A stretch of DNA of 63,997 nt, filler included, from Malassezia furfur (Eukaryota): assembly GCA_052055015.1 (NCBI GenBank). It is 24 parts of 24 records of this genome, joined end to end, with 100 filler letters (N's around TTAATTAATTAA, not from the genome) between each part and the next. Parts side by side here need not be neighbours in the genome. Positions count along the whole stretch, not along the records: positions 35,346 to 37,937 come from JBQJIT010000880.1; 23 more parts are not named here. One strand, 5' to 3'. Positions 1 through 63,997 of this stretch are shown here, one piece after another. Each line of letters opens with the position of its first letter. Within the stretch, counting starts at the first letter, position 1. Both the position numbers and the translations under genes were made by a program. Under the pieces are notes generated by a model. That model was not told where the DNA came from and ran no database searches. It was given only the letters and a program-made list of their open reading frames with translations.

Positions 1-1
1 T

Positions 2-1165
2 GCCGCTCGCCGCAACCACGCGAACGAGATTTCCGAAGAGGCGCAGGAGCGCATGGACCGTGAATATGCCCAGCCGTTTGCCGTGCAGTTCAAGCGTGTG
101 CTGCAACGCATGTTCCTGGCATACTACCGTGACCCGACGTACATTTCGTCGAAGCTGTTCCTGAACCTGTTTGGTGGCCTGTTCATCGGTTCGAGTTTCT
201 GGGGCCAGGGTGAGAAGGACTCGACCATTGCGCTGCAGAACAAGCTCTTCGCCATCTTCATGTCCCTTGTGTTGTCCACGTCGCTCTCGCAACAGCTGCA
301 GCCCGTGTTCATCGACTACCGCACGCTGTTCGAGGCGCGTGAGAAGCCCTCGAAGCTGTACAGCTGGCCGGTTCTGCTCATTTCGCTGATCATCGTCGAG
401 ATCCCGTGGAACTTCCTGGGCGGCACGCTGTTCTGGGTGCCGTGGTACTTTATGGTGCAGTTCGGCTCGGAGGGCAAGCGTGCCGGATACAGCTGGGGTC
501 TGTACATGCTGTTCCAAGTGTACTTTGCGACATTTGCGCAGGCCATTGCTGCCATCTCGCCCAACTCGCTGGTCGCCTCGATTCTGTTCTCGACGTTCTT
601 CTCGTTCGTGATTGTGTTCTGTGGTGTGGTGCAGCCGCCCACCCAGCTGCCCTACTTCTGGCGCAAGTGGATGTACCCCCTGTCTCCCTTCACGTACATT
701 GTCGAGGGGCAGATGGGCAACGCCATTCACGACAAGCCGGTGCGCTGCACGGACCGCGAGATGAACACCATCATCCCCCCTGAGGGCCAGACGTGTGACT
801 CGTACCTCCAGCCGTTCTCGTACCCGCTGAGCGTGACGCCGCCGTCGGACCACGAGAGCGTTGGCTACTACGTGACCTACCCTGACAACACGTGCGGGTT
901 CTGCTCGATGCGTCGCGGCGAGGACTACTTGACGAGCATCGAAATGCACTCGCGCTACCGCTTCCGCGACCTGGGCATTCTGTGTGCCTACATTGGCTTC
1001 AACCTGATGCTTGCCTTCGCGCTGTACTACCTGTTCCGCGAACACCGCTGGAAGAAGGCGGCCGTGAAGCCGGCGACCAAGAAAGGCAAGAAGGGCAAGA
1101 AGGGCAAGGGCGAAGTGCAGGAGGAGGAGGCGCAGGAGGCGCAGGGTGTTGTGGAGAATGTGTAA
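2..1165 (+). CDS. PDR-type (ABCG) multidrug ABC transporter, C-terminal TMD2 (5'-partial)
   Basis: YYRDPTYI..KLFLNL, LQNKLFAIFM, FEARE.PSKLYSW, FCGVVQP..LPYFW..WMY.LSPFTY and Cys-rich C-terminal loop typical of Snq2/Pdr5-family TMD2; frame open from window start, stop TAA 1163-1165. Confidence 0.93.
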   Translation, partial: AARRNHANEISEEAQERMDREYAQPFAVQFKRVLQRMFLAYYRDPTYISSKLFLNLFGGLFIGSSFWGQGEKDSTIALQNKLFAIFMSLVLSTSLSQQLQPVFIDYRTLFEAREKPSKLYSWPVLLISLIIVEIPWNFLGGTLFWVPWYFMVQFGSEGKRAGYSWGLYMLFQVYFATFAQAIAAISPNSLVASILFSTFFSFVIVFCGVVQPPTQLPYFWRKWMYPLSPFTYIVEGQMGNAIHDKPVRCTDREMNTIIPPEGQTCDSYLQPFSYPLSVTPPSDHESVGYYVTYPDNTCGFCSMRRGEDYLTSIEMHSRYRFRDLGILCAYIGFNLMLAFALYYLFREHRWKKAAVKPATKKGKKGKKGKGEVQEEEAQEAQGVVENV

Positions 1166-1757
1166 AGTGTGTACCATTTGTTGTCTGCATACGCGCAGCT
1201 CATTTTATAATATTCAGCATTAGCATTGGTTATCAATTTCATTGTGGCACATGCAGCACGTCCAAGCTCAGAGGGTATGACGAGGTATTCTCCCGCTTCG
1301 AATCAGGGCCGAGGACCACCGACGATGCCTGTTGAGATCTATACATGCAGCCGACCCGAAATGGCCTGCGGGGGTTCACACGAAGAGCTTCCACTGTTCA
1401 ACACTCCCTAAGTTGCGCTCATTAGTTTCTCATCGTGTGCAGAGACCAAGGCACAAATGTATTCTGCTCACATATACAGGCTGAGCTCGATTAGATAGCC
1501 TGGTGGCAAACCTTTGCCACACCGCTCATGCAGAATTCTCTCCCTGTCGCACTCGCGCACGGAATATGCCTCTTCTTTTGGGCAGGTATACATCGAGCAT
1601 GCACGATGGTTTCTATTTTTGTAAGCCTATTCGCTTATCGAGTTCAGATGCGCGAGATTATTTATTCTTCTTGCATTAGGGCCAAAATTTTTGGCTGGAG
1701 GACATTGACCTCTCATGTTTAAATACTGGACATGGCTTGGCGTTCGGTTTCTTGGCG

Positions 1758-2649
1758 ATGTCCTTGGACACTGCATTAGCGAATCCTCCGCTGGCTGATG
1801 CGCCACGCGGGGGAAATCTTCGTTTACCTGAACACGAATTAGCGCCTGTGATTCCAGGCGCCGATCATCTACAGACTACGGCCATACCTGGGGTCCACAC
1901 TCCACAGGATGGCGAATCAACGACAGACGATCGTATGTCTAACGGGAAGATCACTTCCGATGAGGTACAGAACGAGGCAGAGATCGATACATCTCCACCA
2001 TCTATACCAAGATTGACTGGCCGTTCCGTCAACATACTCGATCCTAAAGGCGCGCATGCATTGTCAGAGCGTCTCGACCGTGAACACAAGGACATGCAAC
2101 AGCTCGAAGCCGAAGCTGGTGATGTCGAGAAACAGTCATGGGTTGATGGCACTGCAAATCCTTTCGAAACGGAGAAGAAGTTTTTACTCGAGAAATACCT
2201 GCGTGGGCAAATTACCGAGTTGCAGGATCGCGAGAAAATTGAGCGCGATATGGGTTTAGCATTCCGTAACCTGAACGTGACAGGGAACGGTACGGGTGCC
2301 AAGTTCAATATGACAGTTGGCTCTTTGCTTACGGCGCCTATTCGAATGCTTTTAGAGTTCCGAGGGATCTTTAAGACACATGTGCGTCACATTTTGCACG
2401 ATGTGACAGGCTGTGTGAGGCCTGGAGAAATGCTCTTAGTCCTTGGTCGCCCCGGCAGCGGCAGCACGACGCTGCTCAAAGCGCTGTGCTCTTACCGCGA
2501 CGGTTACCGCAGCGTTGAAGGAGATATCCTTTACGAAGGCTTCGACCACAAGGTGATCCAAGGCCCGCTGCGTGGTGAAGTGGTATATGCGCCAGAGGAC
2601 GATGTGCACTTTGCCACGCTCTCGGTGAAGAACACGCTCGACTTTGCTG
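1758..2649 (+). CDS. second PDR-type ABC transporter, N-terminus and start of NBD1 (3'-partial)
   Basis: GLAFRNLNV.G, ILHDVTGCVRPGEMLLVLGRPGSGSTTLLK (Walker A), EDDVHFATLSVKNTLDFA; first ATG 1758. Confidence 0.92.
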
Positions 2650-2749
2650 NNNNNNNNNNNNNNNNNNNNNNNNNNNNNNNNNNNNNNNNNNNNTTAATTA
2701 ATTAANNNNNNNNNNNNNNNNNNNNNNNNNNNNNNNNNNNNNNNNNNNN
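2650..2749. other. artificial contig spacer N44-TTAATTAATTAA-N44 (first of 23; others start 5395, 8139, 10870, 13592, 16309, 19026, 21742, 24450, 27151, 29851, 32550, 35246, 37938, 40614, 43290, 45962, 48633, 51302, 53970, 56630, 59282, 61933)
   Basis: identical 100-nt block with stops in all six frames; flanking genes are truncated at it. Confidence 0.99.
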
Positions 2750-2750
2750 C

Positions 2751-2868
2751 CGCCGAGACGACCGCCGCGACGACGGCACCCGCGACGACGGCCCCCGCCG
2801 AGACGGCCCCCGCCAAGGCGCCCACGCCCGCGAAGCCGAACGCAACCCCCGACGCCACCGACAGCTAG
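2751..2868 (+). CDS. low-complexity Ala/Thr/Pro C-terminal tail of unknown gene (5'-partial)
   Basis: AETTAATTAPATTAPAETAPAKAPTPAKPNATPDATDS* with GC3-rich codons. Confidence 0.4.
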
Positions 2869-3057
2869 CGGCCGAGCGTGGCGGAGCTCGGTGGCGTCGC
2901 AAGCACCCCACTCCTGGATCGATAATGCAAGAGTCGTGCGGGGCGTTGCCCGTGTGCACGACTGGATACCATGTACGTAGGTACAATCATGTTGGATAGC
3001 AGGCGGCAGCGCCCGCATCGGGCCTTGGGGGCCCGGTACCTACTGTACCACTATGGC

Positions 3058-3440
3058 TTAGCGCGAGCTGTTGCGGCCCGACTTGTCGTGGCCACGCATT
3101 TCTGGGTGAGTCGGTTGGTACGTACTGCCGTGCTGGAGGTGGCCGCGCTCGAGGATGAGGATCACCGCCTCGTCCTCCTTCGCGGTACCGAACACGGAGT
3201 CGAGCTGCTGCTTCGACACCTGGCCGAGGATGCCCTGGCTGCCCTGGCCCGAGTGGTAGATGTGGAAGGCTGCGTGGGTCAGTGCGGTGCAGACGTACAG
3301 TCGACGACATCCGCGAGCGGGATGGTGCGGTTGCCCGAGCGCCACGACTGGTACGAGTCGGGGTTGACGATGACGATGAACTCGTCCGTGGACTGCGAGT
3401 CCGGCTTGTACACGACTTCCGAAAGACCGTTGTTGCCCAT
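3058..3440 (-). CDS. RTC3: SBDS N-terminal (FYSH) domain small protein, Rtc3-like; intron 3270-3298
   Basis: spliced MGNNGLSEVVYKPDSQSTDEFIVIVN...TIPLADVVDSFHIYHSGQGSQGILGQVSKQQLDSVFGT; 29-nt GTACGT..CTGAC..CAG intron restores frame. Confidence 0.75.
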
Positions 3441-3532
3441 GATGAAGAACGAAGCGACGCCCTGTGCCCGCGGCCCCAGGGCTTTATACGCGCGCGGACC
3501 ACCTGCGGCGCTGGCACCGCGGCCAGGCCCAA

Positions 3533-3540
3533 TGACGTCA
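3533..3540. promoter_or_regulatory. CRE/ATF-like palindrome TGACGTCA in the RTC3/PRP46 divergent promoter
   Basis: perfect 8-mer in the 161-nt intergenic region; function inferred. Confidence 0.35.
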
Positions 3541-3601
3541 CGAGACCCTTGGGTGCTGAGTCAGCCTTCGTCGGCGGCGCGCGCTGCGGCTCCCAAGCGC
3601 C

Positions 3602-5038
3602 ATGGACGCCGCGCCGTCGCCGAGGGTGGACAGCGGCCTGCGTGCGCTGGCGGAGCGATCCGCGAAACGCACGCGTCTTTTGTATGCACATACTTCTGCG
3701 CCGCCGAGCACGGCGTCGCCCGCGCACGAGGCCGGCGCGCGCGCGCATCTCGCGACGATGCTCGCCGCCGAGTATGCCGAGGCGCATACGCTGCCCGACG
3801 TGATCCGTAGCCAGCAGGGGGCTGCTGCGCCTGCGCCTGCGCCGAGCAAGGCGCGGGGTGTCGGCAGCGAGAACGCCGAGCTGCTGACGCAGCTCGAGCG
3901 TGAGCGCGGCGTTGCGCCGTCGTCGAGCCGCGACGCCCAGCAAGGTGCGGTTGCGCTGCGCACGACGTACGCGTCGAAGCCCGCGTCTGCGTCGCAGCTC
4001 AAGACGGCGCTGGTGCGCACCGAGGACGCGAGCCGCGCGGCGGAGGCGGGCAGCAGCCAGTCGATGCTGAACCGCGCGCTGCAGCGCAAGAAGGAGCTGG
4101 CGGCGCGCGAGGCGCAGCCGGTGCACCACCCGCCGTGGAAGCTGATGCGGGTCATCTCTGGGCATTTGGGGTGGGTGCGGTGCGTTGCCGTGGAGCCGAA
4201 CAACCAGTGGTTTGCGACGGGAGCGGGCGACCGCATGATCAAGATCTGGGACATGGCGAGCGGCGAGCTGAAGCTGTCGCTCACCGGGCACATCTCGACG
4301 GTGCGTGGCCTGGCGATCAGTGCGCGCCACCCGTACCTCTTTTCGGCGGGCGAGGACAAGCTGGTGAAATGCTGGGACTTGGAGACGAACAAGGTGGTGC
4401 GGCAGTACTACGGCAGTCTGTCGGGCATCTACTCGCTGGCGCTGCACCCCACACTCGACGTGCTGGTCTCGGCGGGGCGCGACGCGGTGGCGCGCGTGTG
4501 GGACATGCGCACCAAGGCGCAGATCCACGTGCTCGGCGGGCACCGCGGCACGATCGCCGCGGTGCAGTGCCAGGAGAGCGAGCCGCAGGTGGTGACGGGC
4601 AGCATGGACGCCACCGTGAAGCTGTGGGACCTTGCGGCGGGCAAGTGCTACACCACGCTGACGCACCACAAGAAGTCGGTGCGTGCGCTGGCGGTGCCCC
4701 CGAACAAGTACACCTTCTACTCGGGCTCCGCCGGGGGCCGCAACGTGAAGAAGTGGCGGTGCCCCGAGGGGACGCTGCTGCGCAACATGACGCACGACGG
4801 CATTGTCAACACGCTCTCCGTCAACGCGGACGGCGTCGTGTTCAGCGGCACGGACGCGGGCTCGATGCGCTTCTTCGACGGGGAGACCGGCGTGCCGTTC
4901 GAGACGCTCGAGGACGTGGTGCAGCCCGGCTCGCTGGACGCCGAGGCGGGCCTGTTCTGCTCCGCGTTCGACCAGACGGGCACGCGCCTGCTCACGGGCG
5001 GCGCGGACAAGACGATCAAGGTGTACCGGCAGGTGTAG
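3602..5038 (+). CDS. PRP46: WD40 splicing factor Prp46/PLRG1
   Basis: [42 protein letters not shown]...[10 protein letters not shown]...ADKTIKVY. Confidence 0.95.
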
Positions 5039-5046
5039 GAAGCGCG

Positions 5047-5394
5047 CTATGGGTGGAGGTCGTGGGCCGTGTGGCGCAGCGCGCGCGTCAGCCGCTCGAT
5101 CTCGAACGCGGCGTGCTGGCCGTGGTCGTAGGTAAAGCTCTCCGTGACCCCCGGGAAGGTCGTCGCGCCGTACCCCAGCCAGCGGCCGGGCGCGACGCCC
5201 AGGTGGCGGTACCACGTGCGCTCCGGCAGGCCGCGCGCGTCGAGGAAGCCGCGCTCGAAGCGCTGCAGCGCGCGGTTCACCCGGCGCACGAGGCGCATCG
5301 CGTGGCGCAGCTCGTGGCGCGGCGCGTGTGCGTCGTCGAGCAGCGCCTGCACGCGGCGCGCGAGGCGCGTCTGCGTGTGGCCGAGGCGCTCGGC
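5047..5394 (-). CDS. M28 glutamate carboxypeptidase II/Vps70-like protein, C-terminal TfR-dimerisation domain (5'-partial)
   Basis: VNRALQRFERGFLDARGLPERTWYRHLGVAPGRWLGYGATTFPGVTE. Confidence 0.85.
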   Translation of the reverse strand, partial: AERLGHTQTRLARRVQALLDDAHAPRHELRHAMRLVRRVNRALQRFERGFLDARGLPERTWYRHLGVAPGRWLGYGATTFPGVTESFTYDHGQHAAFEIERLTRALRHTAHDLHP

Positions 5395-5494
5395 NNNNNN
5401 NNNNNNNNNNNNNNNNNNNNNNNNNNNNNNNNNNNNNNTTAATTAATTAANNNNNNNNNNNNNNNNNNNNNNNNNNNNNNNNNNNNNNNNNNNN

Positions 5495-5878
5495 GGTCGA
5501 CGGCGCGGGCGCGGCGTTGGACGACGGCGCCTCGGTCGAGTTCGGCGCCGGCTCGAGTGCATGTTGCCGGAGCGCGCCGGGCGCGAGCGTGAGCTCGGTG
5601 ACCGACACGGGTGGGGCCGTGTCGCCGTACGTAGGTGGGGGTAGGGGCGCGAGCGAGCGCGCGTGCGCGTCGACGGGGAGCAGCGCACTAGGCAGGCGCT
5701 CGAGGAGCGGCGCTATCTCTGCGGCAGGGTAGCTCGTGGGGTCCTGTGCCGGCCGCGGCACACCGGCGCGGGTGCCGAGCAGCGGCGATGTCTCGTGTGC
5801 GTCGGCGTCTGCAGGCGCAGGCGCACGCCGGCCGTGGCCCAGGCAGCACGCGAACAGCGCGTGCACAAGGCCGGCCAT
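5495..5878 (-). CDS. putative LAMTOR1/Ego1(Meh1)-like membrane anchor (3'-partial)
   Basis: N-terminal Cys-Cys (ACCLG) and acidic dileucine motif ETSPLL followed by a short helix; inference only. Confidence 0.4.
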
Positions 5879-5969
5879 GGTAGGGGCGCACTGCTTACCT
5901 AACTATCGTCGGGGGGAAGAGGAGGGTGGGGATTTTGCGTTTGGATTTACAGGTGGAGGCGCCAGGCAC

Positions 5970-6290
5970 CTGGGCGGCCGGGGCCTGGGCGGCCGGGGCG
6001 GCGTAGGGCTGTGCGGCGTAGGGCTGTGCGGCGTAGGGCTGTGTGGCCGGGGCCGGTGCGGCTGCCTGTGCGGTGTGCGCGGTCATGGATAATGCGGTGT
6101 GGGCCCGTACGGTGTAGGCCTATGCAGCCAGGCCTATGCGGCATGGGCCTAAGCGGCCTATGCGGCGTGGGCCTTCCGTGGGCCTATGCGGTGTGGGCCT
6201 GTGCCGCGGGGCCCTGTGCCGCGGGGGTCTGTGCGGCGTTCTGCGCGGCGGGGGTCTGTGCGGCGTTCTGCGCGGCCTGTGCGGCAGCCA
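5970..6290. repeat. degenerate short tandem repeats at and downstream of the IME4 3' end
   Basis: GGGCTGTGCGGCGTA-type 15-mers at ~5997-6045, GGCCTATGCGG units at 6117-6191, 24-nt unit encoding AAQNAAQTP twice. Confidence 0.7.
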
Positions 6291-7357
6291 CGAGACGCGG
6301 CTCGACGACGTGGCTTCCCCGCAGCTGGTTCCCGAGCGTGAGCCAGCCGGGGCGCACATTGTGCTGCCGGCCAAACAGCTCGACCTTGCGCGCGCCGGGG
6401 CACAGGCGCTCGATCATCGTATAGAGCTCGTCGGGCTTGCGCGACGTATCGCGCACAGGCGCGACGATCACGTCGTTGCCGACGTCGCGGTGCAGCCACG
6501 TAGGGAGCGGTAGATACATGCCCGGCGGCGGCGCGTCGACGGGCGCCATGCCGCGGCGCTTGAGGCCGACAAAGCAGTGCTCCTTGGTATGGTTGAGCCA
6601 GTGCCCCGTGCGCCCCGTGCGGATGAGCCGCTGCAGCTGGTTGATCTTGACCCAGACGAGCTCGTCGATCCGCACATAGCCCCAGTGCTGCAGCAGCGCG
6701 CGGCCCAGCTCCATCGCGCGGCCCGTGACCCAGAGAAAGAGCAGCCCCTCGTCCTGAAGCTGCGGGATCGGCAGCGCGTACATCTGCTCGTCCGACAGCG
6801 TGCCGTACGGCAGCGACATGTGGATGTCCCACGGGGGGTCGGCGACAATCACGTCAAAGGTGCCGAGCTGCGCGAGGTCGAACGTGCGCAGGTCGCACGA
6901 GATCCACTGCGCCGGCAGCGGCGCGCCCGCTGCGCCGCGCGGCGTGCGCAGCCACGCATCGAGCGCGCCGGCGGCGCGTGTGCGCGCGGGTGCGCCGTGC
7001 GCCGGCTCGTCGGGTGTGCGGTCCAGCACAAAGTGCACAAACTGGGGGGTGTGAGTGGCTCGCACGCACCTTGCACGTCGCCTTGCGGTGGCACGCGTGC
7101 AGGTAGCCGCAGTGCCCCAGGGCCGGGTTCGTGTGGGCGGCGTACACGGGCCGGAAGTGCACGCGCGCACAGGGCCCTCCGTGCGCGGCGCAGGCGTCGC
7201 GCGTGATGTGCTCGCACAGCGCGTCGACGGCCGATCCGCCGCTGTGCATCTGGGTCAGGCATGCACGTACCATGCGAGCGACGAGGCGCTCCTTGGCCGT
7301 CGGCGCGCGCAGGTAGCGCGCCGCGAGCCGCGCACTCGCCCGTGCGCCGTCGTCCAT
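6184..7357 (-). CDS. IME4: mRNA m6A methyltransferase catalytic subunit (METTL3/Ime4, MT-A70); introns 7042-7069 and probably 7250-7270
   Basis: PTAKE motif, two CCCH fingers ([21 protein letters not shown]), [60 protein letters not shown]. Confidence 0.93.
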
Positions 7358-7420
7358 GGCGCCGGGGGTGGAGGCGCGTCCGAACGAAGACGCCCGCGGC
7401 GCCTTCCTCCACCTGGCGCC

Positions 7421-8138
7421 ATGGCGTCGTCCGCAGCAGCGGCGGTGACGGAGCACTGCGGCGTCGCGACGCGCGCCTTTCTCCAGAAGGAGTACGCCGC
7501 GAGCCTCGTGCACATCCAGCGCGGGATCGCGTGCGCGCTCGACGCGGCGCGCCGCGGGCAGCCGCTCGACGCGCGCGTCCTGGAGCGCCTCGGCGTGCTG
7601 CGGTACACGGCGTGCGTCACCGTGTACACCAACGCGGCGGCGCGCACGCGCGTGCTCACGGCGCTCGCCGCGGACGACGACGCATACGCACGCGCCGTGT
7701 GTGCGCTGCTCGAGGCGCCCGCCGCCGGGCTGTACACGCAGCTGTGGTGGGAATCGCTCGAGGCGCTCCTCGGCGCGCCGCCCGCGCCGCATCCTGCATC
7801 GCTCGACGCGCCCGACGAGTACGCGGCGCTCGTGCTGCGCGTGCCTGGCGCACTACTGACCTCGGCGATCCTCGGCGCGCTCCGCCTCGACACGTTTGCA
7901 CGCAGCGGCGCCACGTATGCCCGCGCGCCCGCCGACGACGCGGACGCGCCGCCTGCGGGCGGCTGCGCACGGCACACGTGCGAGGCGTACCTCGGTGCGA
8001 CGCTCGCGCCCGACGCACAGGCGGCGCCCGATGCCCAGGCGACGTATGCGCGCGTCCTACGGCTCTATACGATCCAGGTGCTTGGCCTGCACCTCCACGA
8101 CTGGACGCACGCGCGCGACGTGGTGGGGTACAGCCGCC
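7421..8138 (+). CDS. putative peroxin Pex26/Pex15-like (3'-partial)
   Basis: N-terminal ATRAFLQKEYAASL and YARVLRLYTIQVLGLHLHDWTHARDVV resemble the fungal Pex26 Y..VLELY.LHVL....W..A motif. Confidence 0.55.
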
Positions 8139-8238
8139 NNNNNNNNNNNNNNNNNNNNNNNNNNNNNNNNNNNNNNNNNNNNTTAATTAATTAANNNNNN
8201 NNNNNNNNNNNNNNNNNNNNNNNNNNNNNNNNNNNNNN

Positions 8239-8344
8239 GGCGCCCGCCGCGGCGCCGGCGCCCGCCGCGGCCCCCGCACCGGCGCAAGATACCACCAAGG
8301 CGCCCGGCAAGAGCAAGAACAAGAAAAAGGGCAAGAAGAAGTAG
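8239..8344 (+). CDS. C-terminal tail of unknown gene ending GKSKNKKKGKKK (5'-partial)
   Basis: open frame to TAG 8342-8344. Confidence 0.45.
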
Positions 8345-8345
8345 T

Positions 8346-9231
8346 CTACAGCACGCCGGCGCCCTCGAGGATGCCGTGCAAGAGATGTTTACGGTCGAGC
8401 TCGTCGAGTGCATCGCTGCCGCCCTGGGTGAGTGCACAGAGACGTACGAGGAGGTGCGCGCCCTCGAGCACCTTGGGGTACGTGCGGTGCCCCGTGAGGT
8501 CCCAGAGCAGCTGCGCAAAGAAGGCGGTCTCGGCTGTGTGAGGTGCAGCGACGTACGGTGCAGATCGACCTCGTACTTGTCGTAGTGCGCGTGGTATGAG
8601 TCGAGCAGCGCCTTGGCGCGGCGCGAGTAGGGGCAGTACGACTTGGAGAACACGGCGAGCGGCGTGCGCTGGCGGTGCTGCTCCGCCCAGTGCGCGGGGT
8701 GCTCGAGGAACTGCGTGAGTGCGAGGGGCCACGTACGAGGCGCACGTCGTCTGTGCCGTTGCCGGCGCGCTTGAGCTCCGTGAGGAACTGCACGTGGGCG
8801 TTGCGCGGGCGCTGCGTCTCGTCGGCGACCCACGGCGCCCACTGCGGCCACGGCGAGGCGGCGAACGTAAATGCGGGGTCCTGGAGCTGGCCGAGCAGCA
8901 GGAGCGTGAGGTGCTCGCGCGTGGGGTACGGCTTGCCCGCGTGCCCCGCGTCGGCGAGCACGTCGGTCACCACGACGTCGCGGCCGGGCACGGCGCCCGG
9001 CACGGTGCGCAGGAGGGCGTCGATGTCTGCGTCGCCGGCCGGGCGGCGGTACGGGTGCCAGCGGGACGCCGGCGCGGCCGCGTGCAGGTACAGAAGTGCG
9101 CACGCGATGAGCGTGATGCACGCGACGAGCGTGCGGCGGCGGCGGAACCACTGCAGCGGGACGTAGGTGTGCGTGCGCGGCGCCTTGGCCTGCGCCGGCG
9201 GCACGCCGAGCTCGAGGCGCGTCTCGGGCAT
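8346..9231 (-). CDS. membrane-anchored monothiol glutaredoxin (Grx6/7-like); introns 8711-8736, 8534-8556, 8424-8447
   Basis: N-terminal TM ([15 protein letters not shown]); spliced [31 protein letters not shown]. Confidence 0.85.
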
Positions 9232-9255
9232 GGTGCGTTCGGCCGAGCGAGGGCG

Positions 9256-9275
9256 GCCCAAAAAAATTTTTGGGC
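9256..9275. promoter_or_regulatory. RRPE-like near-palindrome GCCCAAAAAAATTTTTGGGC upstream of RLP24
   Basis: AAAAATTTT core ~30 nt upstream of a ribosome-biogenesis gene in a GC-rich context. Confidence 0.45.
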
Positions 9276-9302
9276 GCCCTGCGTCGCCGCCGCGCCACAA
9301 CC

Positions 9303-9836
9303 ATGAGGGTGGAGCACTGCTTCTTCTGCTCGGCGCCGTCGTACCCCGGGCGGGGCATTACGTTCGTGCGCAACGATGCAAAGGTGTTCCGCTTCTGCAA
9401 GAGCAAGTGCCACAAGAACTTCAAGATGAAGCGCAACCCGCGCAAGGTGCGCTGGACGAAGGCGTTCCGCAAGGCGCACGGCAAGGAGATGACCGTCGAC
9501 GCAACGCTCGAGTTCGAGAAGCGCCGCAATGTGCCGGTGCGCTACGACCGCGAGCTCGTGCAGAACACGCTGAGCGCGATGCAGCGCATCCAGGAGATCA
9601 AGGCGCGCCGCGAGCGCGCCTTCTACCGTGCACGCATGGCCAAGGCCGCGGGCGGCAGCGTCAAGGCGCAGGCCAAGGCGGGCGATCGCCTCGCGGTGCA
9701 CCGCAACGCGCACCTGCGCCGCGCCGTGCAGGCGACGCGCGACGCGGACGCCGAGCGCGCGCGCGTCAAGGTGCGGGCGCGCAAGAGTGCGCTGGTGCCC
9801 ACCGACGACGGCCAGGCGATGGGCCTCGACGAGTAA
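9303..9836 (+). CDS. RLP24: ribosome biogenesis protein Rlp24
   Basis: [57 protein letters not shown]. Confidence 0.96.
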
Positions 9837-9871
9837 GGGTTCGCACGATGTACAATAGCTCCTCTCTCTTT

Positions 9872-10869
9872 CTATAGCTGGCCCCACAACTTGAACGTGC
9901 GTGCCCACTCGCCGCTCGCGAGGTAGCGCCCGTCGGAGCTGATGTCGACGCTCATGACCTTCCCGGCGTCGCCCGCAAGCGTCGCGAGCAGCTGCCAGTC
10001 GTCGGCACTCCACAGCTTCACCAGCCCGTCGTACCCGGCGGTCGCGAGGTACATGCCCGAGCGGCGCACCGGCGCGTCGTCGCCCGCCGCCCACGTGCGC
10101 TCCGCGCCGTCGAAGAAGAAGCGCACGTCGGCCACCGACGAGCGGTGCGCGGGGATGGTATACAGGCTGCGCAGCTGCCGCAGGTCCCAGATCCGCACCG
10201 TGTCGTCGCCCGACGCGGTCGCCACCTGGTACGCGTTCGGCGCGAACGCCACCGACAAAATCTCGCGCGCGTGCCCATCGAGCACCATCGCCGAGCGCCC
10301 CGTGCGGCAGTCCCACACGCGCCCGATCGCATCCAGGCCGCCGGACGCGACGAGCGCGCCGTCGCTCTGGAAGTCGACCGCGTACACCTCCTTGCTGTGC
10401 CCCTCCTGCAGCAGGAGCTCGGTGCCGTGCTCGACGTCCCACAGGCGCCACGTCCCGTCGAACGATGCGCTCGCTACGTACGCGCCGAGCGGGTGGAACG
10501 CGATGCGCCCGATGCGCGCCTCGTGTCCGTGCAGCCGGCGCAGCGGCCGCTCGCTGTCGAGCGACCACAGGCACACGGTGTGGTCGCCGCCGCCCGTCGC
10601 GAGGTTGAGCGCCGCGCGCGACTGCGACAGCGTCGCCTGCGGATGCCACGCGACGCCGCTCACGCGGTCCTCGTGCGCCGCGTACGTCTGCCGCGGCGTC
10701 GCGCTCGGCACGTCCCACAGCGCGGCCTGCCCGGACCAGCTGCCGGTCGCCAACAGCGACGCATCCGGCGAGAAGCGCACCATGGAAATGGGGCGCGTCC
10801 CGCCGACCTGCGACCCGAGGCTCGAGTAGGTGCGCAGCGGCGCGAGCACCGCGCGGCGCACGGCCGCGA
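9872..10869 (-). CDS. PRP4: U4/U6 snRNP WD40 protein Prp4 (5'-partial)
   Basis: GSQVGGTRPIS, ELLLQEGHSKEVY, SGGLDAIGRVWDCRTGR. Confidence 0.93.
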
Positions 10870-10969
10870 NNNNNNNNNNNNNNNNNNNNNNNNNNNNNNN
10901 NNNNNNNNNNNNNTTAATTAATTAANNNNNNNNNNNNNNNNNNNNNNNNNNNNNNNNNNNNNNNNNNNN

Positions 10970-12441
10970 AGGGCACGGCCCGAGGGCGCGGGCGGCGCCA
11001 GCGCATCGAGCGCCGTGCCCTCGACTGCGACGCGCTTTTCCCCGCCGAGCGTGCGCCCGCCAGACGCCGGGAAGGTCGCCAGGACATCGGCGCCGCGTTT
11101 CGTGCTGGTCTCGGCAAAAGCGTCCGCCGGCGCTGCGTCGCCGGCGAGCAGCGTCGGGCGGATACGCCGCTTGCCGTCGGCGTTGCGCGAGATGTGCTGC
11201 ACGAGGCGCTCGCCTGGTGCACTCGGTGCTACCGCCACGCGCCGTGCGGCCGGCGCGCCGACGCGCGCGGGCGGCAGACCGGTGCTGGGCGGCATCGGCG
11301 CCGGCGTCTTGGGCACGTAGCCAAACGCGCCGCGCAGCTTCGTTACCTCGTCGTCCGGCACGACGGGCCCCAAGTCGTCCGGGGAGAAGACGAGCGCGGC
11401 GACGGTGCCGTCCGAGGAGCAGGCATAGAGGGTATAGCCATCGGACGACCACGACAGGTCCATCACGCCGCGTTCGAACAAGTCGCGCGCGACGAGCAGG
11501 GGGCGCGGGTAGCCCGTGAACCACACCGACACGCTCTGGTCGAGCGAGCCGAGCGCCACGACGGTGGCCACCGCGCCGTTCGGCGCGCGGAACAGGCGCG
11601 GGCTGCACGACGCGACTGTCACGGCGTTTTCGTGGCCCACGAGCGAGAGGTCGGACGACCACGCGAGGCGCTTGACCACGCTCGCGACAAACACGGGCCC
11701 GTTCATCGCGTTGGATGCAAGGATGTTGGCGCCGTCGGGCGACCACGATGCGCGGTGGAAGAACGTCGAGCTGGGGCTGCTGTTGAACGGCGCGCGGACG
11801 ACCGCCTCGAGGCCGTCGTCGCTCGTGCGCCATACCTTGAGCGTGCGGTCGTCGCTGCTTGTCGCAAAGAACTGGTCGATTGGGTCAAAGGCGATGCCCT
11901 TGATGAAGCCCTGGTGCGCGCGGATGGTGCGCAGGCGCTCAAACTTGGCGCCGCTCCAGAGGATCACGAGCGAGTCGAGGCCGACGGTGCCGAGGTACGC
12001 GTCGCTCTCGGACCACGCCACGTCCGTCACGTCTGACTCGTGGCCGGACAGCCGCTTGAACGGGCGCCAGTTTTCGAGGTTGGTCTCGGAGGAGCCAAAC
12101 ACCATGCCGCTGCCCACGCCGGACACGTCGAGGTCCCAGATGAAGCACACCGTGTCGTCCGAGCCGGAGGCCAGGTAGCGCCCCGAGTGCGACCAGCGCA
12201 CTGCGAGCACCGCGCCCGTGTGCCGCGCAAGCGTGCTCAGCAGCCGCGGCGTCGCCTCGTCGTCCCCCGCGCGCTCTTCGAGGATCGGCGCGGTGGCCCA
12301 CACGCGGATCTTGGTGTCCAGCCCGCCGGTCGCGAGACGCGTGCCGTCGGGGTGCACCGCCAGACTATAGATCGTCGACCGCTTGGTCTGGTTGTCGGCA
12401 CGATGCACGACCCAGTCGGGCACCGTGATCTGGACGGTCAT
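10970..12441 (-). CDS. HIR1: histone chaperone Hir1/HIRA (3'-partial)
   Basis: PDWVVH..IYSLAVHPDGTRLATGGLD, WD40s, B-domain DGKRRIRP. Confidence 0.94.
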
Positions 12442-12491
12442 CGTTTGGGGCACGCTGCAAACTACCAACGTCGGTCCACGCCATCGGGCGT

Positions 12492-13591
12492 TCATCGGGG
12501 CATCGGGGACGCGTCGCGCGCCGGATCGGCCGGCGCATGGCCGTGCTGCGCGAGGTCGTACGGCGTGATCCACGTCGCGAGGTCCTCGTCGCGCGCATGC
12601 CCGCCGCCCCAGCGCGCCAGTTTCTTGCGGACACGCTGCCGGAAGTGCTCGCGGTGCCCGCTCGGCTGCGCGTCCATGGGCGACTCCACCGGCGCCCCGA
12701 CCGGCGCGCCGGGCGGCTGCAGCAGCGACAGCTGGTGCTGCAACAGGCTCCACTCGAGCACCTCGGCACGGTCGAACGCGTCGGTGCTCGGCTGGCCGGC
12801 GTGCGTGCGCGCGCGCAGCACCAGCTCGTCGCGGCGCGTCAGGAGCCACTCGTCGTGGCGCGCGATCGTCTGCCGCAGCTCGCGCAGCGCCGGCGCACTG
12901 CTGAGCTGCGGCGCGGAAAAGAGGGTCTGCGCAAACGTCATGAGGTCCGTCGGCAGCGCCACGGCGTGCTGCGCAAGCGATACAGGCGTGACGGCGGCGC
13001 CAAGACGCGCCGCGTACGCCTCGAGCGGCTGGATGGACGCCGCCGAAGGCGCCGGCCCAGCGGCCACGCCCATGGCCAGCGACACAAACGTCGGTGCGCC
13101 TGCGTGTGGCGCATCGACGCGCCGCGGCATGCAGAACGCAATCTCGGGCTGTAGCCGTGCGCTGGGCGACGCGGCGCTCACCACCGCATGGCCGTACCAC
13201 GCCAGGGCTTGGAGCAGCACCTTCCACGAGTAGGTGCGCACCACAAACCACACACGCCCCGGCCCACTGGCGAGCGTGACGCGCTCGGGGAAAAAGAGCT
13301 GCGCATACTCCTCGACGCTGCCCGGCGCCGGCGCAGGGACGTGCGGTTCGAGGCTCAGGTCGGGGCGCGCATACAGCGGCGCCGTGGCCGTCGGCGTCGC
13401 AAACAGCTCGAGCGCATACGGCGAGTCGGCGAACCCGAACTGCACGCCACGCAGCGCCGGCTGCCCGCTCGCATTCTCCGGCGGGTACGCCTCGCCAAAC
13501 ACGCCGGGGCGCCGCTCGGTCGAGGCGCGGCTGCTGCTCCGGTCCTGCGAGCGCAGCGAGGCGGTGTCGGCCGGCTGTGCAGGCGCTGCCG
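12492..13591 (-). CDS. hypothetical protein (5'-partial)
   Basis: long ORF with coding-like codon use ending WITPYDL..MPR*; family not recognised. Confidence 0.6.
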
Positions 13592-13691
13592 NNNNNNNNN
13601 NNNNNNNNNNNNNNNNNNNNNNNNNNNNNNNNNNNTTAATTAATTAANNNNNNNNNNNNNNNNNNNNNNNNNNNNNNNNNNNNNNNNNNNN

Positions 13692-14236
13692 ACGGCTGCA
13701 TCAGCGGGTGGTTCATAAACAGCCCGCTCTGGTAGCGGCACATCTGCCGGTACGACTGGCTGTCGGCGTACGCGACGTGCTGGCGCTGCATCAGGTCCCA
13801 GCTCTTGCGCGCGCGGTCCATGTCGACCGACGCGGGCACCGCCCACTCCTCGGGCGGCACCTGCCCAAAGTAGACGCGCGCGCGCGTCGCCGCACGGACG
13901 TGTCGCATGAACCGATCCGTGAACGGTTCGTCGTTCAGAAAGACCTGCGGATGAGCGGGCGCAACGCACGTAGGGGTATTGCGTGTCTGGATGTGCATTA
14001 AAGTTGCGCTCCATGTCCTGCATCGTCTCGAGCAGGCTGCCGAGCTCGCGGTTGCGCACGAGCGCATAGATGGCCGCGTTCGGCTTCTGCGACACAAAGT
14101 GCGCGAGACGGGCGCCGCTGCGCGCGAGCGGGCGCTGGCGTACGTACCCCGGGCTTTGCGCGCGGTACAGAAGCACGGCATTCACCACGAGCGCGACGAG
14201 CGCGGCGGCGAGCAGGTAGCGCGGCACCGGCGTCAT
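13692..14236 (-). CDS. GT15 alpha-1,2-mannosyltransferase (Kre2/Mnt1/Ktr family, 3'-partial); intron 13945-13969
   Basis: type II TM, NAAIYALVRNREL, YPY|VFLNDEPF, SYRQMCRYQSG; an upstream in-frame ATG (~14344) also exists. Confidence 0.9.
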
Positions 14237-14419
14237 GCTTGCGGGGGAACCCTGCGTGCTGACTAACGACGCGACGGCGATGGCGACGGCGGCGGCGGCG
14301 CGTACGTCCCTGTTGGAGGCGAATGGAAAAAAACGAAACTTCATGATGGATATGCTACAGAGATCTGGGCGCGGTGGCCCTAGCATGAACGTAGCGCATG
14401 TACAGGGCATTACGGTGCG

Positions 14420-15409
14420 TCAAATACGGCTCGTCTCCGGCTCCTGTTGTTCGGGAGTGGGTGGTGCGTGCTGTGCTAGGTCGGCGAGGCGCGCCTCGAT
14501 GCGATCCAAGCGGCTCTCTAGGCGCGCGAAGCGCGACTCCCAGAGCTGCGACTCTTGGCGGACGCGGCGATCGGTTGCCTCGTCAAACACCTTGTTGCTG
14601 CGCTGCAGCGTCTGGAGCAGCGTGTTGCTTGCGCGGATCTGGTGCTCCAGGGTGGCCTTGAGCGTGCGGCTGTCGGACAGCGAGTCAAAAAAGTCTGAAA
14701 ATAACGAAAGGAACTGGACGCGGTTCGCTGCGAGGCGCGACGACACCGCTTCGGCGTCTGCGTCGGGTGCGCCTAATTCGGCACGTGGCCGGCTTGCTCC
14801 GAAATGACTCGAGTGGAAGGCCGGCGAGGGCATGGCCATGTGCGGAAGCGCAAAACGCGGCGCGCTAGGCGTTTGCCCGTTTGCCTCGTACGCCGACGCC
14901 TGCGTCGGACTGGACCTGTGAGAACTGTCCAAATCGTTGGCAGAGAGGGGCGGCACGCGCCCCGCGTCGCGCTCGCGTGCGCGGAACAGGTGCGAGGGGG
15001 AGGGAAGGCGCGCCTCTGGCCCGAACGCGGGCTGGTGTGCGGGGGCGCTGTGTGCCTCGAGGGCGTGGGTGCGTGGCACAGGCGCGTCGACCGTCGGGTC
15101 GAGCGCGAGGCGCGGCACCTTGGCGGACGTCTCGGCGCGGCGCTGGATGAGTGAGGGGGGAATGGACTCGTCGGTCACGGCGCGTGCCGATAGCGGGCGT
15201 TTCCGCGAGGACTCGGCCATGTAGCGCGTAATGGGGCTCAGGCGTTGGGCGCTGTCGGACGCGAGCGGCGCGGGCCGGTACGTGTCGATCCGCGTGGACG
15301 CGGGGGTCCCGAGTGGTTCGCGTCCCTCTGGACTTCGGAACGCGGCATCGCGCGCATGGAGTGGTGAGATAGGTCGTCCGCGGTCCCCTGACTCTTCCAC
15401 CGGGGTCAT
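14420..15409 (-). CDS. hypothetical disordered protein with C-terminal coiled coil
   Basis: Ser/Pro-rich N-part, FLSLFSDFFDSLSDSRTLKATLEHQIRASNTLL coiled coil. Confidence 0.7.
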   Translation of the reverse strand: MTPVEESGDRGRPISPLHARDAAFRSPEGREPLGTPASTRIDTYRPAPLASDSAQRLSPITRYMAESSRKRPLSARAVTDESIPPSLIQRRAETSAKVPRLALDPTVDAPVPRTHALEAHSAPAHQPAFGPEARLPSPSHLFRARERDAGRVPPLSANDLDSSHRSSPTQASAYEANGQTPSAPRFALPHMAMPSPAFHSSHFGASRPRAELGAPDADAEAVSSRLAANRVQFLSLFSDFFDSLSDSRTLKATLEHQIRASNTLLQTLQRSNKVFDEATDRRVRQESQLWESRFARLESRLDRIEARLADLAQHAPPTPEQQEPETSRI

Positions 15410-15698
15410 GAACACAGACGCAAACACAGCACGCCGGGGCGGAGGAGCGGAAAAAAGGAGAAAAACGCCCAAGCGCCGTCGCGAGACAAAGCGACACTCG
15501 GCGGCGGCCCTGACTGCCGTGCGGCCCAAGCTCCACTCCGTACCAACGACCGATGGCCACTTTTTTCATTTGCCCCAGAAGAAAATTGGACCAGTCAGAT
15601 CGAGCGCCCCAGCGCAAGCATGCAAGGCCTGCAGCTGGACGAACAAACTATGCAATCTCGCGGCGGCCGCAGGGAGGCACTTGGTACGCTGTCCCTGC

Positions 15699-16308
15699 TT
15701 AACAGAGCGGGGGCTCCTGCACGGATTCCTGCATGCCGATCCAGTGCTGCCAAAAATCGTGTTCGACAGGCGCGAGATACGGTGCGCCCGGGAGTGCATC
15801 GAGTATGCGTCGGACGCTTTTCCTCGCGTCCAGTACCTCGGCCCAGCGCGCCGGCGCGCCGTGACGTAGTGACCACACAACGCCCGCGAGCGCCACGAGC
15901 TCGGCGTGCGTCGCCGCGGCATCGAGCGCATGCGCGGTTTCGTACATGCTCCGGAGCCACAGCGCACGCGCGGCGGTCAGCAGCAGCTCGGCGTCCTGCG
16001 CGAGCGCCTCCCACCCGAGCGGCGGCACATGCGCCAGCGCGCGTCCATAGACGATAGGCGCCGCCGCTTCTTCGTCGGCTCTGGTCGCGGGCCGCACCTG
16101 CGTCACCCACCCGAGCCCGTGGTCGAGCAGTGCGCGGCGTGCGTAGATGCGTGCATGCGCGAGCAGCTTGCCCTGCGCCTCGGCTGCGGGCGTATGCGCC
16201 GCGACGAGCGGGGCGTCGGCGCGCTGCATCGCAAGCTGCGCAAGCGTCAGGTACACGGACGCGCGCGTGCGCGACAGCGGCGTCGACGCGTTGGCCGCGC
16301 GCGTCCGT
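15699..16308 (-). CDS. hypothetical protein (5'-partial)
   Basis: open frame from contig edge to TAA; family not recognised. Confidence 0.5.
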
Positions 16309-16408
16309 NNNNNNNNNNNNNNNNNNNNNNNNNNNNNNNNNNNNNNNNNNNNTTAATTAATTAANNNNNNNNNNNNNNNNNNNNNNNNNNNNNNNNNNNN
16401 NNNNNNNN

Positions 16409-17465
16409 CGGCGCCGTAGATGTCGCCGACGAGCATGTCGACGTTGTTGTTGTTGCCGCGCGCGCACATTTCGAGCATTTCGTCAAAGTTGCGCGCGTCG
16501 GTGAGCAGGCCGAGGAGGCCCCAGAGCGTGCCGCCGCCGAGCGATGTGCCGCTCACGCGCTCAAAGTGCCCCGACTCGTCGACCTTGAGGATGCTGACGC
16601 CCGAGCCAATGTTCACGAGGAGGCACGGCAGCTTGGGCGACGGCTCGCTCTCGAACATGGGCAGGTACACCGGGGGCTGCGGCGAGGGGCGCGGCATGTC
16701 CTCGGTGAACGAGCTGGGCATGCTCGAGTCGCCGCGCGGCAGGGTGCTGCTGGTGAGCTGGCGGTGCATCTCGTAGAACTCGTCGACCTGCTGGTCCGAG
16801 TACCAGAACACCTCGTCCGGAATGAGCGTCATGAAGTTGAGGCCCGTGATGAGGCACTGCATCTCGTCCTCCTTGAGCACCTCGATGCCGAGCTCGCGCT
16901 CAAACAGGTCGTAGAAGAGGTGCGCGCCGCCGCCCGTCGCCATGAGCTTGACGCTGCGGCGCATCTCGGCGAGGTCGACGCCGTTCGTGCGCGCGCTCTG
17001 CGCGATGAGCTCGTGCAGGAAGCGCACGCACGAATGGATGTCGCCCGTCTCGAACTTGACAAAGTTAAGGCGGCCGCCCGGGAAATGGTCCGGGAGCGAG
17101 CGGCGGCGCAGCTTGCGGGGGTCGAACGACGAGGCGAGCGACGCGGGGTGCGCCGCCGCCGCGGCGTCCTGCCGGAGGAGCGCGGCAGGTGCGAGGGTGC
17201 CCTGCGGCACGGGGCGCTCGTGGTCGGCCTGCGCGAGCTGTGGGCTCGAGATGCCGCGCGAGGCGTGCGTGAAGTAGACGACCTTGGCGAGCGACCCCCC
17301 GATGTCGACGGCGATGTGCGACACCGACTCGATGTAGTTCGGCAGGTAGATGTCGTGGCTGTCGCCTACGGGCCGGTTGGCCTGCGGCAGCTCGTCATCG
17401 ATGATGCGGGCCCCATGCGTGGTGAGGGAGATGTCCACCGGCACCGCGCTCGGCGGCTCAAACAT
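16409..17465 (-). CDS. CAB1: type II pantothenate kinase (3'-partial)
   Basis: AVDIGGSLAKVVY, MATGGGA, EDEMQCLITGL, LLVNIGSGVSI, GTSLGGGT, DMLVGDIYG. Confidence 0.95.
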
Positions 17466-17551
17466 GACGCTCCGAAGGAAGCGCTGGGGATGCGCTGACT
17501 CAGCCACACGTGGAGTCGCACGGCGCGGCGCGGCGGCGCTTTGTCTTCGCC

Positions 17552-19025
17552 ATGTCGGGGTACAAGTACGATGACGAGGGCGGGCAGTTCTTCACGTTCG
17601 CCCTGACGGCAGTCGTGGCATTCCTTGTGCCGTACACGTACAAGACGCTCTTCTCGCGCGTGCGCAGCGTCGCGCACGGGTGGCTCGACCGCCGCGGGCA
17701 CAAAACGCGCACCGCCCAGCGCCTGATGCGCACGTCGTGGGTGCGCACCGCGGCCAAGGGCGCGGTGCTCGTCGCGGGCTGGGCGCTTGTCGCGTACCTC
17801 GTGCGCAGGATCGCGACCGCCGCGAAGAACTCGACGCACGCCGTGTACGACCCGTTTGCGATCCTCGGCATCGCCGCGTCGGCGACCGAGAAGGAGATCC
17901 GCCGCCGCTACCGCAAGCTCAGCGTGCAGTTCCACCCGGACAAGCTGCGCAACGTCGCGAACCAGACCAAGGAGGAGATCGACGCACACTACATCGAGCT
18001 CACCAAGGCGTACAAGTCGCTCACCGACGAGACCATCCGCAAGAACCTCGAGCTGTACGGCCACCCGGACGGGCGCCAGGAGATGTCGCTCGGCATCGCG
18101 CTCCCGACGTGGATCGTCGACAGCCAGAACAGTGCGTGGGTGCTCGGCGCGTACGGCCTCGTGCTCGCGATCGGCCTGCCGCTCCTCGTCGCGCGCTGGT
18201 GGTACGGCACGCGTGCACGCACCAAGGACGGCGTGCTGAATGCGACCGCGCTCAACTTCTTCACCTCGCTGAAGAAGGACATGCGCCGCGCCGAGATCTT
18301 TGCGCTGCTCGGCCGCACCGAGGAGCTCACCGCGTACGCGGCGCAGCTTACCAGCGCGGACGAAGCGGCGTACGACGCGCTCGAGCAGGAGACGCGCGCG
18401 GTGTACAAGCGGCTGCACGGCCACGACGTCGTGCGTGACGACATGCCCGTGCGCGTGCGCCGCGCGACGGTGCTGCTCGCCGCGTACCTGCACCGCGTTG
18501 CGTCGCCGAACGCCCACGTCGAGCAGGGTACGTCGAATGCTGACGCAGTGAAATACGCCATCGGCCACTACACAGACCGGCTGCTCACGAGCCTACTCGC
18601 GATGAGCTCGGCGCACCGCCGCCTCGAGCAGACCTCGGTGGTGCGCGACATGATCCCGTGCGTCGCACAGGCCGTGCCGGTCGAGGGCGGAAGCCTCGCC
18701 GAGATCTGGCAGCTGCCGCACATGACGCTGCCGCTCGCCGAGGCGCTCCTGCAGCACGAGCCGGTGGCCACGCGCGGCCTGCAGGGGCTGTGGAAGGTGC
18801 CGGACGCGGAGCGCCGCAAGGTGCTCATCGGCGACGGCAAGCTCACCGACGCCGCGTACCAGGAGCTGGTCCGTGCGCTCGGCGAGTGGCCGCGCATCGA
18901 GCTGGTCGACGCGTACTTCACCGTGATGGGCGAGGAGCAGGTGACCGCGGGCGCGCTCATGCAGCTCGTCGTCAAGGTGCGCCTGCTGCCGCTCAAGCGC
19001 GACGGCTCGCTCCTGCGCGACGGCC
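17552..19025 (+). CDS. SEC63: ER translocon J-domain protein Sec63 (3'-partial); probable intron 18528-18548
   Basis: Y.YDDEG..F, J domain with HPDK, YGHPDG..SLGIALP.W, Brl domain. Confidence 0.94.
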
Positions 19026-19125
19026 NNNNNNNNNNNNNNNNNNNNNNNNNNNNNNNNNNNNNNNNNNNNTTAATTAATTAANNNNNNNNNNNNNNNNNNN
19101 NNNNNNNNNNNNNNNNNNNNNNNNN

Positions 19126-20570
19126 CGCGCGCAGGCGACCTGCAGGGCGCCCAGCTCGGCGGCACCGCCTGGCTCGGCCTGGGCGGCGGGCCAGGACGGG
19201 CGAGCATTGCAGGCGACTCGGGCGGCGGCGGCGAACTGAACATTTTGAGCGAGTTCCTCGAGTCGCTCGACGATACCACGCCGTGGTACGCGGCGGGCGA
19301 GAAGCCGGTTGCGCCGCCCGCTGACGCGCTCGGCTTTCCGTTCCGTGCCGATGCGGCGCCCGGCGCGTTGGACGGGGGCATGCAGCGCGGCACAGGCACA
19401 CACAATCTGCTGGCGACGCCGCCATCCATGATGGAGCACGATGCCATGGGCCTTGATGCGGAGACCACGGGACTCGGCGATCCTGGGCACGGCCTGTCGC
19501 TCCTGTCGCCGTCCAAGACGATGACCCCACGGCAGATGCCGCTGCACGACTATGTGCACGGTGGTGCCCACGAAGATGACAAGGCCGAGGCCAAGGCGAC
19601 GGACCCGTACCCCCCGCTGCTCGCACACGACGCGTCCAAGACTGAGCGGTTTTTGCTCACAGCCGCCGACCAAACCGACGGGAGCCGCGACGAGCGGCTA
19701 CGCAAGGTGATCCAGGCCAAGTGCGAGGCGGGGCTCTTGCGCCCATACAACCACGTGAACGGCTACGCGCGGCTGAACCGCTGGATGGAACACAACGTCT
19801 CGGCGTCGTCGCGGCGGCGGATCCTCAAGCCACTGAGCGTCTTCCGCCCTGTGTTTTACTCGATCGCCAAGAAACTCACGCAGTACGACCTCATCTACAT
19901 TGAAGAGGCATTCGAGCGGCTCCTGCTGGACTATGACCGCGTCTTCAGCATTCAGAGCATCCCTGCGTGCCTATGGCGGCGCACGGGCGAGATTTACAAG
20001 GGGAACAAGGAGTTTGCGGACCTGGTGGGTGTCTCGATCGAGTCGCTGCGTGAAGGCCGCCTGTGTATCTACGAGCTGATGGCCGAGGAGAGCGCGGTGA
20101 ACTACTGGGAAAAGTACGGCTCGGTGTCGTTTGACCCGAGCCAGAAGGCGGTACTGACGATGTGCAAGCTACGCACACGGAACGCAGGCGTCGCGGATGC
20201 CGATGCTGCCGCGCCGAGCGCCGCGGCTGCGTCTGCGGCAGGCGGCGACAACAAGGACGCCGCTGCGGCTGCCGCCGGCGGCGAGCCGACGACGGATGCA
20301 CGCGGCGCCGAAAGCGATGTGCCCGAGGCCGGCGCGCCGGCGACCAAGGATGCGGCGCCGTGCATTACGTGCTGCTTCAGCTTCACGATCCGGCGCGACA
20401 AGTGGAATGTACGTGGAGTGTATGACTAACGTGTTAGATTCCTACGATGATTGTGGGCGTACGTATGCCGCTTTTGTGACTGACCGCAGAACTTTCTGCC
20501 GATCCATCGGTGTAAGGGCGGCGGCGGCGACGCGAGGGGGCGTGTCGCCGACACCTGCGAGGTGCTGTAA
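19126..20570 (+). CDS. Rds2/AcuM-like transcription factor PAS region (5'-partial); introns 20409-20437 and 20459-20489
   Basis: FLLTAAD, AK.EAGLLRPYN.V.GYARL, FERLLLDYDRVF, PACLWRRTGEI, spliced CCFSFTIRRDKWN|IPTMIVG|NFLP. Confidence 0.88.
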
Positions 20571-20849
20571 GGAGTGTGGAGGAACGAATGAGATTGTGCC
20601 ATAGTTCTGCAAAAGTCTCCACCTGTATGCAATGTACCGCGTCGTGCAGCTGCGGAGCGCGGCCCCTAGCGGCACGCGCGTCTGCGGCGCGTGGAGCAAG
20701 CCCCTTGGCGGGACAGGGTTGCACGCGCTGCGACAAAACCACCGAGGTCGTCGATCCTCAGCGTGCCCGTCACGACCGGTGTGTGAAGAGCACCGGGTGT
20801 CAGTCCTTCTTTTGATTACGGGCAACGCTGTGGTCTGGTTTATCCGACG

Positions 20850-21741
20850 ATGATGTCGCAGCAACCGACGGCGGCTGCGCCGCCGTCCCAAAAAATGTCG
20901 CGTCCGGCCGCGGCGCTGCGCTCCGTCGCCTACCCGCTACAGGCCGCGACCAATACGTTTGGCGGGCGCAAGCGCGGTGGTGACGCGCCCGCGCTCTTCG
21001 AGAAGCGCATGCAGACGTCGAGCACCCGCCCGGATCGCACCACTGTCGTTCATACGCCCGCGCCGCCCACGAGCGCCGCAGGCGGCCCTCGGGGCGCGCC
21101 GCAGGGGACGCGCCCGCGTGCTGCGCCGCCGCTGAGCAACGCCGTGGTTGCGCCGGTGGCCGCACAGCGCCCGCCGACGCGGCTGGAGCGCGAGAAGAAG
21201 CGGCACTACAATGACCCCGCCAACGTCGGCCCCTGGAAGCTCGGCAAGCTCATCGGGCAGGGCGCGTCGGGCCGCGTGCGCCATGCAGTGCACGAGCGCA
21301 CGCAGCAGCACGCCGCGGTCAAGATCATCCCGAAGCAGATGCTGATCAACAGCCGCATGAGCCTGCGTGACCTGAGCGCCAAGCAGGACAAGCTCACGCT
21401 CGGCATCGAGCGCGAGATTGTCATTATGAAACTCATCGAGCACCCCAACCTGCTGGGGCTGTGGGACGTGTATGAGACGAGCAAGGAGCTCTACCTCGTG
21501 ATGGAGTACGTCGCGGGCGGCGAGCTGTTTGACTACCTCGTGGCGCGCGGCCGCCTGCGTCCCGACGAGGCGCGCAACTACTTCCGCCAGGTGATCTTTG
21601 GTATTGGATACTGCCACATGTTCAGCATTTGCCACCGCGACCTCAAGCCCGAGAATCTGCTCCTGGACGGCTCGCGGCAGACGGTTAAGGTCGCCGACTT
21701 TGGCATGGCCGCGCTGCAGCCCATGGAGAAGATGCTCGAGA
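20850..21741 (+). CDS. Nim1/Gin4/Hsl1-family Ser/Thr kinase (3'-partial)
   Basis: GPWKLGKLIGQGASGRV, IEREIVIMKLIEHPN, HRDLKPENLLL, ADFGMAALQ. Confidence 0.9.
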
Positions 21742-21841
21742 NNNNNNNNNNNNNNNNNNNNNNNNNNNNNNNNNNNNNNNNNNNNTTAATTAATTAANNN
21801 NNNNNNNNNNNNNNNNNNNNNNNNNNNNNNNNNNNNNNNNN

Positions 21842-24449
21842 CGCGGACGCGTACGCGGGCCTCCCGGACGGCGCCGCAGACGCCGCGCGCGCCGTGCCCG
21901 GCGCGCTGCTGGTCGCGCCGTGTGTGCCGCTGCAGGTCGCCACGCTCGCGCACACCCTCGAGACGCCCGCCGCGCGCCTGTACATCAACCACGTGCGCAT
22001 CCCCGGCGGCGAGGCGCGGGTGTGGGCGCAGGCGCTGTCGCGGCACCCGATCTACCGCACCGTGTTTGCCGCGGTGGGCGACACGTTTGTGCAGGTCGTC
22101 ACCTCCACGCGCGTCGCCGCTGCGACGCACGGCGGGGCGTGGACCGACGCGGCGTGCGACGCGGTGGCCGACGCGCTCATTGCGCACCTGACCGACGCGC
22201 CGCCCGTGCGTGTCGTGCAGTACGACGAGGGCGTGTGTGTGAGCATGCACCACGCCGTGTACGATGCGGCGTCGTGGGCGATGCTGCGCGCCGAGGTCGA
22301 GCGCGGCGTGCCGGAAGGCGATGCGCCCGCGGACGAGTATGCGGCGTTTGCGCGCCACGTCGCGGCGCACGAGGCGGAGGCCACGGCGTACTGGGCCGCG
22401 TCGCTGACCGACATGGTGTCCACGCCGTGCCCCACGCTGACGGGCGCGTACGATGCGCCGCAGCGCGCGGCGTCGCTGCGGTACGTCGTGCCGCTCGCGC
22501 TGCACACGCTCACGGCGCGTGCGCAGGCCGCGGGCGTGTCGCTGCACGCGCTGCTCCTCGCGGCGTTCTGCACGCTGCTCGCGCAGTACGTGGACGAGGA
22601 CGAGGCGACGCTCGGGCTCGTGCTGTCCGGCCGCCTGGGCGCCGCGCGCGACGCGGAGGTGCATGGCCCGTGCACGACGACCGTGCCGTTCCGGTGGCGC
22701 GCCGCGGACGCGCTCGCGACGACGCACCGCCGCCTGTACGAGATGCTGCCGCACCAGTTTGTGCGCCTCGCGTCGGTGGCGCGCGCCGTGCAGACGCCGC
22801 GCCTGTTTGACGTGCTGTTTTCGTACCTGCCCGAGCGCGCCGACGACGGCGGCGTGCGCGACGCGATGGCCACGGGCTACCCGCTGGCGCTCGAGGTGCA
22901 CACCGACGCGGCGCGCGACGAGCTCGCGTGCGAGCTCGTGTACGCGCCCGACCGCGTGCCGCCCGCGCAGGCCGCGCTGCTCGTCGCGCAGTGGGGCGAC
23001 GCGCTCGGCAGCGCACAGGGCGCGCGCTCGCTCGTGCACGACACGCCGCGCATGCCCGCGGACGCCGACGCGTTTCTCGCGCGCTTTGCGCGGCACGCCG
23101 CGGCGCGCCCGGATGCGGACGCCGTGACGTTCGCCACGGCGCTGCGCCCGCTCGACGCGACGACGTGGTCGTACGCGGAGCTCGACCGCGCCAGCACGCG
23201 CTACGCCGCACACCTCGCGCGCCACGGCACGGTCGGCAGCGCGGTGTTTGTGCACCTCACGCGGCGCATCGAGCTGTACGCGGTGCTGCTCGGCGTGTGG
23301 AAGGCACAGCGCACGTACGTGCCGCTCGACCCGACGCTGCCCGCCGAGCGCCTCGCGTACATGGTCGACACGGTGGGCGGCGGCGTCGTGGTGACCGACG
23401 GCACGCCGCCGGCGACCGCGCAGCCGCTCACGGTGCTTGCGCTCGATGCGCTCGCACACGACGCGCCCGCGGCGGTGCCGCCGCCCGCGCTCGACGTCCC
23501 GGCGTACATCCTGTTCACGAGCGGGAGCACGGGCAAGCCCAAGGGCGTGCAGGTGTCGCACCGCGCGCTCGCGGCCGCGCTCGTGTCGTGGGACGCCATG
23601 CTCCCATACACGCCCGCGTCGCGCCTGCTGCAGCTCGCGTCGCCCGGCTTCGACGTGAGCCTGTTCGAGGTGTGCCTGCCGCTCGGCCTCGGGTTCGCGA
23701 TGGCGAGCGCGCCCAAGGACGCGCTGCTCGCCGACCTCGAGCACGCGTTCCACGCGCTGCGCATCACGATGGCCGACGTGCCCGCGGCGCTCGCGTCGCT
23801 CCTGCACCCCGCACGCATGCCGCCGCTCGAGTGGCTCATGAGCGGCGGCGACGTGATCGACGAGCGCGTCGTGCACACGTGGGCGACGCCGCCGCAGCGC
23901 CTCGTGAACGCGTACGGGCCGACCGAGGGCACGATCGGCAACACGCTCGGGTTCATGACGCCCACGACGCGCCGCAGCGTCGTCGGCGAGGTGTACCCCG
24001 CGACCACGCTGCTCGTGCTGCCCCCGCCGGGCGCCGCAGACGCCGCGCAGCCCGTGTACGCCGGCGCGATCGGCGAGCTGGCCGTCGCCGGGCCGCAGGT
24101 CGCCGACGGCTACGTCGGCGCGCCCGAGCTCACCGCCGCCAAGTTCCCCACGCTCGGCGGCCGCCGCGTGTACCGCACGGGCGACCGCGGGCGCCTGCTG
24201 TGCGACGGGCGCGTCGAGTGCCTCGGGCGCATCGAGCGCGGCCAGGTCAAGGTCAACGGCCAGCGCGTCGAGCTCGACGAGATCGCGCACGAGCTCGCCG
24301 TCGAGCCGGGCGTCCGCGACGCGCAGGTGCAGTACCTGCAGCACCCGTCGCACCCCAGCAAGCAGCTCGTCGCGTTCCTCGCGGCGGGCGCGCTGCACAC
24401 CGCCGAGCACGGCGCGCCGCGAGCGCCTCGCGGCGTACATGGTGCCGGC
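21842..24449 (+). CDS. non-ribosomal peptide synthetase internal fragment (condensation + adenylation domain), possibly siderophore synthetase
   Basis: HHAVYD (C domain), YILFTSGSTGKPKGV, NAYGPTE, GELAVAG, YRTGD, QVKVNGQRVELDEI. Confidence 0.93.
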
Positions 24450-24549
24450 NNNNNNNNNNNNNNNNNNNNNNNNNNNNNNNNNNNNNNNNNNNNTTAATTA
24501 ATTAANNNNNNNNNNNNNNNNNNNNNNNNNNNNNNNNNNNNNNNNNNNN

Positions 24550-24793
24550 ACGTGGGCTCGGTCGCCGACGCCGCCGCCGCCGACGCCGACGCGCCGCCGA
24601 CGCTCACGTCCGTCACCGCCTCGGTGGACGTGGACGTCGCGCGCGACGTGTCGGTCGGTGCCTCGGACGTGCGCAGCACATCCGACGCAGGCATGCCACG
24701 TCCCTGCGCAATCGCAATGTCCTCAAGACGCGACGTCGCGGCCTCGAGACGCTTGAGCAGCGTTTGCAGGTTGCCGATCCCGGACGAGCTCAT
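24550..24793 (-). CDS. SRV2: adenylyl cyclase-associated protein Srv2/CAP N-terminus (3'-partial)
   Basis: LQTLLKRLEAATSRLEDIA (RLE repeats). Confidence 0.88.
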
Positions 24794-24812
24794 GGTAGTG
24801 GGGAACAATCAA

Positions 24813-26675
24813 CTATGTGGAGGCCACGGGCGCGGGCGCCGCCGCTGCCGCCGCCGCGGACGCCGCGTGCACGGCCGCGGCGACCGTGTCGAGCCCCTCG
24901 GCGACACGCACCTTGAGGTCCAGGAGCGTGTGCAGCGCATTGCACATCTCGTCGTGCATCGTCGCACGCTCCGCATCCGTCGACACGATCGCCTCCTGCA
25001 GCTGCAGCTCGGCGGCCGCCTTGCGCGCCTCGGCCTGCTGCAGCGCCACCTGGCTCGCGTGCGCAATCGTGCGCACCAGCTCCTCCTGCCGCTCCGCCTC
25101 GGCGTGCGCGACCTGCTCCTCGTCGCTCATCGTGCGCGCTACGTCGGCCAGCTGCGCACGCAGCGCCTCGAGACGCGACTCGACCGAGCGCCGCTGCCGC
25201 CGCTGCGCCGCAAGCTGCTCGAGCAGCGTGTCGAGCGCCTCTTGCCGCGCGCCGCGCTCGTGCGTAAGCGTGCGCAGGCGCTCGTGCTGCGCGGCACGCG
25301 CGCTGTCGATGTGCGCCACAATCGTGCGCATCTCGACGCCGGGCGGCAGCATCGTCGCCGCCTGGCTGGGGCACAGCGCTAGCGCTTCGACCTCGCCGTC
25401 GTCCTCCCGCGGCAGCGGCCACACCGCAGCCCGCCGCGCTGCTGGCTCGATCTGCCGCACACGCGCATCGACGTCGGCCTGCCGCCGCGCCAGCTCCACC
25501 TCGTGCTTCCAGCACCGCTCGAGCGTCGCGCGGTGCGTCTGGGCGAGCGCGTCGCGCTCGGTCGCCAGCGCATCGCGCTCGGCGGCCATGCGTGCAAACT
25601 CGTCCGCAGACACGTCCTGCGCGTCCACGAGCGCCTGCTGCCGCGCACGCTCGGCCTGCTTCGCGTCGAGCTCCTCGCGCGCCTCGACCAGTGCCGTGTG
25701 CAGGCGGCCGATCGTCCGCCGCGTCTTGTCGAGCTTGGGCGCGAGCACCGCGTCGCGGTACTGCGTAAACTTGGCAATGTCGCCCTGCAGCACCTCGCTC
25801 TCGTGCTGCTCGCGCGCCAGCGGCGATGCTCGCGCCGTCAGCGCGTCGTGCTCGGCGTCCAGCGCCTGCTTGTCGTGCTCGAGCGCGGCCACCTGGCGCG
25901 CAAGCTCGTCGTTCTTGGCGCGGAACGCCGCCTGGAGCGCAGCGGTGTCCTCGGGGTAGGTGTCCTGGTTGTCCCAAAACTTGGCGTAGCACCGCCAGAG
26001 GTACGGGAAGAAGAGCGCATGCAGCTCGTTGTCGTCGGCGCGCTCGAGCGGGCCGCTGCCGATCGTCGCGACCTCGCTGCCGAGCCGCACGAGCCAGTCG
26101 AGCATCGCGAGGCACGCCGGCCAGTGCGGCTGGCTGCCGGCGGCCATCAGCTTCGTCTTGGTCAGCTCCTCCAGAAAGGGGTAGCGCACGTCGCGCAGCA
26201 GCTGCATCACCTCTTCCTCAAACTTGCGCCCGTCCGCACCCAGCACATAGGTCGCATCAATACACTCGCGGTACACGTGCCGGAACATGGCCACAAACGC
26301 ACTCTGCGTCGGCTCATGCACCAGCCGCGACGTCCACCCTGCCATGGTAAAGCCCGTCTGCTCAAGAAAGGCAGTGAGCTTGGCCTCCATCACGGCGCGC
26401 GCATTCTTCACACGCAGCCGGCTGTCTTTGAGCGCAGGCGCCGCGCCAGGCGCAAGCGACATGCGGCCCACCACCGAGCGCCGCCCGGCAATCGACCGCC
26501 GCCGCGGCGACAAGGGCGCTACACTCGAGCGCCGCGGCGCAATCGCCGACATGCGTGGCGCGAGCGACATGCGGGGACCCGCGCCTGCCACAGGTGGCGC
26601 CTTGCCAGGCTTGCTCACGACCGCACCCTGGTTCGTATCGAGTGCCCCCAGCGTGGTGCGCCGGGCGTCGGTCAT
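24813..26675 (-). CDS. NDC80: kinetochore protein Ndc80/Hec1
   Basis: basic tail with RRS/RMS sites, CH domain (PTQSAF..MF, KFEEEV..LL..VRYPF, HWP.CLAMLDWL), long coiled coil. Confidence 0.9.
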   Translation of the reverse strand: MTDARRTTLGALDTNQGAVVSKPGKAPPVAGAGPRMSLAPRMSAIAPRRSSVAPLSPRRRSIAGRRSVVGRMSLAPGAAPALKDSRLRVKNARAVMEAKLTAFLEQTGFTMAGWTSRLVHEPTQSAFVAMFRHVYRECIDATYVLGADGRKFEEEVMQLLRDVRYPFLEELTKTKLMAAGSQPHWPACLAMLDWLVRLGSEVATIGSGPLERADDNELHALFFPYLWRCYAKFWDNQDTYPEDTAALQAAFRAKNDELARQVAALEHDKQALDAEHDALTARASPLAREQHESEVLQGDIAKFTQYRDAVLAPKLDKTRRTIGRLHTALVEAREELDAKQAERARQQALVDAQDVSADEFARMAAERDALATERDALAQTHRATLERCWKHEVELARRQADVDARVRQIEPAARRAAVWPLPREDDGEVEALALCPSQAATMLPPGVEMRTIVAHIDSARAAQHERLRTLTHERGARQEALDTLLEQLAAQRRQRRSVESRLEALRAQLADVARTMSDEEQVAHAEAERQEELVRTIAHASQVALQQAEARKAAAELQLQEAIVSTDAERATMHDEMCNALHTLLDLKVRVAEGLDTVAAAVHAASAAAAAAAPAPVAST

Positions 26676-27250
26676 GGAGCAACACACCAACCCGCGACGC
26701 GTCGGTCACGTGGACGGACCTCCACCCGGACGACCCGGCGTCGCGGCGCTCCGGCCGGCCAGGCACGCAGCGCGTGGGCCCGTTTGGCGCACAGAGCGAT
26801 CAGTAATGCTACCCAGAGGCCCCGGTATGCCCAGCATCATCTTGGCGATTGGACGCTGACAGGCTACGGCGTGCCGCGAGTTCCCCACATCTCGCCGAGG
26901 GGCAAAACCATAGCAGGCCACAGCACGCCATGGCACACACACAGCACGTACTCGGCGTGCTCCGCTTTGTACGCGCGTCGCACGCCTGGTACCCACGCCA
27001 AGGCACGCTGTTCCCGCCCTCGCGCCGCCGTGGCCCTCCGCTGCTCCGCACAACGCCCCTGTACTACGACCTCGGCACGTGCCTTGCGTCCCGGCGCCCG
27101 CGCACAGACCGCGACGCGTCGCGCCCCCTGCGTCGCGTCCGCGCCGCGCCNNNNNNNNNNNNNNNNNNNNNNNNNNNNNNNNNNNNNNNNNNNNTTAATT
27201 AATTAANNNNNNNNNNNNNNNNNNNNNNNNNNNNNNNNNNNNNNNNNNNN

Positions 27251-27725
27251 ACGTCGACTCCATCGCGTCGCAGTACTGCAGAAACTTGGCCTCGCGCGAG
27301 TCGCTGCCGTCTGCTGCAATGCCCGCATGCGTCTCGTCGAGATCCGAGATGAACGGAAGAAAGTCGGCGCTGTGCTGCCGCATGTACTGTGCCGCGGCGC
27401 GGCGCAGCATGCGGTAGTCGTACGCCTCCGGCGCGGGGTACCGCACGTTGAGCTGGTCGGCGATCGCCGCATACATGCTGCGTCAGCGCCCCACCACCTA
27501 CCAATGCCCATCGGGCGCGATCTCGTGCAGCTCGACGCCAAGCGACGTCAGCGCCGCATCGAGGGCGCGCTGCTCATCCTCGGCGGCGTGCTCGTCGGCC
27601 TCGCGCACCTCCTGCTCGGCCTCGGCGCGCTTCTGTGCCGCGGCCGCATCGCGGCGCGCAAGGCGCGCTTTCTGGCGACTCATCTTCTTGGGCGGCGCAT
27701 CGGGCGCGCCGGTCGAGCGGTACAT
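27251..27725 (-). CDS. OTU deubiquitinase Otu2/OTUD6-like (3'-partial); intron 27478-27501
   Basis: splicing removes an in-frame TAG and builds EIAPDGHCMYAAIADQL; LRRAAAQYM..H..DFLPF. Confidence 0.9.
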
Positions 27726-27775
27726 GCTACACGCCGGCGAAGCCACGCGCGCTCGGCCGCCGCTACGGACTCTGC

Positions 27776-29220
27776 CTACTTGCATCGCGCCTGCACGATG
27801 GCGCTGCCGTGCTCCTCGTACTCCTGCTTGCTGATCCACAGCTGGTGGAAGGTGCCGAGACTCGCGAGGATGCTCCCGCCGAGCCACGTCGCGTGCCGCC
27901 GCTCGGTGTAGTTGCCGGGCGAGTGGATCTTGATCCGCTGGCTCGGCGCCGCCACACTCAGCTCGTAGCTCAGGCGGTCGATGAAGCCGGGCACAAACGT
28001 CCCGCCGCCGACACACACAATGTTGCTAAACATGGCCGCGCGCGCGTCCACGTCGACGGCCTTGGCGGCCTCGAGGATCAGCTCGGTGAGACCCACATAG
28101 CCGCTCTCGCGCGCCGGCAGCACCCCGGGGCTCGACGTGTACAGGCTCGGCGTGAGCACCGCCTCGGGCGCCTTGAACCGCAGCGGGCCGTACGCATCGT
28201 TGTACCCGTCGGGGAACTCGTACATCTTGGTGGGGCGCGCCGCGGCGTGCGCAGCGTCCCACGGCGCCTCGAGCGTCTGGCACATAGCCTCTTTGAAGTC
28301 GTCCAGCAGCCGCATCGTGTGGTACGCGCGGAACGAGGGCGCGGTGTGCTGCAGCCGGTCCTCGCGCAGCGTCGCCTGCGGCGGCATCCCCGGGTCCACG
28401 GGCTTCTTGGACTTCACCAGGTACTGCGGCACGAGACTGTCGCTCAGCCATCTGTGCAGGTTCTTGTCCTCGCTTTGCTCGTGCGTGAGGCCCCACAGCA
28501 CCGCGCGCGACACGGCGTCGCCGCCGTTCGGCTGCGTGTGGATGCCTTTGCGCAGCACGAAGCCGTCCACGACGGGGATCGCCGAGATGTGCGACGCACC
28601 CACGTCCACCACCAGCGACGTCGGCCGCCCACTCGCAAACGAGCTCAGCACCGTGCGGTTCGCCAGGTAGAACGCGGGCACACCCAGGCCCTCGAACGCG
28701 ACCTCGGCCATCTTCTCGCGCACCGCCGTCGGATTCGTCGGCGGCTCGGTGAGCAGCAGCGGATTCTCGCGCGCGTCCACAGACAGCACATCCATCGCGT
28801 GCTGCGCAAGCGCCTCAAACGCAGACGCGTCCTGTACTGCCGGTCAGTCGCTGCGTACGCACCAATGCCGTCTGCGTCAAACGGCGTGTCAATCTCCAGC
28901 TGGGGGCGCCAGTACGACACACCGGCGTCGCCCACAAACCGCTTGCGCCCACGCGCCACATCCAGCGACACACCGCGCGGCAGCTTCGGCTTCGCCGCCT
29001 CCTCGCTCGCCTCGGCCATCGATACGTCGCCGTCCTCCGCCGCGCCGTTCGCTGACGCGCCGGCCTGGGCGCGGTCCGCGTCGCTCAGCGGGAGCCAGCC
29101 GTAATGCGACGGGAACAGCGCACGCGGCTGGTCCTCCCCGGCCCACCCGCCGCGGAAGAGCGACGTGCCGGGGTCCAGCACAATCGCGTTGATCTCATCG
29201 CCGCCGAACACGCCAGGCAT
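27776..29220 (-). CDS. ARP4: nuclear actin-related protein Arp4; intron 28837-28862
   Basis: [52 protein letters not shown]. Confidence 0.93.
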
Positions 29221-29283
29221 CGTAGCGCAGGTGCCGTGCCGACAAAGTCACGTGCCGCGTCGCGCCCGCGGCTTGCCTGCACC

Positions 29284-29850
29284 ATGCTCCCAGCGCGCCC
29301 GCACGACGCCGGCGTGCGCGCGAGCCCGACGCGCACGCCGCGGCTGGGCATGCATGCGCCGCGCGAGAACGCGTCCCCGTTCAAGCGCGAGCTGGGCAAG
29401 GCGCCTGGTGCGCCCTCGACGTCGCACGCCGCACGCAGCGCGTTCTCCGACAAGACCAACGCCTCCCCCTCGCCCACCCACCGCGCCGCGCCCTCGCCAT
29501 CGAAGCGCAGTGGCGCGAGTCCGTCGAAGGGCGCACCGTGGCCATCCACGGCCAAGAAACCGGTATTCGCACGGCACGACTCGTTCGTTACACCCGCCGC
29601 CAACGTCGGCCGCGCGGGGCAGATCAAGGCGCGCCTCGGCGAACTGCACGACGCCGCCCGTACGCCGGCCGCCGAGCCTGCGCACGCAGACCCCGCACAG
29701 GAGGTGTCCGAGGACGAACTCTATCCCGAGATCGAGTCGATGCCTACATCGCTGCCGGCCCCCTACGTCTTCCCCGCCCAGCTCGACGGCCTGCCGCGCG
29801 CGGCCGACGTTGGCGGCGGGTGTAACGAACGAGTCGTGCCGTGCGAATAC
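29284..29850 (+). CDS. putative securin (3'-partial; last ~60 nt likely chimeric)
   Basis: disordered protein with D-box-like RSAFSDKTN and EDELYPEIESMP motif. Confidence 0.55.
29563..29850. repeat. 60-nt inverted repeat (29563-29622 vs 29791-29850, one mismatch) ending at contig edge
   Basis: direct reverse-complement comparison. Confidence 0.9.
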
Positions 29851-30331
29851 NNNNNNNNNNNNNNNNNNNNNNNNNNNNNNNNNNNNNNNNNNNNTTAATT
29901 AATTAANNNNNNNNNNNNNNNNNNNNNNNNNNNNNNNNNNNNNNNNNNNNGCGTGTGGCGCCGCGCCGGTGGGGTCCGTGGGATGGTCCATCACGAGCAA
30001 AACAGGCTAGAATACAGGGAGACAGGCGGTACACATATACAGTGCCTGCACCGAACGAGTCTGACCAGGCGTCCCGACGCGCAACGACCAGGGACAGCAG
30101 CGAACCGCCGCCGCTGCCGCGAAGAAAAACGCCGCGCCATGCCACGTGGGCGCGCGCGCACGCTGAGTCAGCTACGGAATTACACGGCAGACGGCGAGGA
30201 GGCGCGTGCGGCGCGTGGCAGAGCGTGTGGCGCGTGGCAGAGCGTGCGGCGAGCTGCCGAGGCGGCGCGTGGCGGCGCGTGCGACGTGCTGGCCGGGGCC
30301 GCACACCGCGGCGCACGCGCCTTGCATGCTG

Positions 30332-30430
30332 GCCTAGGTGGCCCACCACGGCGCCTGCGCTTACCCACGCGCCTAGGTGGCCCACCGCGGCCCACGCGCT
30401 TACCCACGCGCCTAGGTGGCACGCGGCGGC
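30332..30430. repeat. 39-bp tandem repeat (~2.5 copies) overlapping the RFC1 stop codon
   Basis: GCCTAGGTGG at 30332, 30371, 30410. Confidence 0.85.
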
Positions 30431-32549
30431 GCACGCGCCTTGCGCTTGCCCTTGGCGGGCGCCGCAGCACGGATGAGCGGGTCCTTGACGTCGGCGTCCT
30501 CTGCGAGCTCGGCCGCTTCGGGCTCCGGCGCAGGCTCCTCGTCGACGCCGTACGCCTCCTCGGTGTCCGGCACGGCCTCGGTGCCGAGCTTGGGCGCACG
30601 CTGCGTCGCGGCCGCCGGCACATTGGCGGTGCGCTGGAACGCGATCGGGCTGTGTAAGTAGGGCGGCGGGGGGCGACGTACTGCGTGCGGGCGTTGTAGG
30701 CGCGCGTGAACGCCGCCTTGACGGGCGCCGCGAGCTTCTTGAGGTGCTCGGCGTGCGTCGCGTTCGGCTCGCCGACCTCGAGCTCGAGCAGGGTGTCGCG
30801 GTCCTCGGGGATCAGGAAGTAGTCGTCCATCGTCGCAATCACCGCATCGACGCCCGCCTGGCCGTCGTGCACGAGCGGGTCGGCGAGGCGCGCAAGCAGC
30901 GCCGACAAATAGCTCTGGCGCACGGCGTCCGCGGAGCTGGAGGCGTGCAGGCGCATGCGCGTCTGCACGTCGACGAGCTCGCGCTGGAGGCGCATGCGCT
31001 TCGAGTTCTGCCCCAGGAACGCGGGGAACGACGGGAAGCCGGCGTGCCCGCCGTACACGAACGAGCACGGGCGCACGCTCGAGGTGATGCCGTGCAGCGG
31101 CATGAGCGACCAGTGCTGCTGCGGCCCGTGCATCAGCGTGTCGACCAGGTCGCCGTCCGAGATGGAGGCGGCGGCGCGCGACACGAGCTGGAGGTGCTTC
31201 CAGTCGCGCATCGGCCCGCTCTCCTTCTGGGCGAGCGCGGGGCTCGTCTTGAGGTAGTTTTCCTCGACCATGAGCGGGACGATGGCGTGGTCCTGGAAGT
31301 AGTAGTCGAGCTTGTCGTTGAGCGACTGGCGGTTGAGCGGCCCGAAGCGCTGCACGCTCGACAGCTCCGCGTACAGCGAGAAGGGCGTCTGGAGCGTGGG
31401 CTTGTGGTTCTGTGCGCCAAACGCCTTGCTCTCGTCAAAGGTCATGGCGCTCTGCGACAGCTTCCACGTCGCGAGCATGTTGGTCACGAGGCGCAGGTCG
31501 CTCTGGGCCGCGACGATCAGCTGGTCCATCACCTCGGCGGGGATGCGCAGCTTCTCGCGGAACGCGATCGAGAGCATGCGCGAGCGGATCGCCTGCACGG
31601 TCGGCTTCGCAAACGTCATGTTGAACGTCGTGCTGTACAGCGGCTGCATCTTGGGGTTGCGCCGGTCGTTGCAGATGCAGATGATCGGCACCTGCGTCTT
31701 GCGGATCAGCGCGTTGATCGCGCCGACGCCCCCGCGGTCGCCGCCGGACATGCCGTCCACCTCGTCCATGACAATCACCGTGCGGTCGGTGATCGGCACG
31801 CCGGCGGCGGCGGCGGCGGCGCCCTGCGTCGCCCACCCCTGGATCGAGCGGTTGCTGATCGTGTCGGTGAGCGCGGCCTCGAGCAGCTTCTTGCTGCGCG
31901 TGTCGCTCGCATTCAGCTCGAGCACCTGGTAGCCCTCGAGCTTGCACACGAGGTGCACCGCCGTCGTCTTGCCGACGCCCGGCGGGCCGGAGATGAGCAT
32001 CGCGCGGAACGTGTTGGTGGCGTTCGGGCCGGGCTTCTTGAAGTGCGCCGCACGCGACTTGGGCCAGTCGCGCAGCCACGCCTGCAGCCGCTCGACGTTC
32101 GCCTTGTTCCCGACGAGCTCCTTGAGCTGCCGCGGCGCATACTTGTCCGTCCACAGCTGGCCCGCAGGCGCGTCCGCCGCGGGCGCAAGCGCGCGCGCCG
32201 CCTGGTGGATGCGCTGCTCGTCCTCCTTCATCTTCTGCACGACCTTGGCGTCGAGCGCCTGCGTGCCGCGCTCGGCGATCAGCGCGAGGAAGCCGTCCTC
32301 GGTGAGCGTGCGCAGCTTGTTCTTGTGGATCACCTCGAGCTTCTTGGCGCCCGCGCCCTCGCCGAGCACGACGTACGACGTCTTGGACGACGGCGCGGTG
32401 GTCACCTTCGCGCCGTACCGCTTCGCGAGGTCCACGGCGTCGTCGCGGCTCAGGCTGCTCAGCTCGCCGGTGAACACGAGCGTGAGGCCCGCGAGGCAGT
32501 TCGGCGCGCCCTCGGGGATCGGCTTCGACCCGGGCGCCGCGGGTCCCGC
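30412..32549 (-). CDS. RFC1: replication factor C large subunit (5'-partial); intron 30650-30681
   Basis: BRCT (GLTLVFTGEL), LWTDKYAP, GPPGVGKTT, ELNASD.RS, MDEVDGMSGGDRGG, spliced AFTRAYNARTHPIAF. Confidence 0.95.
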
Positions 32550-32649
32550 NNNNNNNNNNNNNNNNNNNNNNNNNNNNNNNNNNNNNNNNNNNNTTAATTA
32601 ATTAANNNNNNNNNNNNNNNNNNNNNNNNNNNNNNNNNNNNNNNNNNNN

Positions 32650-33483
32650 GCCGCACCCGCGCCGGCGGCGCACCCTGTGGCGCCTGCGAGCGCCTCGCCG
32701 CCCAGTGGCCGTGGCCGGCCGATGTACATTGCGGCGCAGTCCGACTCGCTGCAGGAGCAGCTCGAGCGCCGGCGGCGCATGCGGCAGCACCAGCAGGACG
32801 CGCTAGACAATTCGGTGGCACGCAAGTCGTCGTATGCGTCGCTGAGCCTCTCGCAGGACGGTGTGGCGATGTCGCCGGCGGTGTCGGTGGACGCCGTGCA
32901 TGCGCGTGCGGCAGGCTCGCCGTCGCCGTCGCCGTCGCGGGGCGCCAACAGTGCGGGGCGGGGCATCCGGTGGTTTGACGATGCGGGCGAGCCGAATATC
33001 TACCTGGCGGTGCATCGCAAGCGCGTGGGCCACCTGGTGGTGCTGCCGACGCGCATCGTCTTCCAACTGACGCACTCGACGATCAAGCCGATGCGTCTGC
33101 CGCCCAACATGTCCGACGTGGAGGCGGCACGGCTCACCAAGGAGGTGGACGGGCGCACCTTTTATCCCCTCATTTCGCCGCGCGACGTGCGCGAGATGGT
33201 GCGTGCCGAGGCGCAAGGGCAGGAGCGCACACCGTTTGAAGCATACTCAGTCATGTCTGCGATGATCCCCGAGCCGGACCGCGTCATGTTTGACGCGCCG
33301 CTCGAGCAGATCGCGACGATCAAGCGCACGCGGAAAAACACGCCTGTGCTCGACACGTGTGCCGAGGGCCTCGAGATTGTGCTGCACGGGCAGCCCAAGG
33401 GCCTGACGCTCCCTGCCGTCGTCGACCGCGACCAGGCGTTCCAGCGGATCCTTGCGCTGGACCCTGCCAAGTGGCCGGCGTGA
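32650..33483 (+). CDS. hypothetical protein C-terminus with possible PH/GRAM-like fold (5'-partial)
   Basis: GHLVV..RIVF, IATIKR, GLEIV, RDQAFQRILAL pattern. Confidence 0.55.
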   Translation, partial: AAPAPAAHPVAPASASPPSGRGRPMYIAAQSDSLQEQLERRRRMRQHQQDALDNSVARKSSYASLSLSQDGVAMSPAVSVDAVHARAAGSPSPSPSRGANSAGRGIRWFDDAGEPNIYLAVHRKRVGHLVVLPTRIVFQLTHSTIKPMRLPPNMSDVEAARLTKEVDGRTFYPLISPRDVREMVRAEAQGQERTPFEAYSVMSAMIPEPDRVMFDAPLEQIATIKRTRKNTPVLDTCAEGLEIVLHGQPKGLTLPAVVDRDQAFQRILALDPAKWPA

Positions 33484-33518
33484 TAAAGGGGCGATTGTCG
33501 CTACATAGTACCAGCAGT

Positions 33519-35245
33519 CTACCCCAGTCCAAATCCCGTGCTGTGCGCGAGCGCGACGCGCACCTTGGCCTCGAGTGCCGCGCGCGAATCGTACACGGGC
33601 AGGAACAGCGTCGAGGTGCATGTGCTGCTCCACGGTACGCGCGCCGTGCCGAGCTGCGCGTAGGGGTCGTCGACGTGCTGAATGCGCAGGCCGACGCTCG
33701 CGGCGCCCATCGCCGGCACGCGCGGGCTGCCCGTGATGAAGCCAAGCAGCGCGTGCTGCGACGCAGGGTCCAGCGACGCCCACACCGCCCAGAAGTGCTC
33801 GACGTTCGCGTGCACCTGCGCGCCGTACCGCGACGCGCGCGCGGGGAAGCCGACATGCGCGGCTCTCGCGCGCAGCGCGTCGACGTCGAGCACGCGCTCG
33901 TCGCGCCCACGCAGCAGCGTCTCGAGCTCCTCGGGCTGCAGCAGCTGCAGCGGCGACCGCGCGACGGGCGTCGGCGGCGCGGCGACGCGCACAAACCCGC
34001 GCGTGAGCGCGTCGAGCGGCGCGCGCACCGCGTCGTGCAGCACCCACGTGCAGACGCGCGCGGCGTACGCGTCGCGATCCGCGGCCGTCACGACGGGCGC
34101 GCCCGGCGCGAGCGGGTAGACGTGCGCGCCGTGCGCTACGGACCAGGTGAGGTGCATTGCGTCCTCGACCGAGCGCCCGCTGCGCTCGTCGTACGCAAGC
34201 AGCTGCGCAAGCCCCGCAGCGAGCGCGGGTCGGATGGGCCGCAGCGCCGCCAGGTCCGTAGGCGGCGGCGGCGCGGCGTGCGCGGCGTGCAGCAGGTGCG
34301 CATACATGCGCACAGGGAAGCGCAGCGGCAGCGTCACGCCGTGCACGAGCGCCAGACCCAGCACGATGCCGAGCAGCTCGAGGCGCTGCAGCGCGTCGTG
34401 CGCCTCGGCGTCGTCGGCGTCCGGCGCACGCGGCGCGAGCCATAGGACGCCGCGCTGTGGGTCCTCGTCTATGTCGGCCAAGAGGCCCGCACTCGGCGCG
34501 CACAGCGCCTCGCACACGAGCAGCAGGTACTCTTTGAGCACGCCGCCCGCATCCTGTGCGAGCTCGTTGTCAAACGTCACCTTCATAGGCCGCAGCAGCG
34601 CCGTAGCGTCGAGCGACAGGAGCGGCAGCGAGTCGTCCACGAGGTGCGTGCGCCGCACATGCACCGCACACACGCCGTGCGCCGCGTCGTCGTCGAGCGG
34701 CCCGGCAGCGCCGCCCGCCGGCGCGGCGGCCCCTGCCGCGGCTTGTATGCCTGCTGCGACGTGCGCATGCGCACGCGACGTCGGCGGATAGGGCGCATGG
34801 GCGTGCACCCACGCGTACGTCGACGCCTGGCGCATCGCCTGCCGCGCCTCCCACGCGAGGATCTGCACCTTGGCGCCGAGGCTCAGCACGCACGGCTCGT
34901 CACAGAGCGGGTGCATGCCGCGCTCCGTCCACGGCGCGTGCACCCACTCCTGGTACTCGTCGAGCGCGAAGCCAAGCTCGGTCGCCACGGCGTAGAACGC
35001 CGCGACGCCGCAGCGCGCGTCGGCAGGCCGTGCGACATTGGCGTCCCAAACGTGGCCAAGGAGCGCGAGCAGCGAGCGCAGCTGTGCGTCCGTCGCTGCC
35101 GGAAGGATGCGCGCGTGCTGCCGCGCGGCGTGGTACGACCCGACGCGCGCACTGATGCCCGTGCTGGTGCGCGTCGCGAGGCGCTCGAGACGCCCCGTCG
35201 TATACGCGCCGAGCACCTCGCTCGGCGCCGCCCACGCCTGCCGCG
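33519..35245 (-). CDS. HECT E3 ubiquitin ligase (Hul4/HERC-like, 5'-partial)
   Basis: VRR.HLVDDSL, DAGGVLKEY, LLGFITGSPRVP, WSSTCTSTLFLPVY, GFGL. Confidence 0.9.
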
Positions 35246-35345
35246 NNNNNNNNNNNNNNNNNNNNNNNNNNNNNNNNNNNNNNNNNNNNTTAATTAATTA
35301 ANNNNNNNNNNNNNNNNNNNNNNNNNNNNNNNNNNNNNNNNNNNN

Positions 35346-35703
35346 ACACGAGGCGCCCCGGGAAGAGGAGGTGCTGGATGTAGTAGGTGGTGCCGCCGAC
35401 AAGGATCGGCAGCGTGCTGCGTTCGTGCATGTCGGTGCAGAGCCGCGTGGCGTCCGCGACAAACTGGGTGATGTCGTACTCGTGTGTGGGCGGGAGGAAG
35501 CTGAGCAGGTGGTGCGGGACGCCGCGCATCTCGTCGGCGGGCGCCTTGTTGGTGATCACGTCGAGGCCCTCGTAGGTCTGCATGCTGTCCGCCGAGACGA
35601 TTTCTGCGTGGGTGAGCGAGGCCAACTCCACGCCGAGCTGCGACTTGCCCGTGCCGGTGCTGCCAACGACGGCGAGGAGCGGCGTGTCGTCGCGCGCGAG
35701 ATC
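35346..35703 (-). CDS. MOD5: tRNA dimethylallyltransferase (Mod5/TRIT1) N-terminal exon without own ATG (3'-partial)
   Basis: LLAVVGSTGTGKSQLGVELA..AEIVSADSMQTYEGLDVITNK, VPHHLL, PILVGGTTYYIQ; preceded by CTGAC..TAG acceptor. Confidence 0.92.
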
Positions 35704-35733
35704 CTAGAGGGGTCAGAATTTGCGTCTAAGGCA

Positions 35734-37855
35734 CTACAGCTCAAGGTCCTGAAGTCGCGCTGTGTGTTGGCATCTGTCCAGACGACCGCAGTCCCTGCGC
35801 CGTCCTGCGCCGCAAAAGTACTCACCTTGCTGATCATCGCCGCGGCAATCGGGTGGTCTGGGTGAGCGGCGCGCACGTACAGAAGCTCCGGTGCTCCGCA
35901 AACGTCTTGCGCGCGAGCGGCGCATTCGCCTTGTACAGCGCCTTGTAGATCGCGCGGCAGTACTTCATGCGCCCCTTGTCCTTGACCTGTGTTAGCTTAT
36001 GACGCACCCAGTCGGCGGCCTTCTTCTCGTAGCCGCTGTGCGGCGTCGCGAGCGCCAGCTCAAAGAAGCGCAGCGGGATCTCGTCGTTGGCGTTGTCCGC
36101 CAGCGCATACGCCTCGTCGAGCCACTGCACCGCGTACTTGGGCAGCGGGCCCTGCGACGCGAGGTGCTCGAGGAAGACGACCTTCTGGTTCGCGTTCCAG
36201 CCGTCCATGTCGCCCGCGGCGAACGTGCGCTGCGCGTCGGCGCGCGTCGGCGCCTCGCCGACGACCGAGCGCCACGCGTCCGCAAGCTCGTAGGCGTCGC
36301 GCGCGAGCGTCGTGTCGTACTCCATCGCGACCGGGAGCTTGGTGCCCTCGCCGTAGATCCACGCATCGAAGTCGACCTGCTGCAGGCGGCGCGACACCTC
36401 GGCGTTGTCCGCGTAGTACGCGAGGAGGTGCGCCTTCCACTGCTCGGTGCTCACCGCGCGGTCGTGGAAGGCGTGGAAGTACGCCTTGATGTACGGCGCA
36501 AAGACGTCCAGGCCGCCGACGACGCGCTCGAGGTGCAGGAGGAAGTTGGCGCCCTTGTCGTACGGGATCGTGCTGAACGCGTCGTCGGGGTCCTCGCCGT
36601 CCTCGTAGCCGGGCACGAGGCGCTGGAAGCGCGGCTTGTCCGCAAAGCCCTCGAGCGCCGCACGCAGCGCACGCGCGCCGATGATGTACGAAAAGCCGCG
36701 GTGCGCGGGGCCCTCGGCGTCGCCGTACTTCTTCTGGAGCAGGAGGCGCTCGAGGTACACGGTCCAGCCCTCGTTGAGCCAGAACGAGTCCCAGTTGACA
36801 CACGAGGTGAGGTTGCCGCTCCACGAGTGGCACAGCTCGTGCAGCAGCACGTCCGTCGCGCTGCGGTCGCCGCACACGAGGCTCGGCGTGAGCGTCGTGA
36901 GGTTCGCGTTCTCCATGCCGCCGTACGGGAACGACGGGGGGAGCACCACCGAGTCGTAGCGCGTCCACACGTACGGCGAGACGACCTCCTCGGCGAGCGC
37001 CAGGAAGCGCTCGGCGTCCGCCTCAAACTCCCACTGCACGGCGTCCGCGTCGGGCGCCTCGGCCCACACGCCCGTGCGCGGGCCGAGCGTGCGGAAGGTG
37101 AGCTCGCCGCCGACGATCGCGATCAGGTACGTCGGGATCGACACGGGCTGGCGGAAGGTGTACTGCTTCTGGCCGCCGCCGACGTCCTTCGGCTCGGCGG
37201 CCTGCAGCGCCGACATCAGCACGGGGATCGACGAGGTGACCGACGCCGTGTACGTGATCTTGCGCCCGGGCGCGTCGAAGCACGGCACGAGCGAGCGCGC
37301 GTGGATCGCCTGGCACTGCGAGTACAGGAAGGGCGCACGCTTCGCATGCGTCTGCTCACGCGACAGCCAGCCGAGCGCCGTGCACGCGTCGGTCGTCGTG
37401 TACGCGATCTCGACGGTGACCTCGGTGCCCGCTTCGCGCGCGCCGAGCTGCACCACGAGCGGCTGGCCGAGCGCCTTGTGCCGCGGGCGCAGCTCGGCCT
37501 CGGCCGGCTGCCCATCGACGCGCACGGTGCCGATGTCGAGGTACGACGTGTCAAACACGGCCTGCGACGTGCCCTGCTCGAGCACATGCAGCGTGTGCGT
37601 CACGGTGCCCGCGATGCGCTTCTGCTCCCAGTCGACGGTCCAGTCGAGGTGCAGGCGCTCGGGGCGCAGCTCGTTCAGGTTCGACAGCGAGTGCCGGTCG
37701 AAGATCTTGCCCTGCGGCGGCGCGGGGATCGCGTCCGGCGCAGGCGGCGTCCAGGTCTTTTCGCTCATCTGCGCAGCGTGCGTAGCAGCGGGAAGCGTCG
37801 CACGGGTTCGCACACAGCCGAGGGACGAGAAGGTGCGTGCCAGCAGTCGTAGCAT
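35734..37855 (-). CDS. LAP2: leukotriene A4 hydrolase / M1 aminopeptidase; introns 35987-36007, 35858-35880, 35749-35825
   Basis: SQCQAIHARS, FPYGGMEN, HELCHSWSGN..WLNEGWTVYLER, GRMK, FYHPIA..ISK|DLEL*; second ATG at 37768. Confidence 0.94.
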
Positions 37856-38037
37856 GCGCGAAGATAAGTATCACGTGCGGGCTGCGGGGGAAGGCGCAGC
37901 GGCGGGCCGAGCCGCACCGCAGCAGCGGTGCGCGCGGNNNNNNNNNNNNNNNNNNNNNNNNNNNNNNNNNNNNNNNNNNNNTTAATTAATTAANNNNNNN
38001 NNNNNNNNNNNNNNNNNNNNNNNNNNNNNNNNNNNNN

Positions 38038-38418
38038 TCCCCCGCGCCGCCGACGCGCTTCAACGCGTTGGCGCTCACGGGGCTGCCCGCGCACCTCGTC
38101 GCGGACCCTGCGTCGCTCACGCCGATGCTGGCGCCCGCGGCGCGCGACGGGCGCCGGTCGTGGCACGTCGACGCGCTCGACACGCAGCTCGTGCTGCGCG
38201 ACATCCAGCTGGAGCCGCAGAGCGCCGCGGCGGTCGCGAGTGCGAGCGCCGGCGCGGGCGACGGGCCGTGTGCGGACCTCGCGCCTTCGGAGCGGCGGCT
38301 CGTGGCGCTCGCGGACGAGATCCGCGCGGTGCTGGGTGCGCCGGTCGCGGTGGAGCTGGTCGGCTACGACGCGCGTGCGCGGCGCGTCGTGGAGACGTGG
38401 GCGGCGGCGCGTGCCTAG
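38038..38418 (+). CDS. hypothetical protein C-terminus (5'-partial)
   Basis: open frame with GC3-rich codons to TAG. Confidence 0.5.
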   Translation, partial: SPAPPTRFNALALTGLPAHLVADPASLTPMLAPAARDGRRSWHVDALDTQLVLRDIQLEPQSAAAVASASAGAGDGPCADLAPSERRLVALADEIRAVLGAPVAVELVGYDARARRVVETWAAARA

Positions 38419-38500
38419 CATAGGGATACCCGGGCTGCGGCCCACGTGTAGGCTACAGAGACGGTATGCGCGCGCAGTCTACGTACGTACGGCGGCGGGC

Positions 38501-39487
38501 CTAGGCGCGTGCGAGGAACGCCTTGGTGAGCTGGTAGATGCGCTCCTTGGACGCAAACAGGATGGCGGCGGTGAGGATCGACTGCAGCATCTTGGACGAG
38601 ATGCCGCGGTACAGGCCGCCGACGCCCTCCTCGTGGACGACCTCGGTCATGGCGGTGATCACGTTGACCTTCTTGCGGCCCTTGGACGCCTCGTTGCTCA
38701 TCGCCTGCTGCCGCGACTTGAGCACGATCTGCGGGTAGGTCACGGCGGTCGCCACGAGCTTGCTCAGCGCGCCGAGCCAGAAGAAGTCGAGGTCGTTGAG
38801 CAGCGGCTGCGTGCTCGCCGGCGCACGCTTGGCGGCGCGCGAGCGCAGCATCCACGCCTTGAGCTGCTCAAACACGGTGTACTGCAGCACCGGGTTGATG
38901 ACGAGCACGAGCGCGGGGCCGATGCCCTTCCACAGCGCCGCGACGCCGTCCTGCTCGACGATGCGCCGCAGCGTCTCGAGGAACGAGAGGCGCTTGACCA
39001 CCTTCTTGGGCGCCGGCTTGCCGTCCGGCTGCGTGCGCGTCTCCTCTGGCGGCGGCTCGATCGTCGCACGCACCGTCTGGCGCGTGTTGACCACCCAGAT
39101 CGGGTTGCTCACGAGCGCGGTCGCGGTGCCTGCGAGCAGCCCGGCGACGATGCTCTCGGCGGTGGTCAGCGTGCCGAGCGCCGCCGACGTCGACGACGCG
39201 AGGCGCTTCGACGTGATGATAAAGTCGCGCGTCGCCTCGAAGAAGAAGTAGTATACAAAGTTGCTCACGCCGATGCCCAGCAGCGACGAGCTCAGCCCGT
39301 CGTACAGGCCGCGCACGCCCTCGGCGGCCAGCACCTTGGTCACGGCCTTGACCATCGACTCGCCGGGGTTCTTGGAGCGGTCCACGGCCGCGCGCGTCGA
39401 GATGGCCATCAGGGGATACGTCGCCGTCATGGCGACCAGGCCGCCGGCACCACCGGAGCATGCATGCACAAACGATTCACTGACCAT
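38501..39487 (-). CDS. peroxisomal carrier PMP47/SLC25A17-like (mitochondrial carrier family)
   Basis: [51 protein letters not shown]. Confidence 0.9.
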
Positions 39488-39743
39488 GGCGCGTCGGGGG
39501 GAGAGGTCTGGGAAGAAAACGAAAATCCGGCGTGGGGGTTCGGAGGCGGCTTGGCACCCTGTGGGTGGTGGCCGCGCCCCCCCGCCTCCCCCCGCTCCGC
39601 GTTCGGCCGTGCGGGGGCGCGTGCGCCGGTGGGTGCTGACTCAGCGGCGTCGCGGAAGTATGCGTGGTGCGCGTCCCCGATCGGCGAGACGTGCGGCGGG
39701 GCGTGGTCGCCGCTCGTTTTTCGTTCGCGAACCCACCCAAACG

Positions 39744-40376
39744 ATGACGGGGCTGTCTCCCGATTATGACTATCTGTTCAAGCTGCTGCTGATCGGCGAC
39801 TCGGGCGTCGGCAAGTCGTGTCTGCTGCTGCGTTTCGCGGACGACACGTACACCGAGTCGTACATCTCGACGATCGGCGTCGACTTCAAGATCCGCACGA
39901 TCGAGCTCGAGGGCAAGACGGTCAAGCTCCAGATTTGGGACACCGCGGGGCAGGAGCGGTTCCGCACGATCACCTCGTCGTACTACCGCGGCGCGCACGG
40001 GATCATTGTCGTGTACGACGTGACCGACGAGGCGACGTTCAACAACGTCAAGCAGTGGCTGCAGGAGATCGAGCGCTACGCCTGCGAGGGCGTCAACAAG
40101 CTGCTGGTCGGCAACAAGGCGGATCTGACGGGCAGCAAGCAGGTCGACTACGAGACCGCGAAGCAGTTCGCCGACCAGCTCAACATCCCCTTCCTCGAGA
40201 CGAGCGCCAAGGACGCGACGAACGTCGAGCAGGCGTTCCTGACCATGGCCAAGCAGATCAAGGACCGTATGGGCGCTTCGGCGATGCAGAACAATGCGCA
40301 GGGCGCAGGAAAGTCGGCACTCAAGGTCGGCCAGGGCCAGAACGTGCAGTCGCTCGGCCAGGGCGGATGTTGTTAG
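39744..40376 (+). CDS. YPT1: Rab1 GTPase Ypt1
   Basis: [37 protein letters not shown]-terminal GGCC. Confidence 0.97.
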
Positions 40377-40404
40377 GCAGTGTAGCGTGATAGACGGCGA
40401 GGGT

Positions 40405-40613
40405 CTATGAGAGGTCCAGCGGCTCCGCAGGGGCGGCCGCCGCAGGGTCCGCCGCGGGGTCCGTGGCGCCCGGCGCCGTTGGCGCAGCAGGCGTCTCGGG
40501 GTCGGCGACAGCAGGCGCCGGAGCACCCGGCGCAGGCGCTTGGGCCTCTTGGGCGCCCTGGGCAGCCGGTGCAGGCGCTTGGGCCTCTTGGGCGCCCTGG
40601 GGGGCCTCGGCCG
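40405..40613 (-). CDS. Ala/Pro-rich C-terminal tail of unknown gene with duplicated QGAQEAQAPAP (5'-partial)
   Basis: direct repeat 39 nt apart at 40532/40571; frame ends EPLDLS*. Confidence 0.45.
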
Positions 40614-40845
40614 NNNNNNNNNNNNNNNNNNNNNNNNNNNNNNNNNNNNNNNNNNNNTTAATTAATTAANNNNNNNNNNNNNNNNNNNNNNNNNNNNNNN
40701 NNNNNNNNNNNNNGCTCGCGCGCGTTGCGGGAGTGCGACGCACCCATCACGTCGTGGTCGTGAGCGGGTCCGGGGGGTTGCGCAGCGGCGTGCCTTGCCA
40801 CCCCTGCCTGCACGTGATGGCACGCGCACGCTCGCATTGGCCACC

Positions 40846-43289
40846 ATGCAGACGCCCCTGATAGCGCTGCCGGTCAAGGAGACGCGCGAGGTGGAGCTCG
40901 CGAAGCCGCTCGCGGCGCTCATACGCACCGCGTACGAGCAGCGTCCCGAGTCGTTCCGCGCTGACCTGGAGCGCGTCGAGCAGACGCGCAAGGACGCGAC
41001 CGACAAGGCGGCGAGCGACGACACCGCGCGCGACCTGCTCTTTAGCTGGTTCCACATGCTCGAGATGCTCGAGCTGCGCTTCCCAGAGCTGCGCGTGTCG
41101 TTTGCGTGGCGCGACGCCTTCACGGGCACCGAGGTCACCCAGCAGGCACTCGCGTACGAAAAGGCGAGCGTCATCTACAACTGTGCCGCGCGCATCTCGG
41201 CCGTCGGCATGCAGCTCGACCGCCGCGACACGCAGAGCGACAATGTGAAGCGCAGCTACGCGGCGTTCCGCCAGGCCGCCGGGCTCCTCGACTACATCCA
41301 CTCGAACTTCTTGCACGCGCCGAGCGGCGACCTCAGCAGCAAGTTTGTGCAGTCGCTCAAGACGCTCCTCCTCGCACAGGCTGCCGAGATCTTCCTGGAG
41401 AAGACCATCGCCGACCACAAGGGGCCCGCGCTCATCGCCAAGCTCGCGACGCACGTCGCGCGCACCTACACGAACCTCGCGGACGAGTGGCAGGACACGA
41501 CCAAGTTTGGCGCCATCCCACCCATGTGGCGCAGCGTCACGCAGTACAAGGCCAAGTACGCCGCGTCCCAGGCACAGTTCTTCCAGGCGCGCGCAGACGA
41601 CGCGGCGGGCAAGCACGGCATCGCGCTCGTGCGCCTCCGCGTCGCCGACCAGCTCGCCAAGGACGCGGCGCGCATCGTGGCCAACTTGCACTGGTTCAAC
41701 TACCAGTCGCTCGTGTTCACCGCGACGCTGCCCGCCGACGCGGCCGCCGCCGCCGCCGCCGAGATCAAGGCACACGCCGCCGAGGTCGCCGAGGCGCGCC
41801 GCGTCGCCGAGCGCGACAACGACCTCGTGTACCACGAGCTGCTCCCCGCCGAAGACATGCTGCCGGCGCTCGACGCGACCAACGTCGCGACTGCCATCCC
41901 GATCCGCGAGACGTTTGCGCTGCCTGACGTGCAGCGTGTGCTCGGCGCCGACATCTTCCCGACGCTCGTGCCCCTCAGCGTGCACGAGAGCGCCAGCATG
42001 TACTCCGAGGAGCAAGCCAAGCTCGTGCGCGCCGAGACCGAGCGTGTGGAGAGCGCCAACGAGGAGCTGCAGGCGGCGCTCGCGTCGATGAACGTACCGC
42101 AGGCGCTGGCCGTGTACGATGCGCTCGAGGGCCGCGCGGCGTCGACGGAGCCGTCCGCGACGCTCCTCGACGACGCACAGATCGTTGCGGCCGGCCGCCC
42201 GATCGCGTCCATCGACAGCGACGTGCAGCGGCTCACGCGGCCGCAGCCGGCCGGCGCGCTGCTGGACGAGGCGCTCGCGAGTCTCGACGAAGAGAACCGC
42301 GCGTGCGAGCGCATGCGCGTCGAATACGCGCACCGCTGGACGCAGGAGCCGCTCGCGAGCGCCGCCCGCACGCTGCGCCGCGACCTGACCAGCCACCGCG
42401 ACGCACTGCACGAGGCGCAGCAGCACGACGCAGACCTGGCGTCGCTCTGGACGTCGGTGCGTGCCGACGTCCAGCTGCTTCAGCAGGGCCCCGATGCGGT
42501 ACGCAGCGCCCTCGAGCGCGCCGCGCACTCGGCGCGCGCACAAGACGCGCCGAGTTTGGTGGATGTCGACGACGACGACGCGGACAGCGCCGCCTCGCGC
42601 GCGGCGCTCGAGCGCGCGCGGCGCCTGCCGCCGCAGCGCAGCGAGCAGCTGCAGGAGCTCAAGACGCGCGTGCGTGGCGACGACATCTCGCGCGTGCTGC
42701 TGCTCAACCGGCGCATCCAAAACATCGAGCCGAAGGTGTTTGCCGCCGAGCTCGCCAAGTACACGCCGCTGCAGGCGCAGCTGGTTGACAGCATCACGCA
42801 GCAGAATGCGCTGCTCGACGAGCTGCGCACGGGGCTCGCGACGCTCGCGACGCACCCAGGCACCGCCGCGGTGCGCAAGCAGCGCGACGCACGCACGCGC
42901 GCGTGTGCGGCATTGGAGCAGCGCCTCACGCGTGCCTTCGACGCGTACTCGGAGGTGTGTGCCGTGCTCGAAAAAGCCACCCACTTTTACGCCGAGCTCG
43001 CGCAGCAGGCCGAGCGCCTGCGGGGCGAGACGGACGCGCTACTAGCGACGCGGCGCACCGAGCGCCAGGCGCTCGCACAGTCGCTCGCGTGGGACCACGC
43101 GGGGGGCGGCGCGGCCGACCGCTATCCATCGCCCAATGCCCCTGAGCCGAACTATGCGCGCTACGGAGGGGGCAGCACACAGGTGTCGTCGGGGTCGATT
43201 GCCGACGACCTCCGTGCGCTGCAACTCGAGAGCGGCCCGCCCCGGCCCGCGTACGGCGCACCGCCGGTGGCGCGGGCCGCTCTCGAGTT
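40846..43289 (+). CDS. BRO1: ESCRT accessory Bro1/ALIX (3'-partial)
   Basis: MQTPLIALPVK, FAWRDAF, LAYEKASVIYN, ERDNDLVYHE, LVPLSVHESASMYSEE, V domain. Confidence 0.92.
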
Positions 43290-43389
43290 NNNNNNNNNNN
43301 NNNNNNNNNNNNNNNNNNNNNNNNNNNNNNNNNTTAATTAATTAANNNNNNNNNNNNNNNNNNNNNNNNNNNNNNNNNNNNNNNNNNNN

Positions 43390-45961
43390 TGGCGGTGGCG
43401 GTGGTGGCGCGTCAGCAACGCCCGCCGCGGACGCCGACGAGGACGAGGCGGCGGCGCCCAAGGGCCCCGTGCGCGTGCCGCTGTACCCCCCCGCGGAGCT
43501 GCTCGAGGTGGTGCATACGCACGTGGCATTGCGCGCCGGCGCGCCGTGGCGTGCGCGCTACGGCGCGGTGCTCGTGTACGCGGCGGTGCTGGCGCGCGCC
43601 GGCCCCGCGTGGGTCGAGGCGGCGTACGCCGAGGTGCTGGCGCACCTGCTCGACACGGTGGCACAGCACACGCTGGGTGCGCTGGACGCCGACGAGGCGG
43701 CGCCGCTGCGTGTGGCGCTGAGCTGGGTGGTGCGGCACTACTTGTGTGCGACGCTGTCGGAGCCCGCGCAGGCGCGTGCGGCGGTGCAAGTCGGGACGCA
43801 TGTGCTGGGTGCGTGGCCTGCGCGCACGCCGCAGAGTGCGCCGCCCGGCGAGGCGGCGCTGGGCCTCGCGCTGGAGCTGAGTGCAGCGCTTGTGGCGCAG
43901 CTGGGCGGTGTGACGCGCGAGGTGCACGAGGCGCTGTACGAGCCGGTGGTGACGCTGCTTGCGCACCCCGTGCGCGGCGTGCAGGTGCGCGCGGCGTGGT
44001 GGCTGCGCGTCGCGTGCGATGTGCATCCTGCGCTGCTGGCGCCGACGTACACGCGGCTGCTGGAGGCGGTGCGGCGCGACGTGGGTGCGCTGCGCGCCGC
44101 GCAGCCCGACGGGGGTGTGGGGCTGCGTGCGCGGCTCGGAGGCCACAGCGGCGCGCTGGCGGCGCTTGTGGCGGTGGCGGCGGCGCAGCCGCTGTATGCG
44201 CAGCACACGGACGCCGAGGAAGTGTTTGTGCTGGCGACCGAGCTGCTGCAGCAGGTCGCGACGCACCCCCTGCGCGAGGCGGCGGCGGCGGTCGGTGCCG
44301 CGTGGACGCTGCTGGGCTCGCTGCTGGCGCTGGGCCCGCTGTTTGTGCGCGCGCACTGGGCGCGGCTGCTGCAGCTGTGGCGCAATGCGCTTGCGGCGCC
44401 GCCGCTGCAGGGCCCGCTCGACGAGGGCGCGTGGGCGTTTCTGCTGGGCGTGCGCGAGCATGCGCTGCATGCGCTGCTCGCGTGCTTCCTGCACGGCGGC
44501 GCCGCGGCGGTGCTCACGGGCGAGAGCGCGCGGCGGCTTGTGGGCATGCTGGGCCACGTGCGCGTCATGCTCGACACGCTGCCGCCCGCGGTCGAGGAGC
44601 AGCCGGCGCTGCGTGCGCGGGCGGCGCGTGTGCGTGCGCTGCTGCTGCGGTGCTGCACGCAGCTGGCCGGCGACGCGGCGCTGCAGCCGCTGCACGCGGC
44701 GCTCGTGCAGCTGGCGCTGCGCGTGTTTGCGCGCCCCGAGCGGTTTGGCGGAAGCGCCGCGCAGGCGGCGATCAGCGCGAGCCTCGGGGCGGCGCCCGCG
44801 TCGCTGTGGACGAGCGGCGAGGCGGGGGCGGCGGGCGTCACGTCGCTGCTTGTGCCGCGGCGCGACGGTGTGGCGGGCGCGACGGCGGCGCTCGACGCGT
44901 GGTGTGCGCCGTTTGTGCCCGCCGCGTATGTGGCGCCGACGTGGATGCGCGACGTGCGCGTGTACGGCTTTGGCGCGGCGCTCGAGGCGCTGGCGCACAC
45001 GCCCGCCGTCGGTGCGCTGGAGACGGAGCCCGGCGCGCTGTATGTGGCGCCGGCGGCGCGCGCGGGCGACGACGCGTACCGTGCGTGGCTGCCCGAGATG
45101 CCGGCGCCCGTCGGCGGCGCGGTCGCCGAGGTGGATGCGGCGCTCGAGGTGTTTGCGGCGCTGCTCCCGTTTGTGGCGCGCGACGTGCAGGTGGGTGCGG
45201 TGGAGGCGGTGGCGCACGTGGCGACGCGTGCGCCCGGCCTCGAGCGGCACGCGGCGCGGCGCACCGTGGTGCTGGCGAACGGTGTCGTGGCGCTGCTCGG
45301 TGCGCTGCGCACGGCGATGCACGCCGGCAACGCGGCGCGGCGCCCCGCGGGCTTCGCGAACGACCGTGTGACGCAGGCGGTGCAGCGCGTTGCGCAGGCC
45401 GCGCTCGTGCACGGCGACGCGATGCTGCGTGCGAGCGCGGGCGAGGTGTACGGCCGGCTCGCGGCCGTCGCCGGGTCGCACGCGGTGTCGGCGCAGGTGC
45501 CGTTTGTCGTGGCGCAGATCGTCGACAACCGGCACGCGGACGCGCGCGCGAGCTGTGCGTATGCGGCGGGCCAGGTGTATGCGCGGGTCGGCGGCCTGCA
45601 CGCCGCGCCGCTCACCAAGACGCTCGGCCGGCTGCTTGTGTCGCTGGCGCGCGACCCGCACCCCGTGGTGCAGTGTGCGGCGCTCGATGCGCTGCAGCTC
45701 GTCGTGGAGGCGGCGTCGCTCGCGTACCAGCCGTACGTCGCGTCGACGCTCGGCGTGCTGGGCGAGCTGGTGGCGCTGCCGACGCACGAGCCCGAGGGCG
45801 GGAGCGTCGGCAGCAGCAACCTGCGTGCGACGCTCCCCGTGTATAGTGGTGTGGCGCGCGTCGCCGGCGCGCTCGTCGGCGTGCTGGGCGCGGACCTGCG
45901 TGCGGAGCGTGCGCGGCGCGCGCAGCTGCAGGCGCTGCTCGGCGTGCTCGCGCACGACCAC
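43390..45961 (+). CDS. HEAT-repeat AP-1 accessory protein Laa1/HEATR5 (internal fragment)
   Basis: AWTLLGSLLALGP.FV, LLQLWRNAL, NR..ARASCA, LARDPHPVVQ.AL. Confidence 0.8.
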
Positions 45962-46061
45962 NNNNNNNNNNNNNNNNNNNNNNNNNNNNNNNNNNNNNNN
46001 NNNNNTTAATTAATTAANNNNNNNNNNNNNNNNNNNNNNNNNNNNNNNNNNNNNNNNNNNN

Positions 46062-48632
46062 GGCGCGCCGCGTCGCCCTCGGCGGGGAAGAGCGCCGTGT
46101 GCGTCAGGCGCTCCGTCTCGTGCGCGGTGAGCATCTCGCGGTGCTTCGCGAGGTAGCTGACCAGGTCGACGTGCGACCAGTCGCCCGCGGCCACGAGGCG
46201 GTCGAGCAGGAGCTGGATCTCGACGTGCTTGCGCACGCCGAGCGCCACGAGCAGCTTCTCGACGTTGCCCTTCACCGCGAGCGTCGGGAAGGCGACGACA
46301 GGCAGGTCGGCGAGCAGCGACACGCTCGCAAAGTACGCCTCGCGCGGCCGCCGCTGGCCGTCGCGCGTCGGAATGCACGCGACGTCCTCTAGCTGCGCAG
46401 CGATCTGCTCGCGCTCGTGCTTCGGCAGGTTGCCCCACGCCCACGCCAGCGTCTGCACGACGCGCTCGGCGTTCGCCGCAGACTGCGTCACGCCGTGCGC
46501 CGCACGCACCGACGCGGCCGGCGACGCATCGAGCGTCAGCATGTACGCCAGCCACACAGGCAGCGACAGCTCCGGCCAGCCAAACACGGTGCGCAGGTCG
46601 CCGACGCGCAGGTGCCGCGACACGTCGTACACGAGGCACGTGGGCGGCAGCGGTACGCTCGGCGGCACACGCGCAGGCTGCAGCACCGTATCGACCTCGG
46701 CCAGCGCCTGGATCCGCGGCGTGCTCGACGCCTCGTCGGGCACACTGACCATCGCGTTGCGCACGAGGCGCGTGCGCAGCGACGCATCGTACGACGGGTG
46801 CTCGGCGACCATCACCCACCACCGCAGGCACGCCACCATCTCGTCGACGGACAGCGCCCGGCCGCCGAGCTCGGAAAACACGTCGTCCATCGTGATCTCC
46901 TGCACCAGGTTGCGCGCGGTGAGCTGCGCGACAAACTCGGGCGCCGCTTCGACGTGCGCCGCCGGCAGCGTCGGCAGCGCGGTGACGAACGCGGCGAGCA
47001 TCGCATTCGGCATCCGCACACCGTCCGAGCTGCGCACGCCCTGCGTCGAGGCAAGCGAGATGCACGGACGCGTGCAGCACGCAAAGAACGCCTCGTCCAG
47101 CGCCGCGTGCACGCGCCCCGACGGCGACGACGCGCGGAACGAAAAGAAGCGCATCGCATGCAGCGCCGCATCCAGCACCTGGTCGCGCGTCGCGTCCGAC
47201 CACTGGGCGCCGAGGCGCTGCAGCTCATCCTCGTACGTCGCACGCGCGACGTACCCCGCAATCGCCAGCAGCTCCGTGTTCCACCGCGCGCAGTAGCGGT
47301 CCACAAAGTCGAGCGACTCGCGCTCGACCGTCGGGATGAACCGCGCGGCAAGGTGCCCGCTGAACGACGTCGTTTGGTGCGTCCGGAAGCCGATAAACAC
47401 GCGGCCCTGGTCTTCGAGCGCGGGCATCAGCCCGGAGAACACGCGGCGCACATGCACGTCGAGGTCGGCGTGCGCGGACGCCGGCGGCGGCGTCTCGCTC
47501 GCCTCCAGCTCGTCTTTCCGCATAAAGACCATCTGCAGCGGCGTCGTGCGCGGCAGCTGCTTTTTCGTGCTGCGCTCGATCTCGCGCGCAAACGACGCGT
47601 CCGCGGACACGCTCGACACCGCCGACACGACGTGCAAGTGCAGCGCCGCGGGCACCAGCGCGAGCTGCGCCGCGGCGTCGAGCGTGGAAGCGGCACCGAC
47701 GGGCGCGGCCGCCTTGCTGGGCGCGCGGCCCAGCGCGCTCGACAGCATCGACGTGAGACCCGCGCCCGCCGACTTGGACCACGCCGAGAGCGTGTTCTTG
47801 AGCGTGGGGCGCTCACGCTCCGCCTGGGCGGCCGCCTCAACGAGCACGAGGCGCGCGACGTCCAGGCGGATGTGCACGGCGCTCGTGTGCATCGACTGCA
47901 CACGCAGCAGCTTTTTGGGCGACACGCCGCTCAGGTGGCGCGACGGCGACAGAGGCTGCGGCGCGCCCACCTCTTTCGACACGCGGCACAGCTCCACGTC
48001 GTCGAGAAAGAGCGCCACGCGCCGCACGCCCGCGGTAAAGAGCAGCGACGTCGCCAGAAACTGGCACAGCGCCAAAGGCGACTCGGGGAACGGCGTCGGC
48101 TCGCGCAGCGCCATCAGGAACGTCGTCCATGGCGCACCGGTGCTCGACACCTCGGTCTGCGGCGCCTGTGCGCGCCGCGTAAAGAGCGCATCGCCTTTCC
48201 AGAAGAAGCCCATCAGCTCGTCACCAGACAGCACGATCGGCTCCTCACAAATACTAAACAGCGAGTAGAAACCCACGCCAAACGCGCCGATGCGCTCGGG
48301 GTCGGGGTTGCCCTCGGCGATGCGCCGCAGACGGTGCCAGTCGTCGTGGCTGAACGGCTTGCCGTTGTTGCGGAACGTCCATTGCGTCAGCGGCGCCCCG
48401 ACATCGGGCACGCTCGGCACGCCCGTGGGCGGAGCGAGGTGGGGGTGCGCGACCGTGGCGTTCGTCGCGAACCGCAGCTCGCACTCGGTGGCGCCCGCAT
48501 CGTCGGCGTTCTGCAGCAGCTCGCGGAACACGGTAAACTCGGCAGAATACCGCGCAAGGATCTTGTCGATCAGCGCACGCTGGTTCACCGTGATCGCCTC
48601 ATCGGGGCGCCCATCGTCGAGCAGCGCGCGCT
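46062..48632 (-). CDS. sacsin-like GHKL-ATPase protein (DUF3684-type), partial at both ends
   Basis: TVNQRALIDKILARY..FTVFRELLQNADDAGA, NNGKPF, IAEGNPD.ERIGAFGVGFYSLFS. Confidence 0.85.
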
Positions 48633-48732
48633 NNNNNNNNNNNNNNNNNNNNNNNNNNNNNNNNNNNNNNNNNNNNTTAATTAATTAANNNNNNNNNNNN
48701 NNNNNNNNNNNNNNNNNNNNNNNNNNNNNNNN

Positions 48733-49188
48733 CGGCGCCGGCGTGCTCGCGGCCGGCGCCGCGCCGCGCCCAAACACGTACGGGCCCAAGATGTGGGTAT
48801 ACAGCAGGTAGGCGGCATACGCCGGGATCTGCGTGAGAAAGCGACCTACCACCGCGTACGTCCACCAGAACACGCGCGACACGAGCGTCGACGCGATGTG
48901 CACAAACCACGTAATGTACACCACGTCAAACATGTACGCCGTCAGCCCGCTCTGCGCCAGGTCCTCGCCGGCGTGCGCCATCGACGTGAGCTGCCAGCCG
49001 AGGAAGGCAGCGATCGCCTCGGTCACGACATACCGCGCGATGCTCGTCGCCGTGAACGACGCAGGCGTGCGCCAGAGCCCATAGTTGCCCAGCAGGTACA
49101 CCGTGTTGGACACCAGGAAGCCGTACGTCAGCGTCGTCACGGCACTCGCGTTGCCGGACGCAATGCGTTTCTGTGCGCCGCGCGCCAT
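48733..49188 (-). CDS. SND2: SRP-independent targeting protein Snd2/TMEM208 (3'-partial); probable intron 48829-48849
   Basis: MA.GAQKRIA..N, GEDLAQSGLTAYMFDVVYITW, WWTYAV|IPAYA. Confidence 0.85.
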
Positions 49189-49441
49189 GCTAGTGGAGGG
49201 AAGGCGGCCGGGGGCCGCCGCGCGCCTTGGGCGGCCGGCTGCCTGCCAGTGCCCCGGGCAAGGGCTGCTACTACGCCAGTATGGAACACGTTGTTGGGAG
49301 ACTATCGACTGCAGCAGGGATCGCTATCCACTATGCCCAGCCGTTCCAATCTCCCACGCGTGCAAGTCATGAGAAAGAGGGACACGGCCAAACGGGCTCC
49401 GTGATGACCTCGCCGAGACTATGCCTCTGCTTTTTTTTGGT

Positions 49442-50257
49442 TTAGACCGAGGCCTGGATCTCGGGCTCCTTGAACTCGCCCGACTTGATCTTGGCACCCG
49501 TGTCCTCGGCGCCAACGACGCCCGCACCGCCGTGCAGCTCGTAGAGCTTGCCAGCGTCGTACTTGGGGCGCTTGAGCACCTTGACCTTGCGGATGTACAC
49601 GTCCTTGAGCGGGTAGATGCCCTGCGTGCTCTTCTCAATCTCGCGGCCCATGACCTCGGGGATGAGCTTGGCGACAAACTCGCGCAGGTCGCACTGCGAC
49701 GACTCGCGCTGGATCACCTCGAACATCTTCTTGCGGATCTGGCGGATCTGCGACGACTTGGCGTAGGTCGTCTTCTTCACCTGGTTCGCGCGGCGGCGGG
49801 TGAAGCCAATGGCAAAGACGCGGAGGAGGTAACCGTCGGTCGTCTTAATGTCCTGGTGCGCCTCAATGAGCGTCTGCCACTTGCGCACGAGCGAGCGGAG
49901 CTTGTCCGTGGTGAAGTTCATGCCGTAGAAGCTCGTGAGACAGTTGCGGCCCTGCACCTCGTCCACCTTGAGCGAGAACTTGCGGAACGACTGCTCGTCG
50001 TCCTTGTTGAGGTCGGCAAGCGACTGCTCAATCACACGGCCCTTGAGCGCGTCCGAGGCGTTCTCTGTCGGTCAGCCAAACGGGGGTGGGTACGTACTCA
50101 GACCCTGCGAGCGGTTCACAATGGTCTTGCCGACGTTGCGGTTCTCAAAGTAGATGGGCGCCTTGATGTCGTACCATTCCTTGCGGGTGAAGGGGTCGAC
50201 CACACGCTTCTTATTACCCTTGCCCTTGGAGAGCTTCTTGTTCTTGCCGACAGCCAT
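49442..50257 (-). CDS. RPS1: 40S ribosomal protein eS1 (S3a); intron 50065-50097
   Basis: [44 protein letters not shown]. Confidence 0.97.
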
Positions 50258-50319
50258 GGTGAACAAGTTGGTTGGAAGCTGCGCTGCCCCCCCGCCGCTC
50301 TTACCCCTCCCCTGTACAC

Positions 50320-50367
50320 CACGTGATTTTCCTGAAACTACGTATCTCCATCACGTGATGCCACGTG
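50320..50367. promoter_or_regulatory. cluster of three CACGTG E-boxes upstream of RPS1
   Basis: CACGTGA 50320, TCACGTGA 50351, CACGTG 50362 in a 110-nt intergenic region. Confidence 0.55.
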
Positions 50368-51301
50368 CTAACGGCGCGCACGGCCCGCACGCTGGGCGTC
50401 GCGGCGGCTGCGGCTGCGGTGAGTGCGGGGGACGACGTACCGGCTGGCGCGCATGTCCGCCTCCTCCATCTTTTCCATCTCGGCCTCGCTCAGGAACTCG
50501 AGCAGCGGACCAAAGTCGGGCGCATCGTGGAAGTCGCGCCACACGCCCTCGAGCGGCCGCGGGCCGAGCGCCAGTAGATCCCGTAGCGTCGCCAGCGCCT
50601 GCTCCTTGCGCACCGCCAGCGGCAGCGTCTTGTCCGGCACCAGGAACGGCACCGACAGCGACGTGTCCGCCGCTGCCGCACCTGCCGCCAGGCGCCGGCT
50701 CCGTGTGTTCGGCGGGGCAAGCACGTCGCCGGCCTCGTCGCGCACCGACGCATCGGGGTCCAGCGTGCTCGCCGCCTCGGCCGCGCGGCGCTGTGCGTCG
50801 TCGCCCGCAGCCTCCGCGTCGTGGGCCCCCGCTTGCTCCGCAGCGGCCTGCATCTCGGCCTGCTCGCGCTTGTACACCTCCACGAGCTCGTCCATGGTGC
50901 ACCGGTAAATCTTGCCGCTGCCAAACAGCCCGAGCTCGAGCGCGGCGCGCCGGTGGCGCAGCAGCTGCTCGCGCACCGCATGCGAGATGAGCACCGTGCT
51001 CTCCGTGCTCAGCCCGAGGTCGCGCGTCAGACTCTGCGCAAACGCCTCGGGCGTCAGCGGCGAGGTCAGGTCCCACTCGAGGCGGTCACGCAGCATGTGC
51101 CGCAGGATTTGCACCTCGTACTGCGTCAGCGCTCCACGTACATCCACAATCACGCGCAAATCGTCCTCCGCGTCGACGCTCGCGAGCGTCTCGCGCACGC
51201 GCGCCTTTTCGGCCGCCTTGGGGTCGGTGAGCGCCGCGGCCGCCTCGCGCTCCTCCGCCGGCGAGTCGCGCGGCGGCGCGTCCTGCACAAACGCGATCGG
51301 C
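50368..51301 (-). CDS. SFH1: Snf5-family RSC subunit Sfh1 (5'-partial); probable introns 51121-51141, 50414-50440
   Basis: DDLRVIVD|YEVQI..LRDRLEWDL..TPEAFA...DLGL..ISHAVREQLL; GVWRD..FGPLLE.LS. Confidence 0.8.
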
Positions 51302-51401
51302 NNNNNNNNNNNNNNNNNNNNNNNNNNNNNNNNNNNNNNNNNNNNTTAATTAATTAANNNNNNNNNNNNNNNNNNNNNNNNNNNNNNNNNNNNNNNNNNN
51401 N

Positions 51402-52753
51402 GCGCGCTGCTCCTCCAGCGCGCGCTTCTCTGCCTCGGCGTCGCGCAGCTGCGCCCAGCGTGCGTCGGCGTCGATGCGCGCACCGCCCCGCACGTCCCAC
51501 AGGAACGGCGCGAGGTTGATCGCGCGCTCGACGCAGAAGGGCGGCAGTGTGCCCGCAGCGCCGTCGCGCTGCACGTTGAGCAGGAGGACGTCGGCGGCGT
51601 GCGTGATGAGCAGCGAGTCCATCTCGCTGCTCGCGCGCAGCTTCGACACGAGGCACGCATGCACTGTCGTATCCGTGTCGGTGTGCATGAGCGTGATGGT
51701 CGCTGTGGGCTGTGCGGCGCCGCTCGGCGGCACGGCGCCGTCCACCGGCGCGCTCGGCAGCGCGACGGCCGCAAACGACTGGAAGAGGTGTGCGGCGCGC
51801 GCCTCGGCCTCGGCACGCACGGCCGCGGTTTCGGCGCGCGTCGTGCACACGACCTGCTCGGTGACGAGGTGCGTGGCATCGAGGTAGGCGTGCACGAGCG
51901 CCTCGAGGAGCACCTCGAGCAGTGCGGGTGTGTCGGCGTTGCGGCTCGCGCGCAGGATCACGTCGGACGGCACGTACTCGAGCACGTCGCCGAGCACGAG
52001 CACCGCGCGCGCCGTGTGCTGCATCGTGGTGAACAGCGTCTGGATGCGCTGCACCCACGCGAGGTGCGCCCGGCTTTCCGCGGGGACGGGCGTGTCGTCC
52101 GGGCGGCGGAGCGCCGGCGCGCCGCGCCAGTAGTCCTCGAGCGAGACGATCGTCTCGGCGCGTGGGAAGCGCAGGAATGCGTCGCGTGCGCGCGGCACGG
52201 CATAGAGCGCCTGCAGCGCCAGGGCGACGGCGGTGTGGGCCGGGACTTTGGGGACGAGCACCACGGGGCTGCGTGAGTCGTGCAACATACGCTCCGTCTG
52301 TGCGCCGTCGGTCAAACGCGCGCATGTCTTCGGCGTGTGCGGCATCGCGCTGCGTCTCGGACTGGACGCTCTCGGCGAGCACGCGCATCAGTTCCTCGTC
52401 GTCCGACGCGCGGTGTCCGTCGGGCGCGGGCTGTTCGGCCATCGACGCGGCCATCGCCTTTTGCAGCTCCACGTCCTCGTCATCGCGGTCCGTGTACGAG
52501 GGGGGCGCGGGCAGCGCCGCGGGCGCGGCCGACTGGGCGGGCGGCGCCGAGGGGGGCGCGGGCCTAGGCGCCGGCTCGGGCGCCGACATGTCGAGCAAGC
52601 GGTTCATTGCGCGGTCGACATCGTGCCCCGTGTCCTGCGTGAGCGTGGTGCGCGCGGCGTACCTGGAGTGCCTGTGCGGCCTGCTCGGCCGTGCACCCGA
52701 GAATCGCCTGCAACTGCCTGCGTGAGTCGGCGCACGTACTGCACGGCGTCCAT
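51402..52753 (-). CDS. UBA-like + double UIM protein (3'-partial); introns 52718-52739, 52635-52662, 52269-52290
   Basis: spliced MDAVQQLQAILGCTAEQAAQALQDTGHDVDRAMNRLL, UIMs DVELQKAMAASM and DEELMRVLAESV. Confidence 0.75.
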
Positions 52754-52923
52754 CGTCGTGGCCTCCACACGGCCGGAGCGGTGCGAAGACGCGAGTAGGG
52801 CGCGTGGAGGCGGGGGGCACACGCACGGCAGGGACCCAGGACACACCACGGCAGGGGCCTACGCACGGCGGGGGCCCACGGCGCGCGGCAGATGCAAACA
52901 GCGGGGCGACGTTACGCGTGTAT

Positions 52924-53969
52924 CTACGGCTCGAGCGCGAGCGATGCACTCTGGATCTGTGCGGCAGGGAGCGTGTCGAGCTGGAGCGCCTCGGCGAGCA
53001 GCGGGAGATCCATCACGACGTCGGCGATGCGTGCGGCGTGCTCCTGGAGCGCCTGGAAATCGCGCACGATCATGGCCTTGATGCGCAGGCGGTACAGGTT
53101 GAGGAGTGTGTCCCAGCTCTGGGAGAGTTCCTGGTCGTCGTAGAACGGCACCATGCTCGGCTGCAAGTTCGTCTCGATGTACAGCGAGAGGGCGTCGTTC
53201 GCCGACAGATCGGACACAAACGTGCCGAGGAACGGCACGTACACGCGGCTGCCCTCGCCGCTGCCCGCGAGCGTCGCGAGCGTCGCCTGGCGCAGCTGCG
53301 AGAACTGGTCGCGCGGCGAGGTGAAGCGGCGCAGCGCGTCAAACACGCGCATCTCCCATGCGCCGACGCGCTGCCACGTCGCCTCGAGGCGCGCGACCCA
53401 CGGCGACTGCAGGCCAAACAGGATCTGACACAGCGTCGCGTGGTTGCCGAGCATGTAGCAGTCCCATGCGATGCGGATCCACTTGCACACGACCGCGACG
53501 CGCTCGTCGGCGTCGAGCGTCGTGACAATGTGGCTCGCGACCCACGCACACGCGCGGTTGAAGCGCGCGACGAGCAGGTGCGTCGCCGCCTGCTTGGGCA
53601 CGGGCGGCGCGCGCGCCTCGGGCGTCGCCGGCCCTGCGTGGCTAATGCGCCACGTGACGTACTCCTGGTACTCGCGCTGCCACTGCTCCTGCTGCACCGC
53701 GTGGTGGTCCCAGCTGAGGTCCGCGAGCTCGGTCCAGTGCACGAGTGCGAGCAGCTGCTTCTCGAGCGCAGTGAGCTGCCGCGCGATCGTCTCGGAGCGC
53801 TGCGTGAGGAGCAGCGTGCCGCGCTGCGCCCACCCCGCGGGGAGCGTCGGCGTCGCGGTGGGCCGTGCGGCGATCCGCATCGACAGGCGCCGCGCGTCGC
53901 GCCACGACGCGTTGGCGTGCGCCGGGATCCACTGGATCGGGCCGTCGCGCGTGCGCTGCACCTCGCCGC
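52924..53969 (-). CDS. RasGEF (Cdc25-homology) domain, Lte1-like (5'-partial)
   Basis: IARQLTALE, ARFN..CAWVASHIV, N.ATLCQILFGLQS, VPFLGTFVSDL. Confidence 0.82.
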
Positions 53970-54069
53970 NNNNNNNNNNNNNNNNNNNNNNNNNNNNNNN
54001 NNNNNNNNNNNNNTTAATTAATTAANNNNNNNNNNNNNNNNNNNNNNNNNNNNNNNNNNNNNNNNNNNN

Positions 54070-55872
54070 TTGTTCAGTGTGCAGCCGCCCGCCCCGCCGC
54101 GCCCGGCGACGCGCGCACAGGCCGCACTTGCGCGCCGCGCTGCGCCGCTGCTCGACGACGCAGAGCGTGCACTGGGCATCGCACTGCAGCGCACCGCCGT
54201 GGTGGGCGACGTGCGGATTGTACGCCGCGCACTGCGCACGTCGTACGCTGCCTGTCTCCTGCAAGCTGTCGTGCGACCGGAGCAGCAGGTAGAGCGCGCA
54301 CGCCGCGCCGCGGCGCTGCTCAACGCCGCGGCATCGGTCGGCGTACGCCGCGCGTTTGTCGACGTGGCCTTCCGCCGGGCGCATCCCGTGCTGAGCGACG
54401 GCGCGCCGCGTGTGCCGCCGCCGCCGTCGCCACCGAGCACCCGCGTGCATGCGAGCGTCGCGGGCGACGCGTCCCTTGGGCGTGACGTCCACTGGGCGCT
54501 GCCGGCGCACACGGCCGCCGCCGTTGTATCGCTCTCCGATGACCGACGCGAGCTGCATCTCGCGCACGTCACCTCGGCGACGTGTGCCGTCTATACCCTG
54601 CCCATCGACCGCCAGAGCCGGCGCGAGGGCGACGACGAGGCGTACACGCCCGATGCCGTGCTCGACGAGCTGCGCACGATCCTCGCGGCGTCCAACGCGA
54701 GTGTGCACACGGCCAAAGACGTACACGCGCTCGAGGCGCGCAAGGCGTGGTGGACGCACCGCCGGGAGCTCGATGCGGCGCTGCGCACGCTGCTCGATGG
54801 CGTACAGGCAACGTGGCTCGGGGCGTTCCAGGGGCTGCTGGCGCCGCCGCCGGCGCACCTCGCGCCACTGCGCGCGCAGGCGACGCGCGCCTTGGCGCAC
54901 GCCTGCGCGGGGCACACATCGCATGGCGATGCCATCACCGTGAGCGACGCGGCCCTCTTGTGCCTTGCGGCGCTCCCGAGCGACTGCACGATCGAGGTGC
55001 TCGAAGACTGGGCGCACTTTGCGATGGACGCGTGCCAGCTATCTGGTGTGCCGATCGCACAGGACGAGGTGGACATGGACGAGCTGTGTGTGGACCTGCG
55101 TAGCGCACTCGACGAGCACCATGCGCGCATGCGCCGTGCGCACGATGGTGCGTCCGCGGAAGACGACCCACATCTCTTCCTCGTGCTCGACCGGGAGGTG
55201 TGTGACCTGCCGTGGGAGTCGCTGCCGGTGCTCCGTGCGCGCTCCGTGAGCCGCGTGCCGGCGCTCGAGTTTGTGGGCGCGGCACACGACCCCCACGAAG
55301 CGCCGGTGCCGCCCACCATGCTTGATCCGCGCCGCACCGCCTACCTGCTCAATCCCGGCGGCGACTTGGTGCGCAGCGAAGCGCGCTTTGCGCCGCTCCT
55401 CCGCGCCCAGCCGGGATGGCAAGGCACCATCGGCCACGCCCCGGTTGTCGACGAGGTCGCGCGCGCACTCGGCAAGGCGGATACATTTCTGTACTTTGGG
55501 CACGCGGGCGGCGAGTTGTACGTACAGCCGACGCAGCTGCGTGCGCTCCAGCGGTGCGCGGCCGCGATGCTCTGGGGGTGCTCGAGCGGCGTGCTGCGTG
55601 ACGGCGGCACGTTCGATCCGGACGGCACGCCGTTGCGCTACATGACTGCGCAGTGCCCTGCGCTCGTCGCCAATCTCTGGGACGCAACGGACAAGGAGCT
55701 TGACGGCGTGTGTGAAGCCGTGCTCCGTGCCGTGGGGCTGCTGCCTGGCGGTACGGCACCGATGCCACTGGCTCGCGCGGTGGCACACGCACGGAGCCAG
55801 TGCAAGCTGCCCTACCTCACCGGCGCTGCGTGCATCGTCTACGGCGTGCCCGCAACCTGGCTCGGCGCTTAG
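54070..55872 (+). CDS. ESP1: separase C50 protease domain (5'-partial)
   Basis: WW..R.ELD, LPWESLP.LR..SVSRVP, YLLNPGGDL, FLYFGHAGG, LWGCSSG, NLWD.TDKELD, L.GAAC.VYGVP. Confidence 0.95.
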   Translation: MFSVQPPAPPRPATRAQAALARRAAPLLDDAERALGIALQRTAVVGDVRIVRRALRTSYAACLLQAVVRPEQQVERARRAAALLNAAASVGVRRAFVDVAFRRAHPVLSDGAPRVPPPPSPPSTRVHASVAGDASLGRDVHWALPAHTAAAVVSLSDDRRELHLAHVTSATCAVYTLPIDRQSRREGDDEAYTPDAVLDELRTILAASNASVHTAKDVHALEARKAWWTHRRELDAALRTLLDGVQATWLGAFQGLLAPPPAHLAPLRAQATRALAHACAGHTSHGDAITVSDAALLCLAALPSDCTIEVLEDWAHFAMDACQLSGVPIAQDEVDMDELCVDLRSALDEHHARMRRAHDGASAEDDPHLFLVLDREVCDLPWESLPVLRARSVSRVPALEFVGAAHDPHEAPVPPTMLDPRRTAYLLNPGGDLVRSEARFAPLLRAQPGWQGTIGHAPVVDEVARALGKADTFLYFGHAGGELYVQPTQLRALQRCAAAMLWGCSSGVLRDGGTFDPDGTPLRYMTAQCPALVANLWDATDKELDGVCEAVLRAVGLLPGGTAPMPLARAVAHARSQCKLPYLTGAACIVYGVPATWLGA

Positions 55873-55959
55873 CCAGGACCGTCGCCTCGTAGTCACATCC
55901 TCCTCCGCTATGGGCTATAGCAAATGCATCCACCTGCACCGCCCCTCCCCTGGGTATCG

Positions 55960-56569
55960 CTACTTGGACGCCGACTGCGTCAGCGGGCCACGTACCTCGA
56001 TCAGCGCCGTGATCTGCTTCTGCCGCGCACGCAGCGCCCGCACCGCTGCGCTCTGCTCGCGCTGCCGCGTAGTAAGCTCGGTCTCGAGCGCCTTGGCCTG
56101 CTGCTCCAGCCTGCGTCAGTCGTGTAACGCACCGCCGCCGCTCCTCGAGCTCAAACTGCAGGCGATGTACGAGCAGCAGATGCGCGTCCTCGCACACCGC
56201 CGGCGTGCGGCTTTCTTCCGGCGCGTGCGCCAAAAACGCGTCCATGGGCCGCAGTGGTACCTCCTCGTACACCGTGTCGAGCGGGTCGCACGCGGCAATC
56301 TGTGCCTCAAGCTGCGTGCGCTCGTATACGAGGTGCTGCAGCTCGCGTGCGGCCGCGTCGACCTCGTCGCGCGCCGTGCGCACCTGCGCACGCGCCGCGG
56401 CCTGCGCCGCGTATGCCGCGCGGTTCGCGGCCTTGAGCTGCGCAAGCGCCTGTGTGCTCTGCATTAGCACCTCATAGCGCCCTGCATCGTCGCCTGCGTA
56501 CGGCGGCGCGTGCGTGGGCAGCGCCAGCACGGCGTGCGCCGCGTGCTGGGCGTCGGTGCTCGTCGTCAT
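55960..56569 (-). CDS. THO complex subunit Thoc5/FMIP-like short protein; introns 56111-56132, 55975-55995
   Basis: LKAANRAAY...R.EVD...LQHLVYE..QL..QI..C, HLLLVHRLQFELEERRRL. Confidence 0.8.
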
Positions 56570-56729
56570 GGGTGGGGGTATTTTTGCAAATTCTACAGGA
56601 GCGAGTCGGCGAGCATGGCGCGCCAGAGCNNNNNNNNNNNNNNNNNNNNNNNNNNNNNNNNNNNNNNNNNNNNTTAATTAATTAANNNNNNNNNNNNNNN
56701 NNNNNNNNNNNNNNNNNNNNNNNNNNNNN

Positions 56730-58055
56730 CGAGGTGCGCGGCGCCAATGCCGGCGCCGGCGCCGCAAGAGGCGCCGCGGCCCGCTCGCTGCCCACGCCGT
56801 CGATGATCGCCTGGCACGACCGCGCGCCGCGCTTGGACTCGATCCAGTGCGTAAACGGCGCGGCGAACGACTTGTCTTCGTCGAGCACCGTCGCCTTGTT
56901 GACCTTGGCGACGCGGTCGCCGTGCGGCGCGTCGGACACCTCGACACCGAGCGTCTCGAGGAACGCGGCGCAGTCCGCGTCCGAGTCCATGGCGAGCACG
57001 TCGGTGAGGTAGGCGAGCGGGAGCCCCATGTGCTGTGCGAGGTAGGCCTTGGTGCAGGTCTTGATGGCGCCGATGCGCACGCTGCAGAACAGGTTCTCGG
57101 CGAGGCACGACACGAGGTAGGGCGCCTCGGCGCTGCGCAGCACCGCAAAGAAGCGCGTGAAAAAGTTGGGCGTCGACTCGGTGTTGACCGGATTGCCGCG
57201 CTTCTCGAGCAGGTTGGAGCGCTGGAGCAGCGTGCGCAGCCGCACCGCCAGCTGGATCTCGGGCGCACGGAAGACGGGCGTGGGCAGCAGCTCGATCTCG
57301 CGCAGCGCCTCGGGGTCGCGCGCGTGCAGCAGCAGGTTGTACGCGCGGAACTCGGGCTCGTTCGCACACGTGTGCCCCAGCACGCGCTGGTCGTCGTAGT
57401 ACTCGATCAGGCTGCGCAGCGTCTTGCGCAGCTGCTCGAGCTCCTGCTGCTCGCTCCACGCCTCGGCATGCACGCCGCCCTTCCAGTGCAGGCACAGAAT
57501 GTGGTAGCGTGCGATGCGCTCGTGGCACGCGATCGCGACGGGCCCCGTGTCGCTCTGGACGATAAAGTCTTGGCGCACCGCCCGCGTCCGGTTCCACAAA
57601 AACGGCTGGACGGCGGCGAACTGCGCGTCGCCGGGGTCGCGCGGGAGCAGCGTGTGGAAGAGGTAGTCGAGCGTGCGCTCCAGCACGCGCGCGGGGCGCA
57701 CCTCCTCGGGGAGCGGCAGCTCGCGCCCGGCGGCCGGCCGGCGGTAGATCTTGACCGCCGCTGCGGGGTCCGCCTTGTGCGTGCCGGGGTATACTTCGAG
57801 GCGGTCGAGCTCCTTCTGCACCTCGCGCTCCAGGCGCTCGTACTCGGGGCACATGTCCTCGCACACGCCCACCAGCTTCGTCGCGTCCTCGAGCAGGCCG
57901 GGGCGCGCCGGGTCCGGCAGCACGCCGCGCGCAATGTACTCGGCGCGTTTCTGTGCATAGAGCGCCTTGAGCTCCGCCATGCGCGCCGTCGTATCGTCGT
58001 GGCGCGCACGGAAGCGCGCGATGCGCTCGTCGTCGCCCGCGCCGACGGCGTGCAT
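56730..58055 (-). CDS. SAC3: Sac3/GANP PCI-domain mRNA export factor (3'-partial)
   Basis: VGVCEDMCPEYER, AVKIYRRPAAG, VRP.VLERTLDYL, FLWNRTRAVRQDF.VQ, ERIARYHI, NEPEFRAY. Confidence 0.92.
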
Positions 58056-58101
58056 CGTGCGCCGGAAGAACCCCGGGGCGGGCGCCCACCTCCACCCGAC
58101 G

Positions 58102-59281
58102 ATGGCCGCCGCCGGCGACGCGGTCTGGGCGCAGCTGCACGACGGCGCCGCGCGCACCCACGCACCGCGCCGCACGCTCGTCGTGCTCGGTGAGCGCGGC
58201 ACGGGCAAGTCGACGCTTCTGGACCACCTCACGGCGCGCCGCGCGCCGCCGCTCGACGGCGCCCTCGACTACGCGTACGTCGACGTGCGCGCTGCGCCGC
58301 GCGCCGACGCGCCCGACGCCGCGGCGGACGACGCCCACCTCGCGACGCACCTGTACGTGCTGCACGCCGCCGCGCCGGCCGTCGGTGCGACGCTGCCGTA
58401 CGCGTTCCCCCCGGTGCACGAGGGGCACGCGTCGCTCCACGCGCTGCGCTCGGCCGGCGCCGTCGTCGTGCTCGACGGGAGCGCGCCGTGGACGTGGGCA
58501 GCGCAGCTCGTGCAGTGGCTCGCGCTGCTGCGCACCACCATAGCCAAAGCGACCTCGCCCGCGCCCACCGAGGACCGCGCGGCGATGCAGCAGTCGCTCG
58601 CCGCGGCGCTGCCGACCGCCGACGACGCGGCGCGGGCGCGGCCGGCCAGCTCGTCGAGAACCTCGGCGTGCCGCTCGTCATCGTGCTCGCCAAGGCGGAC
58701 GCGATCGCGCGCCTCGTCGACGACCGCCGCGTGTCCGAGGCGCAGCTCGACTACGTGCAGCAGGTGGTGCGCACGGTCGCGGCGCGCTACGGCGCGGCCG
58801 TCGTGTCGACGTCGGCGGCGCGGCCCGCGTCGCTCGATGCGCTGCGCGCGTGTGTGCGCGGCGCACTGCAGCGCACGCCGGTCGGGCTCGCGGCCTCGAC
58901 CAACGACCCCGCGGCGCTCGTCGTCCCCCCCGGCTGGGACGCATGGAGCAAGATTGGCGTGCTGGACGCGTCGTTCGACGGCGCGGCGACCGCCGAGGCG
59001 TGGGCCGCGGCGCTCGAGGGCGACAGCGCATTCGCTGCCGCGTACGCGCAGCGCATGCCCGCGCCGGCCGACGACACGCCGCCGGACGCCGACGTGGTGC
59101 GTGCGGATGAGCAGGCGTTCCTGGCGCAGCTGTACACGCAGCAGCCGACACTCACCGAGCCGGCGCCCACGAGCACCGTGCCGGCCGACGACGCGCGCAA
59201 CGCGCTGGGGCCGCCGGTCGGCACCTCGACACTCGACATGCCCGCGGTCGGCCAGGCGCTCGCTGCGCAGCAGGGGGCGCC
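58102..59281 (+). CDS. dynein light intermediate chain-like (3'-partial, apparent frameshift ~58630)
   Basis: P-loop GERGTGKST, LDYAY.DV, VVLD.SAPW; second frame ENLGVPLVIVLAKAD, DYVQQVVRT.A.RYGA, VPPGWDAWSKI. Confidence 0.82.
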
Positions 59282-59381
59282 NNNNNNNNNNNNNNNNNNN
59301 NNNNNNNNNNNNNNNNNNNNNNNNNTTAATTAATTAANNNNNNNNNNNNNNNNNNNNNNNNNNNNNNNNNNNNNNNNNNNN

Positions 59382-59762
59382 GTGCTGTGCCGCACGCACA
59401 ACCCCCGCCGCCAGCGCGAAGAGGCCGCGCGGCGCGACGCGCACCTCGCGGCCGCCGTTGCGGCGCTCCCGCTCGGCACGTCCGTGCGGGTCAAGACGGG
59501 CAGCGGCGTGTGGACGAGCTGCCTACGTGCCGTCGACGCGGCGGAGCGCGTCGTGCTCGTCGACGAGGAGCCCGACGGGCCCGGCACAGCGACGGTGCGT
59601 GTGCCGTGGACCAAGCTGCAGCTCGACCATGCGAGTGCGCCGGCGCGCGACGCGCTCGCTTCCCACCGCTCGGACGCGTATGTGCTCGAATGCAAGGTGC
59701 CCGTGCGGCGCACGGAAATGAACGATACACTACATAGCGACACGCGCGCGCAGACCGCGTGA
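59382..59762 (+). CDS. C-terminus possibly of a JmjC/Rph1-type demethylase (end of PHD + Tudor-like barrel; 5'-partial)
   Basis: VLC..HNP followed by a beta-rich SH3/Tudor-like stretch; inference. Confidence 0.4.
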   Translation: MLCRTHNPRRQREEAARRDAHLAAAVAALPLGTSVRVKTGSGVWTSCLRAVDAAERVVLVDEEPDGPGTATVRVPWTKLQLDHASAPARDALASHRSDAYVLECKVPVRRTEMNDTLHSDTRAQTA

Positions 59763-59769
59763 TGCACAT

Positions 59770-60815
59770 CTATCCCTTGTGCGTCTTGAACAGCACCAAT
59801 CCGCCCAAAGCAATCGCGTAGCCGAAGAACTGCAGGCCGGTGACCGAGCTGCCGAGCAGGAACATGCTGCCGAGGATCAGCAGGATGTCCTTGAGCACGC
59901 CCGCGAGCGTGAGCGTGAGCGAGGAGGCGGCGCCGATGAGGAACACCGAGGCGATGTTCAGCCCGAACGCCACGCCCGCGTTGCTGAGCAGCACAAACGG
60001 ACCGAGCTGCGACAGCGCGGCGAACGGCGCCCAGCCCTCGGCGAACGGCAGAATGACCATGTTCAGCGCCGCGCACACGGGCGAGAAGTAGTACAGGCTC
60101 ACCAGCGGGTCCATCTTGAGGCCCTGCAGCAGCACCTGCACCATGACCAGGCGCGTGCTCTCAAAGGCGATGGCGAGCACCTGGTAGGTGAAGCCGGTCA
60201 TGTTGAACTCGGTCTCGCCGTACGACGCAAGGCACACGCCCACCGAGATCATCATCACGATGCCCGTGAGCGTGCCCGAGAGCTTCTTCAGGCCAAAGGC
60301 GAACGAGATGAGCAGCACCGCAACCGGCGTAAACGCCTTGAGCATCTGGATGAAGCTCACACTCAGCGTCAGGTACGCCATGTTGCTGAACACCAGGCTG
60401 CCCGAGAAGAGCGCGCCGATGGGCAGAATGTTGCGCGTCCAGCGCTCCGTGGTCATCTCCACATTGTTGAGGCCCTTGAGGAGCGTCGTGTAGCGTGCGA
60501 GGAGGCGCGTGCCGATCGCGGCAAATGCCATGTGGAACGTGGTGAGGAACACGGGGAAGGGGTACTTGAGGTTGTCGAGAATGTACCTGGCGTGAGTCGC
60601 GTCACCTACTTGTTGTACACGATCACGCTGCTGCTCAGCGCGATCCAAATGCCGATGATCACCGCGGGGTGCATCTTGGGCTTCGACGCGGCGGCCACCG
60701 CAGGCTGCGGCAGGCTCGTGCTCGCGTGCTCGCCCTTGGCGCCGTGCGACGATGGCCCGCCCTTTTCCGCGGGGTCTGGCTGCTGCATGGGGACACTGGT
60801 CGGGGGGTGCGACAT
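59770..60815 (-). CDS. triose-phosphate/nucleotide-sugar transporter (TPT/DMT family); intron 60587-60609
   Basis: WIALSSSVIVYNK|YIL, FPVFLTTFH, SVSFIQMLKAFTPV, MDPLVSLYYFSPVC, LTLAGVLKDILL. Confidence 0.92.
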
Positions 60816-60971
60816 GGGGTGAAAGCGATCGCGGTACGGCGCGCGTTATTCTTAATAACGCGAAAGCCGAGCGCTGCATGCCTGTCGCGCACGTGGCCAC
60901 CCGACCCGATCCGGATGCGGCGCCCGATCCCGATCGCCGTAGCAGCGCACCGTGCGCCCCCCACGCGCCCC

Positions 60972-61610
60972 TCAGGCGGCGGCGAGCGGCGTGCACGCGG
61001 ACGCGACGGCCGCCAGCGCGCGGCGCAGCGTCGCGTCGAGGTCGCCGCGGGGGCACGCGTACAGCGCGGCGTTCGCGTGGAAGAGGTAGAGGAAGACTGC
61101 GTGAGCGGCGCACCTACCATCGCATAGGGGCACGGCGGGGTCGCGCACGACGTCGCGCAGCGTCGCGACGAGGCGCGTGCGGCACCGGTTGCGCACGACG
61201 GCGTGCTTGTGCACCTGTTTCTTGCTCACGAACACGGTCGTGCGCAGGATGCGTGTGCGGTCAGGGTCGCCGGCGAGCGCGGCGCGCGCGGCGTCCGCGA
61301 GGCGCGCGTGCCGTGCGTGGTGTGTCTCGGGCTTGGGCGGCCACGGGAGCCACGGCGGGCCCAACGCGCGCGGCATCGTCGTGGCATCGTCGGGGACTGC
61401 AAGATGGAGGGGGTATAATTGCAACGTAAACAGCTCGCTTCGGAATTGCGCGGCAGGGCGGCGGCGGACGTGCGCTGCGGCGTTTGGCGGCTGCAGCGCC
61501 GAGGGGGGCAGGCGCACGACGTGTGCGCCGCGCCGGAGCGCCGTCGCCATGCGCTCGGCCATGGTACGCAGTGGAGGAGGCGTGTAGGTCGCTACGTGAA
61601 ATGGGCGCAT
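60972..61610 (-). CDS. bacterial-type RNase P protein (RnpA)-like, putative mitochondrial; probable intron 61097-61117; alternative ATGs 61562 and 61550
   Basis: VFVSKKQVHKHAVVRNRCRTRL matches the RnpA VSKK..K.AV.RNR.KRR signature; upstream RL..FRSELFTL and downstream hydrophobic strand + helix. Confidence 0.7.
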   Translation of the reverse strand: MRPFHVATYTPPPLRTMAERMATALRRGAHVVRLPPSALQPPNAAAHVRRRPAAQFRSELFTLQLYPLHLAVPDDATTMPRALGPPWLPWPPKPETHHARHARLADAARAALAGDPDRTRILRTTVFVSKKQVHKHAVVRNRCRTRLVATLRDVVRDPAVPLCDGRCAAHAVFLYLFHANAALYACPRGDLDATLRRALAAVASACTPLAAA

Positions 61611-62032
61611 TTGCTGAATCAGCACGACGAGGCCGTAGGCAGGCACACGACACCGTGGGGGGGCGTGTGCCGTGCAGGAGCGCGCGCCGTGCTGGGTGCG
61701 GGCGCGCGCTGCGCGTGTGCGCGACGTCCTTGTAGACGCCTGTGCCTGCCGAGTCCCGCGCCGTGCGCAAGGCTGCGCTGGGAGCGCCGCGGCCTGGCTG
61801 GTGCCTGGCCGGTGCCTGCGCCGTGCGATGCTGACTCATCCATTTTTGGGCGTGGTTGCCACCGTTCTTCGAATGGCCACGACCGATTCGGTGCCGAGCG
61901 TACAAGACGCTGGCGCGGCGCCGCGTGCAGATNNNNNNNNNNNNNNNNNNNNNNNNNNNNNNNNNNNNNNNNNNNNTTAATTAATTAANNNNNNNNNNNN
62001 NNNNNNNNNNNNNNNNNNNNNNNNNNNNNNNN

Positions 62033-63813
62033 CCTGCGGCGCACCATCGAAGACGCACGCGTCGCCGCGCGGGGCGCCGGCGCACGCGGTGGTGTGCGCG
62101 CGCGACGACGCGAAAGTGCCTGCGGCGCTGCGCACCGTCGTGCTGCCCGTGGACCGTGCCGTGCTTGCGCGCCTTGCCACCGAGGCACGCGCCTGGGGCG
62201 CTGCGGGCGCGCACGTCGGCGCCTTGCTGGCTCGTGGCGTGCCCGGCGAAGTGCCGTACGCCGACGCGCTCGACCCGCCGCGCCGGCTGCTGCGCGTCGT
62301 GCCCGTGCTGCAGTCGGCCGACGAGGCCTACGTCAAGCTGCGCTACCTGTTCCTCTTCACCGACGTGCTGCTCGTGGTGAAGCCCGTGCATGTGCCGACG
62401 CAGCCCGCCGAGCTCTTGGCGTTCATTCTGCAGCGGCTGCACCAGCCGCCGGACCTGTACGAGCCGTATGTACCCCTCGCTGCGCTGCCGCTGCGTACGC
62501 TGCGCCTCGGCGCCGGCGCAGCGGTGCGCGCCGTGCGCCGCGAGCGCGATCGTGCGTGCGCTGTGCGCCATGTGCGCGCGCTGCACATGCACCTTGCCGC
62601 GGCGCTGCCTTCCGCCGCGCACGAGCTGCGCGGCACAGGCGGCGCCGACGCGACGGCGTGCGCGGAGGTGCTTTTCCTCCTGCCCGAGCTCGACCGCGCG
62701 TCGGTGTCGCTCTACCTGTTCGATGCGGCGCATCGCGCGGTGCTCGATGCGTACGTCGCGCAGCACGCATTCGCCGGCGTGCCGCTCGAGGCGGCGCTGC
62801 GCATGCTGCTCGTCGACCTGCGCTTCCCTGCGCGCGTCGGCGACGTCGAGGCGCTCCTGCGCGCGTTTGCGGCGCACTGGGTACAGTGCAACCACGCCGA
62901 GCTCGCGCGCGACATGTCACGCGCGCTCGCCCTCGAGCTTGCGTGCGCGCTCGTGGCGCTCAACGACGCGCTGCACGCGCCGGACGCGCGCGCCGCGCCG
63001 GGCCTCGCGCCGCACTTTGATGCCCACGTGTCGCTCGAGCAGTTTGTGCGCACGGTGCGTGCGCACGACGTGCGCTACGCGTGGTCGGACCGCGCGGTGC
63101 ACGAGGCGTTCCTGGCGATCAAGACGCACCCGCTCGCGCAGGCGTCGGCACACGCGCCGCGGCGCATTGTGCTCGATGCCACGGCGCTTGCCGAGGGCCT
63201 CGTGGTCGGTGTGCCCTCGGCGAGCGTCGTGGTGGCGCTCGACGCGCCCGATCCCCACGTGCGCATCAAGCTGCTCGGCGACGCGCTGTACATGGACCCG
63301 CCCGTGTTGACGTTTGCGCACTCGGCCACCGCCGAGTTCACCGTGTGCAGCACCGCGCCGGGCGAGCACAACCTCGCGTTCGTGCGCGTCGGCGCGCATG
63401 CACCGCTCTACCCGCCGACCGCCGAGGCGCGCGCGCCGTGGCGCGCGCTACCACGCACGCTGCCGCTCGTCAGCGAGCGGCACACGACGCGCCCGGCACT
63501 CACACTGCACACCACGGCGCCGGACGCGCCGACAAGCACGCTGCAGCTGTATCTTGCGGACGCCGCTGCGGCGCACCACGTCGTGCGCCTCCTCGAGGAG
63601 CAGCTCGCGGCGCTCGGCGCGACCGAGGGCGATGCGCCGCGCTCGGCCGCCGAGCGCCTCGCGGACCGCGTGCTCGTCACGGGGCTCGGCATCGACGCAG
63701 GCAAGAGCGCGCGCCACGCCGCCGCGCCCGCCACGGGGCAGGCCCTCGTGCGCACCGTGCGCGAACATAGCCTGTTGCTTGGCTTGCTGGACGAGCCAAG
63801 TTTCCTGTCGTAG
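62033..63813 (+). CDS. PH + divergent Sec7-domain protein (5'-partial)
   Basis: RYLFLFTDVLLVVKP (PH); VLDAYV..HAFAGVPLEAALR.LL..LRFP, LLRAFAAHW..CN, ALVALNDALH (Sec7). Confidence 0.75.
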
Positions 63814-63816
63814 AGG

Positions 63817-63997
63817 CTATGACCCGTGCTCCTGGATCGCGAAACTGCCCGCCGCTGGTGCGGCCAGCTCGGCAAGCACGCCGTGCGACGCCCAGAACCG
63901 CAGCGCGGCGAGGGCCGCGGGGCGCTCGACCGCGAGCGCCGACGCAACGTTGTCCGCGGTGACGATCCGCGGCTGGGGGCGAGCGGGGCCTGCCCCA
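63817..63997 (-). CDS. Apc2/cullin-like C-terminal fragment (5'-partial)
   Basis: TADNVASALAVERPAALAALRFWASHGVLAE..GSFAIQEHGS* resembles the Apc2 L..W...GVL.E....F.V.E segment. Confidence 0.55.
   Translation of the reverse strand, partial: GAGPARPQPRIVTADNVASALAVERPAALAALRFWASHGVLAELAAPAAGSFAIQEHGS

Follow-up and report, generated by a model that had tools for sequence, protein, structure and literature searches.

Two candidate 3' splice sites behind a shared exon of the leukotriene-A4 hydrolase and MOD5 genes in Malassezia furfur

Main finding

In Malassezia furfur (assembly GCA_052055015.1), the gene for leukotriene-A4 hydrolase (LTA4H) runs into that for tRNA isopentenyltransferase (MOD5) through a shared exon, whose phase-0 donor is followed by one candidate acceptor that would complete a normal LTA4H and by a second that would enter the MOD5 frame. 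Judging from sequence comparison, we give an even chance to the reading that LTA4H and MOD5 were fused long ago in Ustilaginomycotina and that Malassezia has kept the fusion here as an alternative 3' splice-site unit. It is established how the locus is laid out, that an independently assembled metagenome contig (L001) conserves this layout, and that relatives carry the two enzymes fused. Because LTA4H runs into a MOD5 without an ATG and relatives carry the two enzymes fused, the choice of splice site probably sets whether the peptidase is made free or fused.

Organization of the locus

The window (that is, the whole stretch of DNA analysed, 63,997 nucleotides with filler) consists of 24 small contigs joined by linkers of 44 N, TTAATTAATTAA and another 44 N, and sequence past the linkers of the LTA4H-MOD5 contig is unrelated to it. 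MOD5 is cut at the contig edge (35346) because the window is made of joined small contigs; no second MOD5 copy or further MOD5 piece was present within the window. All coordinates of the original prediction were borne out base for base on the contig DNA. The features are as follows (a slash in sequences marks a splice junction throughout).

35346-37937, minus strand: contig of 2,592 bp, LTA4H gene then MOD5 gene
37769..37855, minus strand: upstream in-frame ATG and 29-residue extension MLRLLARTFSSLGCVRTRATLPAATHAAQ, preceding the conserved start MSEKTW
36008..37768, minus strand: LTA4H exon 1, MSEK.. (second ATG) through ..AADW
35987..36007, minus strand: intron 1, 21 nt, GTGCGTCATAAGCTAACACAG, in frame and stop-free
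35881..35986, minus strand: LTA4H exon 2, VKDKGRMKYCRAIYKAL..HRSF + T, by alignment with P0004
35858..35880, minus strand: intron 2, 23 nt, GTACGTGCGCGCCGCTCACCCAG, whose removal restores FYHPIAAAMISK; absent in L001
35826..35857, minus strand: shared 32-nt exon ..(Y)HPIAAAMISK, ending in phase 0, with a candidate nested ATG at 35837-35835
35749..35825, minus strand: proximal intron, 77 nt, from GTGAGT to CAG (G at 35749)
35734..35748, minus strand: mini-exon GAC CTT GAG CTG TAG, DLEL-stop, giving the usual LTA4H end KDLEL
35704..35733, minus strand: spacer with CTGAC at 35716-35712 (branch A 35713) and acceptor TAG at 35706-35704
35346..35703, minus strand: first 119 codons of MOD5, DLARDDTPLLAVVGSTGTGKS..DSMQTY..GGTTYY (Pfam IPPT, 7.4e-24)
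35683..35685, minus strand: ACG codon, Thr in DDTPLL, where P0002 begins with M (P0002 residues 2-113 match 35682-35347)

LTA4H exon 1 shares 77% identity with its counterparts in M. psittaci and M. yamatoensis, and 37768-36008 matched the Pfam families Peptidase_M1_N (1.9e-23), Peptidase_M1 (4.8e-41) and Leuk-A4-hydro_C (1.2e-10, exon 1 covering just part of this C-terminal domain), all above the curated cut-offs. M1/LTA4H enzymes are defined by GXMEN, the zinc-binding HEXXH-x18-E and a catalytic Tyr in PYxKG; numbered from ATG 37855, these motifs appear here as GGMEN at 312, HELCH..E (HELCH-x18-E) at 339-362 and PYDKG at 431. Homology to human and yeast LTA4H (1hs6, 2xpy) extends over the full length (5.8e-136 for the M. 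vespertilionis protein P0009), with HEXXH-x18-E, GXMEN and the C-terminal KDL in common; unlike the fused form, however, human and yeast LTA4H have no attached C-terminal enzyme. The upstream ATG at 37855 coincides with the end coordinate given in the original prediction. The 29-residue extension that it opens contains four R+K, no D+E and six S+T, and similar N-terminal extensions are found in L001, P0004, P0020 and P0211. This presequence-like composition may point to a role in targeting.

Ultrashort introns are already known in Malassezia, and the window holds 25 candidates of this kind, compared with 9.5 +/- 2.7 in 30 shuffles. If retained, intron 1 would add VRHKLTQ, seven residues that are missing from orthologues (P0004 reads ADWVKDKGRMKY), and in L001 this position is occupied by an intron of 24 nt.

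The shared exon and its two candidate acceptors

The shared exon reads (T)AC CAC CCG ATT GCC GCG GCG ATG ATC AGC AAG and completes ..FYHPIAAAMISK, and GTGAGT, the phase-0 donor claimed to follow it, begins at 35825. The two continuations that had been predicted from this donor could both be read on the DNA. The proximal CAG would lead to KDLEL-stop (35748-35734) and thus to an LTA4H of 637 residues counted from the second ATG, whereas the distal TAG (G at 35704), with CTGAC upstream of it, would lead to GAT CTC GCG.. (DLARDDTPLLAVVGSTGTGKS) in frame with MOD5, the distal intron being 122 nt long (the spacer 35704-35733 plus 35734-35825). Both acceptors open with Asp-Leu, as had been noticed, with GAC CTT in DLEL-stop and GAT CTC in DLARDDTPLLAVVGSTGTGKS. 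The LTA4H C-terminal signature ..HP[IV]....KDL(x)L would be completed via either acceptor, as KDLEL-stop proximally and as KDLARDD.. distally; stand-alone fungal LTA4H proteins end in KDLGL.. (for example, KDLGLYEETA) or RDLGLE.

No other sequence of the interval matches a branch site as well as CTGAC does, and the next AG downstream of the branch is that at 35704, at a distance of 9. In 22 ultrashort candidates (the two LTA4H introns being left out), branch A and acceptor are 5-10 nt apart, and the distal site, TTCTGACC + 9 nt, matches this local pattern. No consensus CTNAC branch site leading to the proximal CAG was found in the window; the L001 counterpart has CCTTAC. Branch-site scores in L001 were 8.7 and 6.4 bits for the distal and 4.6 for the proximal acceptor, from a matrix that is partly circular because its training introns were picked by a pattern requiring CTNA[CT]. 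Two features of the distal intron count against the fusion reading: TAG acceptors are rare locally (1 of 22 candidate introns), and an intron of 122 nt is long by comparison with the mean intron size of 30 bp given for Malassezia (PMC5389616). An exhaustive enumeration of the ways in which an upstream ATG, a donor and an acceptor can be combined into an in-frame MOD5 gave three solutions in the window and five in L001. The single one common to both is a phase-0 join between the last LTA4H donor and the TAG that bounds the MOD5 ORF.

Several other candidates were considered and rejected. A regulatory hairpin over the proximal acceptor (35695-35840, z = -2.26, 2 of 200 shuffles as good) was not conserved in L001, where z was -1.22, 22 of 200 shuffles were as good and the fold differs. 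Stop-codon read-through from DLEL-stop would have three stops to pass (TAG, TGA and TAG). A MOD5 first exon from ATG 35925 (in another frame), spliced from the intron-2 donor at 35880 to the distal acceptor to give MRRSRARRLRSTGAS/DLARDD.., was discarded because L001 is without intron 2. It was also observed that an in-intron stretch, GAGT.VVWTD.NT, is common to the window and P0004 (68.75% over 32 residues); it is out of the MOD5 frame and absent in L001.

The MOD5 part

The MOD5 frame carries an IPPT domain with the P-loop (GxTGxGKS) and the DSMQxY motif, and its homology to yeast Mod5 (3eph, 5.8e-25) and bacterial MiaA (2qgn, 1.8e-25) begins at exon residue 9. The P-loop, DSMQxY and GGTxYY are shared with S. 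cerevisiae Mod5 (3eph) and with the MiaA structures 2qgn, 3d3q, 2zm5 and 3crm. However, yeast Mod5 and MiaA are encoded by stand-alone genes with their own start codon, whereas the only in-frame upstream AUGs in the window belong to LTA4H. A scan of prokaryote genomes returned only a bacterial MiaA with 27% identity (L002), which was left out of the comparison.

It had been claimed that the acceptor TAG is itself an in-frame stop immediately upstream of MOD5 and that no ATG lies between this TAG and the P-loop, and both statements hold. The further claim that MOD5 needs this splice proved too strong, since P0002 starts with M at the ACG of the window and several Malassezia-like MOD5 ORFs have a start codon of their own. 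P0002 is a Logan ORF from another assembly (480 aa, 13 member sequences) that is 99% identical to the MOD5 of the window over 112 residues. A complete eukaryotic enzyme includes a C-terminal zinc-finger extension, and P0002, which is full length, has a C..C...H....H stretch at its end. Its initial M counts against the fusion reading: the species may have its own or a polymorphic MOD5 start codon, or the window may contain a base error. Also on this side are other Malassezia-like ORFs with their own M before the P-loop, namely P0005, P0006, P0007, P0011, P0012, P0016 and that of M. cuniculi (HMAVGVIG); some of these starts may be GTG or TTG picked by the ORF caller.

Conservation of the arrangement in L001

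The metagenome scan for the DNA of relatives yielded one locus, L001, on which the comparison at the DNA level is based; for the gene models of NCBI (from Malassezia, Ustilaginaceae, Exobasidium and others), proteins were compared. L001 was assembled independently, and its MOD5 is 59% identical to that of the window. It has the matching donor, stop mini-exon, CTGAC, TAG acceptor and ATG-less MOD5. It reads AAAMIRK/GTACGT..CCTTAC..CAG/GACCTCGGGTTGTAG (DLGL-stop)/ggctcaCCTGACcgTAG/GAT ATT.. (DIHAHRTANVVAVVGSTGTGKS), with no in-frame ATG ahead of the MOD5 P-loop. The homologue of the proximal intron is 35 nt long, and the mini-exon is kept as GACCTCGGGTTGTAG (alignment block CAGGACCT.G.G.TGTAG). 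CTGACC is aligned and conserved between the window and L001, whereas the spacer around it is otherwise unalignable. Given this matching arrangement, the pattern at the locus can be regarded as more than chance. Of the original prediction, the anatomy of the locus and the in-frame fit stand and are kept in L001, and the proposed fusion gains strong comparative support; its view that MOD5 depends on the splice goes too far.

Fused relatives

The original prediction had proposed a check of basidiomycete proteomes for the LTA4H plus IPPT architecture, and in our database search 14 of 34 long LTA4H relatives carry IPPT. The fused entries come from Malassezia psittaci, M. yamatoensis, M. vespertilionis, M. 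cuniculi, Pseudozyma hubeiensis, Melanopsichium, Tilletiaria, Exobasidium and Sympodiomycopsis, together with one JGI and four Logan sequences. No further fused lineage appeared when a representative library was searched with P0009, both halves being covered in two of the best 150 matches (P0003 and P0211).

Exactly the proposed distal join is found in P0009, the annotated M. vespertilionis 'leukotriene-A4 hydrolase' (1101 aa), whose junction MIRK/DLAPSPAVVSVLGSTG is of one kind with K/DLARDDTPLLAVVGSTG in the window. P0009 is 67% identical to the window in LTA4H and 75% in the MOD5 N-terminus; it is an automatic annotation, known from the protein alone. Its homology to human LTA4H extends to residue 635 (KDLA; chain position 609 of 611), and that to MiaA starts from 635-640. 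An AlphaFold2 model of P0009 (mean pLDDT 92, pTM 0.77) places the last LTA4H helix at 624-633 and the first MOD5 strand at 639-645, and no disordered linker is predicted between them because the junction block 631-640 has a pLDDT of 89. In all of P0003, P0009, L001 and the window, the first two residues of the MOD5 exon are D[LI], whereas the next 5-8 residues are unrelated; such a conserved opening would fit selection to complete the LTA4H end KDL.

The Ustilaginaceae fusions include P0210 (Pseudozyma hubeiensis 'Leucine aminopeptidase 2', 1191 aa), P0051 (Melanopsichium pennsylvanicum 'related to leukotriene-A4 hydrolase', 1065 aa) and the Logan ORFs P0211/P0212. They share with the window both enzymes, their order and strand, the phase-0 intron after ..HPIAAA.I.K and a next exon that opens with DL. 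Unlike in the window, their frame passes through DLGL or DLAL and a linker of 10-15 residues into MOD5 (..AAAQIEKDLGLVALQVQPRTPDVITIFGSTG) with neither a stop nor a Met. With no stop in frame, one acceptor suffices in Ustilaginaceae and LTA4H cannot end alone. In contrast, DLEL in the window and DLGL in L001 are followed by a stop, and another branch site with its acceptor lies 30 nt beyond it in the window and 17 nt beyond it in L001. P0212 and P0211 correspond to P0214 minus an insert of 128 residues, with flanks 99.5-99.8% identical; the insert starts with VS (GT..) after IEK and ends with Q (..CAG) before DLGL. We read these as spliced and unspliced forms of what appears to be one gene.

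It counts against the fusion that all four Malassezia examples from NCBI were annotated automatically and that two of them (P0003 and P0004) plainly read through the intron. All four Malassezia proteins of more than 1029 residues among the long relatives are NCBI gene models, and the four Logan fused ORFs are 59% identical to the window LTA4H and have Ustilaginaceae-type junctions. Thus, no RNA-derived fused Malassezia ORF was seen among the long relatives, which is weak evidence against the fusion. Gene callers treat this locus inconsistently, with fused models, intron read-through and a MOD5 cut to an internal Met.

Proposed expression of the locus

In the alternative splice-site reading, transcription would begin at the LTA4H promoter, and the donor at 35825, after ..AAAMISK, could pair with either of the two acceptors. 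Use of the proximal CAG (35749) would add DLEL-stop and give the stand-alone LTA4H of 637 residues. Use of the distal TAG (35704), with its own CTGAC branch site, would join K to DLARDDTPLLAVVGSTGTGKS in phase 0, and the resulting polypeptide would consist of a complete LTA4H ending in KDL, about six linker residues and the first MOD5 strand. Since this assembly shows no ATG belonging to the MOD5 frame itself, we propose that the fusion would be the main source of MOD5 activity. Yeast MOD5 has two in-frame AUGs that serve mitochondria and the cytosol/nucleus. In a similar way, the pair of in-frame 5' ATGs (37855, with the presequence-like extension, and 37768) could direct the fusion to mitochondria or the cytosol. 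That both acceptors are used, in what proportion, and where the product is sent are what we infer from the arrangement.

Alternative explanations

Two other readings would do without a fusion protein. It is rather improbable, in our estimate, that a promoter in the 3' part of LTA4H gives a nested MOD5 transcript whose first AUG is the MISK ATG at 35837, and which uses the donor and the distal TAG to make a stand-alone MOD5 (MISKDLARDDTPLLAVVG..), with LTA4H always taking the proximal acceptor. This ATG is in phase with the donor and MOD5, an equivalent one (MIRK) is present in L001 and in three of the four NCBI Malassezia models, and a lead of 12 residues would be normal for the IPT family, because homology to yeast Mod5 and MiaA runs from exon residue 9. 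For M. sympodialis, whose genome is compact, transcripts and UTRs are reported to overlap commonly (PMC5389616). However, the Met occupies an ordinary hydrophobic position of the LTA4H C-terminal helix, where M. cuniculi has L and both Ustilaginaceae and Tilletiaria have Q, and its presence therefore requires no start-codon role. A nested transcript also leaves the conserved D[LI] opening of the MOD5 exon unexplained, and the Ustilaginaceae with a continuous frame have no Met between the domains. A minor but real chance is given to the view that LTA4H and MOD5 are two ordinary neighbours left by gene fission, in which LTA4H ends with DLEL-stop, a short-leader MOD5 mRNA starts at 35685-35683 (an ATG in the real genome, with an error or polymorphism in the window, or a near-cognate ACG), and the TAG and CTGAC are not used. 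P0002, with its 99% identity over 112 residues, indeed starts MPLLAVVG at this codon, and this would suffice as an N-terminus because LLAVVG is the point from which solved IPTs are homologous. Likewise, a short distance ahead of the P-loop, an initial M is found in the MOD5 ORFs P0005, P0007, P0012 and P0016 and in that of M. cuniculi, and the source assembly is very fragmented, with 2.6-kb contigs. On the other hand, the window has ACG, no Met is found there in L001, P0009 or the exon part of P0003, and an initial M may be the rendering of GTG or TTG by an ORF caller. In addition, a transcript from the 122-nt interval would meet ATG 35773 first, in a frame that stops after 10 codons (ATG CCA .. 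TGA), and two genomes with an otherwise unalignable spacer both keep CTGAC and a TAG that falls precisely on the ORF boundary and is in phase 0 with the donor.

An artefact, either a misassembly around 35700-35830 or a decaying MOD5 pseudogene, appears very improbable. It would fit the fragmented assembly and the loss of the remainder of MOD5 where the contig ends. However, the contig is collinear both with L001 and with the order of the P0004 matches, and its 119 intact MOD5 residues, which include the P-loop and DSMQTY, are 74-99% identical to relatives and have no second copy in the window.

Implications

If the alternative splice-site reading is right, a historical interpretation may be offered, although only tentatively and as possible rather than probable. 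LTA4H-MOD5 would be an ancient bifunctional enzyme of smut-related fungi that is half-way through fission in Malassezia, where a stop and a second branch site and acceptor were gained, so that one pre-mRNA could give the free peptidase or the fusion. The MOD5 half would then rely on the promoter, start codons and presequence of the peptidase both to be expressed and to be delivered to mitochondria or the cytosol, and some sister lineages would have evolved their own MOD5 start.

A literature search found no paper describing an LTA4H-MOD5 fusion: neither leukotriene nor isopentenyl is mentioned in the main text of PMC5389616, one supplement of that paper likewise has no match, and PMC10077639 holds nothing relevant to such a fusion. 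The Ustilago maydis tRNA-IPT (UMAG_10043) was deleted in a study of fungal cytokinins (PMC7680852), the only paper that our literature search on this gene returned. If UMAG_10043 shares the LTA4H frame like the genes of its relatives, the deletion phenotypes may need to be re-examined.

We know of no functional link between an M1 aminopeptidase and a tRNA isopentenyltransferase. If the fusion is real, the sole tRNA-i6A37 enzyme of a whole subphylum, which includes the skin commensals Malassezia and the crop smuts, would be tied to an M1 aminopeptidase. Malassezia would then offer a clear natural case of alternative 3' splice-site choice between a free and a fused enzyme, and its locus would illustrate how fused genes separate.

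Structure of the LTA4H-MOD5 locus

The window (GC content 69.7%) joins 24 contigs of ~2.6 kb each in falling size order, with linkers of 44 N, TTAATTAATTAA and 44 N (for example, 35246-35345 and 37938-38037). Gene neighbourhood across these linkers is artificial, and the sequence past them is unrelated. The genes for LTA4H, a leukotriene-A4-hydrolase-type M1 peptidase, and MOD5, a tRNA isopentenyltransferase, each a textbook enzyme, were both located on the minus strand of a single contig (35346-37937), the end of which truncates MOD5 at 35346; no second MOD5 piece was found elsewhere in the window. Three LTA4H domains and the isopentenyltransferase domain (IPPT) were found by Pfam, the zinc and GXMEN motifs of LTA4H were intact, and every feature tested placed both proteins in their families. 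According to the original prediction, a shared LTA4H exon is followed by two alternative acceptors, which lead either to a free peptidase or to an LTA4H-MOD5 fusion. Rereading of the minus strand confirmed all of its coordinates, and the features are as follows:

37855, minus: first in-frame ATG of LTA4H (MLRLLARTFSS..)
37768, minus: second in-frame ATG of LTA4H, the conserved start (MSEKTW..)
up to 36008, minus: LTA4H exon 1
36007-35987, minus: LTA4H intron 1, 21 nt, in frame and stop-free (GTGCGT..CTAAC..CAG)
35986-35881, minus: LTA4H exon 2
35880-35858, minus: LTA4H intron 2, 23 nt
35857-35826, minus: shared 32-nt exon, completing ..FYHPIAAAMISK and ending in phase 0 at GTGAGT (35825)
G at 35749, minus: proximal CAG acceptor, then GAC CTT GAG CTG TAG (DLEL*)
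G at 35704, minus: distal TAG acceptor, then GAT CTC GCG.. (DLARDDTPLLAVVGSTGTGKS), with CTGAC at 35716-35712

As had also been predicted, the distal TAG is itself the in-frame stop that bounds the MOD5 frame, and no ATG is present between it and the MOD5 P-loop in the window. Retention of intron 1, whose counterpart in the independent metagenome contig L001 (5745-5768) has 24 nt and is likewise in frame and stop-free, would add only 7-8 residues. Similar in-frame mini-introns were read through in the MOD5 of database entries P0002 and P0010 (for example, ..AIGTCTAHTGYKEF.. vs ..AIGYKEF..).

An independent locus with the same anatomy

A metagenome scan provided L001, a contig of 41.8 kb, and its MOD5 shares 59% identity with that of the window. 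Its order is ..AAAMIRK, an intron GTACGT..CCTTAC..GGCAG, GACCTCGGGTTGTAG (DLGL*), ggctcaCCTGACcgTAG and GAT ATT CAT.. (DIHAHRTANVVAVVGSTGTGKS); as in the window, no in-frame ATG was found ahead of the P-loop. Pairwise alignment of the two loci showed conservation of the shared exon, of the stop-bearing 15-nt mini-exon and of CTGACC; the other spacer was unalignable. We then enumerated every plausible set of donor, acceptor and upstream ATG yielding in-frame MOD5, which gave three solutions in the window and five in L001. The only one in common joins, in phase 0, the last LTA4H donor and the TAG that bounds the MOD5 frame. An alternative first exon, with an ATG at 35925 in another frame and the intron-2 donor joined to the distal acceptor (MRRSRARRLRSTGAS|DLARDD..; 35880-35925, minus strand), was rejected, being impossible in L001, which has no intron 2.

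Two local features of the window were also recorded. The proximal intron part (35760-35825, minus strand), translated as GAGTAVVWTDANTQ, is conserved in read-through models of M. yamatoensis and M. psittaci (GAGTLVVWTDTNTH; 68.75% over 32 residues by tblastn), and pairwise alignment showed no counterpart in L001. The RNA of the acceptor region (35695-35840, minus strand) had a better fold than shuffled sequences (z = -2.26, equalled by 2 of 200 shuffles), but its L001 counterpart did not (z = -1.22, equalled by 22 of 200).

Splice signals

Tiny introns in the genus Malassezia have already been published, and the curated M. sympodialis annotation has a mean intron of 30 bp, with RNA-seq support for 99% of introns (PMC5389616). 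In agreement with this mean, a strict pattern, GT[AG][ACT]GT .. CTNA[CT] .. YAG, identified 25 ultrashort candidates in the window, compared with 9.5 +/- 2.7 in 30 shuffles. They were mostly 21-34 nt (for example, 7250-7270, minus; 18528-18548, plus; 51121-51141, minus; 55975-55995, minus) and had a very rigid grammar: GTACGT/GTGCGT, CT[CG]AC, 2-6 nt and CAG. Splice signals were analyzed in 22 candidates, with the two LTA4H introns left out. Their donors were GTACGT (15), GTGCGT (5), GTATGT (1) and GTGAGT (1), the acceptors were CAG in 21 and TAG in one, and the branch A lay 5-10 nt from the acceptor. Using a branch-site matrix that is partly circular, as its core was fixed by the pattern that chose the training introns, we found that the top match in the 122 nt past the GTGAGT donor was the distal TTCTGACC and that the proximal CAG had no branch-like site there, while in L001 the proximal CCTTAC scored 4.6 bits and two distal sites scored 8.7 and 6.4 bits. 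The first AG past the distal branch site of the window is that at 35704, at a distance of 9. Despite the circularity of the matrix, the distal site conforms to the local splice grammar no less closely than the proximal site does.

Fused proteins in relatives

A search of longer proteins with the MOD5 fragment listed 120 matches, 7 of which carried all three LTA4H domains together with IPPT. When proteins of 1029-2935 residues were searched with LTA4H exon 1, IPPT was present in 14 of 34 matches; in the remaining 20, LTA4H was merged with unrelated domains. The 14 fused entries are from:

Malassezia psittaci, M. yamatoensis, M. vespertilionis and M. cuniculi
Pseudozyma hubeiensis, Melanopsichium, Tilletiaria, Exobasidium and Sympodiomycopsis
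one JGI entry and four Logan entries

Both halves were covered by 2 of the best 150 matches when 1.84 billion cluster representatives were searched, and the architecture therefore looks confined to one subphylum. Its entries in public protein sets bear the names of peptidases, and our literature search found no paper on an LTA4H-isopentenyltransferase fusion or on fusion of a basidiomycete tRNA isopentenyltransferase gene.

Half of the fused proteins (7 of 14) join LTA4H directly to DL:

P0009 (M. vespertilionis): MIRK|DLAPSPAVVSVLGSTG
P0051 (Melanopsichium), P0210 (P. hubeiensis), P0211 and P0212: IEKDLGL.. or DLAL..
P0215: IAS|DLALP..
P0216: IEKDLNL..

Four others (P0003, P0020, P0213 and P0214) read through an intron and then continue with DL, and three (P0004, P0013 and P0049) have other kinds of join. 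In Ustilaginaceae the frame is continuous from DLGL into MOD5 with no stop, so LTA4H can terminate only at the MOD5 end; P0210, P0211, P0212 and P0051 also have no Met between the domains. P0214 shares 99.5-99.8% identity with P0212 and P0211 apart from a 128-residue insert of its own, which begins with VS (GT..) directly after IEK and ends with Q (..CAG) before DLGL. Judged from these protein sequences, a single gene probably gave both a spliced form (P0212 and P0211) and an unspliced one (P0214), which would mean that this lineage has a fused message formed by splicing. The IEK-DLGL intron in P0214 (Logan, Ustilaginaceae-like) has 384 nt and is open in frame over 128 codons, and that in P0213, of the same kind, is equally open; ORF callers read through it because of this open frame. 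For U. maydis, a passage of one source names the tRNA isopentenyltransferase as UMAG_10043 and cites deletion phenotypes (PMC7680852).

In P0009, homology to human LTA4H extends as far as KDLA at residue 635, which aligns with position 609 of 611 in the human chain, and homology to bacterial MiaA starts from 635-640; the MOD5 exon of the window matches yeast Mod5 and MiaA from residue 9 (LLAVVG) onward. KDL, the end of LTA4H, is therefore completed by the first two residues of this exon, which leaves a linker of only ~6 residues. An AlphaFold2 model of P0009 from a 50-sequence alignment (mean pLDDT 92, pTM 0.77; junction block pLDDT 89) places the final LTA4H helix at 624-633 and the first MOD5 strand at 639-645, predicting a compact two-enzyme protein with no floppy linker.

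Evolutionary interpretation

On the basis of sequence comparison, we suggest an old LTA4H-MOD5 fusion, and give the fusion reading of the window locus about an even chance. The MOD5 exon begins with D[LI] in the window, L001, P0009 and P0003 and with SL in M. cuniculi, followed by unrelated residues. The kept D[LI] would fit selection on a protein containing the LTA4H domain and is not explained by a nested transcript from the ATG of MISK, the end of the shared exon. Such a transcript would use the same splice and is indistinguishable from the fusion by sequence. The MISK Met occupies an ordinary position of the helix, taken by Q in Ustilaginaceae and by L in M. cuniculi, and we consider this origin quite unlikely.

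It is somewhat improbable that fission is complete and MOD5 initiates independently at 35685-35683, where the window has ACG and where P0002, a Logan ORF with 99% identity across 112 residues, begins with MPLLAVVG at exactly this codon. This start weighs against the fusion reading: the species of the window may have a start codon for MOD5 itself, or the difference may reflect an error in the window base or a polymorphism. Other Malassezia-like MOD5 ORFs also have M shortly ahead of the P-loop (P0005, P0006, P0007, P0011, P0012, P0016 and M. cuniculi), and at least one such M is a non-ATG start (P0008 has MLAVVG where P0006 has VLAVVG). Further points weigh against the fusion reading. Among the 120 listed stand-alone-length MOD5 relatives, no entry is named Malassezia, and the 15 that are Malassezia-like are all ORF calls with no name attached. 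The Malassezia fusions at NCBI are four automatically generated models, two of which read through the intron. An artefact or pseudogene is very improbable, and misassembly at 35700-35830 is ruled out by the same anatomy and shared splice solution in L001.

Under the fusion reading, the Malassezia lineage would have gained a stop after DLxL together with a second branch site and acceptor, and one pre-mRNA could give either stand-alone LTA4H (637 residues from the second ATG) or the LTA4H-MOD5 fusion. The extension from the upstream ATG (37769-37855, minus strand; 29 residues) is basic, acid-free and presequence-like, with comparable N-terminal extensions in L001, P0004, P0020 and P0211. In yeast MOD5, two AUGs serve mitochondrial and cytosolic forms; by analogy, the extension suggests dual targeting of LTA4H by start-codon choice and could give both forms of the fusion. 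The Malassezia arrangement, with its stop and second acceptor, would couple the fusion and fission of genes to alternative 3' splice sites.

Follow-up and report, generated by a model that had tools for sequence, protein, structure and literature searches.

A nuclear, intron-bearing gene of Malassezia furfur encodes a divergent RnpA-like protein that may serve a mitochondrial RNase P

The few known eukaryotic cases of RnpA, the protein of bacterial RNase P, come from prasinophyte algae and from a jakobid. In Ostreococcus, a nuclear-encoded RnpA serves the organellar P RNAs (PMC4919922), and the protein of Ostreococcus tauri works with P RNA and rescues E. coli (Lai et al. 2011, as cited in PMC4919922 and PMC7050145); in the jakobid Andalucia godoyi, RnpA is predicted to be mitochondrial (PMC7050145). 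As regards fungi, the literature states that PRORP is absent (PMC10941002), that the proteins of mitochondrial RNase P are unknown outside Saccharomyces cerevisiae, and that a recognisable rnpB gene is missing from most basidiomycete mitogenomes, reduced mitochondrial P RNAs with P1 and P4 only being hard to annotate (all in PMC3790967). Mitochondrial rnpB is nevertheless reported in Ustilago maydis, Schizophyllum, Microbotryum, and Sporisorium. In the literature that we searched there was no description of a fungal RnpA, although Lechner et al. 2015 (MBE) or Lai et al. 2011 might list homologues. A conserved nuclear RnpA homologue would offer a handle on the open question of mitochondrial RNase P in fungi other than budding yeast, and here we analyze such a gene from the basidiomycete yeast Malassezia furfur.

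The gene lies on the minus strand of the window, by which we mean the whole stretch of DNA that was analyzed (63,997 nucleotides, composed of 24 joined parts of the genome assembly GCA_052055015.1); all features discussed below are on the same strand. Its coding region extends over 60972..61562, from an ATG at 61562 to a stop codon at 60972-60974, and is defined by the list of open reading frames with their translation, by the start of the annotated Malassezia brasiliensis orthologue P0002 and by the splice check. There are two exons: exon 1 (61118..61562, 445 nt) encodes the N-terminal extension, the N-terminal strands of RnpA, a large insertion, strand β3, and the RNR helix, while exon 2 (60972..61096, 125 nt including the stop) encodes strand β4 (VFLYLF) and the C-terminal helix, so that 196 codons before splicing become 189 amino acids after it. 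The preliminary description of an open reading frame at this locus is upheld as a whole, with a correction to its upper bound of 61610, which is an upstream in-frame ATG that gains no support from the listed orthologues. The stop-to-stop frame covers 60972..61646 and counts 224 codons from a GTG, and its upstream extension (61563..61646, with the GTG at 61646 and the ATG at 61610) is open in frame. However, the ATG at 61562 (MAERMATAL...) is the start shared with P0002, and the annotated orthologues, together with most unannotated ones, begin at the equivalent position; judging from the sequence, 61563..61646 is probably a 5' UTR rather than coding.

Between the exons lies a spliceosomal intron of only 21 nt (61097..61117; GTAGGT...CTCAC..CAG), predicted earlier and found to be real by motif statistics and orthologue comparison. 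The strict form of its pattern occurs three times in the whole window against an expectation of 0.03, and the relaxed form at 28 sites against 2.66 in shuffled sequence, 21 nt being the commonest length among these intron-like sites (7 of 28). Because the intron is in frame, the unspliced reading also continues, as GRCAAHA. The spliced product has no internal stop and shares 183 identical residues with P0002, with one gap column; neither P0002 nor the other annotated orthologues contain the intron-encoded residues, and translations of several relatives that follow the open reading frame only end exactly at the intron site. In structural models, the loop at this site reaches pLDDT values of 93 and 97 in the spliced orthologue versus 85 and 78 in the unspliced protein.

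The gene is a nuclear, resident gene of the Malassezia yeast. A TPT transporter gene with the same type of intron lies 157 nt downstream of it, and the fungal neighbors TPT and Sec7 are found on the same piece of scaffold; the adjacency with TPT recurs in M. vespertilionis, the public gene models of which merge the two genes. (Public records annotate the RnpA-like gene only as a hypothetical protein, fused to its neighbor in one species.) One may ask whether the locus could instead be an artefact: a bacterial contaminant, a gene acquired very recently by horizontal transfer, a pseudogene, or a reading frame open by chance in GC-rich DNA. The GC content of the window, 69.7%, fits a resident gene but would also favor the last possibility, for long spurious reading frames are common at such values, and six-frame ORFs do overlap the locus on both strands. 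Yet the spliceosomal intron is of the type typical of the window, the neighbors are fungal, the predicted fold is confident, and there are orthologues of 23-97% identity with motifs common to Malassezia, Tilletia, and Acaromyces. On these grounds contamination and a chance frame were ruled out, and an artefact of any of the kinds mentioned is scarcely credible; the earlier view that this is a host gene, based in part on its intron, holds with the additional evidence of its neighbors and of its adjacency to TPT in M. vespertilionis.

The closest named relative of the product is the M. brasiliensis protein MBRA1_002717, with 183 of 189 residues identical. Among 1.84 billion proteins searched, 26 representatives were retrieved at E<=1e-3, and the named members belong to five species of Malassezia, three species of Tilletia, and Acaromyces; the gene is conserved across Ustilaginomycotina. 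The nearest neighbors in a protein language-model space carry PF00825 on 22 of the 30 nearest clusters and on 29 of 30 named clusters and, among the matches listed, they are all eukaryotic, with Basidiomycota and Zoopagomycota as the commonest groups. Searching with a profile of 14 distant members yielded only four proteins (three from Tilletia and one unnamed), so the range outside Ustilaginomycotina is drawn from the labels of ESM Atlas clusters only.

We are highly confident that the protein belongs, though much diverged, to the RnpA/C5 family of bacterial RNase P proteins, even if single-sequence comparisons with that family are faint. PF00825 is the top Pfam match of the M. furfur protein, but it falls below the cut-off of 22.3 bits for this particular sequence (E=0.012, 16.1 bits, residues 103-137), and the NCBIfam model TIGR00188 gives a similar picture (E=0.025, 14.8 bits, below its cut-off of 38.35). 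A cut-off of this kind marks a limit of detection rather than a property of the biology. The signal strengthens with the family: at E<=1, 11 of 13 close relatives match PF00825, with a best value of 2.4e-6, and at E<=0.1 so do 13 of 19 more distant ones, four of which (P0016, P0019, P0022, and P0032) exceed the 22.3-bit cut-off; the same domain is precomputed on the proteins of M. yamatoensis and Acaromyces. Profile-profile comparison by hhalign of the 32-sequence family with 30 RnpA sequences of Pseudomonadota returned a probability of 93.3% (E 2.7e-7, 75 columns), against values of 0.12-0.81 for six controls, one reversed and five column-shuffled. This bacterial alignment was used in place of the single E. 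coli RnpA, with which the family gave a weak result (probability 1.8%, E 0.028). The aligned region pairs residues 104-191 of the M. furfur protein with E. coli residues 43-117, and covers β3-α2-β4-α3, the last two thirds of the domain. The N-terminal third, where bacterial RnpA has the central-cleft aromatic residues of helix 1 that bind the pre-tRNA 5' leader, did not match RnpA sequence in hhalign even with relaxed settings, so that these residues have no counterpart assigned by sequence. When family profiles were searched against PDB sequences, RnpA was not retrieved, and the only matches were weak and unrelated (two with one profile, E 0.063 and 0.19; three with another, E 0.44-1.4).

The sequence feature that anchors the assignment is the RNR motif region, VSKK-x5-AV-x-RNR-x-R-x-R, which lies exactly where it was first noticed, at 61170..61229 (residues 112-131), and spans the end of β3 and the start of α2. 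In the family alignment, A121, V122, and R124 are invariant in all 32 sequences, K114 is kept in 31, K115 in 30, R128 in 28, R126 in 26, and N125 and R136 in 25 each. K114, K115, A121, V122, and R124 align to E. coli K53, K54, A59, H/V60, and R62, and N125, R126, R128, and R136 to N63, R64, K66, and R74. Overall, between 22 and 32 of the 32 family members retain the near-invariant bacterial positions R46, K53, K54, A59, R62, N63, R64, K66, and R74 (numbered as in E. coli), whereas those of G48, R67, R70, E71, and D84 are changed, and a new conserved arginine occupies the position of bacterial L68. This mixture of retention and change can be read in another way. A true descendant of RnpA that had lost its P RNA might have been re-used as a basic RNA-binding protein, probably still mitochondrial, in a different step such as RNA chaperoning, the processing of transcript ends with another nuclease, or ribosome assembly. 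The changes at R67, R70, and E71 of the RNR helix would suit such a re-use, but the family hardly varies at the KK pair and in the core of the RNR signature, as is expected if the ancestral contact with RNA has been kept.

The predicted structure extends the resemblance to the part of the protein in which sequence similarity fades. AlphaFold2 models have high confidence both for the unspliced protein (pLDDT 90.7, pTM 0.87) and for the spliced orthologue (pLDDT 89.7, pTM 0.85), and the α-β-β-β-α-β-α fold of RnpA covers, in these models, essentially the whole bacterial domain. Foldseek places bacterial RNase P proteins at all ranks from 1 to 11, with a best E of 2.8e-3 and none <=0.001. With VIA-align, the predicted model superposes on 1a6f with Z 10.9 and an rmsd of 3.1 Å over 108 of 113 residues, while the first unrelated chain scores Z 6.0; in an unbiased search of 48,161 chains, only three reached Z>=8, all of them RNase P proteins, among them 1nz0_A with Z 10.8 over 105 of 109 residues. 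The 105-108 residues aligned to these RnpA chains of 109-113 residues are spread across the model from residue 13 to residue 190, the structural alignment beginning at model residue 13-16, equivalent to RnpA residue 5-9. The N-terminal part of the fold (61407..61526, residues 13-52) comprises an RLP motif, a short helix, and strands 38-41 and 45-52, with FRSELFTL encoded at 61422-61445 and F45, conserved in 29 of 32 sequences, located in a strand. The order of RnpA elements that had been proposed from the sequence agrees with the secondary structure of the model, and the claim of an RnpA-type protein stands on the RNR motif, the profile-profile homology over β3-α2-β4-α3, and the whole fold. 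Weaker structural neighbors (Z 3-6.7) have ribosomal protein S5 domain 2-like folds, which we take to be the superfold name for EF-G domain IV, the RNase PH/exosome subunits, the transducer domains of MutL/GyrB, and the 5'-sensor domain of RNase E; compared with the RnpA matches, they score much lower, align over a smaller part of the domain, and lack the RNR motif.

The same structural evidence bears on the possibility that the protein works outside mitochondria, in the nucleus or cytosol, for instance in nuclear RNase P/MRP as a subunit resembling Pop5/Rpp14, or in combination with a nuclear-encoded RNA. Pop5/Rpp14 structurally resembles bacterial RnpA, and this resemblance counts for such a location. 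A Pop5-like subunit was set aside as very improbable, nonetheless, on the sequence match to the RNR motif, which is specific to RnpA, and on the strong fold matches being to bacterial RnpA only. Among the 50 matches listed in either of the two fold searches, none is a subunit of nuclear or archaeal RNase P, an absence that falls short of proof. In line with this, Pfam at E<=10 returns only PF00825, ET, and Lipase_GDSL_2 for the protein, and Pop5/Rpp14 is not among the four families matched by 13 members at E<=1.

What sets the fungal family apart from bacterial RnpA is an insertion of about 50 residues between β2 and β3 (61254..61406, residues 53-103), which is modeled at pLDDT 90-95 as a proline-rich segment and a helix (residues 83-96). 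Within it lies the motif GPPWLPxPP...TH (GPPWLPWPPKPETH, 61320..61361), with H85 just downstream, and its residues are about as constant as those of the RNR core: L72, P73, and H81 are kept in 31 of 32 sequences, T80 in 30, W71 in 29, and H85 in 27. H81 and H85 could possibly form, together with H118 and C127, a His/Cys metal site. If the protein has been re-used, the rise of this new and equally conserved motif would be understandable, the insertion providing a new interaction surface. In the reading that we prefer, with the protein as an RNase P cofactor, the family-specific WLPxPP...TH...H segment would probably provide one more contact, either with a reduced P RNA or with some other protein.

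For mitochondrial targeting, the candidate presequence is the basic N-terminal extension MAERMATALRRGAH (61521..61562, residues 1-14). It is short, about 12-14 residues, and is modeled as a low-pLDDT helix ahead of the aligned domain, in a protein that is strongly basic as a whole (net charge +16). The first 30 residues contain four K/R and one D/E, a pattern common to 21 relatives, and the presequence-like character previously ascribed to this acid-poor N-terminus is shared by the family, whose N-termini are basic and nearly devoid of acidic residues. The shortness of the extension might be taken in favor of a nuclear or cytosolic protein, but the presequence-like N-termini of the family weigh in the opposite direction and, along with the evidence against a Pop5-like subunit, leave a non-mitochondrial role very improbable. 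Import into mitochondria is the most likely function of the short basic N-terminus.

Which RNA would the protein then accompany? Scanning the window of 64 kb with Rfam at gathering thresholds gave no matches. It had been proposed that Malassezia mtDNA encodes rnpB, and this is right for M. slooffiae; in a survey of mitogenomes, rnpB is reported in this species only and not in the others surveyed, M. brasiliensis CBS 14135 included (PMC10113387). On current annotation, a simple co-occurrence of RnpA with mitochondrial rnpB accordingly fails, unless reduced P RNAs have been missed. This distribution, in which at least five Malassezia species besides the one with annotated rnpB retain the protein, is a point in favor of re-use in another step. 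However, reduced mitochondrial P RNAs are hard to annotate (PMC3790967), mitochondrial rnpB is present in several other basidiomycetes, and fungi do not have PRORP (PMC10941002), which implies that an RNase P of some other kind must be active in these mitochondria. Together with the persistence of the RNR core, these facts make re-use after loss of the P RNA unlikely, though it deserves to be kept in mind.

The explanation that we favor, with somewhat better than an even chance of being correct as a whole, is that a divergent RnpA is imported into mitochondria, where it would act as the protein cofactor of an RNA-based RNase P of bacterial type; that the protein is a subunit of mitochondrial RNase P is, taken singly, moderately probable. 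The protein would use its RNR helix and basic sheet to hold a catalytic P RNA along with the 5' leader of mitochondrial pre-tRNAs, and the RNA so held would cut this leader off. Here the mitochondrial location, the RNA partner, and the RNase P activity are what we infer from the evidence above. The earlier interpretation thus survives in its RnpA-type protein, its intron-bearing resident gene, and its basic N-termini, while its assumption of mitochondrial rnpB in Malassezia generally does not. The gene is probably a remnant of the bacterial tRNA-trimming enzyme of the mitochondrion. On a wider and distinctly tentative scale, for which the chances appear somewhat less than even, the mitochondria of basidiomycetes, and probably of zoopagomycetes, may have kept an ancestral RNase P made of RnpA and P RNA, the RNA being reduced or relocated in most Malassezia and missed by standard mitogenome annotation, with the insertion offsetting lost RNA elements; RnpA would then be the ancestral protein of fungal mitochondrial RNase P, and Rpm2 its replacement in budding yeast. 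The gene itself would add a major fungal lineage to the eukaryotic cases of RnpA, and this bears on the loss or replacement of the bacterial enzyme in the course of mitochondrial evolution.

In comparison with known systems, the protein has the same predicted fold as bacterial RnpA/C5 (PF00825, TIGR00188; 1a6f, 1nz0, 6d1r, 3q1q chain A, and 7uo0 chain A), and the fungal family keeps the RNR core KK...AV.RNR.(K/R) and the closing (F/L)R; unlike its bacterial counterparts, it is nuclear-encoded, intron-bearing, and N-terminally extended, and has the insertion of about 50 residues. With the proteins of Ostreococcus and Andalucia it shares a nuclear gene for a bacterial-type P protein, high divergence, and retention of the RnpA domain, but those organisms have clearly bacteria-like, annotated organellar rnpB, whereas the mitogenome of M. 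brasiliensis has none annotated (PMC10113387). The Malassezia protein is moreover fungal, with an insertion motif specific to its family, the algal and jakobid proteins being compared here by their descriptions rather than by their sequences. Finally, the RPM1 RNA and Rpm2 protein of S. cerevisiae have the same presumed job, Rpm2 being the nuclear-encoded partner of an RNA-based mitochondrial RNase P (PMC4919922, PMC3790967); yet Rpm2 is a protein of 105 kDa described as having no similarity to other RNase P proteins (PMC4919922), whereas the Malassezia protein is small and RnpA-like.

The protein encoded by the RnpA-like gene is, in our judgement, very probably a true homologue of the small protein of bacterial RNase P, since profile, column and fold results place the homology over two thirds of the domain in the aligned sequences and over the whole domain in the predicted fold. 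Taken alone, the window protein has PF00825 as its best Pfam match (E 0.012, 16.1 bits vs a cut-off of 22.3) and TIGR00188 as its sole NCBIfam match (E 0.025, 14.8 bits vs 38.35), both restricted to the RNR region; the Pfam family named for checking in the preliminary description came out on top, though below cut-off for this single sequence. PF00825 matched at E<=1 in 11 of 13 close relatives (best 2.4e-6) and at E<=0.1 in 13 of 19 further representatives, four of the 19 lying above the cut-off and six giving no PF00825 match. For the profile comparison, Pseudomonadota genomes were searched, with an RnpA match in 61 of 61; 30 loci were kept, one being the E. coli genome, to form a bacterial set of E. 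coli K-12 and 29 Pseudomonadota genomes. Aligned by hhalign with these 30 sequences, the fungal family gave a probability of 93.3% (E 2.7e-7); the 75 aligned columns reach from beta3 through alpha3, and one reversed and five column-shuffled controls gave P 0.12-0.81. The hhalign comparison with E. coli RnpA alone was weak, no match to RnpA was found by hhalign in the N-terminal third, and a search of PDB sequences with the family profile did not retrieve RnpA. Column by column, in E. coli numbering, the family keeps R46, K53, K54, A59, R62, N63, R64, K66 and R74, has Leu at the position of F73, and is changed at G48, R67, R70, E71 and D84; a new Arg, R130 of the window protein, stands at the position of E. 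coli L68 in 30/32 sequences.

The fold evidence comes from an AF2 model built on the 32-row alignment (pLDDT 90.7, pTM 0.87). Foldseek against the PDB returned nothing at E<=0.001; bacterial RNase P proteins fill ranks 1-11 of its list, the best being 6d1r (E 2.8e-3, probability 1.00). VIA-align superposed the model on 1a6f with Z 10.9 and rmsd 3.1 Å over 108 of 113 residues; ten further RNase P entries scored Z 6.5-10.8, and the first unrelated chain 6.0. In a Foldseek-independent search of 48,161 chains with the spliced orthologue model, only three chains reached Z>=8, all RNase P proteins (1nz0_A 10.8, 6ov1_A 9.9, 2ljp 8.4), and the next had Z 6.7. The RnpA-like identity first proposed thus holds on the hhalign score, the kept RNR core and, in the models, strong fold matches confined to RNase P.

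As to the gene itself, its open frame on the minus strand opens at 61646, closes with the stop codon 60972-60974 and has three in-frame starts, GTG at 61646, ATG at 61610 and ATG at 61562. We have taken the last, which gives MAERMATAL..., as the putative start because it is the position where M. brasiliensis MBRA1_002717 (P0002) starts, as do most other relatives; of the frame previously delimited as 60972..61610, the ORF and stop stand and the upper bound probably does not. The features named with it lie where they had been placed, all on the minus strand: the RNR stretch VSKKQVHKHAVVRNRCRTRL (residues 112-131, 61170-61229), FRSELFTL (61422-61445), the Pro-rich segment GPPWLPWPPKPETH (61320-61361) and the R..VFVSKK strand (residues 104-115), and the observation itself is confirmed. 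The 21 nt at 61097-61117 (minus strand, coding-strand sequence GTAGGTGCGCCGCTCACGCAG) are a real intron, as had been predicted. The length of the intron is divisible by three and it has no stop codon, so the reading frame by itself cannot decide splicing, and the evidence comes from pattern statistics, orthologues and loop pLDDT. In the window, GTAGGT-N-CTCAC-N-AG, the strict form of the pattern, has three sites vs 0.03 expected, one of the two other sites being the 23-nt intron of the next downstream gene; a relaxed 5'-site/branch/3'-site pattern finds 28 sites vs a shuffle mean of 2.66, with a modal length of 21 nt (7/28). The residues encoded by 61097-61117 are missing, exactly, from annotated orthologues, and ORF-only translations of five relatives (P0007, P0008, P0009, P0014, P0015) end at the intron position. 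The spliced product has 189 aa, 183 identical to P0002 with one gap column, and pLDDT over residues 141-160 is 93 and 97 in the spliced orthologue model vs 85 and 78 in the intron-retained translation. Across the window, GTNNGT...CTNAY...YAG elements resemble very short spliceosomal introns, mostly of 21-34 nt, with 25/28 on the minus strand (for example 48829-48849, 52718-52739, 55975-55995 and 60587-60609, all minus).

The RnpA-like gene is a fungal gene. The view that it is resident is upheld by its spliceosomal intron and by a neighbour on the same strand, 157 nt downstream, a triose-phosphate-transporter-family gene (59770-60815, minus; exons 60610-60815 and 59770-60586, 23-nt intron 60587-60609) whose stop-free spliced product of 340 aa matches Pfam TPT at E 5e-19. 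In M. vespertilionis, two public gene models (P0034 and P0035) run both genes together; the adjacency is therefore conserved, and the fused models are probably mis-annotations. The GC content of the window is 69.7%. Upstream, across a gap, a Sec7-domain ORF of 574 codons (62089-63813, plus; PF01369 E 3.9e-21) begins directly after the gap and may lack its 5' end. The gap, 61934-62033, is an N run with TTAATTAATTAA in its middle, resembling an artificial scaffold linker that carries stop codons in every frame; N letters total 2024 in the window, and adjoining pieces may not be true neighbours.

A phmmer search of 1.84 billion representative proteins returned 26 relatives at E<=1e-3, of which 15 reached E<=1e-10 and six E<=1e-30. 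The named members, all annotated as hypothetical proteins, are from Malassezia (M. brasiliensis, M. obtusa, M. yamatoensis, M. vespertilionis and Malassezia sp. CBS 17886), Tilletia walkeri, T. indica, T. horrida and Acaromyces ingoldii. The last has a paralogous pair, P0032 and P0036, on one 4.5-Mb contig, only one of which carries a precomputed PF00825 label. Among ESM Atlas feature neighbours, 22/30 nearest and 29/30 named clusters carry PF00825, and those listed are eukaryotic throughout, including a Basidiomycota cluster (98 members, PF00825 on 18%) and a Zoopagomycota cluster (77 members, 82%); as leads, they suggest a wider range in fungi than the alignment demonstrates. Three blocks are conserved in the 32-sequence alignment: F45 in a strand; GPPWLPxPP...TH..RH, with W71 in 29/32, L72, P73 and H81 each in 31/32, T80 in 30/32 and H85 in 27/32; and LRT.V.VSKK.VHK.AVVRNRCRTRL..ALR, with A121, V122 and R124 each in 32/32.

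In RnpA, the RNR helix binds the catalytic P RNA and the central cleft binds the pre-tRNA leader. Across the window protein plus 21 relatives, the first 30 residues contain 1-7 Lys/Arg and 0-2 Asp/Glu, in line with the acid-poor N-terminus already remarked on, and are compatible with candidate presequences. Published accounts describe, for Ostreococcus, an RnpA encoded in the nucleus that partners P RNAs of the organelles and, for Andalucia, a predicted mitochondrion-targeted RnpA (PMC4919922; PMC7050145). PRORP is reported absent from fungi (PMC10941002; PMC3858429), S. cerevisiae mtRNase P is described as using Rpm2, unrelated to RnpA (PMC3790967; PMC4919922), and the identity of the proteins in other fungi is given as not established (PMC3790967). 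Because of the known RnpA roles, the PRORP-less fungi and the basic N-termini, we lean, by a modest degree, towards a mitochondrial RNase P subunit that would work with a P RNA. The RNA partner is the weak point of this reading. A mitogenome survey that included M. brasiliensis CBS 14135 found rnpB in M. slooffiae only (PMC10113387; the preprint agrees), so the initial statement that Malassezia mtDNA encodes rnpB holds for that species alone, and the RnpA-like protein is retained in at least five Malassezia species other than M. slooffiae; an Rfam scan of the 64-kb window gave no match. On the alternative reading, the protein would descend from RnpA but would have been put to another RNA-binding use. 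For a mitochondrial RNase P subunit, a reduced P RNA could plausibly have been overlooked by annotation in Malassezia, because minimal P RNAs that retain just P1 and P4 are reported from fungi (PMC3790967); rnpB is also reported in the mitogenomes of Sporisorium scitamineum (PMC4466345) and of U. maydis, Schizophyllum and Microbotryum (PMC11277600). The initial interpretation is, then, partly supported.

Eukaryotic RnpA homologues have previously come, in the accounts of PMC4919922 and PMC7050145, from prasinophytes and a jakobid; a literature search covering few subscription papers found no description of one in fungi, and automatic PF00825 labels are already on a few fungal database entries. 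New here would be a fungal RnpA bearing an intron and, as modelled, an insertion. Of the 109-113 residues of bacterial RnpA, 105-108 align within residues 13-190 of the fungal model, the fungal surplus comprising the first 12-14 residues, a portion of the alpha2-beta4 loop and, mainly, the segment 53-103 that separates beta2 from beta3. The model gives this insertion a pLDDT of 90-95 and a helix at 83-96, and the insertion's WLPxPP...TH..H motif, followed in Tilletia and other distant members by a variable, partly acidic spacer, is conserved equally to the RNR motif. The histidines H81 and H85 of the insertion are conserved together with H118 (30/32) and C127 (26/32), which are next to the RNR motif; bacterial RnpA is without equivalents of these four residues, which could bind a metal or provide a new contact surface.
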